Positions 1 to 64,000 of a DNA stretch of 64,000 nucleotides are shown piece after piece. Made by a program: the position numbers and the translations under genes. The stretch lies in the NCBI GenBank assembly GCA_963820525.1, contig CAWGAA010000003.1, forward strand, positions 192,001-256,000. The letters run 5' to 3'. The notes beneath the pieces were generated by a model. It was not told where the DNA came from and made no database searches. It saw only the letters and a program-made list of their open reading frames with translations. This stretch comes from an uncultured Spirochaetota bacterium. GTDB lineage: Bacteria; Spirochaetota; Spirochaetia; SZUA-6; Fen-1364. Numbering within the stretch: the stretch's first letter is position 1; each line of letters begins with the position of its first letter.

Positions 1-116
1 AAGGGCTTGCTTCTCCCTCGTCAAGGAAGGACCACGGTCTCTGGAGATTCATCTCTAAAGTCGGCTGTGCGGGCAGCGCTCACATACCGGCCTCGGCCTC
101 ATGACGGGAGGTCCCT

Positions 117-1127
117 CTACGCGGCCCGCTCTCTCTTCAGCTGTCTGCGCTCCTGCAGGCTGCCGAGGGAGCCGGGAAGCAGAATCGCGAAGATCAGGAG
201 CACCCCTGAAAAGATGTTCTGCACATTGCCCGGCACGTTGATGAGGCCCATCCCGAAACGGAGAAAGCCCAAGAGGAAGATGCCGAGGATGACCCCGAAG
301 AAGTTCCCCTTTCCTCCCGTGATCGCCACGCCCCCCAGCACTACTGTCGTGATGACCTCCATCTCCCACCCGCTTGCGATGTTCGGCCGCGTGCTTCCGA
401 TGCGGGATGTGAGAAGGACCCCGGCCAGTCCCGACATGAGGCCCGTGAGACAGGAGACGGACAGGCGGATGCGCTCCACCGGAACGCCCGAAAACCTCGC
501 TGTGACCGCGTTGTTTCCTATCGCGTAGACCTTGCGGCCGAAGGTGGTGCGGTGGAGCAGGATCCCGAACAGGACGGCGAGCAGGACGAAAAGGACGAGC
601 TCGAAGGGGATGTGGGTGCCCGGGATGTAGCCCTGGCCGAAATACGAGAATGTCGGCGGATATCTGGTGAAAGCCTGGTCGCCCAACGCCGCGTAGGCGA
701 GTCCGCGGAAAAGGGATATCCCGCCGATGGTCACGGCGATCATGGGGATGCGGAAACGGGTGGCCAGGAGCCCATTGAGGGCCCCCGCGGCCAGACCCGT
801 GCCCAGCCCCGCCGCCACCAGAACGCCGGTTCCGGCGCCCACGGAGGAAAGCGCCCCCATGACGAGCGATGACAGCGCGACTATCCCGGCCACCGAGATG
901 TCGATGTCGCCGAGGATGATCCCCAGCGTCATGGGCAGTGCGATGAGCGCCTTCTCCGTGAAGTTGAAGGTGGTGTCCAGCAGGTTGGCAGGATCCAGGA
1001 AGTAGGGGGATGCGACGCTGTTGAAAACGATGACGGCCGCGAAGATGACGAGGAGGATCGCTTCCCAGCGGGAGAAAAACTCCCGAAGCCCGCTTCCGCC
1101 TTTCGCGGGTGTCGTCCTGCCCTCCAT
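117..1127 (-). CDS. rhaQ: Sugar (L-rhamnose-type) ABC transporter permease
   Basis: Hydrophobic BPD_transp_2 pattern (IDISVAG, GRKVYAIGNN, VVLGGVAITGGKG). True start is ATG 1127 (MEGRTT), overlapping the upstream stop. Confidence 0.85.
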   Translation of the reverse strand: MEGRTTPAKGGSGLREFFSRWEAILLVIFAAVIVFNSVASPYFLDPANLLDTTFNFTEKALIALPMTLGIILGDIDISVAGIVALSSLVMGALSSVGAGTGVLVAAGLGTGLAAGALNGLLATRFRIPMIAVTIGGISLFRGLAYAALGDQAFTRYPPTFSYFGQGYIPGTHIPFELVLFVLLAVLFGILLHRTTFGRKVYAIGNNAVTARFSGVPVERIRLSVSCLTGLMSGLAGVLLTSRIGSTRPNIASGWEMEVITTVVLGGVAITGGKGNFFGVILGIFLLGFLRFGMGLINVPGNVQNIFSGVLLIFAILLPGSLGSLQERRQLKRERAA

Positions 1128-2101
1128 CACAGCCTCCTGGTACGCAGCATCGCCGCCTGGTTCCTGCGGTCCACGACGGAGTTGGCGATTATGGCGGCAA
1201 GGATCACGAACCCCTGGATGGCCATCTGGTAGAAAGGCGAAAGCCCCACCACGGTGAGAGCGTTGTTCACGATCCCGAGGAACAGGGCCCCCAGGATCAC
1301 TCCACCGATGTTCCCCGTTCCGCCCAGGATGCTCACCCCGCCGATCATGCAGGCGGCTATCGTCTGAAGCTCGAAGCCGGAGGCGGTGTCGTTCTGGGCG
1401 GAGGCGTAGCGGGCCACCCAGAGGAGCCCCGAGAGGCCCACCAGGACGCCGCAGATGGCGTACACGAGGTAGTTGATTTTCCGCAGGCTGATGCCCACGT
1501 AGCGCGCGGCGGTCTTGTTTCCCCCGACTCCATAGATCTCGCGGCCCGTGCGCGTGAGGCGGATGAATACCGCGGAGACGATCGCCACCAGCACCGCCGC
1601 GGCAAGAAGGTTGGATATCCCGAGGGGTGTCTCGTGAGGCAGATCCCGGAAGCTCTCGCTCATCTTGTGGGCGCTCACCCATTGGCCGCCGCTCTCCAGA
1701 AAAACCAGCCCTCGGTAGATCCCCATGGTCCCCAGTGTCGTGATGATGGGCGGGATTCCCGCCACGGAAACCAGCAGGCCGTTGAGGGAGCCGAGAGCCA
1801 GGCCGATGGCCAGGGCCAGGCCGAGGATAACGGGGATCGGGATGCCGGGATGAAACCAGTTCAGCATCGCCACGCTCATGCCCGTGAAGGCGATACCCGA
1901 GGCTACGGAAAGGTCCGCGCCCCCCGTGATGATCACCATCATCTGGCCGATGGCCACGATGGCGAGGATCGCGGTGTCCGTGAGAATGTCGTTGGCGTTT
2001 TTCAGCGTGAGGAAGCCGGGAGCGCGGAGGCTCACCGCCGCGAGAATGGCGACGATGATCAGGACGAGGGTGATCTCCCGCCGCTTCAGGAGTCTATGCA
2101 T
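1127..2101 (-). CDS. rhaP: Sugar (L-rhamnose-type) ABC transporter permease
   Basis: GGADLSVAS, GREIYGVGGN and GFELQTIAACMIGG motifs; operon position. Confidence 0.85.
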   Translation of the reverse strand: MHRLLKRREITLVLIIVAILAAVSLRAPGFLTLKNANDILTDTAILAIVAIGQMMVIITGGADLSVASGIAFTGMSVAMLNWFHPGIPIPVILGLALAIGLALGSLNGLLVSVAGIPPIITTLGTMGIYRGLVFLESGGQWVSAHKMSESFRDLPHETPLGISNLLAAAVLVAIVSAVFIRLTRTGREIYGVGGNKTAARYVGISLRKINYLVYAICGVLVGLSGLLWVARYASAQNDTASGFELQTIAACMIGGVSILGGTGNIGGVILGALFLGIVNNALTVVGLSPFYQMAIQGFVILAAIIANSVVDRRNQAAMLRTRRL

Positions 2102-3623
2102 CTCGATCCCCCTCTCGATCGCTTTTGTGTCCCATGGCCGCCCGGATGAGCTTCTCCTGGTCAGACCCTTTTCCGGGCAGCGTGGCCGTCACCCTGCCCT
2201 CGTGCATGATCACGATGCGGTCGGCCATGCCGAGGATCTCGGGCATCTCCGATGATACCAGGACAATCCCCAGCCCTTCCCTGGCCAGCTGGGAGATGAA
2301 CTCGTGGACGCGCGCTTTGGTGGCGACGTCGATCCCTTTGGTGGGCTCGTCGAGGATGAGGATCTTCGGCCGGGTGGCCAGCCATTTGGCCAGAACGACC
2401 TTCTGCTGATTGCCGCCGGAGAGGCTGTTGGCTGCCTGCTCCCAGCTTCCGGCCTTGATCTCCATGCGGCCGCCGTACTCGTCGGTGACCGCTTTCTCCC
2501 GCGCGGTGTTGAGAAGCGAGCGGGAGGCGAGCTTGTCCACGATGGGAAGCGTGACGTTCTCCCTGATGTTCATGGCGAGGATGGTTCCCTGAAGCTGGCG
2601 GTCCTCGGGCACGTAGGCGATGCCCTTCTCAATGGCCGCTACGGCGCTGGAGATCCGCGCGGGGCTGCCCTCCACCATGATCATTCCGGCGTCCGCCGCC
2701 TCGATTCCGAAGACGGCGCGCATGACCTCGGACCTCCCCGAGCCGATCAGGCCGAAGAAGCCCAGGATCTCTCCCCGGCGCAGGCTGAAGGAGACGTCCT
2801 TGAACACCCCCGCGCGAGAGAGACCGCGCACTTCCAGGAGCGTCTCCCCGGGCTCGACGGGGATCTTGGGGAACATCTGGGTGAGGGAGCGCCCGATCAT
2901 CATCCGTATGATCTCGTCCATCTTCGTCTCGGAAACCACGCCCGTTCCGGCAAGCTTTCCGTCGCGCAGCACGGTGAAGCGGTCCGCGATCTCGTAGATG
3001 TCCTCGAACTTGTGTGAGATGAAAACGATCGCGCGTCCGGCCGCCTTCAGGCGCCGGATGATCTTGTACAGGTCATCGACCTCCCTCAGGGAAAGCGCGG
3101 AGGTCGGCTCGTCCATGATGACGATGCGGGCATCCTGGGAGAGCGCCTTCACGATTTCCACCATGTGGCGCTGCGCCACGCTCAGGCTCTTCATTGGCGC
3201 GTCGGGATCGATTGCCAGCTCCAGCTCTTCCAGCAGCTCGCGCGTCCTCCTGCGCATCAGCGCCCAGCTCAGGAGCGGAATACCGTGCATGCGCCTGTGG
3301 TGGCCCATGTAGATGTTTTCCGCTACGGAAAGGTCGGGGAATATCGTCGCCTCCTGGTGGATCGCGGCGATTCCGGCGGTCTGTGCGGCCACAGGGGAAT
3401 GGAACTCGACGCCCCGCCCCTCAAGGATTATCTCTCCGGCGTCGGGGCGGTAGATGCCGGTGAGGATCTTCACGAGCGTGGACTTGCCCGCTCCGTTCTC
3501 TCCGATCAGGGCCTGCACTTCGCCCGCGCGCACGCCGAAGTCCACCTCGTCGAGGGCCTTGATGCCGGGGAAGAATTTGCTCACCTTGCGGCATTCAACA
3601 ATGCTTTCCGCCACAGCCTGCAC
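2094..3623 (-). CDS. rhaT: Sugar ABC transporter ATP-binding protein (tandem NBDs)
   Basis: GENGAGKST, MDEPT, LSGGNQQKV, LDEPTKGIDV. Confidence 0.9.
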   Translation of the reverse strand: MQAVAESIVECRKVSKFFPGIKALDEVDFGVRAGEVQALIGENGAGKSTLVKILTGIYRPDAGEIILEGRGVEFHSPVAAQTAGIAAIHQEATIFPDLSVAENIYMGHHRRMHGIPLLSWALMRRRTRELLEELELAIDPDAPMKSLSVAQRHMVEIVKALSQDARIVIMDEPTSALSLREVDDLYKIIRRLKAAGRAIVFISHKFEDIYEIADRFTVLRDGKLAGTGVVSETKMDEIIRMMIGRSLTQMFPKIPVEPGETLLEVRGLSRAGVFKDVSFSLRRGEILGFFGLIGSGRSEVMRAVFGIEAADAGMIMVEGSPARISSAVAAIEKGIAYVPEDRQLQGTILAMNIRENVTLPIVDKLASRSLLNTAREKAVTDEYGGRMEIKAGSWEQAANSLSGGNQQKVVLAKWLATRPKILILDEPTKGIDVATKARVHEFISQLAREGLGIVLVSSEMPEILGMADRIVIMHEGRVTATLPGKGSDQEKLIRAAMGHKSDREGDRDA

Positions 3624-3638
3624 TCCCGCCTTTTAGAA

Positions 3639-3725
3639 AGGGCGGCGGCGACAAGGATGTCGCCAAAGCCGCCCCCAAGCACGGGCCGAGGGCGGCGGGC
3701 AACAGGGATGCTGCAAACGCCGCTC
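3639..3725. repeat. Intergenic palindromic repeat related to the in-frame repeats in amrA and valS
   Basis: AGGGCGGC...GCCGCCCCCAAGC outer stem with an inner GGCGAC/GTCGCC hairpin; second AGGGCGGC 50 nt later. Confidence 0.55.
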
Positions 3726-3762
3726 CACCCGGCGAATCAGTACGTCGTAAGTCCCGCCGCGC

Positions 3763-4776
3763 CTAGTAGATCGCGGCGAACTTGTCGATATTGCTCTTGT
3801 CGAACACGTAGGGCTCGCTCATGACGGCCACCAGGCCGGAGCCGATCGTGATCGTGCCCATGCGGCCCACCTTCATGGCCTCGGCCGCGGTGCCCTTGAT
3901 CTGCCCGCGCACGATCTGGGCGGCGATATAGGTGGCCGAGTAGCCCAGGTCGATCGGGTTCCACAGAGACATCTTCAGGCAGGTCCCGTCTTTAATATAC
4001 TGCTTCATCTCCGAAGGCAGTCCGAGCCCGGTGAGCTGGATCTTTCCCTGGAGCCCCGCGTCCTCGATGGCCTTGCCGCCGGCGGCGATGCCGACGGTTG
4101 TGGGCGCGATGATCCCCTTGAGGTTGGGGTAGGACTTGAACAGCCCCATCGCTTCCCTGTAGCTCTTGTCGGAGAGGTCGTCGCCGTACACCACGGCATC
4201 GAGCTTGATATTGGGGTGATTGACAAGCTCCTTCTTCATCCACTCGATCCACGCGTTCTGGTTCGTGGCCTGGGAGGATGCGCTCAGGATCGCGATCTCA
4301 CCCGAGTCGCCGATGAGGTCGGCGACCATCTTCACCTGGCTCCTGCCAATGAACTCGTCTCCCGAGGGCGCGAGGTGCAGGATGCGGCCGGCCGGCGCGA
4401 TCCCCGAGTCGAATGAGATGACCTTGATGCCCGCAGCCATCGCCTTCTTGCAGATCGGCACCAGGGCGTCCACGTCGTTTGCGGAGATGGCCAAGGCGTC
4501 CACCTTCTGTGCGATCAGGGAATCGATGATCTCGATCTGGCCCTCGGCCGTCGGCGTGCTCGGCCCCTGGAAAATGAGCTCGACGCCGCCCAGCTCCTTT
4601 GCCGCCTCCTGCCCGCCGTCGCGGCAGGCCTCGAAGAAGGAGTTTCCGAGGTTCTTCACGATCATTGCGACCCTGATGTTTCCCTTCTTTGCTTCCGTGG
4701 CGCCGCCCGCGAACACGAGCCCCGCGGAGACCAGGAGAGCGATCAGGCAGAGAACGAAAACCTTGCTCTTCTTCAT
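3763..4776 (-). CDS. rhaS: Rhamnose ABC transporter substrate-binding protein
   Basis: Signal peptide; KNLGNSFF, TAEGQIEII, YGDDLSDKSYREA, GLGLPSEM and WNPIDLGY match RhaS-family proteins. Confidence 0.85.
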   Translation of the reverse strand: MKKSKVFVLCLIALLVSAGLVFAGGATEAKKGNIRVAMIVKNLGNSFFEACRDGGQEAAKELGGVELIFQGPSTPTAEGQIEIIDSLIAQKVDALAISANDVDALVPICKKAMAAGIKVISFDSGIAPAGRILHLAPSGDEFIGRSQVKMVADLIGDSGEIAILSASSQATNQNAWIEWMKKELVNHPNIKLDAVVYGDDLSDKSYREAMGLFKSYPNLKGIIAPTTVGIAAGGKAIEDAGLQGKIQLTGLGLPSEMKQYIKDGTCLKMSLWNPIDLGYSATYIAAQIVRGQIKGTAAEAMKVGRMGTITIGSGLVAVMSEPYVFDKSNIDKFAAIY

Positions 4777-4858
4777 CGATCTACCTCCTCTTGATACATG
4801 GGTAACGATATTGCCGCAATGGTATCACGCGGGATCGGGCGGGCCCCATGCCACAATT

Positions 4859-6388
4859 CTACGTTTCCTGGGCGTTTTTCTCCGGTTGGGGGTCATCCGG
4901 CGGCGCTGAGGAGCCATGGCGGATCTCAGAGGGGTAGCGGCCGAAGTGCTTCAGGAACAGCCTGCTGAAGTGGCGAACGCTGGAGTAGCCCACGGCGCGC
5001 GCCGCATCCTGAACTTGAATCCCGCCGGACAGAAGGTCCCGAGCCTTCTCCATGCGCAGGCGCGTCACGTACCTGACGAAGGTCTCCCCGTGCACGCTGT
5101 GGAACAGGGTGCTGAGGTAGTTTGGGGTGACTCCGAGGCGATATGCGATCTGTGCGACGCCCACATCGTTCATATAGTTGGAGCCGATGAAGGAGAGAGC
5201 CTGGTCGACGAGGCCGGCGGGCCCGTCGCCGCGTTCGAATGCCTGGATCGTCTCTCCCTGGGATTCAAGCGAACGAATCCAGCCATCCTCTTGGGGCGAT
5301 GACGGCGGCTGGACTCCAACGGAGAATCGCAGGAAGCGCTCGATGTTCTGAATGACAGGATCGCCATGGGAGAGCGGGGCAAGTCCTTCGAAGGTCTTCC
5401 GAGCCCGTTGGACCGCGGCAAGGAACTCAAGCCGATTGCTCTGCCGCCAGGCCAGGACCACCTCATTGATGCTTCGGCACAATGGGGCGAGCCGACGCTC
5501 GGCGTCTTCGGCATCGGCGAGGAGAATCAGCCGCCCGATCCCGAGCGCGGCCCGAAGAGGGGCAAGCCGATCTGCCGCGGCGAGCTCTCCCGGGAGCTCC
5601 GCAAAGGAGGCGCACGGGCGGCCTGCCATGACGGTGACGCGAAGCGCTTCACCGCCCGCCGAATCGAGAACGACCTGAAGCGTCTTCAAGAGGCCGCGTA
5701 CGGCCTCCCGGGCCGCGGCTTCCTCCGCGTCGGGCTGCCAGGCGCCAACCAGGGCGAGATGACCCTCGGGCAGCGTGCACAGGGCGATGCGCAATCGCGA
5801 GTCGACGGTGGAGATGATGCGGGACCTGATTTCGCGGCAGGCGGTAAGCTGCCGATCCGCCAGCGCCCTCTCCTCCAGGGCGCCGTCAAACAGAACAAGG
5901 GCGCCTTGAAACCGCGCGTCGGAGATGAACTCACGCTGCTCCTGCGAGAGGGAGAGGGTGTTGTGGAGGAGCGAATTGAGGCGGCTCTCGAACTCGTCAT
6001 TGGCGCGCAGGAGGTCCCGCCTCCGCTCGCCCTCCATCTTTCCGATCACCCGCCGCAGGTCCTCGGGGCTGACGGGCTTCAGCAGGTATTCCGCGGCGCC
6101 TAGCTCCAGCGCCCGCTTCGCGTAGTCGAAGGAGGAGTGGCTGGTAAGGATGATCCAACACGTGCCCGGAGACACGAGGCGGCCGCGCTCGATCCCGGCC
6201 AGTCCGTCCATTCGGGGCATGCGGATATCGACGAAGGCGATGTCGGGGGCCAGGCGGGCGGCCATCTGGAGCATCTCTTCGCCGTCGGAGGCGGCGCTGA
6301 TGGAGCGGGCGGGAACGCCGATCTCCTCCAGCATGCTCTTCAGGCCGTAGCGAACGAGCCGCTCGTCATCCGCAATCAGCACCTTCAC
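4859..6388 (-). CDS. Response regulator with receiver domain and AraC HTH (YesN-like)
   Basis: ADDE...DIRMPRMDG receiver; C-terminal NYLSTLF...GYSSVRHFSRLF AraC HTH. Confidence 0.9.
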   Translation of the reverse strand: MKVLIADDERLVRYGLKSMLEEIGVPARSISAASDGEEMLQMAARLAPDIAFVDIRMPRMDGLAGIERGRLVSPGTCWIILTSHSSFDYAKRALELGAAEYLLKPVSPEDLRRVIGKMEGERRRDLLRANDEFESRLNSLLHNTLSLSQEQREFISDARFQGALVLFDGALEERALADRQLTACREIRSRIISTVDSRLRIALCTLPEGHLALVGAWQPDAEEAAAREAVRGLLKTLQVVLDSAGGEALRVTVMAGRPCASFAELPGELAAADRLAPLRAALGIGRLILLADAEDAERRLAPLCRSINEVVLAWRQSNRLEFLAAVQRARKTFEGLAPLSHGDPVIQNIERFLRFSVGVQPPSSPQEDGWIRSLESQGETIQAFERGDGPAGLVDQALSFIGSNYMNDVGVAQIAYRLGVTPNYLSTLFHSVHGETFVRYVTRLRMEKARDLLSGGIQVQDAARAVGYSSVRHFSRLFLKHFGRYPSEIRHGSSAPPDDPQPEKNAQET

Positions 6389-8351
6389 GCCTGCCCCCCT
6401 CCGATGGGGATCTCCATCGAAACCCTGGTTCCCTGCCCCGGCGCTCCCGTCACCTCCAGACGCGCGCCGGGATAGGCCGTGAGCAGCCGCTCCCGCACAT
6501 TGGCCAATCCTATCCCCCGATCCTCGCCCTGCCCGTCCGTCGAAATCCCGATCCCGTCATCGACAACGGAGATGCCCAGCGTTGTCGAGCCGTTGCTGCG
6601 GATGACATGCGCTTCCACGGTGAGCTTGCCCGGCCGGTCGAGCGGCTCGATGCCGTGGATGACCGCGTTCTCCACCAGGGGCTGGAGGATCAGCTTGGGG
6701 ATGCGGAAGGGCGCCGCCTGCGGATCGAGGAGGCACTCCGCGCTCAGCCGCTCGGCGAAGCGCATCCCCTGAAGCTCCAGATACCGCTCCAGAAAGCGGA
6801 ACTCCTCTCCAATGGTCGTCCAGTTTCCCGCGTCCAGGATGTAGCGCAGCATGTCCTTCAGCGAGAGGATGGCCTTCTCCAGGCTCTGTGCATCGCCCAT
6901 CCGGTTGAGGCCGATCAGCCCATTCAGCACGTTGTAGAGGAAGTGGGGCTGGATCTGAGACTGAAGTGCCCGGTATTCCGCCTCCCTCTTGGTCAGCAGC
7001 TCCCGGTACTTGTAGTAGTTGTCGATGATGAGGCCGGCATGTTCCGCGAAAGTGCGGAAGTTGGTGTAGTCCAGGTCCGTGAGCGGCGGCTCGTTCTCCC
7101 CCGTGACGATGCAGAGCATGCCCACCATCCCCTGCGACACGCACAGCGGAAGGGCGAGGAAGGAGCCGACCGTCCCGGCCGCGTCCAGGGAGCGTGCCTC
7201 GCGCACGAACACCGTTTCCTTTCGTTCAAAGATTTCGTGGAGGACGATCGCTTTTGCCGGCGAGGCGGCAGCAGCCGGCGCGCGGCCCGCGATGGGAACC
7301 GGCTCGCCCGCGGGATACGGAAACGCGCCGGCGGAACGCGCAACGGCCGGCCTGCCCTCGGGGTCCGCCGCGATGACGGCGGCGCCTCCCGCGTGAGAAT
7401 CCTTCACCGCCGCTTCCACGATGAGCTCCAGGATCCTCTCGAAGCTCGGCCTGTCCGTGATGCTCTGCCCCACATCCCTCATGAGGCTCTGGATGGAATC
7501 GACGTTCCTCTTGAGGTCCGTCATGAAGAGGTTGAAGCTCGCCGCCAGCGCGCCCAGCTCGTCGGTGGAGCGCACGTCCAGGCGCGCCGTGAAATCCCCG
7601 TGGGAGACCCTGCGAAATCCCTCCTCGACGATCTTGATCCTGAGGGAGATCCTGCGGGCAAAGCCGATGGAGAGCGTGACGGTGGCAGTGCCGATGACGG
7701 CGGTGAGGGTCCAGAAGAGGATCAATATCTGCCGGCGGATCAGGTCGCTCTCCTGTCGGAGCGAACTGATGAAATGGGAGAGGAAGCTCTCGAAGCTGTA
7801 GGTGAGGTAGTAGGACGTCTCGCGCGCCTCGTCGAAGAAGAGGGGGATCGACGGGTCTCCCTCGGTCTGAAGCTGGTGGTAGAGGCTCCCCTCGCCGCCG
7901 ACTCCGGCTTCAAAGAGACTGTCGATTTTACGCTGGAAAGAGTCGATGCGCTTGGAGGCTTTGGAGATCATTGTTCCTGCAATCTGATAGGCGTCCCGGA
8001 AGCTCCGTCTCCCGGAGCAGCGCCTTGACCCGGGGCGATTCCATAAAACGGGAGGTGGCGCTTTCGAACTCCACCATCGCGGCGCGGAAGTCGTTTCGCG
8101 TGGTTTGGGAACGAGGGGTATGCAGCACGTCCTTGAGCAGCAGGTAGGTCTGCGGCGTGAAGAGATCGAACAGGAGGTCACTTCATCAATCCGTGGAGCC
8201 TGCTCGCGGATGCGATGAGCTGGGATCCGCTTTCGATCGTGTCGCGCAGGCGCGCCGTCTCGCGCATTGTCCAGATGGAAAGGCCCATGATAAGAAGCGC
8301 GCCCAGGAATACAACTCCGGTCAGGATGGAAATCTTGGACCTGAGCCTCAT
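6385..8351 (-). CDS. YesM/LytS-type sensor histidine kinase (TM, HAMP, GAF, His_kinase, HATPase), with two +1 frameshifts near 8180 and 7997
   Basis: ATG 8351 gives MRLRSKISILTGVVFLG (TM). The product continues across three frames. QSQIQPHFLYNVLN and QPLVENAVIHG present. 1967 nt minus 2 is a multiple of 3. Confidence 0.8.
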
Positions 8352-8457
8352 GGAAGTGAGTATAGCAGATCACGCCAAGCCGGTCAGAGCGGGCGGCCGG
8401 CTGGAGCTCCATTGCTCGGGCCCGGTTGCGGCGAACACGCTGCGGAACGTCGGGCGT

Positions 8458-9348
8458 TCAGCGCCCCTTCATGATCCAGGAGAGAGTCTTGTAGAGCAGC
8501 TTCGCTGCGGCGAACTCGGCCATGTGGAGCCCCGGCCGCGGGGCAAGCTCCACGCAATCGAGGGCAACCACGGTCGCGGAGCGCGCCACGGCCCGAAGGA
8601 TCAGGCACGCCTCGGCCCAGGAAAGCCCGTCCGGCTCAGGAGTGCCCGTGGCCGGGATTACTGAAGGATCGAGGCCATCCACGTCTATAGTGAGGTAAAC
8701 TTTCTTCCCTTTGACTGCGCGAGCAATCTCGCCTTCGAGGCGCGTGGGTTTCATGCCGTGGATTGCCTCCGCCGAAAACAGGGAAACCCGGCGAGGGTTC
8801 TCCTTGATGAAAGCAGCCTCTTCGAGGGAATACGAGCGAATGCCGATCTGGACCGCGCGCTCAACGTTCTCTTCCAGCACCCGCCTCATGGCGCATGCAT
8901 GGCTGTAGCCCGTCCCGGAGTAGCTTTCCCGAAGATCGGCATGAGCGTCGAGCTGCACGACCACCAGGGGCTCCGACAGCGTGCGCCCGACTCCGCGCAC
9001 CACGGCGGGCGTTATGCTGTGCTCGCCTCCCAGGACCAGGAGGAGCTTTCCCGCGCGAGCAACGGCTTCCGCGGCGTCCGAGATACGGCACATCATTGCC
9101 TGGGCATCCGGATCCTGTGAAAGCTCGGGGAGGGTGTGCACGCCGTATCCCAGGGCAGGCTCGCCGCCGAGCTCGGCGTCGAAGAGCTCGACCTGCTGGG
9201 ACGCTTCGATTATGGCCCGCGGTCCGAGTCGCGTGCCGCCCTCATAGCTCACCGTGGCCTCATAGGGGATGGGAAGCACGTGGACCCTCGACCCTTCCGG
9301 CGCGCTCATCTGCGGCGGCAGGCCGAGAAAACCGTCGATCTGGGACAT
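8458..9348 (-). CDS. speB: Agmatinase (ureohydrolase)
   Basis: GGEHS, DAHAD, DVDGLDPS and GTPEPDG motifs. Confidence 0.9.
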   Translation of the reverse strand: MSQIDGFLGLPPQMSAPEGSRVHVLPIPYEATVSYEGGTRLGPRAIIEASQQVELFDAELGGEPALGYGVHTLPELSQDPDAQAMMCRISDAAEAVARAGKLLLVLGGEHSITPAVVRGVGRTLSEPLVVVQLDAHADLRESYSGTGYSHACAMRRVLEENVERAVQIGIRSYSLEEAAFIKENPRRVSLFSAEAIHGMKPTRLEGEIARAVKGKKVYLTIDVDGLDPSVIPATGTPEPDGLSWAEACLILRAVARSATVVALDCVELAPRPGLHMAEFAAAKLLYKTLSWIMKGR

Positions 9349-10424
9349 CAGCCCTTTTTCTTCCTTTTAAAATCCTTTGCGAGCCTGTCGACCAGCCCCG
9401 CGCGCTGGTCGTAGAGGCGTTTCAAAGCCCTGGGCTTGCGCGTCGTCAAGGCGTAGGAAACCAGGATGGGAAGGGCGATTGTCGTGTCCGTGTAGCAGAC
9501 AACGGTATCGGGAAGCTGGTCGGGGTCCACCTTGCCCCACGTGACCGCCTCCTGGGAGGTGGCGCCGGAAAGCCCCCCCGTGTCCGCCCGGGCATCCGTG
9601 ATCTGCACGAAGTAGTCGTGCCCTTTTTCCTCCAGGCCGTAGATTTCCTGTATCTGGGGCTCGGTCTGGAGGGCGAAGTTCTTGGGGCTGCCACCGCCCA
9701 GGATCACGACACCGCTTTTTCCGCCGGAGCGCTTGGCCCCGTACACGATGGAGGCGGTCTCATTCACATCCAGCTCGGGATCGAAGCCGACGGCCAGGCC
9801 CTGGAGGCGCAGGGCGGCCACGCCCATGCCGAGGCTCGAATCCCCCGGGCTCGACGTGTAGATGGGGACCCCGGCCTCGAACGCGGCGCCCAGGAGCGAG
9901 CGGTAGGTGGAGCCGAGGATCTTCTCCCGCTCGCGCACGTACTTTCCGAGGTTGTAGTGCAGCTCCGCGGTTCCCATGCGCTTCTGGAACTCCTTGGAGG
10001 CGAGCACCTCGCCGATGAAGGCGTCCGTCTTGTAGAGCACGTCCGCGTCGAAGACGATGTCGTAGATCCTGATCACGTGATCGCGGCGCAGGGCAACGTC
10101 GTCCACGTTGGGGGACACGCCATAGAGCGAGAAGCCCAGGGAGCGGTGAAGGTCGTGGTAGAGGTTGGCGCCCGTGGAGACGATCCAGTCCACGAAACCC
10201 GCTTCCACCAGCGGCACGAACGCCGCGGTGCCGAGGCCGGCGGGCGTCAGGGCGCCGCTGATGGTGAGGCCGACGGTGACGTCGGGCTCCAGCATCTTTT
10301 TGGCGAAGATGTGGCAGGCCTCGCGCAGACGCGCCGCGTTGTAAGCGAGGAAGAACTCGTCGACGAGGTCCGTGATGCCGAGGTTTCCCGTGATGGGCTT
10401 GGGATCAAGCTTGCGCCCGTGCAT
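9348..10424 (-). CDS. Deoxyhypusine synthase-like protein (probable homospermidine-pathway SpeY type)
   Basis: [40 protein letters not shown]. Likely start ATG 10424, coupled to the upstream stop. Confidence 0.88.
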
Positions 10425-10969
10425 TACAAGAGGACCGCGGCGGAGACCACGGTGGTCCACGCCCCTCCCGAGGCGCCCTCCGCGGTCTGGACGATGCTGG
10501 TGCTGTCGACGATGTGGCCGCCCATGCGATACTGCTCGCGCCGCTCGTTGTAGTCCTTGTCAAGGTCGAAGGGCACGCCGAGCAGGGTTGCCAGCATGGA
10601 GGCGGCGAGGTCCTCCGCGTAGTCCCCCGCTTCCTTCTCGGTCTGGCCGTAGGAGTGATGCTCCGATAGATATCCGTACATTTGCAAATCGGCCGGGATC
10701 GCGATGCCGATGGAGGCGGCGATGCGCCGGCCCGGCTCGTTGGTGGCCATCTCGGCGAGCACGACGAAGGTGACCTCGCCCGCTTCCAGGGCCGCCAGGC
10801 CTTCCTCGGGGCTCACGATCTTGCATCCCGGCGGAAATATCGAAGAGACTCGCACGATATTGAGGTGCGCGATGCCGGCATTCCTCAGCGCCATCTCGAA
10901 GCTGTTCAGTTTTTCCTTGCTTATTCCGACCCCGCGGGTCAGGAAGAGCTTCCGGGGAACGAATCTCAC
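10424..10969 (-). CDS. pdaD: Pyruvoyl-dependent arginine decarboxylase
   Basis: [24 protein letters not shown] (Ser-Ser autocleavage site), GYLSEHH. GTG start at 10969 with a purine-rich SD. Confidence 0.9.
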
Positions 10970-11148
10970 TGCCTTCTCTCCTCTCGACTCTGCACTGGGA
11001 ATGCGCGCCGACGCCGCGCCGTCAACCTCCGAACAGTAGATCGGAATGCGACACCTCGTCAAGGATTACGGTATCACGATCGCCGGCTCAAAGCGCGCGC
11101 AAGCCGCAACCCTTGCAAACGGGTTTCCGATCCGCGATACTTTATGGC

Positions 11149-11994
11149 ATGGGGATCACGGCCGCGGAGAGGAAGGTGAGGCCCACGATCGTGGACGGAA
11201 TCTTCTATCCCGCGGAGCGAGGCAAGCTGCGCGACATAGTGGAGGAGCTCCTCGAAACCTCCCCCACTCCCCAGGGCAACTGCTTCGGAATTGTTTCGCC
11301 CCACGCGGGTTACTCATACGCGGGGCATGTGATGGCATCCGCCTTCCGCTCCATCCAGAAAAGAAGCGTGAAGAAGGCCGTGCTCATCGGTCCCGTTCAT
11401 CGGGATCCGCTGGAAGGTGTGTTCCTCCCCGAATCCGAGCTCTTCGCCACTCCGTTCGGCCCCTTGAGCGTCGACATGGACTCCGTGGAAAAGCTCCTCG
11501 CCTCGGCTCCCGTCTTCATGAAAAGCGACGTCCCGCACCTGGAGGAGCATTGCCTGGAAGTGCAGCTTCCCTTCATCGCCCGCCTGTTTCCCGACGCATC
11601 CATCGTGCCGCTGCTCATCGGCAAGCCGGGGCTGAATACGATCGAGGCGATCTGCAAGGGCCTTCGATTGACATCCGAATCCGCCGACGACTACAATGTT
11701 TACATCGTCTCCGCCAACATGGCCTCCTACATGAAGGGAACGGATACGATGAGGGAGTCCGAGACGATCATGAGTCTCATCGAGAGCGGCGACTGGCGGG
11801 GGATCGCGGCCGCTGCCGAGAAGGGCGGAATCAGCTCCTGCGGAGCGGCGGCAATTGCGGCACTGATCTCCCTCGCCGGAGAGAGCGCCCGGATCGAGCG
11901 GCTGGCCGTCGCCGATTCCCGCGGAGTGGACGGTGATCCGAAGCGCGCCGTGCACTACGCGGCTTTCAGTATCGCGAAGGAAAAAACCGGCTAG
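11149..11994 (+). CDS. amrB: AmmeMemoRadiSam system protein B (MEMO1 family)
   Basis: G.FYP, PHAGYSYAG, EHCLEVQLPF, SCG; adjacent to an AMMECR1 gene. Confidence 0.85.
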   Translation: MGITAAERKVRPTIVDGIFYPAERGKLRDIVEELLETSPTPQGNCFGIVSPHAGYSYAGHVMASAFRSIQKRSVKKAVLIGPVHRDPLEGVFLPESELFATPFGPLSVDMDSVEKLLASAPVFMKSDVPHLEEHCLEVQLPFIARLFPDASIVPLLIGKPGLNTIEAICKGLRLTSESADDYNVYIVSANMASYMKGTDTMRESETIMSLIESGDWRGIAAAAEKGGISSCGAAAIAALISLAGESARIERLAVADSRGVDGDPKRAVHYAAFSIAKEKTG

Positions 11995-11997
11995 CAC

Positions 11998-12693
11998 ATG
12001 GAGTTCCAGCTCACCCAGGAAGAAAAGCTCCTCCTGCTTCAATCGGCCCGGGATGCCATTGCGGCGCGCTTCACGAAGGGCGGCGGAGGCCCGCGGCGGC
12101 TTGCCGAGGGCAACGAGGCAAACGCCGCGCAGGATGCCGGCAGCCGCCCCAAGCCAGGGAAGGCGGAGGGCGCCGGAGGCCCGCGGCGGCTTGCCGAGGG
12201 CAACGAGGCAAACGCCGCGCAGGATGCCGGCAGCAGCCCCAAGCCCACCGGCGCGCTCGCCACCCCGTGCGGCGCCTTCGTCACGCTGCGCCAGGGTGGG
12301 GAGCTTCGCGGCTGCATCGGTTTCATCGCGGCCTCGCGGCCGCTCCTGGACACGGTCCGGGAAGTGGCCGTGGCGAGCGCATTCGAGGACCCCCGCTTTT
12401 CCCCGCTCCGCTGCGAGGAGCTGGAACGGACGAGCATCGAGATTTCGGTGCTCTCCCCTTTACGGCAGATCTCCGACGTGTCGGAGATACGGACCGGCGT
12501 GCATGGAATCCTGATCAGACGCGGGTTTCGCTCGGGGCTGCTCCTTCCCCAGGTGGCCACGGAGCAGGGCTGGGACCGGGACACGTTCCTGACCCATACC
12601 TGCTACAAGGCGGGGCTTCCCCCCGACGCATGGAAGAGCCCCGAAACGACGATAGAGATATTCAGCGCGCTGGTATTCCACGAAGATCTGTGA
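11998..12693 (+). CDS. amrA: AmmeMemoRadiSam system protein A (AMMECR1), with an in-frame repeat insertion
   Basis: GAFVTL...LRGCIG, AFEDPRF, GLLLPQVATE, TCYKAGL. Confidence 0.9.
   Translation: MEFQLTQEEKLLLLQSARDAIAARFTKGGGGPRRLAEGNEANAAQDAGSRPKPGKAEGAGGPRRLAEGNEANAAQDAGSSPKPTGALATPCGAFVTLRQGGELRGCIGFIAASRPLLDTVREVAVASAFEDPRFSPLRCEELERTSIEISVLSPLRQISDVSEIRTGVHGILIRRGFRSGLLLPQVATEQGWDRDTFLTHTCYKAGLPPDAWKSPETTIEIFSALVFHEDL
12077..12245 (+). repeat. In-frame tandem palindromic repeat, 90-nt period
   Basis: Units start at 12077 and 12167; encodes GPRRLAEGNEANAAQDAGS twice. Confidence 0.95.
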
Positions 12694-12709
12694 AGAAGGC
12701 CCCTAGAAC

Positions 12710-14119
12710 ATGATCATGGAAATCGTCGAGGGGGGCGAGAAGCGCCTCGCCTTTCCCGTGGGCCCGAGCGCGGCAAGCCGCACCCTTGCCAGGATAACCA
12801 CGCTGAGAAGCTCCCCCGGCTGGATCATAAAGGGAGAGGAGGCGCGGCAATGGCTTTTCGAAGGCTTCCTGGAGAGAGACGGAGTACTGTACCTCTACGG
12901 CCCCCACTCCTCATGCAGGAGCCTTTCGAGCGTCCTCGAGCCCGGCCTCGCTGAGGCGCTCCCCTCCATCTCCCTGCTCATCGGTTCGCTCCTCGTTCTC
13001 TCGAGAAACGGCCTGGGCTGGTTTCCGCTCGAGACCGATGGCGTGTATTTCATCGAAGGCGGCGGCGTTCTTTTTCTCCCTCCCGAAGTCTTGCGCGAGC
13101 TTCGGGGGCTTCGTCCCTTCGAGGCCAATCGGGATACTTTCGAGGTGATAAGCCATCCCGACCTGAAGGATGAGCAGCTTGCCTCTTTTTCAATCTCCGC
13201 GCTGCTCTATAGGGCCTCGACCGGCAGGTTTCCCTACGGAGGCTCAACTGCCGAAGAGATCCACGAGGAGGTTCGAAAGCGCGAGATCCTCCCTCCGGAT
13301 CGGATAGTGCCCGAGCTTTCACCCGACTTTTCAAAGTCCATCATGTCGTGCCTGAGCGGACAACACTCGCAGATCATCCGGCTCGATCGCTGGAAGGAGC
13401 TTGCAGATTCCTGGATCGCGAAGCCTCCCCTTCGCGAGCTTTCCCAGGAGGAGAAGGAGCAGATAGCGCGGGAAGCGGCGACCCAGGGCCGGGCGGCTAA
13501 TCGGCGCTACCGCCGAAGGGTGTTCTGGCAAAGGAACAGGATGACGGTTGCCATCGTCGCCGGAATCTGTCTGATTGCCGGTGCCGTGCTGGGAACCATC
13601 CTGAAAGGTGTGCTCGCTCCCCGGCCCACGCATGGCTTCTCCCCGCAAAAGGTCGTAGAGACCTTCTACAATTCGATGAACACCCTGGACCAGACCGTCA
13701 TCTCGGCATGCGTGATCGGAAAGGCCGGACGAACGGAGACCACCGAGGTGACCAACCTCTACGTCATCTCACGGATGAACCTCGGCTACACGGGAAAGTC
13801 GAGCATCATCAGCGCTTCCGATTGGGACGCAAAAGGCAGACCCAAGCCTGCTCCCGGCATTTCAGTCTACGGCGTGACCAACCTCACCGTTACCTGGGAG
13901 CAGGGCCCGCCGAATCCCGTGTTCCTCGCTCGCTATGAAAAGTGGCGCCCTGCGACGCCCCCGGATGATTCGAACCAGCCTCCCCAAACGCCCACCCCGT
14001 CCTTTGAGGGCAGCTCGGTCACGGACCGCCTGTCCCTGAAGCAGGACCGGGGGGACTGGGTCATCTTCGACATCGAAAGACTCAAGGAGGAGCCTATCGA
14101 TACGAGCCGGTGGAAATAG
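12710..14119 (+). CDS. Hypothetical single-pass membrane protein with a degenerate kinase-like N-terminal region
   Basis: 469-aa ORF with one TM (VAIVAGICLIAGAVLG). SISALLYRASTGRFPY resembles kinase subdomain IX. Confidence 0.65.
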   Translation: MIMEIVEGGEKRLAFPVGPSAASRTLARITTLRSSPGWIIKGEEARQWLFEGFLERDGVLYLYGPHSSCRSLSSVLEPGLAEALPSISLLIGSLLVLSRNGLGWFPLETDGVYFIEGGGVLFLPPEVLRELRGLRPFEANRDTFEVISHPDLKDEQLASFSISALLYRASTGRFPYGGSTAEEIHEEVRKREILPPDRIVPELSPDFSKSIMSCLSGQHSQIIRLDRWKELADSWIAKPPLRELSQEEKEQIAREAATQGRAANRRYRRRVFWQRNRMTVAIVAGICLIAGAVLGTILKGVLAPRPTHGFSPQKVVETFYNSMNTLDQTVISACVIGKAGRTETTEVTNLYVISRMNLGYTGKSSIISASDWDAKGRPKPAPGISVYGVTNLTVTWEQGPPNPVFLARYEKWRPATPPDDSNQPPQTPTPSFEGSSVTDRLSLKQDRGDWVIFDIERLKEEPIDTSRWK

Positions 14120-14231
14120 GGGTAGAGGGAAGCTACAAGTGATCAAGCCGGATAGCCGGGTAGCCTCAAGCGCCGGGACATGTTATACTTTTATTCACTG
14201 TAGATGATGCCCGCAATTCGGAACCGAAAGC

Positions 14232-15902
14232 GTGGAAAACTGTACGATGTCTGATCCACTAGCAATAGCAGAGCTTTACCGTCAATCTCTCAAGAAAAGC
14301 CAAGATCAGAATCGCCGAAGCACTCTCGGCCAGTTCTTAACCCCGACGGTGACTGCCCGCCTCATGGCCTCCATGAGCACACACTCGCGCAGTCACCTCC
14401 GTTTTTTGGACGCAGGCGCCGGGGCGGGAGCACTCACTGCCGCGTGGGTGGCCGAGATCTGCTCTCGAGCCCGTCGCCCAAAGGAGATTTCTCTCACCGC
14501 CGTCGAAGTCGACGAGAGGTTTCTTCCCGAGCTCAAGCGAACGCTAAAAGCATGCGAGCAATCGTGTACGGATGTCGGGATCCTCTGCCGTTGGGAAATC
14601 AAGCACGGAGATTTCATCGAGATAGCGGTACACGCACTCGATGCCGATCTTTTCAAAACCGAAGATACAAAGTTCGATGTAGCTATTCTTAATCCTCCAT
14701 ATAAAAAACTAAGAAGTGATTCGGCAGGCCGGAGTCTTCTTCACCGGCTCGGCATCGAAACAAGCAATTTCTACACGGCCTTCACCTCCCTCGCCGTACT
14801 CCTTTTAGAGAAAGGTGGAGAGCTGATCGCCATTACTCCCCGAAGCTTCTGCAATGGGCCCTATTTCCGGCCGTTCCGCCGTCACCTTTTAAAGCAAACA
14901 AATCTTACCCATTTCCACGTCTTCGAAACCCGGGATCAGGCTTTTCGCGACGACGAGGTCCTCCAGGAGAATGTCATCATCAGGGTAGTGAAAGGATTGC
15001 CCCAGCAATCTCACCTCCTAATCTCGCATTCCCGCACCCCCGATGACCCCCAGGTGATACGAAACACCGTTTTTTTCGAACAGGTCGTCAAGAAAGGCGA
15101 CCCACAGTATTTTTTCCATTTGGTTCCCGATGACAACGGTCACGCGGTTGCCCGGGCCATCGAGAGCCTGCCTTGCAAGCTGTCCGATCTGGGGCTCACC
15201 GTAAGCACGGGCCGTGTCGTCGACTTCCGCGCTAGGCAGTGGATCCGGATGGCACCCTCCGCAGATACCGTTCCCCTTATATACCCCGCTCACTTCGAAA
15301 ACGGCGCTGTGCGCTGGCCTAAGCCTCATATAAGAAAGCCGAACGCAATCTTTCTAAACGATGAGAGTGCCGTTCTTATGGTTCCCGCGGGCGCATACAC
15401 ACTCGTCAGGCGGTTCTCAGCGAAGGAAGAACGCCGGCGTGTGGTCGCCGCCGTCTTCGAATCAACAGGAATGTCTTTTCCTGTTGTCGGCTTTGAGAAT
15501 CATCTCAACTATTTCCATCGCGCCGGTAAACCCCTTGATCCTATACTCGCCAGAGGGCTTGCGGCATTTCTTAACTCCACACTCGTGGACAGCTACTTCC
15601 GCCAGTTCAATGGTCACACGCAGGTGAACGCCGAAGACCTCAGGGCCTTGCGCTACCCCGCTCAGAATGTTTTAATCGCCCTCGGGCGCCGCGTTGGGAA
15701 TACACTCCCCGAACAGGACGCTCTGGATTCAATTGTAGAGGAAAAGATCAGGCAGGATGAAAGTAAGCATTCGGCAACGTCGCATAGCCGAAGCCCGGAA
15801 CGTGCTGGCGGCTTTCGGACTACCCAAGGAACAGCAAAACGAGAGAGCCGCCCTCACTCTACTCGCCCTTCTCGATCTGCCGCCCCAAAAATCGTGGACT
15901 GA
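14232..15902 (+). CDS. Type II N6-adenine DNA methyltransferase (BsuBI/PstI, Eco57I-type domain)
   Basis: LGQFLTP, LDAGAGAG (motif I), NPPY (motif IV), PRSFCNGPYF, GHTQVNA. Confidence 0.9.
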   Translation: MENCTMSDPLAIAELYRQSLKKSQDQNRRSTLGQFLTPTVTARLMASMSTHSRSHLRFLDAGAGAGALTAAWVAEICSRARRPKEISLTAVEVDERFLPELKRTLKACEQSCTDVGILCRWEIKHGDFIEIAVHALDADLFKTEDTKFDVAILNPPYKKLRSDSAGRSLLHRLGIETSNFYTAFTSLAVLLLEKGGELIAITPRSFCNGPYFRPFRRHLLKQTNLTHFHVFETRDQAFRDDEVLQENVIIRVVKGLPQQSHLLISHSRTPDDPQVIRNTVFFEQVVKKGDPQYFFHLVPDDNGHAVARAIESLPCKLSDLGLTVSTGRVVDFRARQWIRMAPSADTVPLIYPAHFENGAVRWPKPHIRKPNAIFLNDESAVLMVPAGAYTLVRRFSAKEERRRVVAAVFESTGMSFPVVGFENHLNYFHRAGKPLDPILARGLAAFLNSTLVDSYFRQFNGHTQVNAEDLRALRYPAQNVLIALGRRVGNTLPEQDALDSIVEEKIRQDESKHSATSHSRSPERAGGFRTTQGTAKRESRPHSTRPSRSAAPKIVD

Positions 15903-16707
15903 AGCCACAGATCCCCTTCAAGGCGTTACCCCCATCATGGAGTTCGCCGCCAAGCACTACAAGAAAAACTGGGCGCCCAACACCCGGGAGACCGTCCGCA
16001 GGTTTACCCTTCATCAATTCGAACAGGCCGGTCTCGTAGTCGCCAACCCCGATGAGCCAGACCGCCCCACCAATAGCCCCCTCTATTGTTACCAGATCGG
16101 ACCCCGAGCGCTTTCGGTCATTCGAAAGTTCGACACGAAAGAATGGGAGATGTCGCTCCGCCACTACCTTGCCGACGCGCGTACTCTCACACAACGCTAT
16201 GCTCAGGTCCGCGATATGCGCCGCATTCCTCTAGTCCTTTTGCCAGGAAAGGCGATCAAGCTCTCGCCGGGCAAGCATAACGCTCTCATCGAGAAGATTG
16301 TGGCTGAGTTCTGCCCCCGCTTCACTCCGGGCGCACGACCCGTCTATGTCGGCGATACGGGAAAGAAATGGGCTTACTTCGATGCCGCCTACCTTGAAGG
16401 CCTGGGCGTTCATGTCGAAGAGCATGGCAAGATGCCCGATCTCTGTATCCATTTTGTTCAGAAGAACTGGGTTGTTCTCATAGAGGCGGTCACAAGCCAC
16501 GGGCCTGTCAACCCCAAACGACTGGCAGAGCTGAAGAGGTTATTCTCAGGCAGCAAAGCGGGACTGGTGTTCGTGACGGCGTTCCCGGACAGACGAACAC
16601 TAATGAAATATATACAAGAGATCGCATGGGAAACCGAAGTGTGGGTCGCGGAAGCTCCAGATCACATGGTCCATTTCAACGGTGAACGGTTCCTCGGGCC
16701 GTATTAG
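15757..16707 (+). CDS. BsuBI/PstI-family type II restriction endonuclease
   Basis: APNTRETVRR, HGKMPD, IEAVTSHGP, IAWETEVW, HFNGERFLGPY. Confidence 0.92.
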   Translation: MKVSIRQRRIAEARNVLAAFGLPKEQQNERAALTLLALLDLPPQKSWTEATDPLQGVTPIMEFAAKHYKKNWAPNTRETVRRFTLHQFEQAGLVVANPDEPDRPTNSPLYCYQIGPRALSVIRKFDTKEWEMSLRHYLADARTLTQRYAQVRDMRRIPLVLLPGKAIKLSPGKHNALIEKIVAEFCPRFTPGARPVYVGDTGKKWAYFDAAYLEGLGVHVEEHGKMPDLCIHFVQKNWVVLIEAVTSHGPVNPKRLAELKRLFSGSKAGLVFVTAFPDRRTLMKYIQEIAWETEVWVAEAPDHMVHFNGERFLGPY

Positions 16708-16754
16708 CAAAGAAAATACGCGGCTCTGTGCAAAGGTTTGATTACATCCCTTTC

Positions 16755-17050
16755 CGCCCGGCGGAAACGGTTCCGGGCTGAGCTTACCCGTGGGGGTCGC
16801 CCTGACGGGCTCCAGGGCGGGCCGCGCGGCGCCGGCTAATAGGCCCATTATCCGGACGCCGCGCTCTCCCTCAGCCCGGAACTTCGCCATTCGGTGCGGC
16901 ATTATTTTAGGACACGGCTCGGCCCTCCATGGCCTCGCCGCTTCCGGCCGTTCCCGCGGCGGCTCTCCGCCTACCGCTATCATCGGGCCATGTCTGCCGC
17001 CCCTTCAGGGTTGGCTGAGCACGCTGCAGCCCAACTTCCGCCGGGCCTGG
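16755..17050 (+). repeat. ~300-nt structured non-coding element, copy 1 (candidate ncRNA or MITE-like)
   Basis: 13-bp stem 16770-16782/16870-16882 enclosing two hairpins. The 33-nt block at 16911-16943 is identical to the reverse complement of 19781-19813. Confidence 0.6.
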
Positions 17051-17254
17051 TGGGCGCGTGCGCTGTACTGCTCAATCCGCACTGCAGGACTGGTCGCCGA
17101 ACCGTGAAAAAAGACGACAGCGGACGCTCGGCTGCTAACCGAATGCACTGCAAGCCCGGGCAGGAAGGTAACCGTCAAATAAACCCCACCTTGCGGCCGG
17201 CATAAAAAGCCGCGATCCTGAGCCCACTCAATTCAGGGAATCAGGAGGCCGTAG

Positions 17255-17596
17255 ATGGAGTCAAGACAGGAGAATCGAAAACAACCACGCAGAAACGCAG
17301 AGAAATGGAGCGAGCTCATCACCGCGTGGCGATCAAGCGGGAAGACGAGAAAGGCATGGTGCCAGGAACAAGGGATACCCTACGAATCCCTGAGGCGATG
17401 GGTGAAGCGATTGCGCGGCTCCGCCGACGGATTGTCATTTGTAGGAATCCGCGACACATCCCAAGCCCTGGATGCTGCGGAGCAGGCGCGCGTGAGAGTA
17501 AGCAGAGATGGAGATATTGAACTGTATGGAAACATCGGCGAGGAGCTTCTGCGCAGAGTGCTGCGCGTGATGCGGGAGACGGCTGATGTTCATTGA
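17255..17596 (+). CDS. tnpA: IS66 accessory protein TnpA
   Basis: W..SG.T...WC...GI....L..W HTH pattern; first ORF inside the IRs. Confidence 0.85.
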   Translation: MESRQENRKQPRRNAEKWSELITAWRSSGKTRKAWCQEQGIPYESLRRWVKRLRGSADGLSFVGIRDTSQALDAAEQARVRVSRDGDIELYGNIGEELLRRVLRVMRETADVH

Positions 17597-17934
17597 ATGG
17601 AGCAACGTCAAGATATTTGTTCGTCCGGGCGCGACGGATTTGAGAAAACAGATAAACGGACTGGCCATCCTGGTACAGACGGCGATGGGCAAAGATCCGC
17701 TTTCCGGACACCTCTACCTTTTCAGCAATCATGAGAAACGTCTCCTGAAGGTGCCTGTACTGGGATCGAAACGGGTTCTGCATGTGGCAGAAAAGGCTGG
17801 AGCGGGATCGCTTCCCCTGGCCAAGAACGGAAGAGGCAGCGCGGGAGATCAGCTTGGAGCAGCTTCGGATGCTGCTTTCGGGAATCGACTTCTGGAACGC
17901 GCACCAGAGCCTCGCGTATACCGCGGTCGTATAA
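17586..17934 (+). pseudogene. tnpB: IS66 TnpB with a +1 frameshift near 17754
   Basis: TDLRKQINGL...DPLSGHLYLF, then LYWDRNGFCMWQKRLERDRFPWP continues in the shifted frame to TAA at 17934. Confidence 0.85.
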
Positions 17935-17973
17935 AAACATCTAGATTTTAAGGCCCCATCATGGTATTCTCAT

Positions 17974-19620
17974 GTGGTGAACGAAAAACTGGGAGAACTA
18001 CCGAACAACGTCGAACAGCTGCACGAGCTGGTTCGACGGATTGTCAGGGAGCACGATGAAGAGCTCGCTCGACTGCAGGCCGAGTTGGAGAAGGAGCGCA
18101 GCGAACGAATCGAGCACCAAAACAAGGCCATAGAGCATTTCGAAGAGCTGCAGCTTCTGCGGCGCAAGCTCTTTGGCCGCAGCGCCGAGAAGCTATCCGA
18201 GGAGGAGCAAAAGCAGCTTCTTCTTTTCAACGAGGCGGAGGATATCGTATTCAGCCAACAACAGGAGCCTGCCGCCGAGGAGCGCATTGAGGTAAGGGCG
18301 CACACGCGGGTGAAGCGGGGCAGAAAGCCGCTGCCGCCTGAGCTTCCCCGTGTGGAGATGGTCCACGACATAAGTGAAGAAGACAAGAAATGTGCCTGCG
18401 GACAGGAGCTTACACGTATCGGAGAGGAAAGCCTCGAGAAACTTGAGGTCATCCCGCCCCAGATACGGGTACGGCGGCACCTGAGACCCCAGTACGCCTG
18501 CAAGGCCTGCGAAGGCTCCGGGGATGAGGACCGTCCCGCGGTGCGGATCGCCCCGGCGGTGAGGCAGCTTCTTCCCAAGAGCATCGCCTCACCGGCACTG
18601 GTGGCCTACATAATGACGGCGAAGTTCTGCGACGCCCTGCCGTTCTACCGCCAAGAGAAGCAGTTTCAGCGCATCGGAGTAGATATCAGCCGCCAGGACA
18701 TGGCCAACTGGAGCATCGCGGTATTCCATAGGCTTGCGCCGGTTATCGAGCTACTTCGAGCAGAGATTCGAAGAGGCCCGCATGTAGGAATCGACGAGAC
18801 GACCCTTCAGGTGATGGGGGAGCCGGATCGCCCCAATACTTCAAAGTCGTATATGTGGGTGTTCCTGGGAGGCAGTCCGAAAAGACCCGTGGTTGAGTTT
18901 CAGTATCATCCCACACGATCCGGTAAGGTTCCCCTTGAGGCTCTGCGGGGTTACAACGGCTTCATCCAGACTGATGGCTATGACGGATATAACGAAGTGG
19001 GAAGCCAACCCGGAGTCATTCACGCGACCTGTTGGGCGCACTCGCGTAGAAAGTTCTTCGAGGCCAAGGAGGCATCCAAGCAGGCGGGAAGTGTCGATGA
19101 GGCCCTGGCACGAATCGATGCTCTGTTCAGGATCGAGCGGACCTTAAGAGCTCAAGAGCTTTCACCGCAGGAGTTCGTCCGCCAACGGCGAGAGCAGGCC
19201 GAACCCGTGTTGGAAAAGCTCAAGGCGTGGCTTCACAAGCGTCAGGGGCAGGTTCCCCCGTCTCTGCTTCTGGGCAAAGCGATCGCCTACACCATCGAGC
19301 AGTGGCCCAAGATGATTCGGTACCTGGACAGTCCCGATTTGGGTCCGAGTAATAACGCGGTCGAGCAGGCGATACGGCCGTTTGTGGTGGGAAGAAAAAA
19401 TTGGATGCTATCTGGGAGCCCCGCGGGCGCCGAAGCCAGTGCGGGGTGGTACAGTATCATCGAGACGGCCAAACTGAACGGCGTGGAGCCCTACCTATAT
19501 CTTCGCTACATTCTCTCGCGGCTTCCTGAGAGCGACAACCCTGAGGATTATCGTGAGCTGCTTCCCTGGAATGTTCCACGCGAGTCTCTGCTGAACTTTG
19601 ATTCCGGTCATTTGTTCTGA
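17974..19620 (+). CDS. tnpC: IS66 DDE transposase TnpC
   Basis: LFGRSAEK, zinc finger, IDETT, QTDGY, CWAHSRRKF, NNAVEQAIRP, LLPWN. Confidence 0.97.
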   Translation: MVNEKLGELPNNVEQLHELVRRIVREHDEELARLQAELEKERSERIEHQNKAIEHFEELQLLRRKLFGRSAEKLSEEEQKQLLLFNEAEDIVFSQQQEPAAEERIEVRAHTRVKRGRKPLPPELPRVEMVHDISEEDKKCACGQELTRIGEESLEKLEVIPPQIRVRRHLRPQYACKACEGSGDEDRPAVRIAPAVRQLLPKSIASPALVAYIMTAKFCDALPFYRQEKQFQRIGVDISRQDMANWSIAVFHRLAPVIELLRAEIRRGPHVGIDETTLQVMGEPDRPNTSKSYMWVFLGGSPKRPVVEFQYHPTRSGKVPLEALRGYNGFIQTDGYDGYNEVGSQPGVIHATCWAHSRRKFFEAKEASKQAGSVDEALARIDALFRIERTLRAQELSPQEFVRQRREQAEPVLEKLKAWLHKRQGQVPPSLLLGKAIAYTIEQWPKMIRYLDSPDLGPSNNAVEQAIRPFVVGRKNWMLSGSPAGAEASAGWYSIIETAKLNGVEPYLYLRYILSRLPESDNPEDYRELLPWNVPRESLLNFDSGHLF

Positions 19621-19682
19621 ATAAAGCAGGAGCGCACCCCCTCGGCGTCCGAATTCAGGGGTGGGGTTTATTTGACGGTTAC

Positions 19683-19975
19683 GCAGGAAGTAGACAGAAC
19701 CACGTTCTGTCTACCCGCAGGGGCGGCCGTATGGCAAATGCTGCCAACCGAATCAAAGAACATCAGCGGACACGGCCATCAAGCGGCGAGGCCATGGAGG
19801 GCCGAGCCGTGTCACATATGAAATCCGCCCCGAAGGGCGAGCGAGGGCTTGAGTTCAGCGCGGACTTCCGATAACGGCCGGCGTTATCGGAAGTCGCGCG
19901 GTACTCCCAGGAGCCGCGCAAGCGGCTCCACCCAGGCAGAACTCAAGCCCGAAGCCGCTTCCTGCCCCGGACTTG
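19683..19975 (-). repeat. Structured non-coding element, copy 2 (inverted; its end continues past IS66 to about 17150)
   Basis: Stems 19845-19856/19939-19950, 19863-19876/19882-19895, 19910-19929 and 19690-19714; colinear with copy 1. Confidence 0.6.
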
Positions 19976-19999
19976 CTAATGGTTAGTGTCGGAGTCACC

Positions 20000-21283
20000 T
20001 CAGTTCGTCGGTGGCCAGATGAGTGTACCTTTGGCGTTGACGTAACCCACCTTCATTGCAGTACCATTTCCTAACATTATTCGAGCAACACCGTTCTTGA
20101 AAGGCGAAACCGAATCATACAATGAAGGGACCACCGTCTTTCCTTTCTTATCGATGAAGCCATACTTGCTCTGACTACCACTCCTCACCCTGAAGTCTGA
20201 CAGTCCCTCCGAGTAGCCTCCCAGTCTATACGCCTGCATCTCAAAGAGCAGTGCGCCATTTTTGTCGATAGCACCCCACTGGGTACTTCCTTTTTTATCA
20301 GTCGTTGTCACTATGGCTACCCCATTGGAGTATCGGTCCACGCTGGAGTATGGAAGCCTTACTTTCACGAACCCTCTTTCATCAATTAGTGCGTATTGCT
20401 CAGTTTTGCCCTGTTGGTAGCTGACAACGGCTATACCATCATCGTAGCGATCGATTCTGTCATACTTCGGGACAACGATCATCTTCCCCTGTTTGTTGAT
20501 AAGCCCGAACTTGCCTTCTCTTTTAACAATTGCTAATCCATTCGGCTGAAAAGAATCACAATCCTCGAACTGCAGTCGTATGATCTCATGGCCAGATGTA
20601 TCAATATAGCCCCATTTCCCGTTGAGCGAGACTGTAGCGGTTGCATCAGCGAAGTATCCACAGTAGTCATATTTCAGTGGAATCACGACCTTACCTATTT
20701 TGTCGATGTATCCGCTCTTTCTGTTCTTCGTAACGGGAACCAACCCACTCCGGAAGCCATATCCGATTACAGGGTCGTTTGAATGCTGCCAAGCATTGTT
20801 GAGATCATATTCATACTGGGGTTCTACTACTATCCTTCCACCCAGATCGATGAAGCCATACTTGCCACCGGTCACGATGCAGGCCATCCCTTCGAAGAAA
20901 GGAAACACTTGGTCAAATTGGAACTCACCGACAGGGTTACCGCTCAAGTCGATATAACCCCATCGGTCGCCTAGCTGCACCTCTGCCCGTCCTTCCTTGT
21001 AGTTGCCTACCGCGCTATATATGGGATCAGCAACAAGCCGACCCCCGTCATCTATGAACCCCCATTTTCCGTTCAGCTGGACTCCAGCTCTATTCTCGTG
21101 GAATGGATATACTTTTTCAAAGGTTGGCTCAATCACGACTCCGCCAGTAGCGTTTATGAACCCAGCGCGTCTGTTCTTTGTTATAGGCAGGTAGACATCA
21201 CTTTTGAGAGCAGTGGCTTCCGCTACTAGCGGCACAGTTCCAGCCAAAAGGAGTAGCAGTGCGATCAGTCGTCGGCTCTTCAT
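20000..21283 (-). CDS. Secreted WG-repeat protein, candidate immunity protein
   Basis: Signal peptide MKSRRLIALLLLLAG; repeated GKWG(F/Y)ID..G..VI / F.EG.A.V units; starts 10 nt after the RHS stop. Confidence 0.88.
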   Translation of the reverse strand: MKSRRLIALLLLLAGTVPLVAEATALKSDVYLPITKNRRAGFINATGGVVIEPTFEKVYPFHENRAGVQLNGKWGFIDDGGRLVADPIYSAVGNYKEGRAEVQLGDRWGYIDLSGNPVGEFQFDQVFPFFEGMACIVTGGKYGFIDLGGRIVVEPQYEYDLNNAWQHSNDPVIGYGFRSGLVPVTKNRKSGYIDKIGKVVIPLKYDYCGYFADATATVSLNGKWGYIDTSGHEIIRLQFEDCDSFQPNGLAIVKREGKFGLINKQGKMIVVPKYDRIDRYDDGIAVVSYQQGKTEQYALIDERGFVKVRLPYSSVDRYSNGVAIVTTTDKKGSTQWGAIDKNGALLFEMQAYRLGGYSEGLSDFRVRSGSQSKYGFIDKKGKTVVPSLYDSVSPFKNGVARIMLGNGTAMKVGYVNAKGTLIWPPTN

Positions 21284-21293
21284 CCGCCATCCC

Positions 21294-24200
21294 CTATTTC
21301 GTTGCTTTGTAGGGCGGAGTGAATATGAGGAAATAATCCGCATCCCTCCCAGATCGACCCGTGATAAAGGCTTCCGTTGCGACGAACCACTTGGTCGCAT
21401 CGGCTTTCCAAATGCCGGCGGTTGCCGGGTCTTTATTATTCGGGTCGATGCCCCCACCTCCAATAAGTGTATCTCCGTTGGTTTGGCTTCCTACTACCCA
21501 TGCAGAATGCCCATGAACAGCAGTAGCCGATGTGTTCCATATTTCAGCAACCGTATATCCCTTGTTTTGGTATACCTTTGCTTGCGACTCTGTTTCCACT
21601 TCCCGAATTACATTCCTCATTGTTGGATCTTGAGCCATCCTGTTGTACTCATCATATCGCTCCGCTGAGCTGCGCATACCTCGGAGCCTGGGATCTATCT
21701 GTATCTTCTGGCCAACCTGCTCAAACGCAGTCCCGCATGTCCACTTGTCCTCAGCCGTGCTACTTATGTTCTCGGCCTTGTTGGCAACATCGCTGATAAC
21801 ATCAAGAAACTGGGCGGGATTTGAGAACGTTGGAGCCGGCATGCTGTCACGACTCACGAAGTTCGCCATAGCGTCTTTAGCATCGATAAATCTATCCCAT
21901 ACCGCCTTCACCGCCTTCTCCGTTCCTCTCTTGAGCGTTCCTCCAATCTTCCTCGCTTCTCCATAGATGTCCTTGAAACTCAACAGTCCCGTGGGATCCG
22001 TGTACGCCATCGGGTTATTGTTGACGTAGGCATACCAATTGTTTCCATCCCGTGCCGGGTCCTCGGTAATGAATCTTCCGAGTTGTGGGTCATACCATCT
22101 GGCGTTGGTGTAATACAGGCCTGTATCCGGATCCAGCTCGCGGCCTGTGTACAGGGCTTTGAAATCAATCGACCCGTTGCTCCTCGAAATCTCTCCAAAA
22201 GCCTCATACTCGGCATCCCAGACGATTTTCCCGGAACTATCGGTGACCACATTGGTCGTCCCTTCGTGATCGGTGTGGTGCCAGTAAATAGTGGTGGTTG
22301 TTCCCGAGGTACGCACTTCCGCCCAGATCTGCCCCAGGACTTCAATATACTTCCTCTGTTGGATTCCGTCTTCAGTCCAGAGCAGATCTCCGGACAGGTC
22401 ATATTGGTAGTAGCTTACGGTGGAACCTTTAGTTGTCTGAATCCTCAAGTCACGGATATTGTAAGCGTAGCGGGCGGCTGTCTTGATTCCGTTCGCTCCC
22501 TGAAGCGAGTGATCCACTTGGATCAGGCGGTTCTTCAGGTCATAGGAGTATTGCCAGACCTCTCCTTGGGCTTCATCCCAGGTGAATCTATCGGTTGTAG
22601 AATCCCATGTTCCTTGGTTCCCGCGCGAGGTCAGATTACCGTTCGCGTCGTAGTTGAATGCCCAGCTTCCCGCCTGCTTGATGCGGCTTGAGCCGGGGTA
22701 ATAAGAGTATTCCGTGTTGTTTGTGTAGCTTCCTTTCGCATCGTATTCCGTGAGCCTATTCCCCAAGGCATCGTAGGTCCAGGAGGTCATATGGCCGTTG
22801 ACTGTGAACCAGACCTGGATGAGCTTGGATGGAGAATCGGCGATTGTAGAATTATCGATTGCCCTGTTAGAGCCGTCTCTTTCGTCCCATGTCATATGGA
22901 CCTTCACGAATTGGGCCTGGTGGGAGTCTTTTAGCTGCAGCGTCACCCCTGTTTCATCTTGCATCCACGTAGTGTCGGTGACCTTTGACCAACTCACAGA
23001 TGTTCCCTCGTTGCTTGTATACAATTCCACGGTTCGGGGGCTAATTCTAGGGCTGACACCTACGAGCCTGACTTTGTTGACATTCCTCGAGGTTTGGAGA
23101 TTGATGCCAACACTCGATGCATGATAGTCCAGCTTGACAGGTGTGGCGGAAGCAGTGTAGCTGAGGGAGTTTCTGCCGGCCACGTCGCGCTCGCGTCTTC
23201 CATAGTCAAGTCCGCCTATATCTTTACTATTTACCTCAAACTCACCATCTTCATTAACAAGGACCAACCGGTTGAGCTTATCGTAGCCGTATGAGCTGTT
23301 ATGCCCTTCCTTTACGAGGTTAATGAGGTTTCCTCGATTGTCCCACGCCAGAGCCCGGGAGGTTTTTTCAGAAATGTGCCAGTCATACCCATCGAGTGTC
23401 CCTCGGATCGGATCCCAACTCTTCGTCCTCTGTGTTCTGTTGGTGGCGGAAAGGCTTGTGAGTCTTCCCATGAAGTTGTACAGGCCGCCAGTGGCATAGC
23501 TGGGGACATCCGTTAGCTGTCCAAGACCATTATAGAGGTAGCTTATAGTAGAATTGTCAGGGTATGTGATACTCGTCACGTTATGAGCGTTGTCATATGT
23601 ATAGGAGACACTGAGATTCTTTGAGCCGATAGAGGTGCTGTAGCTATTAATCAAATCGTAGGGGTCAGGGACATACGTCGTCCCCGTCCAGTTTATCTGG
23701 GTGAGCACGCTGCCCTCGGTTGCGGACTTCAGGGACCCTGCGGCGTCGTAGCTCCAGGATTCGCTTACGAAACGGCTGCCGTTGGAGAAGCTCTTTGAAA
23801 TGATCCGTCCCGCGTTGTCATAGCTGCTTGTCACAGTGGTCTGGTTGGGATCCATTGCCTGGATCACGAGGCCCCGCGAGTCATAGCTGAAGGCCCACTG
23901 TTGGCCCAGATTGTTCTGCTCGTAGACAAGCTCTCCGTATTGGTTGTATCCACGCACCCATACCTGATTTCCGTTCTGGGGGTTTCCGAGCATGCTTTGA
24001 ACGGGCTCTGCCCAGACATCGTAAACGGTACTCGTGACGTTGTTGTCGGGGTCGGTCACGGAGGTTGGCTTATTCAGGCTGTTGAAAACAGTATTGGTAG
24101 TATAGTCCATGGCGTCGGTGGTGCTAGTGGCACGGCCCAGGAGGTCCAGCCCCAGGTGCTCTTCTCTTCCGTCGGGGAAGTAAATATCGGTGAGACGGTT

Positions 24201-27200
24201 CAGACTGTCATAGATTTTTGCAGTCACCAAGCCGGAGCTCAGCTCGGGTTTGGCCGTATTCAGGCTTGACACGACGATTTCCCTGACCGGGTTTCCCTTG
24301 GCGTCATAGCCCCAGGCCGTGACGATGGGCCCTGTGCCGTCTGAGCCCGTTATGCTTTGGCTGGTCTTGCGATTACGTGGATCATATGTCCACACAGTCG
24401 CTTTGCCCGCCGGATCAATCTGCTCGACCGCGTTTCCACGAAGGTCGTAGGATATCTGCACCTTCCCGCGCGGCTGCCCGGCTACCGGTGGCAGATCCGC
24501 CAGCACGAGCCTGTCAAAGTCGTTATAGGTGTAGTTCAAGGTGAAGCTGTCTGAAACCGAGGGATCGGGATTGGATCTTGGGTCCTTCATCTGGGTCTTT
24601 CGATCCTTGAGATCGTAGCGGTATCGAACAACACCGCCCGTGGGATCGGTCTCACTTGTCACCTGGTTCCGGCTGGAGTAGCTCGTCAAGCTTATTCCCT
24701 GGATCCCGTCCAGGTCCAAGTTATTGCTCTTGATCGACTCGACAACAAGCGGATCGGCGTGCTTGACAAGGTTTCCTGCGGCATCGTACCAGCTCCACTC
24801 CTCACGAGTTCCCACGGTCTTCTTGATCGTTCTTCCAGCCGTGTCGTAGGTGAAGTCGGTCGAGCGGTAGTTGCCGGGGTGCCCTGTCTGCTGCCTAATG
24901 GCCTGCCCGGCATCATCGAAGAGGGTGATCTCAGTGGGCACTACGCTGGTAAGGGATACTGTTGGGAGACTTGAGGAAGCGCTGGACGGGCTTTGCCAGA
25001 CATCGACCGGGGGATGGCGCACCTCCCTGGGCTTACCGAAGGGGCTGTACCACGTGACCGTCTTTTGTCCCAGTGGGTCGACAACCGCGACAACCTCTTC
25101 AAGGCCGTTGTAGTATGTTTGCGTGACAGCATTGATCCCGCTTGGGTCCACAATTTTGGTTTGGGTATTGCCCTTCCACGTCACCCATTCCTGGGTGATG
25201 ACCCTGCGCTCATCCGTTGTTGTTTTAAGGTTTTGCGAGTCGTCGTATACGGTGCTGATATGAGCGCCGTCGGGATAGGATATCAGTGAAGGCCTTCCCT
25301 TGGCATCGTATCCATAGATGGTTGTATGACCGTTTGGATCCGTCACCGATGCGACATCTCCCCAGGGACTATAGGTCACGAGCGTCTTGCTATCTTCGAC
25401 AACGGCAAGAGTAACAAGAGCGCCGTTCTTAACGCGCAAATAGTTGAACTTGTCAATTTGGATCAATTGGCCAAGGTTGTCGTACCTATACACTTCGGCT
25501 GCTTTTCCTGGAGCATTGTTCGCACCAGAGCTGAAGGAAGATTTATATACGGTGGCGGTCAGCGCGGTATCGTTGTAGACAATATGGTCCCACGGTGAAT
25601 TGGTATGAGTTACATTCCAGCTTCCCGGGCTCAGCGGAGCTTCTTCTCCGGCTCTGATTGTGTCCGTGGCCCTACCCAGCTTGTCGTAGCCGTATTCCGT
25701 GACGTATCCCCTGCTGTCTTTCTCGTAGAGCTTCCAGCCGCTCCGCCAATCCGTGACGGTTTCACTGACAACATTCACGCCGTTGCCGGTGGGGTCTGCC
25801 ACGTTTTGAACGGTCTGTGTGGCGATGAAAAAGTCCTTCGAGGACCGGGTGAAGTCGTATTCCCAAACCGTCTTCTGGTCCGGGTTTGGGCCTATCTTGC
25901 TCTTGACCATGCCTGAGGAAAGCAAGCCCGTATCGGTGAAGTATTCGTAGTCCGTCCTTGCCCAGTGGTCTCCCAGCCACAGCCCTTCTGATTTCTTGAG
26001 GCCGTAGGAGTTATAGAGATACTGTTGGGCCCGCTCATCGAAGCCGCCGCCGGCTTCAGCGGGACGGTAGCCGCGAACAAACGTGCCCTTGAGAAGATCG
26101 TGTATCTCGCCATTGCTCAATGTTTCATCGGCTCCAAGGGAAGGCAAAGCCCATACCGAAGGTGCGGAAGATCCGCTGTTCAGGTACCACATCCACTTCT
26201 CGCACTTGTTCTCCCTTCCATTTGCGACACTATCTTCCAAGACATAAGTCTGGTTCCCCCAGCTATCGTATTGGAACGCATTAGAAGAACGAGCGCCCGA
26301 TCCGCGGATTGTGGTCGAAGCGGTGATGCGGTGATGCGTTGTATCCCAGGTATTGGACACCGATTCAAACATGCTCCCGCTCGATGCGTCGTAGGTGCTT
26401 GAGCCGGATTGAAGGGTTGAAACTTCGTTCACAGTCAGCCCTTCGGAGGAAAAGTATGACTGAAGAACGGAAGTGAGGTAGTCATCCCAACTAATGAATC
26501 GGTTGCGTGAGTGCACAATCGTCATGAAATCCTGAACGGTTTTCAGTCGCCCATTATTGGTTGTTGCCCGACTCACATAGAACTGGTACTCCCTGGAGCT
26601 CCAGTCATAGGAATAGTAAGTGTTTTGCACCACCCCGGTGCTGCTCGTCACTTTGACATGGTCCGTGGCCAGCCGATAGATAATATCGTAGCTGAACTTG
26701 ATCGCTGTCGGGATCAAGCCCAAGAACCAATCATCCAATTCAGACTTGAACTGCGTCAGATCCATAGCAGCTACATTGACCTCCGTGGTTCCGATTCCCG
26801 GAGCGACGACCTTGCTTATTGTGTAGGGGAAATTGAACTCGATATGCCCACTTAAGGTCAAAGTGCTTATTCCCAAGAGCGTATTGACAAATCCACATCC
26901 GGGTATTAGGTCAAAAATAAGGGCCAAAAAGTTTATCTTCACACTGCCGCCACCGGCCACCAGGCATCTGCGGTCATATGTGAAGCTGGAGATTCTGCCC
27001 GCCGGATCCGTTGAAGAGACTAGTGTGGGCAAGAAATTGAAAAGATACCACAGATCGCTTGAGGCATCCCAATCGTAGTCATAGTTCACTGTCCGGTTCT
27101 GGCCTTCAAAGCCGGAAGTGGAGATATTGGTAATGACAGGCTTCAAAAAGATAGCCACATTTGGAGGCATATCGTACTGGAAGTTGACTTTCCTCCCCAT

Positions 27201-30200
27201 ATCATCGGTGATGCTGGACAGCAGAAGCCCGTTGTAGGTGAGGTCAAAGCTGGAAAACCCCGTCTTGTCTTTGATCTGTACCACCCTACCGTTTCCGTCA
27301 AAAAGGTAGTACGTTCCGTCCTTTGTCCACAGCTCGCATGCGATGGTATTCCAGCCCGGGATGAGGTTGGTTAGGCTTATTTCTTGGTTTTGAAGGACCT
27401 TACGCAAGCCGGCAATTGCTATTCCAGTAACATCTATACTGTCCCGGACCTGTACGGCACGGAAATGAAAATCTTCCCCTTCGTGAAACTGGAAATCCAG
27501 CGTCCGTGAAACCGGATTTGACCAGAAGCTGTTCTGGCTTTCCATCTGGTTAATACCGTAGTAGCCGCCGTTGGGAAGCCTTACCATTACCGTTGAGTTT
27601 GTGGTAACCACGTATGGCAGGCTTAACCGCCATCCAACGCCGGTCGATAAAGCGTAGTCTCCGTTATGTTTTAATAAGCCGTCAACCTTGCTCTTGATAG
27701 CCCCTACCAAATTGGCTGTGCCGTTTGAGGCCAATTGTCCCGCCAGATACGCAAGGCTGCCAAGGGAGCCAAGGTCGTAAGCCCCCAAGCTGATCGAGGC
27801 GCTTAACGATACACTGGGACTATCCACCATTGCCGTGGCTGTGTCGTACATTCGCTTTATCGGCAGAGTAAATCCGTTCTTGCCTTGAAGCACAAACTCC
27901 GTGACTTCCACCATCGCCGTTCCCCCTTGAGGGGATACCGTCACCGCCCCCGTGGAACTTTCCGCCTTGAAGGGACTGTGTCCGGCATCCTTGAGTTGCT
28001 GGGGCGAAAGATCCTGTATCATCGTGGGTTGAACGGAAAATGCGGTAAAATGGTTGGTGAGAAAGACTATCTTATTCTGGTCGCGGTCAACGGCCGATCT
28101 CTCAACAAGGAACCACTTGTTCCAGGTGGTGTCAAAATAGTATACGCCAAGGTTCGCTTCCGGAAAACCGATGGGAACCTGGCTGTCATCATAGTCGAGG
28201 ACCACCACCACTTCTTTCGAGAACTCCGTGTGTGTGTTTTCGCTCAGCGTACCGTCCGCCGCGAGCGCCAGGGTGCTCAGCGAGTAGATCGGCCCGAGGA
28301 TGGGATAGCTGGAAGCATCTTTGAGTTTCGGGCTGTCTATCTTTTGTATTAGGACAACCTTATCCTCTTCAGGAAGCGCCGCCGGAGGTATCACCACCTC
28401 CATTCCTTTGTAATCTACGACGGTTGACTGTTGTGGATCCGAGGAAATCACCTGTACGGCCAAACCCGATATCGTGTCCCGCGTCTGGGTTATTGGCCCC
28501 ATGTTGGCGGCGCGGTCTTCCGCCCAGACCTGGTAGCTATAGACTTCCCCATTGCTTAAGCCCGTGTCGGTGAACTCAAGAACGGAAACGATATGCTCAC
28601 CATCGCTCCAGGCAGGCAAGCGGACAACGTGATACCGCACCACGTCGGTGTTCACAGTTTTCCAAATCACCTCAACCAGGCCCGAGCCGGGTATGGCGGC
28701 AAGCTCGCTGACGGCGACGGGCGGCGTGGTATCTATCTTGAGCTCTATCGATTCAATGCTGGCGTTTCCCGCCACGTCCAGAGCCTTCACCTGGACCTGG
28801 TGAACTCCATCGGAAAGTAGGGGCAGCTTGTAGGGGCTTGCCTGGCTCGTCCAGCTTCCCGAATCGAGTCGAACCTCATAGTGGGAGATTCCCGAATAGC
28901 TGTCAGTTGTAGAGAATGAAATGGTGGGCTGGTTGTTGCTCGTCCATCCCGTGATATTGGCCGCAATGATAAACCGCGCGGGAGGAGTATTGTCGATCTT
29001 AAGCGGTATGCTGACCTCAGACCCCGTGGTTCCCGCCTTGTTCACGGGCTGCAGCTTGAATACAAAGGCGCCTTCCACCGTCATGGGAATCGTCAGGCTG
29101 AAGGATCCCGAAGAGGCGTCATAGCTAACGCCGTTTACCACGATGCGATCGGGATCCGCACTGATCACCTTTCCATTGACCGGAACCGCGTGGGAATAGA
29201 ACGTGTTTGCGACGGGCTGCGTAATGCTCAAGCCCGGTTTCGAGCGGTCCAGAAACACCTGAAGCGTTTTCGTCACCGGCTTGATGCGGTCATCAGCGGT
29301 GACGGAAAGCGTGTTCATGCCGTCCGAAAGAGCGATGGGCTGGCCGGCAAAGCGGTAGCCGTCCACATTTGCCGCTTTTCCATTTACGGTGACCTTTACC
29401 CGGTTTTTGCTTATCACAGTGCCCGTAACGGTGAACCTGGTCGCGCTGACGTAAGCCACGCTTCCCTCACCGTCTAGTGACAGGATTATCCCTGGGCCGA
29501 ACCGCACGATCGTCACCGTGGCCTTCTTGATCACGGCGCCCGTTTTCACGTCAAAGGCGTAGATGGTAATCGTGTTGATTCCGAATTGAAGGCTCACTGT
29601 ATAGGTGAACGCATCCGAGACAACGGGAACTTCCTCGCTCCCCGCCAGGATGCGGACATTCGAATCCTCTACCCATCCCGAAAGCTTGTAAGTTTCGCTT
29701 TCGGTTGTGATCGTGCGGCTGGAGTCGAACCAGAACTTCACGATATCGTCGGGATCCTCACCGACAAGCACTCCGATCGAGCGGCTCGCAAGGATGTCTT
29801 TATCCTTCAGGGCTTGAACCGAAATCGTCGTCAGGCCTTTTCTGTCCAAATCGAGCGTTCGTAGAGGAATCGTAAAGATATTGCCGTGAATCCAAGCCTT
29901 GTGTCCGTTGACCCTGACCTCCACGCCTTCCCGGTCTACCTCTCCGATCAGGTAGTCGCTTCTGCAGTCTCCTCGGGACAGGCTTTGCCCGTTTTTGGGC
30001 CACAACACCTCCACACTCGCGGCGCCCGCCTCGTTCAGGTCTCCCCATGTTTCAATTTCGCCGATACCGCCTTCCCCGGCAGTAACATCTACCTGGCTCA
30101 GATCCCCCCACGAGGAGTACAGTTTCCCCCCGTCCTCGGAAATGTACTCACCCTCGGTCCATCCGCCGGCGCCGTCGGGCATCAAGAGCTGCCCGTTGCC

Positions 30201-31562
30201 CACAAGCCTCAGCCGTCCAAAGCTCACGGCCGGAGAGAATGCCTTCACGAAGCTTTCACCGGTCCAGGCGCCTGCATGCCACCCATCCGAAAGCTCAGGC
30301 ACGCCCCAATCCGCACGAATGCGCCCGTCAAACGCAGGCAGGCGTACCCGGCCGCTCACCCATGATGTTCCTACCCCATGTATGCTTACGAAGTTCTCAC
30401 CATCATTCAGGGCCGTTTCAAGCCCATCGGCACGGAAGTAGCTGATGCCTTCGTTTGAAGCCAGAAGGCGCACCGGCCGTGAGCTGCCGTTGATCGCAAG
30501 GCTCGGCGTCAGGCTTTCTTCCCCTCGGACGGCAAACTCATAGCAGGCCTTCCTTGGGTCGTCCTCGGCTTTAGAGAACACCGCAAAACGACCACCATCC
30601 ACCAGGTTTCCTTCGGCCAGGATCTCGGGATACTCGTCTCCGCCATAGGCCCCGATTCCCCAAAGAGAGATCTCCCCGATGCTTCCCCAATCGAAAATGC
30701 CTTTTGAGAGGGTGAACTTGATCTGGCTTATGAGCGCCTGTTTTTTCGGATTGTCCAGGCTTGCCCACTGCCCCGGCTGCGCTGCGAGGCGGCCCAGCTC
30801 CTGCCAGCTTCCATCGATGAGCCCCTGCACGATAACTGCGGCTCTGGCTTCCTCGTCGAAGTACACGTCGATCCTATGCAGGTGCTTTCCCGTTCCCAGG
30901 TCCGCCCATGCCACGGACCCCCAGTCGTTTCGAGGCCCCCAGCGCCCGTCGGTCTTGTCGTGGAAAAACCTGCAGGCATCATCGTCGTCCCACTCATCGT
31001 CATGGAAAGTCGGCCGGACTTTCCAAATGGTTTGGGTGTTGCCGTCGAAGAGGTTCGTCACGGGATAGAACGACGATCCATCCGGGGTGCCCTTGACCGC
31101 CATGGGCTGGATGCGGTTCCAGATCGTTCCCACGTCCCTGCCCTGGATCGACAGGCGGCTGAGCCGAACCTGGCTCAAGTCCGCCGCTTCTATGCTGAGC
31201 CTGATCTTCTCCGTTACCAGGTTTTCAAAGCTCAAATCCCAGACGTCTCCGCTCCGTCTTGCGAAAAAGTCCCGGTATGTTCCGTTTGTCTCAAACTGCC
31301 AGTGAACGGAGACCCCTTCACCGCCTTCGACCGAAAGGCCGGCTTTCCCGATCAGGTAGGGGCCCGCAAGGCCGATGTCGATCCAGCCCGAGCTTCCCCC
31401 TTGAAAGCGAACAGTGGTGTCGGAACCGTTAATAAGCTCCGCCCCAACGCTCCCTCCCTGAAGTGCGGAGGAGAAGACCAGCTTGGAGATCGCAACGCCC
31501 TGGCCGTAGCCCCAAGCGCCCGTGACAATCAGCACTGCAAGGACTGCAATAATCTTTTTCAT
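21294..31562 (-). CDS. Giant RHS/YD-repeat polymorphic toxin (~3420 aa) with Sec signal, discoidin-like, Ig/FN3-like domains and C-terminal toxin tip
   Basis: MKKIIAVLAVLIV signal; many YD..G repeats; RHS core YTGRELDPDTGLYYTNARWYDPQLGRF...NPMAYTDPTG. Confidence 0.93.
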   Translation of the reverse strand: MKKIIAVLAVLIVTGAWGYGQGVAISKLVFSSALQGGSVGAELINGSDTTVRFQGGSSGWIDIGLAGPYLIGKAGLSVEGGEGVSVHWQFETNGTYRDFFARRSGDVWDLSFENLVTEKIRLSIEAADLSQVRLSRLSIQGRDVGTIWNRIQPMAVKGTPDGSSFYPVTNLFDGNTQTIWKVRPTFHDDEWDDDDACRFFHDKTDGRWGPRNDWGSVAWADLGTGKHLHRIDVYFDEEARAAVIVQGLIDGSWQELGRLAAQPGQWASLDNPKKQALISQIKFTLSKGIFDWGSIGEISLWGIGAYGGDEYPEILAEGNLVDGGRFAVFSKAEDDPRKACYEFAVRGEESLTPSLAINGSSRPVRLLASNEGISYFRADGLETALNDGENFVSIHGVGTSWVSGRVRLPAFDGRIRADWGVPELSDGWHAGAWTGESFVKAFSPAVSFGRLRLVGNGQLLMPDGAGGWTEGEYISEDGGKLYSSWGDLSQVDVTAGEGGIGEIETWGDLNEAGAASVEVLWPKNGQSLSRGDCRSDYLIGEVDREGVEVRVNGHKAWIHGNIFTIPLRTLDLDRKGLTTISVQALKDKDILASRSIGVLVGEDPDDIVKFWFDSSRTITTESETYKLSGWVEDSNVRILAGSEEVPVVSDAFTYTVSLQFGINTITIYAFDVKTGAVIKKATVTIVRFGPGIILSLDGEGSVAYVSATRFTVTGTVISKNRVKVTVNGKAANVDGYRFAGQPIALSDGMNTLSVTADDRIKPVTKTLQVFLDRSKPGLSITQPVANTFYSHAVPVNGKVISADPDRIVVNGVSYDASSGSFSLTIPMTVEGAFVFKLQPVNKAGTTGSEVSIPLKIDNTPPARFIIAANITGWTSNNQPTISFSTTDSYSGISHYEVRLDSGSWTSQASPYKLPLLSDGVHQVQVKALDVAGNASIESIELKIDTTPPVAVSELAAIPGSGLVEVIWKTVNTDVVRYHVVRLPAWSDGEHIVSVLEFTDTGLSNGEVYSYQVWAEDRAANMGPITQTRDTISGLAVQVISSDPQQSTVVDYKGMEVVIPPAALPEEDKVVLIQKIDSPKLKDASSYPILGPIYSLSTLALAADGTLSENTHTEFSKEVVVVLDYDDSQVPIGFPEANLGVYYFDTTWNKWFLVERSAVDRDQNKIVFLTNHFTAFSVQPTMIQDLSPQQLKDAGHSPFKAESSTGAVTVSPQGGTAMVEVTEFVLQGKNGFTLPIKRMYDTATAMVDSPSVSLSASISLGAYDLGSLGSLAYLAGQLASNGTANLVGAIKSKVDGLLKHNGDYALSTGVGWRLSLPYVVTTNSTVMVRLPNGGYYGINQMESQNSFWSNPVSRTLDFQFHEGEDFHFRAVQVRDSIDVTGIAIAGLRKVLQNQEISLTNLIPGWNTIACELWTKDGTYYLFDGNGRVVQIKDKTGFSSFDLTYNGLLLSSITDDMGRKVNFQYDMPPNVAIFLKPVITNISTSGFEGQNRTVNYDYDWDASSDLWYLFNFLPTLVSSTDPAGRISSFTYDRRCLVAGGGSVKINFLALIFDLIPGCGFVNTLLGISTLTLSGHIEFNFPYTISKVVAPGIGTTEVNVAAMDLTQFKSELDDWFLGLIPTAIKFSYDIIYRLATDHVKVTSSTGVVQNTYYSYDWSSREYQFYVSRATTNNGRLKTVQDFMTIVHSRNRFISWDDYLTSVLQSYFSSEGLTVNEVSTLQSGSSTYDASSGSMFESVSNTWDTTHHRITASTTIRGSGARSSNAFQYDSWGNQTYVLEDSVANGRENKCEKWMWYLNSGSSAPSVWALPSLGADETLSNGEIHDLLKGTFVRGYRPAEAGGGFDERAQQYLYNSYGLKKSEGLWLGDHWARTDYEYFTDTGLLSSGMVKSKIGPNPDQKTVWEYDFTRSSKDFFIATQTVQNVADPTGNGVNVVSETVTDWRSGWKLYEKDSRGYVTEYGYDKLGRATDTIRAGEEAPLSPGSWNVTHTNSPWDHIVYNDTALTATVYKSSFSSGANNAPGKAAEVYRYDNLGQLIQIDKFNYLRVKNGALVTLAVVEDSKTLVTYSPWGDVASVTDPNGHTTIYGYDAKGRPSLISYPDGAHISTVYDDSQNLKTTTDERRVITQEWVTWKGNTQTKIVDPSGINAVTQTYYNGLEEVVAVVDPLGQKTVTWYSPFGKPREVRHPPVDVWQSPSSASSSLPTVSLTSVVPTEITLFDDAGQAIRQQTGHPGNYRSTDFTYDTAGRTIKKTVGTREEWSWYDAAGNLVKHADPLVVESIKSNNLDLDGIQGISLTSYSSRNQVTSETDPTGGVVRYRYDLKDRKTQMKDPRSNPDPSVSDSFTLNYTYNDFDRLVLADLPPVAGQPRGKVQISYDLRGNAVEQIDPAGKATVWTYDPRNRKTSQSITGSDGTGPIVTAWGYDAKGNPVREIVVSSLNTAKPELSSGLVTAKIYDSLNRLTDIYFPDGREEHLGLDLLGRATSTTDAMDYTTNTVFNSLNKPTSVTDPDNNVTSTVYDVWAEPVQSMLGNPQNGNQVWVRGYNQYGELVYEQNNLGQQWAFSYDSRGLVIQAMDPNQTTVTSSYDNAGRIISKSFSNGSRFVSESWSYDAAGSLKSATEGSVLTQINWTGTTYVPDPYDLINSYSTSIGSKNLSVSYTYDNAHNVTSITYPDNSTISYLYNGLGQLTDVPSYATGGLYNFMGRLTSLSATNRTQRTKSWDPIRGTLDGYDWHISEKTSRALAWDNRGNLINLVKEGHNSSYGYDKLNRLVLVNEDGEFEVNSKDIGGLDYGRRERDVAGRNSLSYTASATPVKLDYHASSVGINLQTSRNVNKVRLVGVSPRISPRTVELYTSNEGTSVSWSKVTDTTWMQDETGVTLQLKDSHQAQFVKVHMTWDERDGSNRAIDNSTIADSPSKLIQVWFTVNGHMTSWTYDALGNRLTEYDAKGSYTNNTEYSYYPGSSRIKQAGSWAFNYDANGNLTSRGNQGTWDSTTDRFTWDEAQGEVWQYSYDLKNRLIQVDHSLQGANGIKTAARYAYNIRDLRIQTTKGSTVSYYQYDLSGDLLWTEDGIQQRKYIEVLGQIWAEVRTSGTTTTIYWHHTDHEGTTNVVTDSSGKIVWDAEYEAFGEISRSNGSIDFKALYTGRELDPDTGLYYTNARWYDPQLGRFITEDPARDGNNWYAYVNNNPMAYTDPTGLLSFKDIYGEARKIGGTLKRGTEKAVKAVWDRFIDAKDAMANFVSRDSMPAPTFSNPAQFLDVISDVANKAENISSTAEDKWTCGTAFEQVGQKIQIDPRLRGMRSSAERYDEYNRMAQDPTMRNVIREVETESQAKVYQNKGYTVAEIWNTSATAVHGHSAWVVGSQTNGDTLIGGGGIDPNNKDPATAGIWKADATKWFVATEAFITGRSGRDADYFLIFTPPYKATK

Positions 31563-31566
31563 ATTC

Positions 31567-34500
31567 TCACCGATTTCCACTATTGCCCGGAAGGGCGTTC
31601 AACTCATCCATCGTGATCTGAGTGATCCCCTGCCTGTAGTAGTTCACGCCGTTGTTGAAGAAGACACTGCTAAGCACCCCATATGCACCAGCGCCATCCT
31701 CTTTAATCCCGTACTCGATGTTATCCGTAAACGTGGCGCCGATTAGGTTCATCGTCCCCCCCAAGAGGTGGATGCCGATGAGATCCTCACTCAGCACTGC
31801 CTGGCTGAGGCTCAAGCTCCCTGCGGGAAGGAGGATAAGGCCCCGCTCCGCGCACTGTAGCTCCAATCCGCTGCCGCTCGCAGTGCCTCCCACCGTAATC
31901 CCGCGCCACAATAGCCCGCTGTAGATCGCATCGAAGACCGAGCGCGTCCCGGAGTTCGCCACGGTAAGCAGCGCGCCCGAGTCAACGACAATCCCCCCAT
32001 CCATCACGTCGTCTTCTCCGAAGATGGCGTTGACCGTTCCATCTACCGAGTCCAGAGTTAGGCTCAAGCTGGATGGGACTTCGACAATTCCCGTTAAGGT
32101 CACGGGGCCTGTCCAGTACTCACTTGTGAAGAGCGTACCGGCCGTTGTGTTATGAACCTCTACAGGGATGCTTGCAACCTGGCTCTTACCCCAAAAATCG
32201 CTTACTGTGAGCTTCAGCGTATAGCTGGTCTGCTGATTCCTTCCAAATTGGAAGTACGCCGCTGTGTTCCCCGCATCCGGCCATGCAAAGACCACTTTCT
32301 GTTGATCCGAGAAGTCGATCGGGCTTCCTCCGCCCAGATTCCAGGAGTACGTAATGGGGTAATCTCGCTCTTCGTCTTCCACTCGAACAAGTTTCTCCAG
32401 GGTGAGCGGCGCCCCTGGCGTTGTCATAACGCTTGCTCCACCGCCCGCTATCGAAACCGCCGGCGCCGCGTTGAAGCGGAGCACATCTCCCATCGTCGTT
32501 TTATTGCCGTAGAGATCGGTCCCAATTACGCTAAAGTCCGCCGTACCGGGCCCCGAAACCGTCACGGTGCCATAGGAGTTGATTGATGTATCCGACGAGC
32601 CCGGCGGCCGTCCATTTTTCGTCACGGGCTGTGAGCCGTACAGGGCGCTGTTCACGGAGAGCTCGAATGCAGTGCCCTCCTTCCCCGAGGTGAACGTAAG
32701 CATCTCCGCCTGTTCGTTGGTAAGCGCATTCCCGTCTCTTTCTTTTAGAACTGTATTGGAATAGATCAATCCGAGCACCGGAGCCGTCCAATTGATATCC
32801 ACCTGGTACTCGCTTGCTATCGCGGGGCCCCAGTCCTCAGTGCCGTTCCGGAACCGAACGAAGGCGTAGTAGCTCCTCTGTTGGGATGCGCGCTCTATCC
32901 CCACACCCGCCGTACTCCAATCGACGGCCGGAAGATTGTCGGCTATGGAAACGGGGAGGGTTGCCATGCTCCAATCAGGATCAAGGTCCATTGATAGCAT
33001 AGTCTGGTAGGCTAGCAGGCCGCTTTGGCTGTCCTTGGCCGCTAGCGTCCACCCATCAATTACTCCCGTATTTCCCGAAGCGTTGCTATATCTGCTGGCA
33101 CGAGATATGGAGATGCCGCTTGCCGGAGTTTCGTCGACCAGAATCGTCTCACTGGGCGTTGTAACGCTCCAGATTCCCGTTCTGCTCTGCGCCTTCACCT
33201 CGAGGGCAAGCGTCTGTCCGTCCACCGGGATCATATGCGCATCCGATATCATCGCCGTATAAGGAGCTTTCCACTCGGTGTTCGCCATTCCCCTGTAGTC
33301 CGAGGTCCAGTCCTGGAGAATCTGCCCCGTGAAGGCATCAGTAAGCTTCCACTGGATCTGCTGCACACTTCCTGGACCCTTCACCGGAGTGTAATTAACC
33401 GCTTTCACATTGAAGTGGTCGCTAAAGTACTTGGTGTATTTGAAATCGGCCAGCACAGGTACAGTGGTGCAGATCGTCATGGAAACAGTTTTTGATCCGC
33501 CCAACCCCAAAGCCGTTACTGGCCATACGGTCGCGTGAATCTCATCTCCTTCTTTGTAGCCCAACTCCTTCCAACTGCCGCTCCAAAGCTTCTGCGTTTG
33601 CACGATCGGAGTCTTGTCCCCGATTATGAGCTGGTAGTTCTGAATGAAGTCCGAATCGCTATCGACTTGCCAACTGAAGCTCACCGAGTTTTCGCTTAAG
33701 TTCATCTGCAGAGCAGCGATCGCGGGGAAGCTACCTTCGGCCCTGAAGGCGGGACTGTAGAGCACGCTCTCGTTTCCCGCATTGTCCACCGCATGGCCCT
33801 TGAGCATCCAGATCGAGCCTACCTGAGCCGTCTGTGAGCCGGACCCCAGAGAAAGAGCCGGCGAATATTGTAGCTGTGCGGCCGATATGTTGGAGCCTTC
33901 AACCGGGTCTCCCACCGCGAGGAAACCTGTAGCATTATTCCAGGTCCCTGCCTGAACGTCAAAACCCTTGAGCCCGGATTCGTAGTCACCTGAATCTACC
34001 TGGCCGAGGACCGATGGCGGACTTCCAAGCGCTGTAAGCTGTACGTGGCCGGCGATCGCCGTTTTTACGCCGCCGCTCGACGTAACGGCGATCACCGTAT
34101 TGACCCACGGCGCTTTGCTGTCAAGAACGACCCCCCTGCTGTAGCCCACACTCTCAAGGCCCACCCCGTTCACCGCCTTGACCGCGAAGAAAAGCACTGT
34201 GCCGTCGGAATATGTCCCCGAATCGGACCCGTACCTCAACTGCGAGAAATCCAATCCGCTTACCGAGGTTCCTCCGCTCACCTGAGTCCAGGGGTTCGTT
34301 GTAAGCTCGCCTGTATTCGTGTATGCCTTCCAGTAATACTTGACGGTGCCGCTTTCAGGGTCCGGCGATGTGAAGTTCCAGTTGAAACTCAAAGTCTGGT
34401 ATCGGCTGCCCAGCGGATCGCCCTGCACACCGCTTGGCTTGTAGCGAACCGCCTCCGCCATCGGCATCACAAACGGAGCCGGCGGCGCGGTGCCGTCTAC

Positions 34501-37500
34501 AATCATGATCCCGCTTTCCTGCGTTGTGGTAAGCCCGGCCCCATTTTCAACGGATACTTCCACTACAATCCGGTCCGCGGTCGCAACACCCCCCGTCCCG
34601 CTCAAGTCGATATCAAGCCGCTGCCCTGCTGCCTCGATGGACGCGAGGTTATCCTGCCTCACAAGCGCCCACGCCCAGCTCCCATCGGGCTGAATAACCG
34701 AACGCTTCACCAACACGGTGCCTCCGGTGGCCCCGGATTGCGTATCCGACCCCGTGAATGTTAGCCACACGTCATTCGGTGCCACATAGACGGGAACGGC
34801 GGTGAGCGCCACCACAGGCGGTGTCGTGTCGACCACACTCCCCGCGCTTGTCACATCCGCAAGCACATTGCCGTCGGCGTCGAAGGCCTCCACCTCCACC
34901 GCAACGGATTCCCCGTCGCTGAGCGTGACGCTCGAGGCCTGCGTCGTAACATCCAGGTCCAGTATGGTTGATGTCGTTTGCTGTTGGACGCTCCAATCCC
35001 GAAGGGCCGCCCTGTCGCCTAGTCGAATCCAACGGTTGGCATAGCTTGCTGGACTTCCCCCTGCGTACCCCCAGCGTGCCACTATCTTGCCGGTTCCCGC
35101 GTTGAAGTTCTGATTGTTGACGAAAAGCCCGGTGCCGGACACCGTCATCACGATCGGCGATGCGCTCACTGAGATTCCCGAGCCGCTTGTCGCAGTGAAT
35201 ACAACACTAAACGTTCCCGCAGATGGGATGACGATATCGCTTCCCGGACGGTACCCCTGGCTTTCACCCGCTCCCGTGGCACCGAGGCTCTGATACGACC
35301 AGCTCCATTGCACTGTTCCGCACTGGTCCGTTGCCGCTGTATGTACCTGGATGCTCTGCCCTACGATAAACTCGCTTCCCACAATCGAGGCCGTGACCCC
35401 CTGCGGGCCGATTCCATCCTTGATAAACACCGGGCTTGAAAGCACCGGACCCACAACGTCGTTTGCGTTTCTCACCTGAAGCTGCACTCTGTAACACTGC
35501 CCATCACTGCTTATGCGGCTTCGAACCTCCTCGAACGTCTGGCCCCACTGGCTCCACTCATCGCCATTCTCCTGGGCAGTCCCGTTTTGTTCGACAAGCT
35601 GTACATTCCACCGCGCGTCTTTCACCGGGTTTGCGCCGCTTGTATCCGTTGGAACATAGCTCACCGAAAGATCCGATGCCTGCCGAATCCAATTGCGACC
35701 CGAGGCGTTTCTCATTCCGCCTACCGACAACGCCACGTCCGGCCCAGCCGCCGAATACCTGACGGCCCAAGCGCTGCTGCCGGAGGCCGGCCATTCCGAA
35801 CTGTTCCCGGCCTTATCCGTCAGCTTTATGTGCAATTTTCGAACGCCGTCTTGCGCCCCCGCGAATGTCAGAGAGTAGGTGTCTGTGGAATGGGGAACAT
35901 CGAAAAGCGCTGTTGGAACGGGCGAAACAACCGCCGCCGTCCATACCGACGTCGTTGGCGCCTGACCTTCGGTCCACTGGTATGCCGCTTCCGCAAGACC
36001 TGCCCCACCGTTCTCGTTCACCTCGATGACCGCCGTGATGGCTCCGTCCGCTCCGACATACGTGTTTCCTTCGGGGTCCGTCTCTGAAGTCACAAAATGG
36101 AAAGAGTTGGCCACCAGAACCGGCGGGGTTGTGTCCAATACCTTTGGTATCGCAGATGTGTTGAATTGATTTCCTGCATTGTCCTCCGCGATTACCTGAA
36201 TTGAATACTGCTCATCTGCAAGCGGAAGAGGGAAGTTGAAATTTCCCGCTGAATCGAAACTCACTGACTGGGGATCAACAAACGATTGGGTGCTGCCCCC
36301 CACAATTGGAGCCCAGCTTACCTTGACGCTCCTTAGCCCACTCCCTTCGGTATTATCACTGGCCGTCCCGGAGACCGTCTTTGAGTTCGTGGCAACGTTC
36401 GCGCTTGCCATCATCCCGGAAAAGGTTATCTGCGGTGGATCGACATCCCAATTGATGTTTCCGAAGGACAGCTGCTTGTAAGCATTAAGATTACTTGGGA
36501 CAGAAAAATCGGCAGGCTCTGTATCGATCCATTCGTCAAGCTTGATGAGAATCTTATTTGACTGGAGGACACCCTTGAGCTGGCTCAGTGAGTTGGTATT
36601 CGAGTCCAACTTACACATCTTCCATAAGTTATAGTCGCAAATAAGGTCATAAATTGGATCCGTTTCTTGACCGGATACGTTAATCGACGGTGTAATCGTC
36701 TGCTTTTCATAGGAGGTGGATGTGCTAAACTCACCATGGCCGTTATCAATCCCAAGCTCGAATCTGTAGTGGATGGTGTTGCCGTCCTCCGTTTGGATAA
36801 GAATATTGTGTTGGGTTAGCCTCGCTTTGGCTCCAAGCCACTGTGTTCCCAGGGCCAATTGCGGCAATGATGAGTATGGCACCTGGTATGATAGTGCCGC
36901 TGGTGCCTCGATCCGGATGTTTTGAGTGATGTTCACGTTTTCGGTATGGCCTGGGTCCGCCGTAATTTCGATGTATGGTTCATAATAGACTGTTTTCCCC
37001 GCTATCAAGTCGCTGCTATAATAGGGCGTCGCTCCTTGTACTTTTACACAGTCACTGTTTGGAGAGAGTTCAATCCCAGTTGCGTTGGTTACCTCAGTTG
37101 CCGGATTGGCGATGCAAGTGCCATCCGTTCCTATTCCCCACTTCAAGCCCCGTGTTCCGTTGCCTATTGTCTGATTCTGCCAGAATATTCCTGAAAGCGC
37201 TCCATCAAATGGCTGACGCGCCGGCGCCATGAAAGGCCCTGCAGAGCCCCACTGGGGTTTGAAGATCCGTACCGTCTTGGAAATCGAAGGCTTCCCAGTC
37301 TCGTCTTTAGCCTGAACGATCAGTTTACGGCTGTTTTCCGCGCCCCAGGCGAAAACGTAGCTTGCGCAACTGCTCACCAGATTAAGCTCTGTTGAAGTAT
37401 TTGCCGTCAAATCCGTGATCTCGATTTTGTAGCTCGGAAGTGTAGACAGTGTAGAATCGAGCTCCGAGTCTTGGTATCTAATGATTAAGGTGTCGGAGGC

Positions 37501-39618
37501 GAGTACTGAAGGAACTTTATCAGCCAGTAAACCCCAAAACCCGTCATCTTTGAGACTCCAAGCGTCGGAATCACCATACTTGCGTTCGAGCATCGAAAGA
37601 CTGACGGGGCTAGGTTGGGCCCGATGGAGAGAAAAGGTTATGGTTCCGGTGCTGAACATCCCCGAGGCATCCGTAAGTTTGTATTTGAGCGTATAGGGTC
37701 CGTCAGTAAAAGAATGTCCATTAGCGTCAGTGAAAGGAATCGCAGCAGTGTACTTCCCGCTGCTGTCGACTGCGAAATCTATTGCTGCGCTGCTATAGGA
37801 TACTGTCGCGTCATTGCGCTTGAGAGAGGTGACTTCTACTTTTTGGGGAGGCGCGTAGCAGCCAGCGCTGTAGGTTTTAGTAATGAGGTCCTGGTTAAAT
37901 GATAAAATTAAATGATCTGCGTTGATTGGTTTGGTGGGATCGAGTTCCATGTCTGCATTATTAGTAAATAAGTCAGTATATCTTTTATTCTGCGCGCCAA
38001 GTGAAATTGCTACATTATTTCCTGTGATCGTGTATATAGATGCTGACGTGTTGCCTGCATTATCGGTGGCTGTGATTATATATTCATAAGCTCCGGTAAT
38101 GGGTGTAAAGCTGGTGGCATCACCTGTGATGTCATTGCCGCTCTTTGTATATTTATAACTAATTGATTTGAAGCCACTAGTGGTATCTGTCGAAGAGAAC
38201 CCCACCGACCCATGAACATAATAGCTGCCGCGCGGTATCCATCCGCTTGGTGGAGTTATGATGGGCGAATATCGATCGATTTTTATATTCTCATTAGGTG
38301 ATTCAGGAAGTATTTTTTCATTGCCAACAGCATCTTCTGCCTTGAATCGAATACTGTATTTACCATCTAAAAGCACAGTATCAAGCCACGTAGAAGGACG
38401 TGTTCCTCCTCCAAGCGAGATCCAGTCTTTTTGATTCAGGTGTCCCTCCCGAGATACCTCAAGTCCAGCACCTAACGCGTCTGTAGCGGAGATTGCAAGA
38501 GGGTGATAAGCTTCAAATCCGAACCAAGCCGAATTATACCAGCCCGTTGTGCTGTCAGGTGGTGGTATTATAATATCAGGAGCGCTAGCCAGTATTTTTC
38601 GATATACTGTTATATTATTGTCCGCTTGATTACCAGCAGCGTCTTTCACTTTGAAGGTGAGGGTATATACTCCAGAATTGCCTGCTGAAAAAGACGCAGT
38701 TGCAGTTGTATTATTTGCCGGATTGCCATCATTTAGAGTTAGGTCTTTAAATGTGCGAGAAGCATTATCCTTATCGACATACGTTTCATCATATGTGAAA
38801 CAGGATACAATAAACCCACTTCCATCAGAGTTGTCCGTAGCTTGCAGCGTTATTTGATCCGATGATTTCCCAGGTGGAAGCCGACCATATTCGTCCGGTG
38901 CCGGCGAAGAGATAATTGAAAGAGATGGCGGTACTTTGTCGATAGTGGTTACTCTATAGTCTGTTGGATCACTGATATTTCCAACTTTATCTATTGCGCG
39001 AAACCAAACTGTGGTCTTATTCTCGGTTACAGTGCAACTATCGCCAGGGGACCAATTCGTATCACCTTGGATCTTATGTTCATACCCATACAAGCCCGAT
39101 CCAGTGTCTGTGCTTATTCCAGTGTTCTTTACTACCACCTTATCATTAGTCCAGGAGTCTGGGGATATTGTTATATCTTCAAGGAGCGGCGCTGTTGGTT
39201 TGGTTGTGTCGCTTATGAAAGTAAAAGATTCATGAATAATGACATATGTATTGAGCCCCATATGTGCTATTATTGAAATAACAAGGTTTACGTTACCAAA
39301 AACAGTAAAAGGCACATCTACAGTATTCGCGTCATCGTCCACATAAGTAGGGGGATGCAGTGTCCCATCGGGCCTGAAGACATAACAACTATACCATGGT
39401 GTATCCAAGCCAGGGTCTTCGTCTTTCTGAAAGCGAAATCCAAGCGATGAGCCCTTATAATAGTAAGTGTTTGCGTCGATTGCAGAAAGATTATCGCTGA
39501 GCGCAATGAGCCTTACGTAATAAAGATAACTTGAAGGGGAGCCATTATAGATCATTGTATCAGCAAAACTATATGACACTGAGAAAAGTACTACCAAGAT
39601 TACCAAAACTTTCTTCAT
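31567..39618 (-). CDS. Giant secreted Ig-like repeat protein (2683 aa) with a C-terminal beta-helix-like region
   Basis: Signal peptide; recurring A.D.AGN and D.T.P Ig-fold motifs; WRGI..G and N...GI repeats at the C-terminus. Confidence 0.8.
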   Translation of the reverse strand: MKKVLVILVVLFSVSYSFADTMIYNGSPSSYLYYVRLIALSDNLSAIDANTYYYKGSSLGFRFQKDEDPGLDTPWYSCYVFRPDGTLHPPTYVDDDANTVDVPFTVFGNVNLVISIIAHMGLNTYVIIHESFTFISDTTKPTAPLLEDITISPDSWTNDKVVVKNTGISTDTGSGLYGYEHKIQGDTNWSPGDSCTVTENKTTVWFRAIDKVGNISDPTDYRVTTIDKVPPSLSIISSPAPDEYGRLPPGKSSDQITLQATDNSDGSGFIVSCFTYDETYVDKDNASRTFKDLTLNDGNPANNTTATASFSAGNSGVYTLTFKVKDAAGNQADNNITVYRKILASAPDIIIPPPDSTTGWYNSAWFGFEAYHPLAISATDALGAGLEVSREGHLNQKDWISLGGGTRPSTWLDTVLLDGKYSIRFKAEDAVGNEKILPESPNENIKIDRYSPIITPPSGWIPRGSYYVHGSVGFSSTDTTSGFKSISYKYTKSGNDITGDATSFTPITGAYEYIITATDNAGNTSASIYTITGNNVAISLGAQNKRYTDLFTNNADMELDPTKPINADHLILSFNQDLITKTYSAGCYAPPQKVEVTSLKRNDATVSYSSAAIDFAVDSSGKYTAAIPFTDANGHSFTDGPYTLKYKLTDASGMFSTGTITFSLHRAQPSPVSLSMLERKYGDSDAWSLKDDGFWGLLADKVPSVLASDTLIIRYQDSELDSTLSTLPSYKIEITDLTANTSTELNLVSSCASYVFAWGAENSRKLIVQAKDETGKPSISKTVRIFKPQWGSAGPFMAPARQPFDGALSGIFWQNQTIGNGTRGLKWGIGTDGTCIANPATEVTNATGIELSPNSDCVKVQGATPYYSSDLIAGKTVYYEPYIEITADPGHTENVNITQNIRIEAPAALSYQVPYSSLPQLALGTQWLGAKARLTQHNILIQTEDGNTIHYRFELGIDNGHGEFSTSTSYEKQTITPSINVSGQETDPIYDLICDYNLWKMCKLDSNTNSLSQLKGVLQSNKILIKLDEWIDTEPADFSVPSNLNAYKQLSFGNINWDVDPPQITFSGMMASANVATNSKTVSGTASDNTEGSGLRSVKVSWAPIVGGSTQSFVDPQSVSFDSAGNFNFPLPLADEQYSIQVIAEDNAGNQFNTSAIPKVLDTTPPVLVANSFHFVTSETDPEGNTYVGADGAITAVIEVNENGGAGLAEAAYQWTEGQAPTTSVWTAAVVSPVPTALFDVPHSTDTYSLTFAGAQDGVRKLHIKLTDKAGNSSEWPASGSSAWAVRYSAAGPDVALSVGGMRNASGRNWIRQASDLSVSYVPTDTSGANPVKDARWNVQLVEQNGTAQENGDEWSQWGQTFEEVRSRISSDGQCYRVQLQVRNANDVVGPVLSSPVFIKDGIGPQGVTASIVGSEFIVGQSIQVHTAATDQCGTVQWSWSYQSLGATGAGESQGYRPGSDIVIPSAGTFSVVFTATSGSGISVSASPIVMTVSGTGLFVNNQNFNAGTGKIVARWGYAGGSPASYANRWIRLGDRAALRDWSVQQQTTSTILDLDVTTQASSVTLSDGESVAVEVEAFDADGNVLADVTSAGSVVDTTPPVVALTAVPVYVAPNDVWLTFTGSDTQSGATGGTVLVKRSVIQPDGSWAWALVRQDNLASIEAAGQRLDIDLSGTGGVATADRIVVEVSVENGAGLTTTQESGIMIVDGTAPPAPFVMPMAEAVRYKPSGVQGDPLGSRYQTLSFNWNFTSPDPESGTVKYYWKAYTNTGELTTNPWTQVSGGTSVSGLDFSQLRYGSDSGTYSDGTVLFFAVKAVNGVGLESVGYSRGVVLDSKAPWVNTVIAVTSSGGVKTAIAGHVQLTALGSPPSVLGQVDSGDYESGLKGFDVQAGTWNNATGFLAVGDPVEGSNISAAQLQYSPALSLGSGSQTAQVGSIWMLKGHAVDNAGNESVLYSPAFRAEGSFPAIAALQMNLSENSVSFSWQVDSDSDFIQNYQLIIGDKTPIVQTQKLWSGSWKELGYKEGDEIHATVWPVTALGLGGSKTVSMTICTTVPVLADFKYTKYFSDHFNVKAVNYTPVKGPGSVQQIQWKLTDAFTGQILQDWTSDYRGMANTEWKAPYTAMISDAHMIPVDGQTLALEVKAQSRTGIWSVTTPSETILVDETPASGISISRASRYSNASGNTGVIDGWTLAAKDSQSGLLAYQTMLSMDLDPDWSMATLPVSIADNLPAVDWSTAGVGIERASQQRSYYAFVRFRNGTEDWGPAIASEYQVDINWTAPVLGLIYSNTVLKERDGNALTNEQAEMLTFTSGKEGTAFELSVNSALYGSQPVTKNGRPPGSSDTSINSYGTVTVSGPGTADFSVIGTDLYGNKTTMGDVLRFNAAPAVSIAGGGASVMTTPGAPLTLEKLVRVEDEERDYPITYSWNLGGGSPIDFSDQQKVVFAWPDAGNTAAYFQFGRNQQTSYTLKLTVSDFWGKSQVASIPVEVHNTTAGTLFTSEYWTGPVTLTGIVEVPSSLSLTLDSVDGTVNAIFGEDDVMDGGIVVDSGALLTVANSGTRSVFDAIYSGLLWRGITVGGTASGSGLELQCAERGLILLPAGSLSLSQAVLSEDLIGIHLLGGTMNLIGATFTDNIEYGIKEDGAGAYGVLSSVFFNNGVNYYRQGITQITMDELNALPGNSGNR

Positions 39619-39688
39619 AACAAGTCAGCTCCCTTCTAAGCTTTTAATTGCGGTCCAACTATCCCAGACCGGATTCCCTCATTCTTCT

Positions 39689-41393
39689 CTATGGCTTAAC
39701 GCCCGCCACAAGATTTATTCCTGAACGTGTCTCACCATTGGACAACGAAAAGTTTGGCACTGCTGGAGGATTTGCCCCAGAACCTCCGTAATAGCCAATG
39801 TAATCTCCGGATGAGAATTGGTTATCGTCATCCATATCAACCCAAACCCACAGGTAGAAAGTTCCAGGGATAATGCCAGAAACTGAATAGCTCTGGGTTG
39901 TGCCCGTTCCTGACCAATCTTGTAATGGGGAGTATTGCACAAGGCCAAAGTTGCTATTATAGAGCGTGCTTATGCTTGAAACGATCACAGCCCATGTTTT
40001 GCCGTTAGCATTCCCTGCTGCAATTGTGACCGTCCCATTCACCGATGCGTTCGCTGCGGGGTATGTGCTTAAAGTGATATTAATGTTTGAAAGCGTTCCT
40101 GAAGAGGGGACAACAAGGTTTGGCGCTGAAGGCATCAACACGCCGCTGACACCATACCATCCCAAATAATCCCCCTGTGTGGGCGACAAGCTCGCATCCA
40201 TATCAATAAAGACGGACATAAAGCATGTCCCTGCAGGCACGCTAGAGACTGTATAAGTGGCGGTTGTGCCTGAGCTTCCAAGCAAAGTTCGTATATGCTA
40301 TTACATATGGATTGGTTGGAGAGCTTATTATAATAGAAACGTTTTTCCCGTTTGCATTTGCTGATGGAATTGTCAAAGTTCCCGTGACGCTGGCTGCTGT
40401 ATAGGTGGATAATGCTATATTTTGTATTACCGTTCCCGTGTAAGAAACAGAGACATCCGATGCCGTTCCATAGTAATCGCCGTTGGTAAGCAAGCCATTG
40501 CCATCCATATCAATATGGACTGAAATATCATATATGCCTTCTGGGATATCAGTAGCAGTATATGTGGCTGTCGAATTATTTATCCAGGATAGAAGCACGG
40601 AATAAGAGGTGCCACTTTCAGCTCGGAGAAATGCCGTCCCCCCGCCATATGCGCTCGCGTCTGGTGCCGGAAGAGTCACGGTTCCGGAGACAATTGCTTT
40701 CGGAAGCAGATTGGCCGTCACTTGGTACGTCTGAGTAGTGGTATCACCCGCAGTGACTGTGTAGATCACAGGTACACCATCAGTGAAGGTCTGTGCAACT
40801 CCGCTTCCAGGGTTGACTGATGCGCCGGTAATTTGTATGGATGGTTTTAATGAGATAAGACTCGTACCTGCAGCAACACCGACCGAAACAGTATGATTAT
40901 TATTATCTACCGTTCCAATGAAATCATGCGATAGTGTTGGATTATCAGCCTTCTTGAAAGCAAAGCTAATGATGTTCTTTTCATTTGCTCCAGGCCGTGT
41001 GACAACTATAGTATATGTTATAACTGTTGTTCCATCTTCAGCATTTACTGCTATCGAGATTGTCGTGCTAGAGCCAATAGGTAAGGCAATAGGATTGCAT
41101 GCAGATCCGGATGTAATTGAAATCCCATTAACTTGGATTGTAGCTTTTGAGCTTGTGGCTGTGGGCGTCACTGTTATTGAGAAATCGGCGTAAGATACTG
41201 TCGCATTATAGCTCGTCGTAGCCGAGGCGAAGCTTGGTGTCAATGAGCCCGCAGAAATCTCAATGCCGGAGAGTGTCGCATCACTAGACTTGCTATTTTG
41301 TTGTTGGTTACCACTTGGCATTGAACAAGATAATAATACTATCAATAAAAATATCGAGATGATATAATATATAGATAGTTTATAAAATAACAT
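39689..41393 (-). CDS. Surface lipoprotein with cadherin-like beta-sandwich and three DMD-x-x-GDY modules; +1 frameshift near 40283
   Basis: Lipobox LLSC; SSDATLS...LTPSF...TSY; DMDGNG..GDY, DMDASL..GDY, DMDDDN..GDY. ORFs 40242-41393 and 39689-40285 join if one base is removed. Confidence 0.75.
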
Positions 41394-41628
41394 TTTAGTC
41401 CTCTCTTTTTTTAAAAGAAATCGTTCTTAAGACTGAGTAACGCGTTTATAACATGGAGTACTTGAGAATGCAAGGAATATTTTTCGAAGGTATCACTATG
41501 ATACCTTCGAGTAGGACCTCACTGAACACAACTCATTTAAAGACCGCATTATATTTGTCAGTTTCGCTGGGGCTGTAAGGAATTTTATTTGCCTTCGGTG
41601 GCCACTTATTAAGCGACAACGCGCGCCC

Positions 41629-41975
41629 ACTATGCCCACTGCTGACCTTCTGTCCACCCATCCCCCTCGCCTCGCGGCAGGGGTAGCTCATCGAGCAGAT
41701 GGACAGATCTCACAGGGTAATGCGCACCCACCTGCCCGCTTATGTCCGCTGCATCTACTTTCATGAGTTCCGTACAGGTATTGGACTTTGAGTTTAATAG
41801 CCCTCTTGTCCCTTATAGCTGCCTCATGCAGTTTCTGTTCGTCAGGCCAGTGCTTTGCCTGCGGCTTCTTGGGATTCCGCCTCGCGACGGACAACCTTGC
41901 CGCCCGGCTAACTGTTCCCCTGTCAGGCTAGTAGAGGACTTTCGCCTCCAAGTGAGTGCGCCCTGCCGGGCGCAC
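41629..41975 (-). mobile_element. Group IIC intron 5' fragment (domains I to partial III; no ORF, DV or DVI)
   Basis: Starts GTGCGCCCGGCAGGGCGCA. Colinear with the 5' region of the neighbouring intron (GACGAACAGAAACTG; GTCAGCA...GGGCATAGT), then breaks off. Confidence 0.8.
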
Positions 41976-42069
41976 CACTAAATCGACATAGGTAGACCCT
42001 CACGGGTTTTCCCTGTCACACCACCGTACATGCGGGTCTCGCATACGGCGGTTCGGTGGGATTGAGCGC

Positions 42070-43073
42070 TCAGGAAACAAGCGCCGGGAGTCCGAGGGAG
42101 TCAAAGAAAGCATTCGGTAGCGCACGGGTCAGAGCGGGGCTGTTGCTCAGCCTCCATGGTCCGTGCGCACTCCCTACCGTCTCTGCGGCAAGGTCTACAC
42201 TGATCCCCCGGTTCCTTAGCTCTTTGAAGCGGATCTTTCCACGCCTCCACTGCTTCCAGAGGAAGCAGCGCAGCCGCCTTCGGGTCCACCCGTCCAACGT
42301 GCTGAGTATGCTGGGGGTCTCGCAGAATCCGAAGTAGCCCCGCCATCCGATCATGTACCTGCGAAGCTCTCCTATCATCCGCTCGATACTGATTCCGCGT
42401 GTTCGCCGCGTCAGCTCACGAATTCGTTCCTTGAAGCGGAGGATGGATTGGGGCGCCATACGCCTCCTGATCACCTCCCCGCTGGTGAAGCTGAATCCGA
42501 GAAACTTCCGATTCCTTGGCCGCGCCACCGCGCTCTTTGATTCGTTCACCTTGAGCTTGAGCCTTCGAGTGAGAAAGCGCTTCACGCCTTCCATCACCCG
42601 TTGACCCGCTCGCTCGCTCTTCACGTAGATATTGCAATCATCCGCGTAGCGAACGAAACGGTGTCTGCGTTGCTCCAGCTCTCGGTCTAGCTCGTCGAGC
42701 AGCAGGTTGGAAAGAAGGGGGGAGAGGGGTCCGCCTTGCGGCGTGCCTTCCCCCGTCGGTCCCACTAGTCCGTTCTCCATCACTCCAGAGTTCAGAAACC
42801 CTCGGATCAGTTTCAGCATACGCTTGTCACTGATCCTTTTGGCTACGCGACTCATCAACACGTCGTGGTTCACACGGTCGAAGAACTTCTCCAAGTCAAT
42901 GTCCACGACCCAGTCGTAGCCTTGCTGGATGTACTCTTGCGCCTTCACCACTGCCTGGTGTGCCGATCGCCCAGGCCTGAATCCGAAGCTGAACTCGCTG
43001 AACGTGGGGTCCCACCGCTTTTGCAGCACCTGCAGCACCGCCTGTTGCACGAATCGGTCTCCCACCGTCGGGA
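42070..43073 (-). pseudogene. ltrA: Group II intron reverse transcriptase/maturase, 3' part
   Basis: PTVGDRFVQQA, DIDLEKFFDRV, GTPQGGPLSPLL, RYADD, GWRGYF; no endonuclease domain. Confidence 0.93.
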
Positions 43074-43385
43074 CGGTCAACGCTAAACGCACTCTTGCAC
43101 AACGCCGATTTGGGATCGGCCAAAGTCACCCACCCCTTCCATCCGCTCCGTCACCAAAGCTTTAAAATCCTCAAGACACGGAAGGTCGCAGGAATGGATA
43201 CCCTGATCCTTCAAGGAACTGAAAATGGTACATTCGCCGTTCCTCGGGAATGGACCGATCAAGCAGACCCATGCCTATTCGATTCACGCAAACGAGCTGT
43301 CCCTATCTTCTCCTTCTCCTGTCTCCGAGAGTTGCTCGACCTGGTCGATCGAATTGGGAACGGAAAAAATTGCGAAAGGTATTGA
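43074..43385 (+). CDS. Small element protein (DUF5372-like, VTHPFHPL), with no strong start in the integrated state
   Basis: VTHPFHPL...VPREWTD. The frame is open back to the left junction; only TTG codons lie upstream of the motif. Confidence 0.7.
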   Translation, partial: RSTLNALLHNADLGSAKVTHPFHPLRHQSFKILKTRKVAGMDTLILQGTENGTFAVPREWTDQADPCLFDSRKRAVPIFSFSCLRELLDLVDRIGNGKNCERY

Positions 43386-43436
43386 CAAATGCATAAAGCC
43401 TTAGTAGAATCTGTACAGTTTATTAACTGTACAGAT
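43382..43436 (+). promoter_or_regulatory. Sigma70 promoter with overlapping palindromic operator
   Basis: TTGACA (43382)-17 nt-TAGAAT (43405); 12-bp IR ATCTGTACAGTT-tatt-AACTGTACAGAT at 43409-43436. Confidence 0.8.
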
Positions 43437-43776
43437 GAACCTACAGGAAAAATCGACAACCTTCTTACGAAGAAGGCGAACCTCCCTCCTCACCCAGGTA
43501 GCCGCTATCGACCCCCACATCCTCCGTGGCTCTCTCATCGAACGCTACATCCGTTGTGGAAAACCAGAATGCAAGTGCGCACGGGGCTCTGGTCATGGCC
43601 CCAAGTACTACCTGTCCGTCAGTTATCCCGATCAGAAACCCCAGCAAGACTACGTTCCTCAGCAATTCCAGAAACTCGTTGTACAGTCTCTCGCCAACTA
43701 CCAAAAACTGAAAACCCGCATAGAAACCATTTGCGACATCAATCGGGAACTCCTGCGAAGGAGGGAAGAGTCCTAA
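43435..43776 (+). CDS. Small Cys/His protein (DUF6788-like), possibly zinc-binding
   Basis: LRGSL.ERY.RCGKPECKCARG.GHGP.YYLS pattern seen in mobile-element accessory proteins. Confidence 0.75.
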   Translation: MNLQEKSTTFLRRRRTSLLTQVAAIDPHILRGSLIERYIRCGKPECKCARGSGHGPKYYLSVSYPDQKPQQDYVPQQFQKLVVQSLANYQKLKTRIETICDINRELLRRREES

Positions 43777-44341
43777 ACCACCCCCGACTTAAGTCGGGGG
43801 GTTTGCGCTTGTCGGCTAAAGCCGACTGGGGCCGACATCACGGTTCTACTTTGAAGTCGGCATCTTGGTCCCGCTCTGTGTCCTGCTGATTCTCGATGTA
43901 GCGGGCGATCATCTCTTCGGTCACGTTCCCTGTGCTCGCCACGAAATACCCGCGGGCCCAAAGATGCCTGCCCCAGAATGTTTTGTTCAACCCTTTGTTT
44001 TCCATGAGCAGCTTCCGTGATGTCAGCCCCTTCATGCGCTGCACGAGCCTGGATACCGATAGAGTCGGCGGCACGCTCAGCAGCAGATGCACGTGATCGC
44101 GGCTGATGTTCCCTTTCACGATCTCTACGTCCAGGCTCGCGCAAATCATTCGTATCAGATCTCTTACGCGGGTTCCTATCTCTTTCCCCAACACTGGCTT
44201 GCGGTACTTGGTGATCCACACTATATGATACTTCAAATCATAGACGCAGTGCGACGCTTTTCGATACTGCTTCATCGTACCGCAAGCCTACTAAAGTCTT
44301 CGTCTAAAGACGAGGGGGTTTCTCCCCGTAGGAGACTCTAA
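43773..44341 (-). mobile_element. IS200/IS605-family element (tnpA only)
   Basis: Subterminal hairpins at 43781-43800, 43811-43826 and 44300-44313; CTAA at both junctions. Confidence 0.88.
43838..44275 (-). CDS. tnpA: IS200-family Y1 (HUH) transposase
   Basis: YHIVWITKYRK, DHVHLL, WARGYF, YIENQ. Confidence 0.95.
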   Translation of the reverse strand: MKQYRKASHCVYDLKYHIVWITKYRKPVLGKEIGTRVRDLIRMICASLDVEIVKGNISRDHVHLLLSVPPTLSVSRLVQRMKGLTSRKLLMENKGLNKTFWGRHLWARGYFVASTGNVTEEMIARYIENQQDTERDQDADFKVEP

Positions 44342-44471
44342 CAGATGGATGCCTCGCTCTCCAGCCAGATTCCCGTCGATATCGAGGCCGTCGCAACAAT
44401 CCTGGCCAATATGCTCCATGGTCATTTGGCTACGAGCAAAGGTTGCACGATGGATCTTTGGGAGGATATCG

Positions 44472-46541
44472 ATGATGACGAAAATCACTGCGACCCATAC
44501 AGACCGAATGGCGTATGTCTACCTGCGCCAATCGACCATGGGGCAGGTCCTCCACCATCAGGAGAGTACCGAAAGGCAATATGCTCTGAAGAACCGCGCC
44601 TTGCAATGCGGTTGGACGACAGACAAAATCAGAGTCTTGGATGGCGACCTGGGCATCTCGGGCGCCCACATGACCAATCGGGAGGACTTCAAGTCCTTGG
44701 TCGCGGACGTCTCCCTGAACAAGGTGGGGGCGATCTTCGCCCTAGAAGCCTCACGACTGTCCCGTTCCTCCAACGATTGGAATCGCCTCTTCGAGTTGTG
44801 TTCACTCACCGATACTCTGATAATCGACGAGGACGGATGTTACAACCCCACCGATTTCAACGACCAGCTGCTGCTGGGCTTGAAGGGGATGATGTCGCAA
44901 GCCGAATTGCACTTCATCCGCGCCCGCCTCCAAGGGGGAAAACTGAACAAGGCCAAGCGAGGGGCGCTTCATTTCCCCCTACCCGTCGGATACTGCTACG
45001 ATGAGGAAGGCACGATCGTTCTGGACTCCGACGAGGAGGTCCGCAGTGTCGTGAAGCTTATGTTTGATACATTCCAGCAGACCGGTAGCGGCTACGCGGT
45101 TGTCAAAAAGTTCACCCATCTGAACCTGAAGTTTCCCAAACGTGCCTACGGAGGAGTCTGGAAGGGCAAGCTCATCTGGGGACGACTGACATACGAGCGA
45201 GTGCACGGTATCCTGAAGAACCCTTCCTATGCGGGCGTGTACGTGTACGGACGCTACAAATACAGAAAAATCCTATCGACAGACGGCGGCATTTGCTCCA
45301 AAATAGAGTCCGTGCCGATGTCCCGCTGGCAGGTGACCATCAAGGACCATCATGAGGGCTATATCAGTTGGGATCAATTCCTTCACAACAACATGATCCT
45401 GCAGCAGAACCAGACCAACGGGATTGAAACGATGCTCCCTTCTGCTGCCAGAGAGGGAATCGCCCTTCTTCAAGGCATGCTCATTTGCGGAATCTGCGGG
45501 CGACGCCTGACCGTCCGCTACCAAGGCAACGGGGGGCTCTATCCCATCTACGAATGTAACTGGCGCAGACGGGAAGGGCTGGCGGATAAATCCTGCATGA
45601 TGTTCCGCTGCGATATCGCCGATGAGACAATAAGCGTACGCCTCCTCGAAGTATTGAAGCCGGAGCAGTTTGAGCTCGCGCTGAAGGCGATGGAAGAGGT
45701 CGAGAATCGGAACAAGGCGATTGATGCGCAATGGCGTATGAGAGTTCAAAGGGCCGACTACGAAGCGTCCCTGGCCCAAAGGCGATATGAAGAAGTCGAT
45801 CCGTCCAATCGCCTGGTCGCATCCACGTTGGAGAAACGCTGGAATGAGGCTCTCATAAACCTCGAGCAGGTCAAGCAGCAGCATCGGGAGTTCAGCCAAA
45901 AAGAGCAGATGGTAATGACTTCTGAGCAACGGCAGAAGGTATTCGCTCTGGCGCTGGATCTGCCACGTCTTTGGAAGGCGCCAACGACCCAGGCAAAGGA
46001 TCGAAAGCGCATCCTCAGGTTGCTTATCAAGGACATCACTGTTCAAAAGCTTGCCGAACCGAAAAAGCTCATCTTGCACGTGCGCTGGCAGGGGGGTGCC
46101 ACGCAAGACATCTCATGCGATTTGCCTCCAAAGGCGTGTGACAAAATCCGGTATGGGCAGGAGATTGTCCAGAAGGTCAAAGATCTCGCGAAAAATATGC
46201 GAGATGATCAAATAGCCGAGGTATTCAATAAAGAGGGACTGATCAGCTCGAAAGGAGGACAGTTCACGGAATCTAAGATACGTAATATCCGGAGTACCCA
46301 TGCTATTCCCTCGCCCAAACTGAAACATCCGGAAGAACTCACTATCAAAGAAGTCGCCGACAAGTTTAAGGTTAGTACGCAGGTCGTCTATTATTGGATA
46401 GAACGAGGATATGTGACAGCTCGAAAAACGAAGTATGGGTTACCGTTCTGGATCACACTTAAAAACCAAGATGAAGAAATACTCCGAAGACGTGTCGCTG
46501 AGTCATATAAACTCAACGAGGTGAAAACTTCACATTCCTAA
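44472..46541 (+). CDS. Large serine recombinase (resolvase, recombinase, zinc ribbon, coiled coil, C-terminal HTH)
   Basis: AYVYLRQST, D.GISG, EASRLSR, ILKNPSYAG, LLQGMLICGICG, LTIKEVADKFKVSTQVVYYWIERG; GGAGG SD before ATG 44472. Confidence 0.95.
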   Translation: MMTKITATHTDRMAYVYLRQSTMGQVLHHQESTERQYALKNRALQCGWTTDKIRVLDGDLGISGAHMTNREDFKSLVADVSLNKVGAIFALEASRLSRSSNDWNRLFELCSLTDTLIIDEDGCYNPTDFNDQLLLGLKGMMSQAELHFIRARLQGGKLNKAKRGALHFPLPVGYCYDEEGTIVLDSDEEVRSVVKLMFDTFQQTGSGYAVVKKFTHLNLKFPKRAYGGVWKGKLIWGRLTYERVHGILKNPSYAGVYVYGRYKYRKILSTDGGICSKIESVPMSRWQVTIKDHHEGYISWDQFLHNNMILQQNQTNGIETMLPSAAREGIALLQGMLICGICGRRLTVRYQGNGGLYPIYECNWRRREGLADKSCMMFRCDIADETISVRLLEVLKPEQFELALKAMEEVENRNKAIDAQWRMRVQRADYEASLAQRRYEEVDPSNRLVASTLEKRWNEALINLEQVKQQHREFSQKEQMVMTSEQRQKVFALALDLPRLWKAPTTQAKDRKRILRLLIKDITVQKLAEPKKLILHVRWQGGATQDISCDLPPKACDKIRYGQEIVQKVKDLAKNMRDDQIAEVFNKEGLISSKGGQFTESKIRNIRSTHAIPSPKLKHPEELTIKEVADKFKVSTQVVYYWIERGYVTARKTKYGLPFWITLKNQDEEILRRRVAESYKLNEVKTSHS

Positions 46542-46570
46542 AGGCTGATATAGGAGGTGCAGTATGAATA

Positions 46571-46948
46571 CACCGTCGGGATGCCGAGTTTCCTCGTGCC
46601 TCCTCCCGCCTTGGGTATCTCCACTCGTCTCACGGGCTGGGGCTTGTACGCGCCCGCAATAAGCTGCTCCTTCAGTCGCGGCCAGTTCTCCCGCAGGAAC
46701 TCAGGTAGTTCCTTGACGCTCATGCCGTCAATCCCTGCCGCCCCTGCGTTGGCTTTCACGCGTCTCAGTGCTTCCTTCAGGTTCTCCTTCTCGCATGCCT
46801 CCTCGATCAGCTTGTCCGTGTTCGCTTGGCTTTCCGCGCTGAGTTTCGCCGTCGTGGATTCGATCCCTTTCTTGGGCGTCACAGGGGCTTCACCCCTTGC
46901 CTCGCCCTCGAAGGCCAGTTCATGCTGGATTTTCTGTCGCTTGTCCAC
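46571..46948 (-). pseudogene. ltrA: Group II intron reverse transcriptase/maturase, 5' part
   Basis: NL..A.RRVKAN.GAAGIDG, YKPQPVRRVEIPKAGGGTRKLGIPTV. Confidence 0.93.
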
Positions 46949-47358
46949 TCCGAGTCGCTCCCCCTACTCGCCTTCCCGCCGTTCGGGCCTTCGGGTCAAC
47001 AACCCTACTATGCCCTTTGCTGACTTCTGACAGGCGATCAGAGACTCTCGCGAATCCCTCAGTCCCGATTCCAGGACACCTGCCAGATCTCCTGGGGTAA
47101 GCTCACCCGCCTTCGGCGCACAACCGCTGGATTTACAACCCGAGCCCTTGATGGATATGGGCTTGTCGGTCATTTGCCCGCTCGCCCGACTCGGTATGCC
47201 TCCTATCCAGTTTCTGTTCGTCGGCTCGCGCCTTTGCTCTACGCTTCTTTCGGACACGCTCTCGCGAGATAGGTGCCCTTGCGCTTCGCTACGCCTTCAC
47301 CTCCATCAGGTTGGCGAGGGGACTTCCACCCCAAAGCTGGTGAACATGCCCAGCACAC

Positions 47359-47393
47359 AAAAAAGCCGGCGACGCGTGGGCGCCGCCGGCTTT
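47359..47393 (-). terminator. Rho-independent terminator; intron target site
   Basis: AAAGCCGGCGGCG-ccca-CGCGTCGCCGGC-TTTTTT downstream of the gene at 47412-48542. Confidence 0.88.
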
Positions 47394-47411
47394 CGCATCC
47401 ATGCAAATCCG

Positions 47412-48542
47412 TCAGTATGCGATGCCAACGCCAACGGCGATGCCCGTCAACAGGAGATCCTGACCAGCGGGAAAGAAGTCTGAGGTTGTGAAGGTCATCG
47501 ATGTAATAGTAAACTTAGAGCTCAAAGTGAGAAAGTTGAATAGAATGATATCAAGACCGGCTTCAGCACCATAGCAGAAATCTCCTTGAGAACTTCCCGG
47601 AGAAGGGATAATCCAGAATGATCCATAAGTAACCGTTTGATACCCTATAACTACTCCGAGGTATGCCTGGAAACTCCCGCCTATGGGTAAACCGATTCCC
47701 GCGCCTATCAAGCCATCGAAAACATCGTAGAAGCCGTAACTAGTGCCTGACACATCTATCTGCTCGCTTGCTCCATCGATGGCGGCTGAAAGGTAAAATA
47801 TATCGCCAAAGGCTTGCAGCCAATGCACGCTCCAGCCCAAAGCTGAAATCGATTCCGAACTCACTGTGTAGCTGAGGAGATAGGAGTCAACCTGTCCGGA
47901 AGGTATAGGATATGTGAAGGTCAAGATCAGATGCGACTTCAGCCCAGCGCTCGGCTTCCGCGGCGTTGGAGCCGGGGCCTTCGGTGCCGGCGCCGGCTCA
48001 GGCTCAGGAGTCGGCTTGGGTGCCGGTGCCGGAGCTGCAGTCGGCTCTTCGGCCACCTGCACGGACTCCTTGGCGCCGACCGAGAGCTTCTTTCCAACCA
48101 CCTGGGCGATCTGGAGGGTAACGGCGATCCCGCCCTCCGACTCGTAGGAGGCCTGGGCGGTGATCTCCCCGGTCTTGATGTCTATCATTTTGGCGCTGAC
48201 GAAGTACGTTTGCCCCACCTGGGAAACCCGGCCGACGACGACGTAGGTTGCGCCGAGTCGGGAATTGAGCTGCTCTCCCGCCTTCTTGATGTCGGCATCG
48301 CTCACAAGACCCGACATCTGGAACTCGATCTCCTTGAGGCTCTGTCCCACCGTTGTTCTGTCAAGCACGGTGTACTTGCCCGAGTTCACGAGCTCTTCGC
48401 TGATCTTCTCCGTGACGCCGATGGAAACGTTCTTGTCCATGTTCTCGGGCAGAACGGCATCGAGCACGGCCACTTTCGGCAAAGCCGCCAGGGAGGCGGC
48501 GCAGGCCACGAGCAGGAGGAGGACGATTATCCTGGCTTTCAT
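47412..48542 (-). CDS. Exported CsgG/TolB-N-like domain, Pro-rich linker and putative outer-membrane beta-barrel
   Basis: Signal peptide; VAVLD...ELVNSGKYTVLDR...EIEFQMSG; PAPAP linker; amphipathic strands ending VGIAY. Confidence 0.7.
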   Translation of the reverse strand: MKARIIVLLLLVACAASLAALPKVAVLDAVLPENMDKNVSIGVTEKISEELVNSGKYTVLDRTTVGQSLKEIEFQMSGLVSDADIKKAGEQLNSRLGATYVVVGRVSQVGQTYFVSAKMIDIKTGEITAQASYESEGGIAVTLQIAQVVGKKLSVGAKESVQVAEEPTAAPAPAPKPTPEPEPAPAPKAPAPTPRKPSAGLKSHLILTFTYPIPSGQVDSYLLSYTVSSESISALGWSVHWLQAFGDIFYLSAAIDGASEQIDVSGTSYGFYDVFDGLIGAGIGLPIGGSFQAYLGVVIGYQTVTYGSFWIIPSPGSSQGDFCYGAEAGLDIILFNFLTLSSKFTITSMTFTTSDFFPAGQDLLLTGIAVGVGIAY

Positions 48543-48644
48543 TTGCAGCTCCTTTTTCAGGCGTTTCGGCGCTTTCTCATAATGATAGCCCGTTTTTTTC
48601 AATCCCGCAAGGGTGCGCTGTCGGCGGAGCGTTTCCGGGGCCTG

Positions 48645-49595
48645 CTACAACCCCGCCCCTTCGATCACCGAAGAGACGAATCGCGCCGATGCGAGGAGTT
48701 TTTCGTCATCCTCGCGGGAGAGGGCGAAGTCGAGGGCCCTCTCGGCGCCGCCCGCTCCCACGATCGTGGGGAAGCTGAAAGCGGTGAGCTTGATGCCCCG
48801 ATAATCGAGGCGCACCGTTGAAACGGGCAGGATGCGCCGCTCGTTCCTCAATATCGCCTGGATGATCACGGACGCCGCCTGGGCGATGGCATAGAAAGTT
48901 GCCCCCTTTGCCTGGATGATTCGGTAGGCGGCTGCCCGCACGTACTCCTGCGCCTCGATGAACAGGCTCTCCGTTTCGCATCCGTGCCCGCAGACGGGAC
49001 AGAAGTCGGCCAGGCTCACTCCGCCGATCGTGGTGAGCGACCATGCGGGGAAAGAGGTATCTCCATGCTCTCCCAGCACGTAGCCGTGGATATTCATGGG
49101 GTTAATGCCGCAGCGGTGCGCCAAAAACTCGCGAAGCCGGGAAGAATCCAGCACGGTGCCGGAGCCGATAACGCGCGAGGCGGGGAATCCCGCCTCCTGG
49201 GAGGCGATGCGCCAGGCGATATAGGTGAGCACGTCAACGGGGTTCGAGATGATGAGCAGAATCCCGCGAAAGCCCGAGGAGAGCACGGAGCGGACGATGT
49301 CGCGCATGAGACCCGCGTTCCTGCCCAGAAGCTCCACGCGGGTCTCCCCCGGCTTCTGCTTGGCCCCCGCCGTCACCACGGTAATGGCCGCATCCGCGCA
49401 TGCCCCATAGTCCGAAGCGTATACCTTCACAGGCTCGCCCAGCGGCATGCCATGGGTGATGTCCAGGACCTCTGCCTCGGCTTTCTCGCGGTTCACGTCA
49501 ATGAGGGCAAGCTCGTCGACTACGCCCTTGATCGTCAGGTTATAGGCCAGGGTGGCTCCCACCGAACCGGCGCCGATAATGGCGACCTTTCCCAT
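48645..49595 (-). CDS. ldh: L-lactate dehydrogenase
   Basis: GAGSVG, AGAKQKPGETR, NPVD, GTVLDSSR, GEHGD. Confidence 0.92.
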   Translation of the reverse strand: MGKVAIIGAGSVGATLAYNLTIKGVVDELALIDVNREKAEAEVLDITHGMPLGEPVKVYASDYGACADAAITVVTAGAKQKPGETRVELLGRNAGLMRDIVRSVLSSGFRGILLIISNPVDVLTYIAWRIASQEAGFPASRVIGSGTVLDSSRLREFLAHRCGINPMNIHGYVLGEHGDTSFPAWSLTTIGGVSLADFCPVCGHGCETESLFIEAQEYVRAAAYRIIQAKGATFYAIAQAASVIIQAILRNERRILPVSTVRLDYRGIKLTAFSFPTIVGAGGAERALDFALSREDDEKLLASARFVSSVIEGAGL

Positions 49596-49628
49596 GCGTA
49601 TCCCTCCGTTTCCCGGGCTCAATAATAC

Positions 49629-50552
49629 CTAGATCCGCGAGGAAAGAAAGCTCTCGATCTCCTGGCGTGACGGCATCGAATCCTGGGCGCCGGGCCGCGT
49701 ACAGGAGATGGCTGCCCCGGCCGATGCCCGGCGCAGAGCGTCCTTCACATGCATGCCCTCGGCAAGCGCGGCGGCAAAGACCCCGCAGAAGCAATCCCCG
49801 GCGCCCACCGTATCCACGGCATCCACGGGAAACGCCGGCTGCCTCTCCACTCCGGCGGCGCTCACCCAGAGCGAGCCATCCTTTCCCAGGGTCACGATCA
49901 TGTTCTCGACGCCCCAGGAAAGGGGCTTGCGGGCAAGCTCCTCCACGGAGCCCGCATCCTCCGTGACGAGCGCGGAAAGCTCGTTCCTGTTGCAGATGAG
50001 ATAAGATACCGCGGCCAGTATTTCCCTCTCCGGCTTCCTGCCGATGGTCGGAGCCAGGTTCCAGATAACCACGTGCCCCGCGGCCCTGGCGCGGGCGATA
50101 AGCTCTTCGGTAGTCTTTCGGGGAATCTCGTTCTGGAACAGCCAGATGCAGCGTTCGCCCGGCGCCGCCGTCGTCGATTCGATGGGGGGAGTATCGAAGA
50201 GGAAGTTGGCGCCGGGGGCTACCGCAATCGTGTTTTCCCCGCGCGCGTCAACGGCGATCTGGGCAACTCCGGAATGCGTCCCGGCGAGAAGCCGGATCCC
50301 CCGAGTGGAAACCCCCGTTTTCTGGAGGCTCTCCAGCCTCTCATGCCCGAAGCGGTCGTTTCCCAGACAGCCGAACAGCTCCACCTTGCCGCCCGCGCGC
50401 GCGGCGGCAACCGCCTGATTGGCGCCCTTGCCGCCGGGAAAAGAAGCGAACCTCCCTCCGGTGACCGTCTCTCCGGGCATGGGCAGCCTCTCCACGTACA
50501 CGACCAGATCCGTATTGATGCTTCCGAAGACGAGTATTCGCGCGCTCATCAA
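49629..50552 (-). CDS. rbsK: Ribokinase
   Basis: GSINTD, GGKGANQAVAAAR, QNE, DTVGAGDCF. Confidence 0.9.
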   Translation of the reverse strand: MMSARILVFGSINTDLVVYVERLPMPGETVTGGRFASFPGGKGANQAVAAARAGGKVELFGCLGNDRFGHERLESLQKTGVSTRGIRLLAGTHSGVAQIAVDARGENTIAVAPGANFLFDTPPIESTTAAPGERCIWLFQNEIPRKTTEELIARARAAGHVVIWNLAPTIGRKPEREILAAVSYLICNRNELSALVTEDAGSVEELARKPLSWGVENMIVTLGKDGSLWVSAAGVERQPAFPVDAVDTVGAGDCFCGVFAAALAEGMHVKDALRRASAGAAISCTRPGAQDSMPSRQEIESFLSSRI

Positions 50553-50657
50553 CGCCCCTCCCGTATGGTAGGAATGGCGGCTCTCGATGTCAATTCAATA
50601 ACGCGGCCGCGGCCGTTTGTTGCCACCGTTCACTCCTTTTGCTATTATCCTCCCCAC

Positions 50658-53507
<2,850 letters not shown>

Positions 53508-53508
53508 A

Positions 53509-54355
53509 GTGGAGCCCCTTCGGGAGTCCCTCGACTCCCTCTATTCGAAGCTCAACCGCAGGCGCTTCGTTCATCCCGATCCGCTCGAGTTCCTCTATCG
53601 ATACGACAGCGCTCAGGACCAGGAGATCGCGGGCCTGGTATCGGCCTGTCTCGCCTACGGAAGGGTGGCACAGATCCTGTCGAGCGTGGGACGCGTTCTG
53701 GACCCCATGGGGGAAAGCCCCAGAGGATTCCTCGATCGGTACGCCCGAGGCCGATATCTCCTCCATCTTTGCCGGCTTCGTCCATCGCTTCACGTCGGGG
53801 CGGGAGCTTGCTGCGCTCCTCATCGGGGTGAAAAGGGCCCTCTCGCGGTACGGGAGCCTGGAGGAGCTTTTCAGGAGGGGACAAGGGGCGGGCGACGAGA
53901 CGATCCTTCCGGCTCTGTCCGCCTTCGTGGCCGGGCTCCGCGTCCTGTCGGAGAGCGGCTGCCCCAGCCTCATGCCATCCCCCCAGGACGGCAGCGCCTG
54001 CAAGAGGCTGAACCTCTACCTCAGATGGATGGCGCGAGCTGATGCGGTGGATCCCGGCCCGTGGAAAAAGGTTTCGGCCGCCAGGCTCGTCGTTCCCCTG
54101 GACACCCACATGCACAGGATCTCGCGCGCCCTCGGTCTCACAAAACGGAAGCAGGCAGACTTGAAGACCGCCCTCGAGGTGACCCGCGCCTTCCGGGAGC
54201 TTCGCCCCCGCGACCCCGTCCGATACGACTTCGCCCTCACCCGCCTGGGGATACGCAAGGACTGCGCGGAGAATCCGTTTTCCCGCGCGATGGAAGGGAA
54301 CATCAGCCGATATCGAGGACCTCGCGAACCGTGCGGGCAAGAGACTCCCTCGTGA
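53509..54355 (+). CDS. TIGR02757/DUF2400-family protein, +1 frameshift near 53737
   Basis: DPLEF..RY...D.EIAG...A.LAYG in one frame; SACKRLNLYLRWM, PLDTH and DPVRYDFAL in the next. Confidence 0.85.
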
Positions 54356-56288
54356 AAGGCTTTTGGAGGAGCTTCGATCCTCCCTCTCTCTTCTTCCCGT
54401 CCATCGGTACTTCGGCGGTATAGCCGGATACGAAAAGGACCCGGCATTCGGGGTACCGCTCCGTGAGCTGCTCGGCGAGGAGCGGCCCGCTCATGAGGGG
54501 CATGACGATATCCGTCACGAGTAGATCGATGGGCTCCTGGCCGTGCTCTCCAACCGTCCGCAGGGCATCGATCCCGTTCTCGGCCTCGCTCACGCGATAA
54601 CCCTCTTCCTCGAGCACGCGGACGATCAGCTGCCGCACGAGCGGCTCGTCCTCTACGACGAGCACCCTCTCTCCCCTGCCGGGCGTCCGGAGAGCCGGCT
54701 CGGCGGGATGGTCCGCCTGCGCCTCCAGCTCAAGCGCGGGAAGGTAGACCCGGAACATGGACCCGCTGCCCCGCTCGCTTTCCACTTCGATATGGCCGCC
54801 GCTTTGCGCCACGATTCCGTACACGGTGGACAGGCCCAGGCCCGTCCCTTTGCCCAGCTCCTTGGTCGTAAAGAACGGCTCGAAGATCCGTGAGCGGGTA
54901 TTATCATCCATTCCCGTGCCGGTGTCGCTCACCGAGATGGCGGCGTAGCGTCCCGGATTGACGCCGATGTGCGAGCGGGCGTACCCCTCGTCCAGATCGA
55001 CGTTTCTGGTGGAGATCGCGAGCCTTCCTCCCTCGGCCATCGCGTCGCGGGCGTTCACGGCAAGGTTCAGGATCACCTGGTGAATCTGCCCCGGATCTCC
55101 TTCAACCCGTCCCAGCTCGGGATCCAGATTCGTCGCCAGGGCTATGTCCTCCCCGATGAGCCGACGGAGCATGGCCGTGATCTCGGAGATCACGGCGTTG
55201 ATGTCCACGACGGTCCGTTTGAGCATTTGCTTCCTGCCGAATGCGAGAAGCTGTTGGGTGAGGGAGGCGGCACGTTCCGCCATCTTCTTGATCTGGGAGA
55301 CATCGTCGCGCATGTCGCTGCCCGCCGGCATATTGAGCAGCAGCAGGTCGCTCAGCCCGAGAATCAGGGTCAGAATGTTGTTGAAATCGTGGGCAATCCC
55401 CCCGGCGAGAGTCCCAATCGCCTCCATTTTCTGGGCCTGCCGCAGCTGCTCCTCGAGAAGCATCTTCTCCTCTTCCATTCGTTTGCGCTCGGTGATGTCG
55501 GAGAAGAGGCCGAAGGCGAAGATCCTGCCCGATACCTCGGCAGTCGTGCGCGCGCGATCATGGATCCAGATCCAGCGGCCGTCCTTCCGCCGGATCCTGT
55601 ATTGCTGATCGAAATCCTTTCCCTCGGAGAACAGGAGCCGGTAATTCAGCTTCACCCTCTCCGAATCCTCGGGATGTAGCCGCCCGAACCAGATCTCTTC
55701 GCCCCCCTGATAGACTTCCTCCGCGGTGAATCCGTAGATGCCCTTCACATTGGAGCTGATGAATATCGTCCGCCCTTCCTGGTCGGATGACCAGATGCAG
55801 GTCGGGATGTTCTCGATGATCAGGCGGTATCTCTCTTCGCTTTCCCGCAGTCTCCGCTCGGCATCCTTCAGCTCGGAGATCTCGACGGCGATCCCCCGGA
55901 CCCCCGCGGGCTTGCCTCCCCGGAGGATGGCCTTGCTGTAGATGAGCACGGGATAGGAGCTTCCGTCCTTTCTCACAAAGAGGTACTCATGCCCGCTTCC
56001 CTGCTCTCCCGCCAGAACGCTTTCGATATTCTGACGCGCCCGCGCGCGGTCCTGCGAGGCGACCAGGCTGAGCACGGAGATGCCGCGTTCCATGTCCTCA
56101 TGCGAATAGCCGGTGGAGACGAATCCATGCTGGTTCGAGTAGGTGAGCCTTCCGTTTATGTCCATCTCGAAGACGAGCTGGGGAAGCAGATCCGCGAGCT
56201 CCCTGAAGTGCTCCCGGCTTTCATTGAGCGCGTGGCTGGATTCTTGGGGTGCGATGGGATCGGTTTTTTTCGATAACCTGCGGCTCAT
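54303..56288 (-). CDS. Hybrid sensor kinase (two PAS, HisKA, HATPase, receiver)
   Basis: AGGIAHDFNN, NLAVNARDAM, FFTTKELGKGTGLGL, DIVMP. Confidence 0.93.
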   Translation of the reverse strand: MSRRLSKKTDPIAPQESSHALNESREHFRELADLLPQLVFEMDINGRLTYSNQHGFVSTGYSHEDMERGISVLSLVASQDRARARQNIESVLAGEQGSGHEYLFVRKDGSSYPVLIYSKAILRGGKPAGVRGIAVEISELKDAERRLRESEERYRLIIENIPTCIWSSDQEGRTIFISSNVKGIYGFTAEEVYQGGEEIWFGRLHPEDSERVKLNYRLLFSEGKDFDQQYRIRRKDGRWIWIHDRARTTAEVSGRIFAFGLFSDITERKRMEEEKMLLEEQLRQAQKMEAIGTLAGGIAHDFNNILTLILGLSDLLLLNMPAGSDMRDDVSQIKKMAERAASLTQQLLAFGRKQMLKRTVVDINAVISEITAMLRRLIGEDIALATNLDPELGRVEGDPGQIHQVILNLAVNARDAMAEGGRLAISTRNVDLDEGYARSHIGVNPGRYAAISVSDTGTGMDDNTRSRIFEPFFTTKELGKGTGLGLSTVYGIVAQSGGHIEVESERGSGSMFRVYLPALELEAQADHPAEPALRTPGRGERVLVVEDEPLVRQLIVRVLEEEGYRVSEAENGIDALRTVGEHGQEPIDLLVTDIVMPLMSGPLLAEQLTERYPECRVLFVSGYTAEVPMDGKKREGGSKLLQKPFTRESLARTVREVLDIG

Positions 56289-56450
56289 CGGCTTTCAATT
56301 CCGATTCTATCTCCGCACCGCAAGGAATGTAAAGCTTCGCCGCCGGGCCCCGCCCGAGCCTTATCAAGCCATGGGGGAATTGGTACCTTTTTATGGGGCC
56401 TCAGGAATTACACGGCAACGCGCCGGTTGGGCGGACGCGAGGAGGTGAAA

Positions 56451-57665
56451 ATGTCGGTAAGATCCATCATCGAAAACGCCCTGGAGCAGGGCAAGGGCAT
56501 TCTCCGGCTGGCGCCGAACTGGGTGCCGAGGGTCTTCTGCGTGCCAGGCAGGCGGATCAAGCTGCATCCCGACGACTACTATGCCCTGGGCGGAGATCGG
56601 GGCGGAATAGATGAACGCTGGTTCTCTTCCACTACCCCCGCCGACAATGGGCCCAAGACGAGCCCGAACGAGGGCCTTTCCTTCATTATATTCGAGGACG
56701 GAGGCCGCGTTGAGAAGGCGCTTTTGCGCGACGCCGTTTCGGAGCTGAAGGAAAACATCATCGGCCGGCGGATCTGGAGCGCCTGCAAGAGCTGGCCCAT
56801 GTATTCCAAGTTCTTCGACAACAAGGGCGCCCTGCCTCACCACGTGCATCACCGCGACCAGCACGCAAAGCTGCTCGGCCAGTCGGGCAAGCCGGAAGCC
56901 TACTTCTTTCCTACCCAGCTCAATAACTACGGCGGGGACTTTCCCTTCTCGTTCTTCGGCCTCAATCCGGGCACCACGAAAGACCAGGTGAGGGAGTGCC
57001 TGAGAAACTTCGCCGCGGGAGACAACAAGATCACCAATCTCTCCCAGGCCTCCCGCCTGGAGCTCGGCACGGGCTGGGACGTGCCCGCAGGTGTCCTGCA
57101 TGCGCCTGGAAGCCTCTGCACCTACGAGCCGCAGAAGGCCTCCGACGTGTTCTCGATGTTCCAGTCCCTTGCGGGAGACGCGATCATCCCCGAGGAGCTG
57201 TTGTGGAAAAACGTGCCCAAGGAAAGACGGGGCGACATCGACTTCCTCATCGAGATCCTGGACTGGGAAGCCAATGTGGATCCCGATTTCGCGGCCAAGC
57301 ACTTCATGAGGCCCAAGCCGGCCAGGCAGGCCGAGAATACCGAGGCTGAAGGCTGGCGGGAGAACTGGATCGTCTATCGCTCGGCCGTTTTCAGCGCCAA
57401 GGAGCTGACGGTTCTGCCCGGAAAAACCGTGACGGCCAATGACAGCGCCGCCTATGGGATGATCCTGCTCCAGGGTCACGGCAAGATGGGGGTGTGGGAC
57501 ATCGACACGCCGGCCCTTATCCGCTACGGCCAGCTCACCATGGATGAGTTCTTCGTGACCGAGGACGCCGCTCGCGCGGGGGTCGTCATCTCAAACCCCT
57601 CCAGAACCGACCCCATCGTGATATTGAAGCACTTCGGGCCGGAGAACCCGGACCTCACGCTGTAG
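56451..57665 (+). CDS. Cupin-fold sugar-phosphate isomerase (mannose-6-phosphate isomerase-like)
   Basis: LPHHVH, KPEAY, GVLHAPG, EPQKASD; AGGAGG SD. Confidence 0.7.
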   Translation: MSVRSIIENALEQGKGILRLAPNWVPRVFCVPGRRIKLHPDDYYALGGDRGGIDERWFSSTTPADNGPKTSPNEGLSFIIFEDGGRVEKALLRDAVSELKENIIGRRIWSACKSWPMYSKFFDNKGALPHHVHHRDQHAKLLGQSGKPEAYFFPTQLNNYGGDFPFSFFGLNPGTTKDQVRECLRNFAAGDNKITNLSQASRLELGTGWDVPAGVLHAPGSLCTYEPQKASDVFSMFQSLAGDAIIPEELLWKNVPKERRGDIDFLIEILDWEANVDPDFAAKHFMRPKPARQAENTEAEGWRENWIVYRSAVFSAKELTVLPGKTVTANDSAAYGMILLQGHGKMGVWDIDTPALIRYGQLTMDEFFVTEDAARAGVVISNPSRTDPIVILKHFGPENPDLTL

Positions 57666-57703
57666 GGCGAAAGTCGCTGGCTCGCGCCCGCGGCGGCAAG
57701 CCC

Positions 57704-58084
57704 TCAGGGCTGCACCAGCCAATCCTTTGCTTCTTCCGGCTTGTCGAACATGGTGAGCTTGGCCCGAGAAACGAAATTGATGATGTTCATCAGGACTTTT
57801 TGGATGCTGGACACGCCGACAACGCACTCCTTTTCCACGATCTGTTTCGCGTTGGTGTAAGCGGCCAGCTTCTTCAGCTCGTCAAGGATTTGCTGATCCG
57901 GAATCGAGTTGGTAACGTCGGAGAGAAACAGCGTCTTGGAATTCAAGCCGTCCGCGATTTCCTTCACTTTCTTGATCGTCTCCATCGCCTGCGTCTTCTG
58001 CTCGGGTATGGATGCGCGAAGGTTCGTATAGTCGATATACAGAATCTGTTTCCCTTTGTGTTCGACCCACCGCACTCTTTCCAT
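57704..58084 (-). CDS. Hypothetical protein (STAS/SEC14-like)
   Basis: HKGKQILYIDY...FDKPEEAKDWL pattern; SD present. Confidence 0.7.
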   Translation of the reverse strand: MERVRWVEHKGKQILYIDYTNLRASIPEQKTQAMETIKKVKEIADGLNSKTLFLSDVTNSIPDQQILDELKKLAAYTNAKQIVEKECVVGVSSIQKVLMNIINFVSRAKLTMFDKPEEAKDWLVQP

Positions 58085-58180
58085 GCTGCCCCCCTCAACG
58101 ATTCAATATTGAATAAATATACAATCAGCTATTGTTTTTTTCAATGCGGGAGCATGGCAGAGGGCGGGGCCGCGGTTGGC

Positions 58181-59044
58181 TCACCCCCGCCCTTTGCCCG
58201 CCCTGCCCCTCCGCTTCAGAAAATCCTCGAGCACATCGCCATGATCGAAGGCGAGCGTGAGGTCTCGAATCTCTTCCGGTTCGGCCACGAGGACGTCCGC
58301 CGCGTCGTCACCGGCTCTAGGAGTGCCTTCCGCGCGGGCGCTGAATACGGTAGTGACAGTGTGAAAGCGCGGGTCTCGCAGGGGATTCGAATACGTGTGG
58401 AATTGCTCCAGATCGAGAAGCTCCATGCCCGTTTCCTCGCGCGCTTCTCTTCGCACCGCCTCCTCCAGGCTCTCGCCGTAGTCCACGAACCCGCCGGGGA
58501 GGGCGTACCCGAAGGGGGGACTTGACCGCTTCACGAGCACGATGCCGACGGATTGCGCCCGCTGCACCTCGATGATCGCATCCACCGTAACGAAGGGCCC
58601 CCAGATGAGGACGTCGAGGAAATGCCGGATGTAGCCCGTGGCCGCCTTTTCGAACTCGGCGAAAGCGGGCCCATCGGGATGGCGGAGCCGGATCGAGCGC
58701 AGCGCGGATCCGCCGCTTCGCGCCAGGCGGATGGCCTCCTGCGCCATGATCTTCGCCGAGGCGACGGGCGAAAGTCCGCCGGGCCGGCACCCGAGCGCGG
58801 GAAGCGCAATGGAGGAGAGCTTCAGGGAATCCGCCTCGGAAAGGCAGCGGGCGCAGGCGGCCCGGACCGAACGCTCATCGGGGGCGCCGGTTGAAGCCGC
58901 CGTGGAAACTCGGAAGAGCGCCGGTTTGCCGCGGCCGGCTGGCTCGATGACGAATCCCTCAGCCGTTTCCACGACCACGACTGATACGTGAGCCTCGGCG
59001 GATTCCATCCGCTCCACGCGGATCTCGATACCCTTGATATTCAC
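58181..59044 (-). CDS. Macro-like domain fused to a Nudix hydrolase
   Basis: SIALPALGC..GG macro motif; Nudix box GGFVDYGESLEEAVRREAREETG; RDPR, AGDDA, LAFDH. Confidence 0.85.
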   Translation of the reverse strand: MNIKGIEIRVERMESAEAHVSVVVVETAEGFVIEPAGRGKPALFRVSTAASTGAPDERSVRAACARCLSEADSLKLSSIALPALGCRPGGLSPVASAKIMAQEAIRLARSGGSALRSIRLRHPDGPAFAEFEKAATGYIRHFLDVLIWGPFVTVDAIIEVQRAQSVGIVLVKRSSPPFGYALPGGFVDYGESLEEAVRREAREETGMELLDLEQFHTYSNPLRDPRFHTVTTVFSARAEGTPRAGDDAADVLVAEPEEIRDLTLAFDHGDVLEDFLKRRGRAGKGRG

Positions 59045-59802
59045 GGTTGGCCTCCATCACGCGCTCCACGCGGAAAGACTATCTCCATCGGCAGGCCCAA
59101 TTCGTCCCGCACAGGTATGCCTGCAAGCGCGACAAGCCCCGCCCGGCGCGACTGGAGCGCGCTTGCCGCGAGCGCCAAAGCGTCTATGATGTCATCCGCC
59201 GCGCAATCCCGCCGGGGATACCGATCCAGCGACTCGCGCAGGATCTTTCCCGGCTCGGCGATGAAGTGCCGCAGGAGCCGTATCCTCTCCTCCCGACCCG
59301 CGAAGGTTTTCTTCCGATGGCGAAGACCCCTGCCCTTCATGGCTCGAAAACAGACCTCGGGATGAGATTCCCGCACGAGCCCCCTGGCTCCGCCGATGCC
59401 GCGAAGAAACCGGTCCAGCTCGCGGATCTTCGCCGTGATCCCGAGGCTCTGGCGGGAGAGCCCCTTGCCCGTCAGGCGTCTCTGGGCGGCGAGTGCCGCC
59501 GCGGGGCTCGAAGCAAACACGGCATCCCTGCAGGGCACGGGAAAGACGCTCGAAGCGCTCGGCCCGCCCCGGGAACCTTTTCCCAGAATGGCCCTGGCAA
59601 GAGAGTCGCAGCGCCTTCCGCCTTTGCCGCCGGGCAGCCCGATCGGCATGTCTATGAGAATGAGCGATGCCCTCCGCCACCGCGACCACAGCTCTCCAAG
59701 AGTGGGAAAGAGCTCCGCTTCCCACGACCGCGGCCCGCAAAGGGCAACGCCAAACCATCCCGCCCTGCATCCGTCAACGCCGCAGAAAAATGGCATCCTC
59801 AC
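59041..59802 (-). CDS. DUF429-family predicted nuclease (RNase H-like)
   Basis: GVDGCRAGW, IDMPIGL, ESHPEVCF, DDIIDA. Confidence 0.85.
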   Translation of the reverse strand: MRMPFFCGVDGCRAGWFGVALCGPRSWEAELFPTLGELWSRWRRASLILIDMPIGLPGGKGGRRCDSLARAILGKGSRGGPSASSVFPVPCRDAVFASSPAAALAAQRRLTGKGLSRQSLGITAKIRELDRFLRGIGGARGLVRESHPEVCFRAMKGRGLRHRKKTFAGREERIRLLRHFIAEPGKILRESLDRYPRRDCAADDIIDALALAASALQSRRAGLVALAGIPVRDELGLPMEIVFPRGARDGGQP

Positions 59803-59931
59803 GGGGCAAGTATAGAAGCCGATGGTAATGCGGGCAAGGCGGCGGTTGTCCGGGCCTTTTTCGAGTATGATACAATCCGCCCTATGCTCCCGAATATCCC
59901 TCTGCTCCCGTATATTTGAAGGGAGGCCGGC

Positions 59932-60756
59932 ATGGAAAACGAAATCGTCTTCGAGAACGTTTCATTCCGCTATCCCGAAACCGAGAGAGACGTGTTCAGC
60001 GGCCTCTCGCTCGCCCTCCCCGGAGGCATCGTTTCTCTCATCGGTCAGAACGGAACGGGAAAATCTACTCTCCTGCTCCTCGCCGCGGGAAGCCTTCTGC
60101 CCTCGGAAGGCAAGGTGCTCCTGAAGGGCCTGGACACGCGCGACCTGCGCGACGAAGAGGAGCGGCATCGGCACATCTCTTTCATTTATCAGAACATGGA
60201 GTTTGAAACTGAAGAGCCGATCTCCCGGCTCCTCCAGTTCGTGTACGAGGACGGTTTCCACGCCAGGAAAAGCCCTGAGTTCATCCAGGAGCTTGTCGAG
60301 GTATTCGAGCTCTCGCCCGTCCTGGGCAGGAAGACCCAGGAGGTGAGCAAGGGGGAGCTGCAGCGGACCATCCTCGCCTTCAGCCTTCTGTACGGCTCTC
60401 CCGTGCTCGTGATGGACGAGCCGATTTTCGCCCTGGAGGATTACCAGAAGAAAAGGGCGATGGATTACCTCCAGGGGTACGTGCGGCGGACGGGGGTGAG
60501 CCTGTATTACTCGGTTCACGAGCTTGACATCTCGGAAAAATATTCCGACTACATCCTGCTTTTTTCCCGCGCTGCCGAACCCCGCCTGGGCCCCACCGCG
60601 GAGCTCTTTACGCGGGACACGATCGAAAAGGCCTACGAGGTTCCCTACTTCATGCTGAAGCGCAGGGAAGAGCTGTATCGCAAGTACCTCGTGGAGCTGT
60701 TGAAGACGCGCGGCCGGCGGGGGAAAGAAAACGCGGGAGAGAATTCCGAAGTTTGA
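59932..60756 (+). CDS. ABC transporter ATP-binding protein
   Basis: GQNGTGKST, VSKGE, MDEP, H-loop. Confidence 0.88.
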   Translation: MENEIVFENVSFRYPETERDVFSGLSLALPGGIVSLIGQNGTGKSTLLLLAAGSLLPSEGKVLLKGLDTRDLRDEEERHRHISFIYQNMEFETEEPISRLLQFVYEDGFHARKSPEFIQELVEVFELSPVLGRKTQEVSKGELQRTILAFSLLYGSPVLVMDEPIFALEDYQKKRAMDYLQGYVRRTGVSLYYSVHELDISEKYSDYILLFSRAAEPRLGPTAELFTRDTIEKAYEVPYFMLKRREELYRKYLVELLKTRGRRGKENAGENSEV

Positions 60757-60816
60757 AAGGGCGGCCTGCGGGCAGAGGCGTGGTTCTTCAGCGGGGCTTG
60801 GAGGAGCGAAGCGTTG

Positions 60817-62034
60817 CTAGCGCTTGAAGGCGTGCAGCACCTTCTTCACCCCGGCGATGCACAAATCGATGTGCGATCTCTCCCACGATGGGTGGACAAA
60901 GAGGACCACGGTCCGGGCCCGGAGCCTCTCCGCTGTTTCACAGGGAGTCTTTCCGCCCCACAGCGCGGCGATGTCGTGGAAGGCAGGCTCCTCGTAGGCT
61001 TCCCGCCAGCGGACCGAGGCGCAGGGAATCCCCTCTGCCGCGAGCGCCTGGCGGAAGGTATCAGCCCCACAGGTAAGTTTCTCCGTGTCGAGCTGAACGG
61101 GGTACTGCCAATAGGCGCATTTCCTCGCCTCGTTGGAGAGGGGAAGGGCCCCAATCCCGTAGAGCTGCCCAAGCGCGTGATCGTATGCCTTTGCGTAGCC
61201 GAAGCGGCGGGACAGGTTCCACGAATCCAACCGCGTGAGCTCCGCCATTCCGATGGCGGACTGAATTTCAGTGAGGCGATAGTTGTAGCCCACCCGCCTG
61301 TTGGCGGCCGGCGGCTGCTCGTCTCCGGGCGCGAGGAGGAGCCAGCCCTCCGCGTCGTAGCCTTGATCCCGGATGGAGCGAAGCTCACGGGCAAGCTCGC
61401 CGTCGTTCGTGACGAGCATCCCGCCCTCGCCCCCCGTGGTCAGGTGCTTGTTCTGGGAGAAGCTGAAGCAGCCCACATCTCCCAGCGTTCCCGCCTTCTT
61501 CCCCCTGTATTCCCCGCCGATGCACTGGGCGCAGTCCTCGACCACGGAAAGGCCGCCGGCGCGGGCCACTTGGAGGATCGCTCCCATGTCGCAGACGACC
61601 CCGTAGAGGTGCACCACGATCACGGCGCGGGTCTTCTCCGTGATCAAGCCTTCGAGCCTACGTGGATCGATCGTGTGATCGGCGGATGCGTCACAGAACA
61701 CGGGGACGGCGCCGGTGTGGAGGACGGAAAATGCCGAGGCGATGAAGGAGTGGGACGGGACGATGACCTCGTCACCCGAGCCGATTCCGAGGGCGACCAG
61801 CGCCGCGTGCAGGGCCGCGGTTCCGCTGGAACAGGAAACGGCGTTCGGCGAGCCCAGCCACTCCGCCCACCTCCTCTCGAACTGGCGGCCTTTCGAGCCG
61901 GCCCAGTAGGTGAGCCTGCCCGATCGGAGAGTCTCGATTGCCTCGACGCTGGCCCGCTCGGAGAGCTGGGGCCATGAGGGAAACGGCTCCCGAGTGACGG
62001 GTTCGCCGCCGAAGATCGCCAGCTTATCGGACAT
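60817..62034 (-). CDS. DegT/DnrJ/EryC1/StrS PLP-dependent aminotransferase
   Basis: SGTAALH, EDCAQ, FSFSQNKHLTTGGEGG, GYNYR. Confidence 0.92.
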   Translation of the reverse strand: MSDKLAIFGGEPVTREPFPSWPQLSERASVEAIETLRSGRLTYWAGSKGRQFERRWAEWLGSPNAVSCSSGTAALHAALVALGIGSGDEVIVPSHSFIASAFSVLHTGAVPVFCDASADHTIDPRRLEGLITEKTRAVIVVHLYGVVCDMGAILQVARAGGLSVVEDCAQCIGGEYRGKKAGTLGDVGCFSFSQNKHLTTGGEGGMLVTNDGELARELRSIRDQGYDAEGWLLLAPGDEQPPAANRRVGYNYRLTEIQSAIGMAELTRLDSWNLSRRFGYAKAYDHALGQLYGIGALPLSNEARKCAYWQYPVQLDTEKLTCGADTFRQALAAEGIPCASVRWREAYEEPAFHDIAALWGGKTPCETAERLRARTVVLFVHPSWERSHIDLCIAGVKKVLHAFKR

Positions 62035-62082
62035 GACGAGCGGATCCCGACCCATACTATCATGATCTCGCCGACCGTCAAC

Positions 62083-62186
62083 TCTGCGGCGGCTTGATGG
62101 CGCGAAGCGCCCCCGAACGCCGCATCTGCGGCGGCTTGACGGCGCGAAGCGCCCCCGAACGCCGCATCTGCGGCGGCTTGACGGCG
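62083..62186. repeat. 42-nt tandem palindromic repeat, about 2.5 copies
   Basis: TCTGCGGCGGCTTGAYGGCGCGAAGCGCCCCCGAACGCCGCA starting at 62083, 62125 and 62167 (last partial). Confidence 0.92.
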
Positions 62187-62257
62187 GGCATCAGGCGCAG
62201 CCCGCCCGGCGCAGGGCGCCACGAGTCTTCCCGTTTTTTCTGCGGCCTCCTTGACCC

Positions 62258-62695
62258 ATGGGATGCCTCACGCTACATTTGTTTCCTTACGGAGTCCCTG
62301 TGCATCATACCGTTGTTTCCAGCGCCCTGTTGCTCTACCTGCTCGCCCCCATGGTCGTGGTCTGGGTGTACCACCTTGCCCAGAGGAGATATGCGGAGGC
62401 CGGGGAGAAGAAGCGAACGGCGAGTCTCCTGTTCGCTCTGGTCTTCGTCGGGCTCTGGGTTGCCTCGTATGCCCTTCGGCAATTCAATGCCGACGACGTT
62501 TTTCTCATCCCTGTGTTCTTTCTCGCTTTTACCGTCATATCCTGGAGGCGGAAGGATTTCTTTCCCTTTCGATTTTCCTGCGCGCGGTGCGGGAAACCCT
62601 TGAGCCTTCAAAAAATCCTCTTCTACGACTCTAACGCATGCGACGCATGCGACCCACCGGCACGAAAATCGATACAAGGAGGCGGAATGCCATGA
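62258..62695 (+). CDS. Small membrane protein with a C-terminal CxxC...CxxC motif
   Basis: Three hydrophobic segments; CARC...CDAC; stop overlaps the next ATG. Confidence 0.65.
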   Translation: MGCLTLHLFPYGVPVHHTVVSSALLLYLLAPMVVVWVYHLAQRRYAEAGEKKRTASLLFALVFVGLWVASYALRQFNADDVFLIPVFFLAFTVISWRRKDFFPFRFSCARCGKPLSLQKILFYDSNACDACDPPARKSIQGGGMP

Positions 62696-63897
62696 GGAAC
62701 AGGAAACTCTCCATGCCGTTCTGGTGCGTAGGCAATCCGGTCGGCGACCCGTTCGGACCGGCCGTGATGGACAGGATATCGAGCCTCGAAGTGTGCGACC
62801 TGTTGTGCAAAGCGCACCAGGAGAAGCTCATCGACTTCACGGCGGCCCATGACGACGATCTGGTGCCCTGGGATCCCAAGCACCTCGAGGACGACCTCGA
62901 TCCTTCAAGCCCCGCGTCGCAGACCCTCAAGAGCCTGAAGGAAAAGCTCGACGCGGTGGAGCTGAAGTTCGTCAACATGACCACCAACCTGCATTCCAAC
63001 CCCGTATTCCGAAACGGCGGGCTCACAAACCCCAACCCCGAGGTGCGGCTGCTCGCCGCGCGCAAGGTGATGCGATCCATCCGCATCGGCAACTTCTTGG
63101 GAGCCGAGTACCTCACCTATTGGGTTGCGCGCGACGGCTTCGAATGCCAGTTCGCCGTGCCCTGGGACAGGTCGTACCGCTATCTGATGGAGGGGCTGAA
63201 TCTGGCCGAAAAGTACGCCAAGGAGCAGAACGGCACCATCCGGCGAGGATCCATCGAGCCCAAGCCGAACGAGCCTCGCGGGGAGATGTTCCTGCCCACC
63301 ACGGGGCATGCCCTGGGGATGATCGCCATGCTGAGCGATCCCTCTTTCTGGGGCGTGAACCCCGAGATCCTCCAGCATGAAGGCATGACCAACTTGAGCG
63401 CAACCGTCGCCGTTGCAATTGCCATGAGCGCCGGGAAGCTCTTCTTCCTCCATCTGGGAAACCAGAAGCCGGGTCAGTTCGACAACGACCTGCCGACTCT
63501 CGTCGGCATGGACGGAGTGAAGGAGATCGTATCGGTGATCTGGCTGCTGGACAGGATGGGGTGGCAGGGACACGTGGAGTTCGACAACCACATCCTGCGC
63601 ACCGACACGGCTCCGGGCAAGGAGAACAGCGTTCGAATCCGCATGGACTTCATCCGGCAGAACGTGGAGAACTACAAGATGGCAGAGAAGAAGGCGAAGG
63701 AGATCGGCGCCGATGCGGACCTGTCCAAGCTCATGGCCGCGCTGTGGGACAGGGAGCCGGCGCTGGCCAAGCTCCTCTCCCAGGCGGAGTCCTCGGCCAT
63801 CCTGAAGGCGCCCATTGATTACGACAAGATCAACGCGACGGCCCTCCAGGTGGCGCGTCTGGACGCGCAGGTGACCAAGAAGCTGCTGGGCGGCTGA
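62692..63897 (+). CDS. Xylose isomerase-like TIM-barrel sugar isomerase
   Basis: W.VG...GDPFG, HDDDL, TTNL.SNPVF.NGGLT, EPKPNEPRG, GVNPE, FDND. Confidence 0.8.
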   Translation: MRNRKLSMPFWCVGNPVGDPFGPAVMDRISSLEVCDLLCKAHQEKLIDFTAAHDDDLVPWDPKHLEDDLDPSSPASQTLKSLKEKLDAVELKFVNMTTNLHSNPVFRNGGLTNPNPEVRLLAARKVMRSIRIGNFLGAEYLTYWVARDGFECQFAVPWDRSYRYLMEGLNLAEKYAKEQNGTIRRGSIEPKPNEPRGEMFLPTTGHALGMIAMLSDPSFWGVNPEILQHEGMTNLSATVAVAIAMSAGKLFFLHLGNQKPGQFDNDLPTLVGMDGVKEIVSVIWLLDRMGWQGHVEFDNHILRTDTAPGKENSVRIRMDFIRQNVENYKMAEKKAKEIGADADLSKLMAALWDREPALAKLLSQAESSAILKAPIDYDKINATALQVARLDAQVTKKLLGG

Positions 63898-63913
63898 CGG
63901 GCGCCTTCGCTTC

Positions 63914-64000
63914 ATGAGTCAGCTCGTCTCGATTCTCACGCTTATCGGCGCCTTGGCCGTGGGCATCCTTGCGGGGCGTATTGCGGCAGTGGCGACGTTC
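63914..64000 (+). CDS. 5' part of a membrane protein (runs off the window)
   Basis: MSQLVSILTLIGALAVGILAG is hydrophobic and open to the window end. Confidence 0.45.
   Translation, partial: MSQLVSILTLIGALAVGILAGRIAAVATF

Follow-up and report, generated by a model that had tools for sequence, protein, structure and literature searches.

In phages, serine integrases insert DNA unidirectionally, and an RDF reverses the reaction. In Tn4451/Tn4453 (TnpX) and Tn5397 (TndX), a large serine recombinase (LSR) excises the element as a circle that re-inserts elsewhere, and the circle junction serves as an expression signal, forming the recombinase promoter; a cofactor is not needed. Closest to the present case is NGRIS-4 of Sinorhizobium fredii NGR234, reportedly described by Perret et al. 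in 1997, which, by its size, is probably one of the loci collected here (L167, with y4bA/y4bD); the transposases targeted by its type presumably belong to the IS21/ISNCY families. Multi-targeting LSRs, in which one cluster uses many attB alleles with a motif around the core dinucleotide, are presented by Durrant et al. (PMC10083194).

The locus studied here lies in a 64,000-nt window (the whole stretch of DNA analysed, to which all coordinates refer) of contig CAWGAA010000003.1, from an uncultured Spirochaetota bacterium (GCA_963820525.1), and it recalls each of these systems in part. With NGRIS-4 it has in common the layout from DUF5372 to LSR, the arm geometry (TGCA at +17 to +20), a DUF5372 start codon that sits at the same point of the right end and comes into frame once the ends join, and insertion at a conserved codon within an enzyme gene of a different mobile element; it differs in that the LSRs are only about 40% identical, that NGRIS-4 (3.32 kb) has other middle genes where DUF6788 stands here, and that its TT crossover lies in the Lys codon of a transposase K-[GA]-x-[VD]-E motif, as opposed to GG/CC in a reverse transcriptase (RT). 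The LSR tree places the RT-targeting elements as a sister clade to NGRIS-4, not as NGRIS-4 itself. Domain order, fold and central dinucleotide are those of the phage integrase-RDF pairs (SPbeta SprA/SprB, phiC31, Bxb1), as is a small partner, here modelled, at the DBD2-coiled-coil junction. Unlike those, the present element uses many target alleles, has its partner gene split across att and carries an extra C-terminal HTH region on the LSR; with three genes only, and none for virion, replication or lysis, it falls outside phages and prophages. Compared to Tn4451/Tn5397, its junction would create the start site from which a second gene is translated, its target is codon-precise, and transfer or resistance cargo is lacking. 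It resembles the multi-targeting LSRs of Durrant et al. in its many attB alleles and the motif around the core dinucleotide, yet the DUF4368 that marks their clade was not found in the LSR here. Neither "reverse transcriptase" nor "maturase" occurs in the main text and eight supplementary files of PMC10083194, and literature searches returned no description of the element, although a mention in ISfinder, the intron database, TIGER or supplementary tables is possible. We understand the locus as an LSR-driven cut-out/paste-in mobile element that has specialised in the RT genes of group II introns, a reading to which we assign a probability of roughly 0.8.

Results

The 11-bp repeat CACCGTCGGGA occurs in exactly two copies within the window (43063-43073 and 46571-46581), without extension to either side at the two junctions, and encloses an insert of 3,508 bp (Table 1). 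Because the 5-Mb genome holds eight exact copies, six of them away from the locus, the 11-mer alone is weak evidence; the case for insertion is carried by frame restoration and by the family of related loci. When the insert and one repeat copy are removed in silico, a minus-strand frame of 1,371 nt (456 aa and stop) results, in which LGIPTV (at 121), DLEKFFD (182), GTPQG (232) and YADD (265) follow one another. The exact flanking repeats and the uninterrupted 456-aa RT proposed in the initial annotation are thus both borne out. The host is a group II intron, as both ribozyme domains and an RT/maturase reading frame are present: Rfam matches cover D1-D4 (47101-47271 and 46986-47062) and D5/6 (41982-42053), the latter at 39.5 bits, just below the cut-off of 40 bits. 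The intron's 5' end sits after a hairpin and T-run, as in class C introns, to which we infer that it belongs. Thirteen uninterrupted homologues of the intron, hence empty sites, were found in 5 of 60 relatives. One contig of run X4, aligned at 90% likeness, jumps exactly 3,508 bp; it may represent a never-invaded allele.

Table 1. Features of the interrupted intron and of the inserted element, in window coordinates
Feature	Positions	Strand	Support
Host group II intron; 1,869 nt once the element is taken out	41982..47358	-	Rfam matches, ends read from sequence
RT gene, C-terminal part, starts PTVGDR...	42070..43071	-	RVT_1 and GIIM; TIGR04416 positions 75-353
Left junction: core repeat, crossover GG 43070-43071, arm carrying an inner and an outer (TGCAC-type) motif	43063..43092	+	
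DUF5372 gene body (Y4bD/Y4pK family); RBS and ATG at opposite element end	43072..43385	+	PF17342, E 7e-19
Sigma70-type promoter TTGACA-17-TAGAAT, downstream of DUF5372	43382..43410	+	11/12 consensus match
Palindrome immediately after -10 box; candidate operator	43410..43435	.	
DUF6788 gene, 113 aa; candidate autorepressor	43435..43776	+	PF20586, E 3e-26
IS200-type passenger, outside the family; tnpA 43838-44275	43773..44341	-	PF01797, NF033573
Large serine recombinase, 689 aa	44472..46541	+	PF00239, PF07508, PF13408
Shine-Dalgarno 46552-46557 and ATG 46564-46566: DUF5372 start once ends join	46552..46566	+	
Right junction: element arm, crossover GG 46578-46579, core repeat	46557..46581	+	
RT gene, N-terminal part, ends ...RKLGI	46580..46948	-	TIGR04416 positions 1-72

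The element proper, of about 2.94 kb (family median, 2,934 bp), consists of DUF5372, DUF6788 and the LSR. Inside it lies an unrelated 569-bp IS200 tnpA passenger with four further copies elsewhere in the genome, so that the description of the element as minimal, with two DUF genes and a passenger besides the recombinase, does not hold. Placed between promoter and recombinase, the IS200 may have a polar effect in the Spirochaetota copy. Across the family, a promoter match of at least 9/12 is present in 40 of 62 element clusters (5 expected), and an operator-like site accompanies the full DUF6788 gene in 47 of 50 clusters, compared to 0 of the 12 lacking that gene. DUF6788 is therefore a candidate autorepressor that would act at the palindrome.

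The N-terminal resolvase domain of the recombinase (PF00239) scores 64 bits against a cut-off of 23.3; the recombinase domain PF07508 and the zinc ribbon PF13408 lie above cut-off; and Y17, R19 and S21 are invariant across 50 homologues, Ser21 being the catalytic serine. The predicted fold resembles serine integrases (E 2e-19), with modelled helices 397-441 and 447-478 forming the coiled coil; the extra C-terminal HTH region gave weak MerR/HTH_17 matches only. Among 50,697 phage records there was no match at E 1e-40. Together with the att geometry, these features uphold the assignment as a serine-recombinase element. The rebuilt attP is symmetric around GG, in agreement with the initial annotation (ACCGTC-GG-GACGGT, GTGC/GCAC further out): the inner bases correspond at 6 of 6 positions, and GTGC/GCAC follow at equal distance. 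The crossover falls on positions one and two of the Pro codon in GI/PT (slash, junction). Both junctions carry the same central dinucleotide in 83 of 88 loci, GG denoting antisense and CC sense insertion. In serine integrase sites, the outer, zinc-domain motif of attB sits about 5 bp nearer the centre than that of attP; when the attB arms were compared with the outer motif so shifted, only a C at +14 matched.

Homologous loci were recovered by alignment search of genome contigs, a single-protein search having given none. Of the 167 loci gathered, 141 have a recognisable end, and the elements fall into 62 clusters. In the RT motif [RK]xLGI/PTxxD[RK], the junction falls on the Pro codon in 122 of the 141 loci and in 57 of the 62 clusters; shifted control junctions match the motif in 142 of 7,454 cases (1.9%). 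The preferred target is thus the one originally proposed, the stretch of codons for GIPT in the RT genes of group II introns. The target RTs are diverse (median identity, 37%; 45 RTs in 37 clusters at 70%), and near-identical elements occupy different RTs (L012/L015 and L028/L029). Homologues at unrelated sites, the outcome that the initial annotation named as refuting, are not what most loci show. Specificity is relaxed, since 5 of the 62 clusters lack an RT target, and 19 of the 141 loci lack the motif by the pattern test, some of them due to short flanks or missed RT variants. A single element may be found in both RT and non-RT sites (L012/L014/L015 and L010/L064), and the non-RT targets comprise one REP-like repeat (six copies, L070-L075) and scattered sites. 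Such cases are what would be expected if the enzyme were a serine transposase of loose motif that hits many targets promiscuously, the RT excess then arising from assemblies or from selection for harmless sites. Yet purifying selection would not focus the inserts on one codon among all harmless DNA, and the motif frequency far exceeds that of the control, which makes this explanation decidedly improbable.

Many loci come from MAG contigs built of short reads, so that their two flanks are possibly mis-joined, and the flanks at L138 and L159 appear chimeric. An artefact of assembly, or one ancient insertion passed down together with the split intron, might be considered on such grounds; it is contradicted by the presence of the same element in unrelated RTs and in both orientations, by its occurrence in complete genomes and, with the same layout, in annotated plasmids, and by contigs of runs X1 and X2 that span the junctions of the window. 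We consider it very improbable. The long C-terminal RT flanks bear on a further explanation, in which, along the lines of the reversible switch in the initial annotation, controlled excision turns intron splicing and mobility on and off and either the host or the intron profits. The restored frame, the openness of 35 of 50 such flanks through YADD and the existence of a gene dependent on end joining, which would offer a regulatory handle, are in its favour. However, recent insertion alone predicts open frames; the other 15 flanks are not open, in some cases owing to a second element deeper in the intron (L016, L058, L062 and L080); and sister clades with the same att geometry hit transposases, fitting a parasite of mobile DNA. 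Regulated gene integrity of the skin, SPbeta or fdxN type, in which excision under certain conditions restores a useful gene, is therefore improbable, and the specialised mobile element remains the preferred reading.

In 87 of 88 loci, the RBS and ATG/GTG at the right end come into frame with DUF5372 only upon end joining; stops across the three frames occur in 0, 57 and 40 of the 62 clusters. The right-end ATG was also considered as a restart of the RT C-terminal half and was ruled out, being out of frame in the sense orientation. The N-terminus that end joining should produce is present in two database proteins (P0148 and P0284); this is protein-level evidence only, and a tandem dimer could be an alternative source. 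A pattern search found no joined attP in the 167 loci, in viral contigs or in the joints listed for four runs. An in-frame TTG precedes the DUF5372 folded core in 60 of 88 loci, and the integrated form may therefore still be weakly translated.

DUF5372 is predicted to adopt a generic SH3/KOW-like barrel, the best match having Z 5.9 and rmsd 2.1 with 49 aligned. A fold search of viral proteins gave no match at E 0.001, Atlas searches with DUF5372 and DUF6788 returned only those two DUFs, and a literature search on both found nothing. The predicted DUF5372-LSR complex scores 0.70, compared to 0.00 for the best control; among solved pairs 116 of 157 attain the mark applied, and among mismatched ones 2 of 215, although these counts are only roughly valid with the alignments used. 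Model runs share 84% of contacts or more, with a partner pLDDT of no less than 73, and place DUF5372 at the junction of the recombinase zinc domain and coiled coil (LSR residues 338-343, 399-421, 466-500 and 506-544). This interface agrees with the RDF site in the descriptions given in PMC12286644 and PMC11795197; the score may reflect likeness to solved integrase-RDF complexes. The modelling makes DUF5372 a candidate directionality factor. We give nearly even odds to a classical excision factor, regard an integration-licensing factor as a tentative possibility, and think it unlikely that it is neither.

Discussion

Based on the loci compared, fixed ends, near-symmetric attP arms, the GI/PT crossover, frame-restoring removal and the use of the same site in divergent RTs are best understood as properties of one mobile element. 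The recombinase would join the element ends into a circle, thereby restoring the intron, and the circle would re-insert into another RT gene in an orientation determined by the central dinucleotide. As the inner arm bases resemble the P-T-V codons of the RT, conservation of the RT protein would preserve the DNA target in every intron lineage. The internal promoter probably drives DUF6788 and recombinase, with DUF6788 damping at the palindrome. Once the element is circular, transcription would continue through attP, where RBS and ATG now precede DUF5372, and the DUF5372 so made would bind the recombinase at the directionality hot spot. The element would gain a safe, repeated and mobile landing site, at the cost to the intron of RT lost in cis.

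A broader interpretation, which we find doubtful, is that of a large guild of LSR elements whose members have shared out among themselves the catalytic codons conserved in other mobile elements, and in which integration is licensed by a circle-only cofactor, opposite to the rule for phage RDFs. Its targets, if it applied, would be RT GIP, RT F/D and several transposase motifs; loaded introns may then move in trans with the element, and repeated copies would swap RT segments between introns.

Lastly, the family is a source of numerous LSR-attP-attB sets from nature, in which the target motif can be read and the dinucleotide varies naturally, as well as a compact system for studying direction control by circle-specific gene assembly. 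The present LSR and its sites may serve as the pair for genome engineering that the initial annotation envisaged, with the relaxed specificity noted above. Two domains of unknown function receive testable roles, with DUF5372 the proposed directionality cofactor and DUF6788 the proposed repressor. As the sequence evidence has it, an LSR element inserts at one conserved RT codon of group II introns in many bacteria. It would constitute a widespread, sequence-specific enemy of these introns, and could help explain their broken copies and the limits on their spread.

The insert and its host intron

The insert in the window is a real large serine recombinase (LSR) element, bounded by two copies of an 11-bp repeat and lodged in the reverse transcriptase (RT) gene of a group II intron (see table). 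Excision of 3,508 bp in silico yields a continuous 456-aa RT carrying every expected motif, and the element ends, once joined, are symmetric around GG; the terminal repeat, the RT restored by removal and the attP symmetry about a central GG, all put forward in the initial annotation, are thus borne out. The genome holds one copy of the element and no other near-complete RT of this kind.

Inside the insert lie genes for DUF5372, DUF6788, an IS200 TnpA and the LSR. The latter shows Ser21, a recombinase domain, a zinc-ribbon domain, a long coiled coil and a C-terminal helix-turn-helix (HTH) region, and its fold matches solved serine integrases. The IS200 is a passenger; minus its length, the element measures 2,939 bp, the family median being 2,934. 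The IS200 has inserted at the DUF6788 stop codon, between promoter and LSR gene, and its five near-identical genomic copies point to recent activity.

Features of the insert and its surroundings in the window
Feature	Position	Strand	Remark
11-bp repeat, first copy	43063-43073		
11-bp repeat, second copy	46571-46581		
IS200	43773-44341		four further copies in genome
Host group II intron	47358 to 41982	-	contains split RT
Left-arm frame	43072-43092	-	GTG-initiated, continues into RT C-terminal part; clear ribosome-binding site (RBS) not seen
Second group II intron, 5' part	41590-41976		starts few bases past host intron 3' end (Rfam D1-D4 matches); no RT behind; possibly truncated or nested intron
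Intron neighbours	31567-41393		secreted-type protein of 2,683 aa, rich in repeats; two smaller genes, lipoprotein-like

Target preference of the family

Scoring of 8,000 candidates against the LSR gave at least 7,182 protein clusters that match at E 1e-50, sister clades included. The 167 loci analysed (80 each from genomes and metagenomes, 4 from plasmids, 2 viral, plus the window) cover many phyla by their record titles; 141 have a recognisable end and 88 have both, a wrong left-end assignment (L105) being excluded from the end set. The proposal that homologues would be flanked by RT genes split at the same codon held for 122 of the 141 loci, which have the RT motif at one junction or more, and failed for a REP-like repeat and single unrelated sites. 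Both junctions carry the motif in 63/88 loci; shifted junctions, as control, passed the same test in 142 of 7,454 cases. Clustering at 90% identity leaves 62 element clusters, of which 57 target an RT. The targeted RTs are varied (median identity 37%; 37 clusters among 45), and near-identical elements occupy different ones, so the element moves between introns. The non-RT targets are real: besides the single sites, six copies of one lineage (L070-L075, in one genome) sit in the palindromic REP-like repeat, with the RT gene not used, an apparent target switch.

Crossover dinucleotide and orientation

The crossover dinucleotide corresponds to bases 1-2 of the Pro codon of the GI|PT motif, on either strand. 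Among the 88 loci with both ends, the pair is GG/GG in 66, where the element runs antisense to the RT, CC/CC in 9, where it runs sense, otherwise matched in 8 and mismatched in 5; where the codon is Ala, Ser or Thr, the dinucleotide is GC, GA or GT, respectively. The inner-arm consensus of attP is similar to the codons past the crossover. In an LSR tree (FastTree; 117 of 150 sequences, after removal of near-duplicates and of those lacking an end), sense-oriented elements occur in several separate places, and orientation has therefore flipped repeatedly; we infer passage via the palindromic GC of Ala codons. At two loci with this dinucleotide (L138, L159), both flanks are N-terminal RT halves, the same half twice in L159, reflecting either an invertible element or chimeric assembly.

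DUF5372 as a candidate directionality factor

The modelled DUF5372-LSR complex scored 0.70 and the best control 0.00. Of 157 solved complexes 116 reach the threshold of this score, as do 2 of 215 mismatched pairs; for the alignments used here these figures are only approximate. Contact agreement between runs was at least 84% and partner pLDDT at least 73, with DUF5372 predicted to contact the zinc-domain strands and the coiled-coil base of the LSR. PMC12286644 and PMC11795197 place recombination directionality factors (RDFs) at the zinc-domain/coiled-coil junction, often adding a strand, and report false positives as well. The model supports binding at an RDF-type site, and DUF5372, in its predicted directionality role, could favour excision or integration.

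Joining of the ends would create a start for this gene. A start codon in the right end, 14 nt inward of the crossover, comes in frame with DUF5372 upon joining in 87/88 loci, accompanied by an RBS-like word in 74 of the 88; the corresponding left-arm position never holds one. The joined DUF5372 frame is stop-free in all 62 clusters, with stops in the other two frames in 57 and 40. Since the promoter lies downstream of DUF5372 (40/62 clusters, 5 expected), the integrated gene is without both this promoter and its ATG; leaky expression could arise from an internal TTG, present in 60/88. A palindrome past the -10 box occurs in 47 of 50 clusters with full DUF6788 versus 0 of 12 without (control 9/62), by a pattern that misses the window's own, variant form; some joint loss is to be expected of neighbouring features in related lineages.

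Empty sites and joined ends

Thirteen copies of an uninterrupted related intron (82-90% identity) were found in 5 of 60 relatives searched, four candidates being scored per genome. One contig of sequencing run X4 omits precisely the insert, at 90% likeness, and so may represent a never-invaded allele. A pattern search of the 167 loci, viral contigs and the joints listed for four runs did not find attP DNA directly. Two database proteins (P0148, P0284) have the N-termini expected of a joined end, and the upstream residues of P0284 agree with the right-end consensus.

Relatives with other targets

The 3,320-bp NGR234 element, which we take to be the NGRIS-4 of Perret 1997, shares arm geometry and the end-joined DUF5372 start with the window family but differs in its TT crossover within a transposase motif. 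More distant DUF5372-LSR elements at three loci (L127, L128, L140) adjoin transposase-like motifs, presumably IS3, ISL3 and ISKra4 transposase cores. A second LSR element, at the RT F|D motif, was found at L058, L062 and L080, three introns of one complete genome (G001) that bear two LSR elements apiece (GIP and F|D). L058 and L062 have apparently exchanged the 186-bp stretch of RT that separates the two elements, by recombination between element copies or through mis-phased assembly. The doubly loaded intron occurs twice (L062:37-7498, L080:40-7498) at different sites, its boundaries sharp and intron-like, which would reflect either movement in trans of the intron with its cargo or separate invasions of the two copies.

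A literature search returned no description of the window element, of which supplementary tables may contain entries. It represents an RT-targeting sister clade of the NGRIS-4-type elements.

Follow-up and report, generated by a model that had tools for sequence, protein, structure and literature searches.

A DUF5372 gene parted from its start codon in a serine-recombinase element and probably translatable in full only from the circular form

At the right end of a mobile element in the window (the whole stretch of DNA analysed here, 64,000 nt), a Shine-Dalgarno sequence and an ATG run in frame up to the element boundary, and at the left end of the same element a reading frame opens directly from the boundary. 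An earlier, sequence-only reading of this DNA had proposed that the two are parts of one gene, which is assembled only when the element is excised as a circle and its ends are joined. The question raised by the locus is therefore whether the element carries a protein-coding gene that is complete in one recombination state only. A single in-frame join arises by accident in one case out of three, so any case beyond chance has to rest on the relatives of the element.

The element and its divided gene

The insertion in the window is a compact mobile element, at about 43071–46579, that lies within a group II intron reverse-transcriptase/maturase gene read on the minus strand. The element is ∼2.9 kb in size without its IS200 passenger and is present as a single copy in the source genome. 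Read along the plus strand, the order is DUF5372, DUF6788, a nested IS200-like element, a small ORF and a large serine recombinase (LSR). The individual features are given here by position.

42070–43073, minus strand: reverse-transcriptase/maturase gene, 3′ part (left half of attB); RVT_1 E 6e-40, GIIM E 6e-21; ORF 42070–43092
43063–43073, no strand: left copy of the 11 bp common to attL and attR, with the crossover GG at 43070–43071; from sequence
43072–43116, no strand: left att arm, within the DUF5372 frame, with GACGGT (inner), CGCAC (43088–43092) and, outermost, TTTGGGAT (43109–43116); from column information, mirroring the right arm
43074–43385, plus strand: body of DUF5372, 103 codons and stop; open from the element boundary, Pfam domain from 43125, no ATG ahead of the domain
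43382–43410, plus strand: sigma-70-like promoter, TTGACA-17-TAGAAT, overlapping the DUF5372 stop; 11/12 matches, the best site in 42900–46800
43409–43436, no strand: perfect 12-nt inverted repeat with a 4-nt gap, operator-like, ending on the DUF6788 ATG; from sequence
43435–43776, plus strand: DUF6788 gene, 113 aa, Cys-rich; PF20586 E 2.8e-26
43773–44341, minus strand: nested IS200-like insertion sequence; tnpA 43838–44275, Y1_Tnp E 1e-43
44345–44482, plus strand: small ORF, overlapping the LSR start, its first ∼45 codons conserved; from alignment with locus L006
44472–46541, plus strand: LSR, 689 aa, with a C-terminal helix-turn-helix; Resolvase, Recombinase and Zn_ribbon_recom domains above cut-off
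46534–46579, no strand: right att arm, with TTCCTAAA (46534–46541), GTGCA (46557–46561), ACCGTC (46572–46577) and GG (46578–46579); from sequence and relatives
46552–46581, plus strand: Shine-Dalgarno AGGAGGT (46552–46558), 5 nt, ATG (46564–46566) and the first six codons of the joined DUF5372; conserved in relatives
46571–46948, minus strand: reverse-transcriptase gene, 5′ part (right half of attB); ORF 46538–46948

The start signals lie exactly where the sequence-only reading had placed them, and the six codons that begin with the ATG reach 46581, the last base of the 11-bp repeat. From 43074 onward there is no stop until the TGA at 43383–43385, giving the proposed joined frame of 6 + 103 = 109 codons. 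The start had been described as directly downstream of the recombinase, and the LSR stop (46539–46541) is indeed 22 nt ahead of the ATG. It had also been noted, correctly, that the ATG opens only a 32-aa ORF (46564–46662) when the element is integrated and that the left ORF has no good start; its sole listed start is a TTG at 43095 with no purine-rich stretch ahead of it. The protein, previously called DUF5372-like, matches the family itself (PF17342, E 8.3e-19), with 67.8 bits against a cut-off of 25, over model positions 1–77 of 78 and from residue 18 of the translation from 43074. By its sequence, attP thus falls inside this gene, with the start at 46564, the crossover at 46578–46579/43070–43071 and the body at 43074–43385.

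One element of the earlier description was only partly upheld. The ‘core repeat’ exists, as 11 bp at 43063–43073 and again at 46571–46581, but it is not a target duplication; it is the sequence common to attP and attB around the 2-bp crossover.

The recombinase is one protein with a resolvase catalytic domain (PF00239, 64.2 bits, cut-off 23.3), a recombinase domain (PF07508, 64.0 bits, cut-off 21.1) and a zinc-ribbon domain (PF13408, 39.0 bits, cut-off 25.3), and its serine residue 21 is invariant across 32 sequences. The helix-turn-helix corresponds to MerR/HTH_17 matches at residues 621–654, which are below the Pfam cut-off. The DUF6788 protein scores 92.1 bits with PF20586, for which the cut-off is 27.2. 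On either side of the element, the reverse-transcriptase motif is restored by joining the product of 46538–46948 to that of 42070–43092, in that order, as read from the ORF translations. The nested IS200-like element has four more copies, 100% identical, elsewhere in the genome; with this insertion inside the operon, the window's copy of the larger element may be silenced or inactive.

The only strong promoter-like site is internal (43382–43410), and no terminator-like site was found on the plus strand between this promoter and the right end. Many relatives keep the −35 box in the last DUF5372 codons, and a related palindrome, of the type CAGACCAGT-N6-ACTGGTCTG, stands ahead of DUF6788 in relatives; both were judged by eye and are uncounted. 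A promoter of the circle-junction (Pjunc) type is not present. The Shine-Dalgarno sequence and the ATG occupy the positions 14–26 nt from the right end, which leaves no room upstream for a split promoter at the joint.

The two ends in related elements

Relatives were collected by scanning species-representative genomes with a DUF5372 alignment. This gave at least 599 matching stretches, at least 494 of which passed tblastn, and the best 80 were analysed. As the best 80 of at least 494, these loci are mutually related, and counts among them are not counts of independent events. According to the record titles, the hosts belong to the Acidobacteriota, Planctomycetota, Gemmatimonadota, Verrucomicrobiota, Alpha-, Beta- and Gammaproteobacteria, Desulfobacterota, Chloroflexota, Actinomycetota, Bacillota, Nitrospira and Omnitrophota, with one archaeon. 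Protein identities are 37–70%, across many phyla, and the relatives fall into classes with different crossover dinucleotides and targets.

An LSR lies downstream of DUF5372 on the same strand in 70 of the 80 loci; among the other ten, six are cut by contig ends and four are remnants. DUF6788 is found between the two genes in 60/80 loci, the small ORF has a tblastn match at the same place in 36/80, and reverse-transcriptase pieces adjoin both element ends (tblastn). As one would expect of a repeated element, many of the loci make up a contig of their own, ∼3 kb long, that begins with DUF5372. The element, which is IS-sized, is multi-copy in some genomes, and cultured carriers with several copies include Rhodococcus opacus DSM 44188 and Alicyclobacillus sp. 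ALC3. Rhodococcus opacus has four copies with unrelated flanks, and their ends are fixed at the same bases as those of the window's element. Multi-copy genomes of this kind, in which the flanks differ, indicate that the element has moved.

For the left end, the H codon in the invariant THPFHP motif served as the anchor of each locus, and the 57 nt (19 codons) from there back to the boundary were examined. In the DUF5372 frame, not one of 72 distinct loci has a stop in these 19 codons. In each of the other two frames, 37 of the 72 loci have stops (50 and 52 stop codons, over 10 columns each), and just outside the boundary stops resume at once in many loci. The left end is full of conserved DNA motifs, and for this reason the control consisted of shuffling the letters within columns (2000 shuffles, 69 loci). 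The shuffles predict 22.4 ± 3.0 loci with a frame-0 stop, compared with the 0/69 observed. None of the 2000 shuffles was as low as the observed value (the lowest gave 12), and frames 1 and 2 were at their shuffled means.

An open frame does not by itself fix where translation begins. The alternative that survives best has DUF5372 translated while the element is integrated, beginning at a weak non-AUG codon inside the left end; the right-end signals would then be kept for another reason, serving recombinase binding or the end of recombinase translation, and the circle would at most raise the level of the protein. Candidate starts are available, with some in-frame ATG, GTG or TTG within the 19 codons in 46/72 loci. 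The commonest is a TTG at codon −7, present in 41/72 (TCG or TGG in others). Such codons are chosen as starts by annotation pipelines, among them that of NCBI, which begins DUF5372 at an internal GTG in a Burkholderia plasmid. The N-terminal extension is not needed to complete the Pfam domain, so initiation at a weak internal TTG or GTG would give a shorter protein with the domain entire, and low-level synthesis of this kind may occur when the element is integrated.

Against this, 26/72 loci have no ATG, GTG or TTG in the 19 codons, ATG occurs in only 1/72, and no internal start position is conserved among the 72 loci. The TTG at codon −7 falls inside the arm motif TTTGGGAT, the mirror of ATCCCAAA at the right end. 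The sequence-only reading had named use of the left ORF's own TTG as the observation that would tell against it; this is poorly supported, the position of the window's TTG (codon −12) being a start codon in just 7/72 loci. In the upstream flank of 48 out of 64 loci, the first stop is reached without an in-frame ATG, and a flank ATG accompanied by a Shine-Dalgarno-like 4-mer was seen in only 1/64. One relative, L032, does have its own in-frame ATG in the left end, and it has no right-end motif. An internal start would also leave unexplained why the frame is open to the exact boundary, with no stops in 72 loci where ∼22 would be expected. We consider translation from an internal start unlikely on these grounds, and the right end bears on it further.

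At the right end, the LSR stop was located in 62 loci, corresponding to 55 distinct right ends. The start position holds ATG in 48 of these and GTG in 3, and L070 has ATA there with an in-frame ATG two codons later. The remaining 3/55 (L009, L032 and L040) have no right-end motif and look decayed or different. Thus all four motif-bearing right ends without an ATG at this position keep an in-frame start (three as GTG, one as the later ATG), which counts against an internal start at the left end. The consensus of the 52 motif-bearing right ends finishes with ATCCCAAA-N14-GGAGGTGCA-N-TATG, followed by 11 nt and the crossover. The terminal GGAGGTGCAGTATG, for which conservation in homologous elements had been suggested as a check, is essentially this consensus. 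A Shine-Dalgarno-like 4-mer is found 5–16 nt upstream of the start in 50/55. The ATG and the LSR stop share the sequence ATGA in 19/55 right ends, an overlap typical of genes whose translation is coupled; in other right ends it is the Shine-Dalgarno site that the LSR stop overlaps.

These start signals lie within an att site that is long, with roughly 45 bp per side, and that spans the 5′ end of the DUF5372 gene. If joined, the ends would form the palindrome ACCGTC-GG-GACGGT around the central GG, as is typical of serine-recombinase sites that have a 2-bp crossover. A predicted exchange of 2 bp, no target duplication and imperfect inverted-repeat arms can all be read from the sequence. Three stretches are mirrored between the arms: the inner ACCGTC, GTGCA (17–21 nt out) and ATCCCAAA/TTTGGGAT (about 38–46 nt out). 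In the right arm the counts at the three ATG positions are, out of 51, A 48/G 3, T 51 and G 50/A 1. The mirror positions in the left arm have T in 57 of 69, any base (T19 G14 A16 C20) and G in 45 of 69, and the Shine-Dalgarno purines are informative in the right arm alone. Neither the Shine-Dalgarno sequence nor the A and T of the ATG thus have a counterpart in the left arm, and recombinase binding alone does not explain them, which weakens the account based on an internal start. It counts for that account, and against a start at the right end, that the Shine-Dalgarno site partly abuts GTGCA, an arm motif with its mirror in the left arm.

The dinucleotides of attL and attR at the predicted crossover match in 50/55 loci (GG 37, CC 8, TT 4, AC 1); the other 5/55 differ by a base or are divergent. 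Elements of the CC class are inserted in the same reverse-transcriptase motif but face the other way, which is what a polarity set by the central dinucleotide would predict.

Preservation of the frame across attP had also been put forward as a check. When the two ends of each locus were joined by script, the joined frame was open in 55/55 loci. From the ATG to the crossover there are 14 nt and from the crossover to the H codon 61 nt, together 25 codons, and this spacing is constant in 65/70 distinct left ends. The frame is thus kept as part of a rigid att site, so its preservation is not separate evidence and no indel test is possible.

A second alternative keeps the right-end signals in the service of the integrated state, where a short outward peptide, or re-initiation, would affect the recombinase mRNA or the flank, and takes the open left-end frame as a by-product of att-site constraints. 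The integrated ATG does open a short ORF (32 aa in the window), and conserved DNA motifs are packed into the left end without regard to codon position. The column composition that reflects those motifs nevertheless predicts frame-0 stops in ∼22 of 69 loci, and none was seen. Furthermore, an outward ORF continues in flank DNA, so its conservation is not to be expected, and in the sense-oriented locus L014 the frame of the ATG differs from that of the reverse transcriptase (by eye, in this one locus). We regard this explanation as very improbable. That the in-frame join is a coincidence without consequence has the one-in-three chance of a single element in its favour and almost nothing to recommend it, given that start signals, spacing and open frame are shared by relatives of 37–70% identity from many phyla.

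A gene probably completed on the circle

The reading that we prefer is that translation of full-length DUF5372 is probably possible in the circular (attP) state alone, where the gene would stand last in the element's operon. The LSR would move a compact, IS-like integrative element by means of the 2-bp crossover. Integration would part DUF5372, leaving the ribosome-binding site, the start codon and about five codons at the right end, after the recombinase gene, and the rest of the gene at the left. In the chromosome, the internal promoter with its palindromic operator would drive DUF6788, the small ORF and the recombinase, and the transcript would run out through the right end; DUF5372 would be without a start codon of its own. 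Excision would join the ends and make DUF5372 the last cistron of the same operon, with the transcript presumably continuing into it and, where the ATGA overlap is present, with translation coupled to that of the recombinase, as would often be the case. From the sequences we infer the formation of the circle, the start of translation at the right-end ATG, and an action of DUF5372 on the recombinase or its partners.

Assembled sequences were searched for the joint itself. A strict degenerate pattern, consisting of a right-end motif followed by a left-end motif, gave no assembled joint in metagenome contigs, which says little, since short-read assemblies are expected to break at such repeats. 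Two hits of a looser pattern (L086 and L087) are chance matches, with no recombinase or DUF5372 nearby (tblastn). Parts of the window were found in 13 metagenomic DNA runs, with no RNA run among them, and the contigs of four runs contained no back-joining joint. One contig of 151 nt (depth 2.6, 8 differences in 86 letters) skips from 43062 to 46571. It is the uninterrupted target of a related reverse-transcriptase gene and is not proof of excision.

Structure predictions place the two small proteins as follows. In the DUF5372 model (pLDDT 79), a helix follows a small beta-barrel. The N-terminal extension is of low confidence (mean pLDDT 48 for the first ten residues) and is poorly conserved as protein. 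No Foldseek match was obtained for this model at E ≤ 0.001, and the nearest solved folds by VIA-align are small beta-barrels of the SH3/KOW/Tudor-like kind, with Z 5.0–6.2, in the background range. The DUF6788 model (pLDDT 93.8) is a helical hairpin around a small Cys-bearing sheet; it had no Foldseek match, and structural comparison gave only helical-hairpin background (Z ≤ 7.5). NCBIfam names neither protein, and a protein-atlas search with DUF5372 returned DUF5372 clusters only.

If DUF5372 is complete only on the circle, excision must work with the integrated-state proteins only, and re-integration takes place when DUF5372 can exist. Our preferred guess, which we offer tentatively, is accordingly that DUF5372 may switch the system from excision to re-integration, or may shut the operon down; the recombinase, DUF6788 or the operator would be possible targets of such a switch in the circular state. 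The sequence-only reading had suggested that the protein may be a directionality or circle-maintenance factor. A more ambitious version, possible but doubtful in our view, is that of an IS-sized family that hunts the group II intron reverse-transcriptase motif and uses its own topology as a sensor, with DUF5372 flipping excision to integration, for example if it neutralises an excision factor (DUF6788 being a candidate) or acts on the recombinase or the operator. If true, this would amount to a built-in, protein-coded memory of the recombination state.

Comparison with known systems

Our literature search gave no paper on DUF5372 or DUF6788, searches for y4bD, y4pK, y4bA and y4pH returned unrelated matches, and no description was found of a serine-recombinase element in which a gene is parted from its start and completed at the circle junction. 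The same family is nevertheless present in databases. Genes annotated ‘DUF5372’ or ‘Y4bD/Y4pK family protein’ on rhizobial and Burkholderia plasmids carry ad hoc start codons and belong, as judged from annotations only, to the same four-gene element; one plasmid copy of this element also splits a reverse-transcriptase gene.

The closest likeness is to the ‘suicidal’ tyrosine integrases of the SSV type (SSV1, pTN3 and pT26-2), in which attP lies in a gene of the element that is whole only when circular, and self-disrupting recombinases are stated to occur only in archaea (PMC8371274). In both cases attP is inside an element gene and integration splits that gene. In the SSV type, however, the split gene is the tyrosine integrase, which is divided into N and C halves. 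In the present element the split gene is not the element's own tyrosine integrase; the serine recombinase is intact, and it is the accessory DUF5372 gene that is cut, five codons after its start, parting the translation start signals from the body. Whereas the SSV-type systems are archaeal, the hosts here are nearly all bacteria.

A second group of systems creates an expression signal at the joint. When the ends of IS1111/IS110 elements are joined in a circle, a signal absent from the integrated form is produced (PMC11187229). The joints of IS1111/IS110 and of Tn4451 assemble a −35/−10 promoter for the transposase. For TnpX of Tn4451/Tn4453, a circle-junction promoter was reportedly the subject of work by Lyras and Rood in 2000, to go by its title. 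Tn4451, like the present element, uses a large serine recombinase. In contrast to these junction promoters, the putative promoter here is internal and intact in both states, and what the joint would assemble is a coding sequence, other than that of the recombinase, with its ribosome-binding site and start codon.

In the integrative and conjugative elements (ICEs) ICEKp1, ICEclc and ICEEc1, transcription crosses the joint into genes at the other end in a state-dependent manner (PMC13023037). These ICEs differ in being large and in using tyrosine integrases; only the supply of a promoter changes in them, and each gene keeps its own start codon. Tn916 likewise shows state-dependent transcription across its joint.

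Among LSR elements, phiC31 and Bxb1 have a recombination directionality factor (RDF). Like them, the present element encodes an LSR composed of Resolvase, Recombinase and zinc-ribbon domains, next to genes for small accessory proteins. It differs in that none of its accessory proteins resembles a known RDF by family or predicted fold, and in att arms that are about twice the usual length for LSR elements.

The element family is common, with at least 494 matching stretches in species-representative genomes, and is mostly a parasite of group II introns, themselves mobile elements. Gene callers start DUF5372 arbitrarily or miss it, and the present finding corrects its annotation. It would also provide a testable handle on DUF5372 and DUF6788, two families without a known role, and bears on the control of direction in transposon-like serine recombinases, including their use in genome engineering. 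Set beside the systems above, the locus appears to combine their features in a new way, in that an element with a serine recombinase, found mostly in bacteria, has an accessory gene separated from the signals that start its translation. If the preferred reading is true, the element would sense its integrated or free state through the assembly of a gene across its own joint, a kind of assembly so far described for promoters and for self-cutting archaeal integrases.

Group II intron reverse transcriptases as the target

The element lies within a group II intron reverse-transcriptase (RT) gene, the interrupted target, which is left in two pieces:
Window 42070–43073: RT gene piece on the left side of the element
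Window 46571–46948: RT gene piece on the right side

Among the best 80 of at least 494 related DUF5372 loci, an RT-like match adjoins one end of the element at the same position in the RT protein in 56, the window being counted as one of these. Relative to the element, the RT runs antisense in 41 of the 56 loci and sense in 15. These flanking RTs are only 28–70% identical to the RT of the window, and the target is therefore a conserved motif rather than one particular intron. Group II introns are the target of this element family. The window's own genome holds a second match to the back-translated RT target motif (C3:720148–720164), and this site may be a vacant target within a further copy of the intron.

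The same arrangement is found on a complete plasmid, where the RT gene is split by the four-gene element:
Burkholderia sp. PAMC 26561 plasmid, 4470–7469: same four-gene element

In the annotation of this plasmid, the pipeline called a GTG as the start of the DUF5372 gene, 12 codons upstream of the H codon of the invariant THPFHP motif. For five of the 15 plasmid hits (H1–H15), the collection's gene table, which is incomplete, shows no feature at the matched stretch, and a sixth record among the 15 is without any annotation. Given the incomplete table, these gaps give no more than a hint that the DUF5372 ORF escapes gene callers.

Gene order, regulation and divergent relatives

At window 43382–43436, the final codons of DUF5372 also provide the operon promoter's −35 box, and a palindrome follows the −10 box, ahead of the DUF6788 start. 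Both features recur in many relatives, where the palindrome is of the type CAGACCAGT-N6-ACTGGTCTG; by its sequence and position upstream of DUF6788 it looks like an operator. Two further features precede the large serine recombinase (LSR) gene:
Window 43773–44341: IS200-like element, exactly between the DUF6788 end and the small ORF
Window 44345–44482: fourth small conserved ORF, ∼45 aa, between DUF6788 and the LSR gene and overlapping the LSR start

The IS200-like element has five identical copies in the genome and supplies the stop codon of DUF6788 in the window. It may block transcription into the LSR gene, and the window's copy of the LSR element may therefore be immobile. The small ORF carries a P-x-D...ANML-like motif. 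tblastn located it in the corresponding position in 36 of the same 80 loci, with weak E-values (0.007 to 8), position having counted as much as score; in 32 of the 36 its reading frame is +2 relative to the LSR.

One relative is divergent:
L032, Omnitrophota MAG, about 5968–8732: relative of the element

Here the DUF5372 gene carries an in-frame ATG of its own, the cysteines of DUF6788 have been lost and att-like motifs are absent from both ends. This copy may be fixed, or it may be decaying.

In two other loci, the element is immediately preceded by a second, more distant serine recombinase (31–39% identical):
L028, 3753–5738: second serine recombinase
L041, 3577–5349: second serine recombinase

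Attachment arms and the recombinase C-terminus

From the crossover, the att arms extend ∼45 bp in each direction, the outermost motifs being the pair ATCCCAAA/TTTGGGAT (window 43109–43116 and 46534–46541). The LSR has an extra helix-turn-helix at its C-terminus (residues 621–654; Pfam match below the cut-off), which might read the outermost att motif. The sites of phage serine integrases are about half this length.
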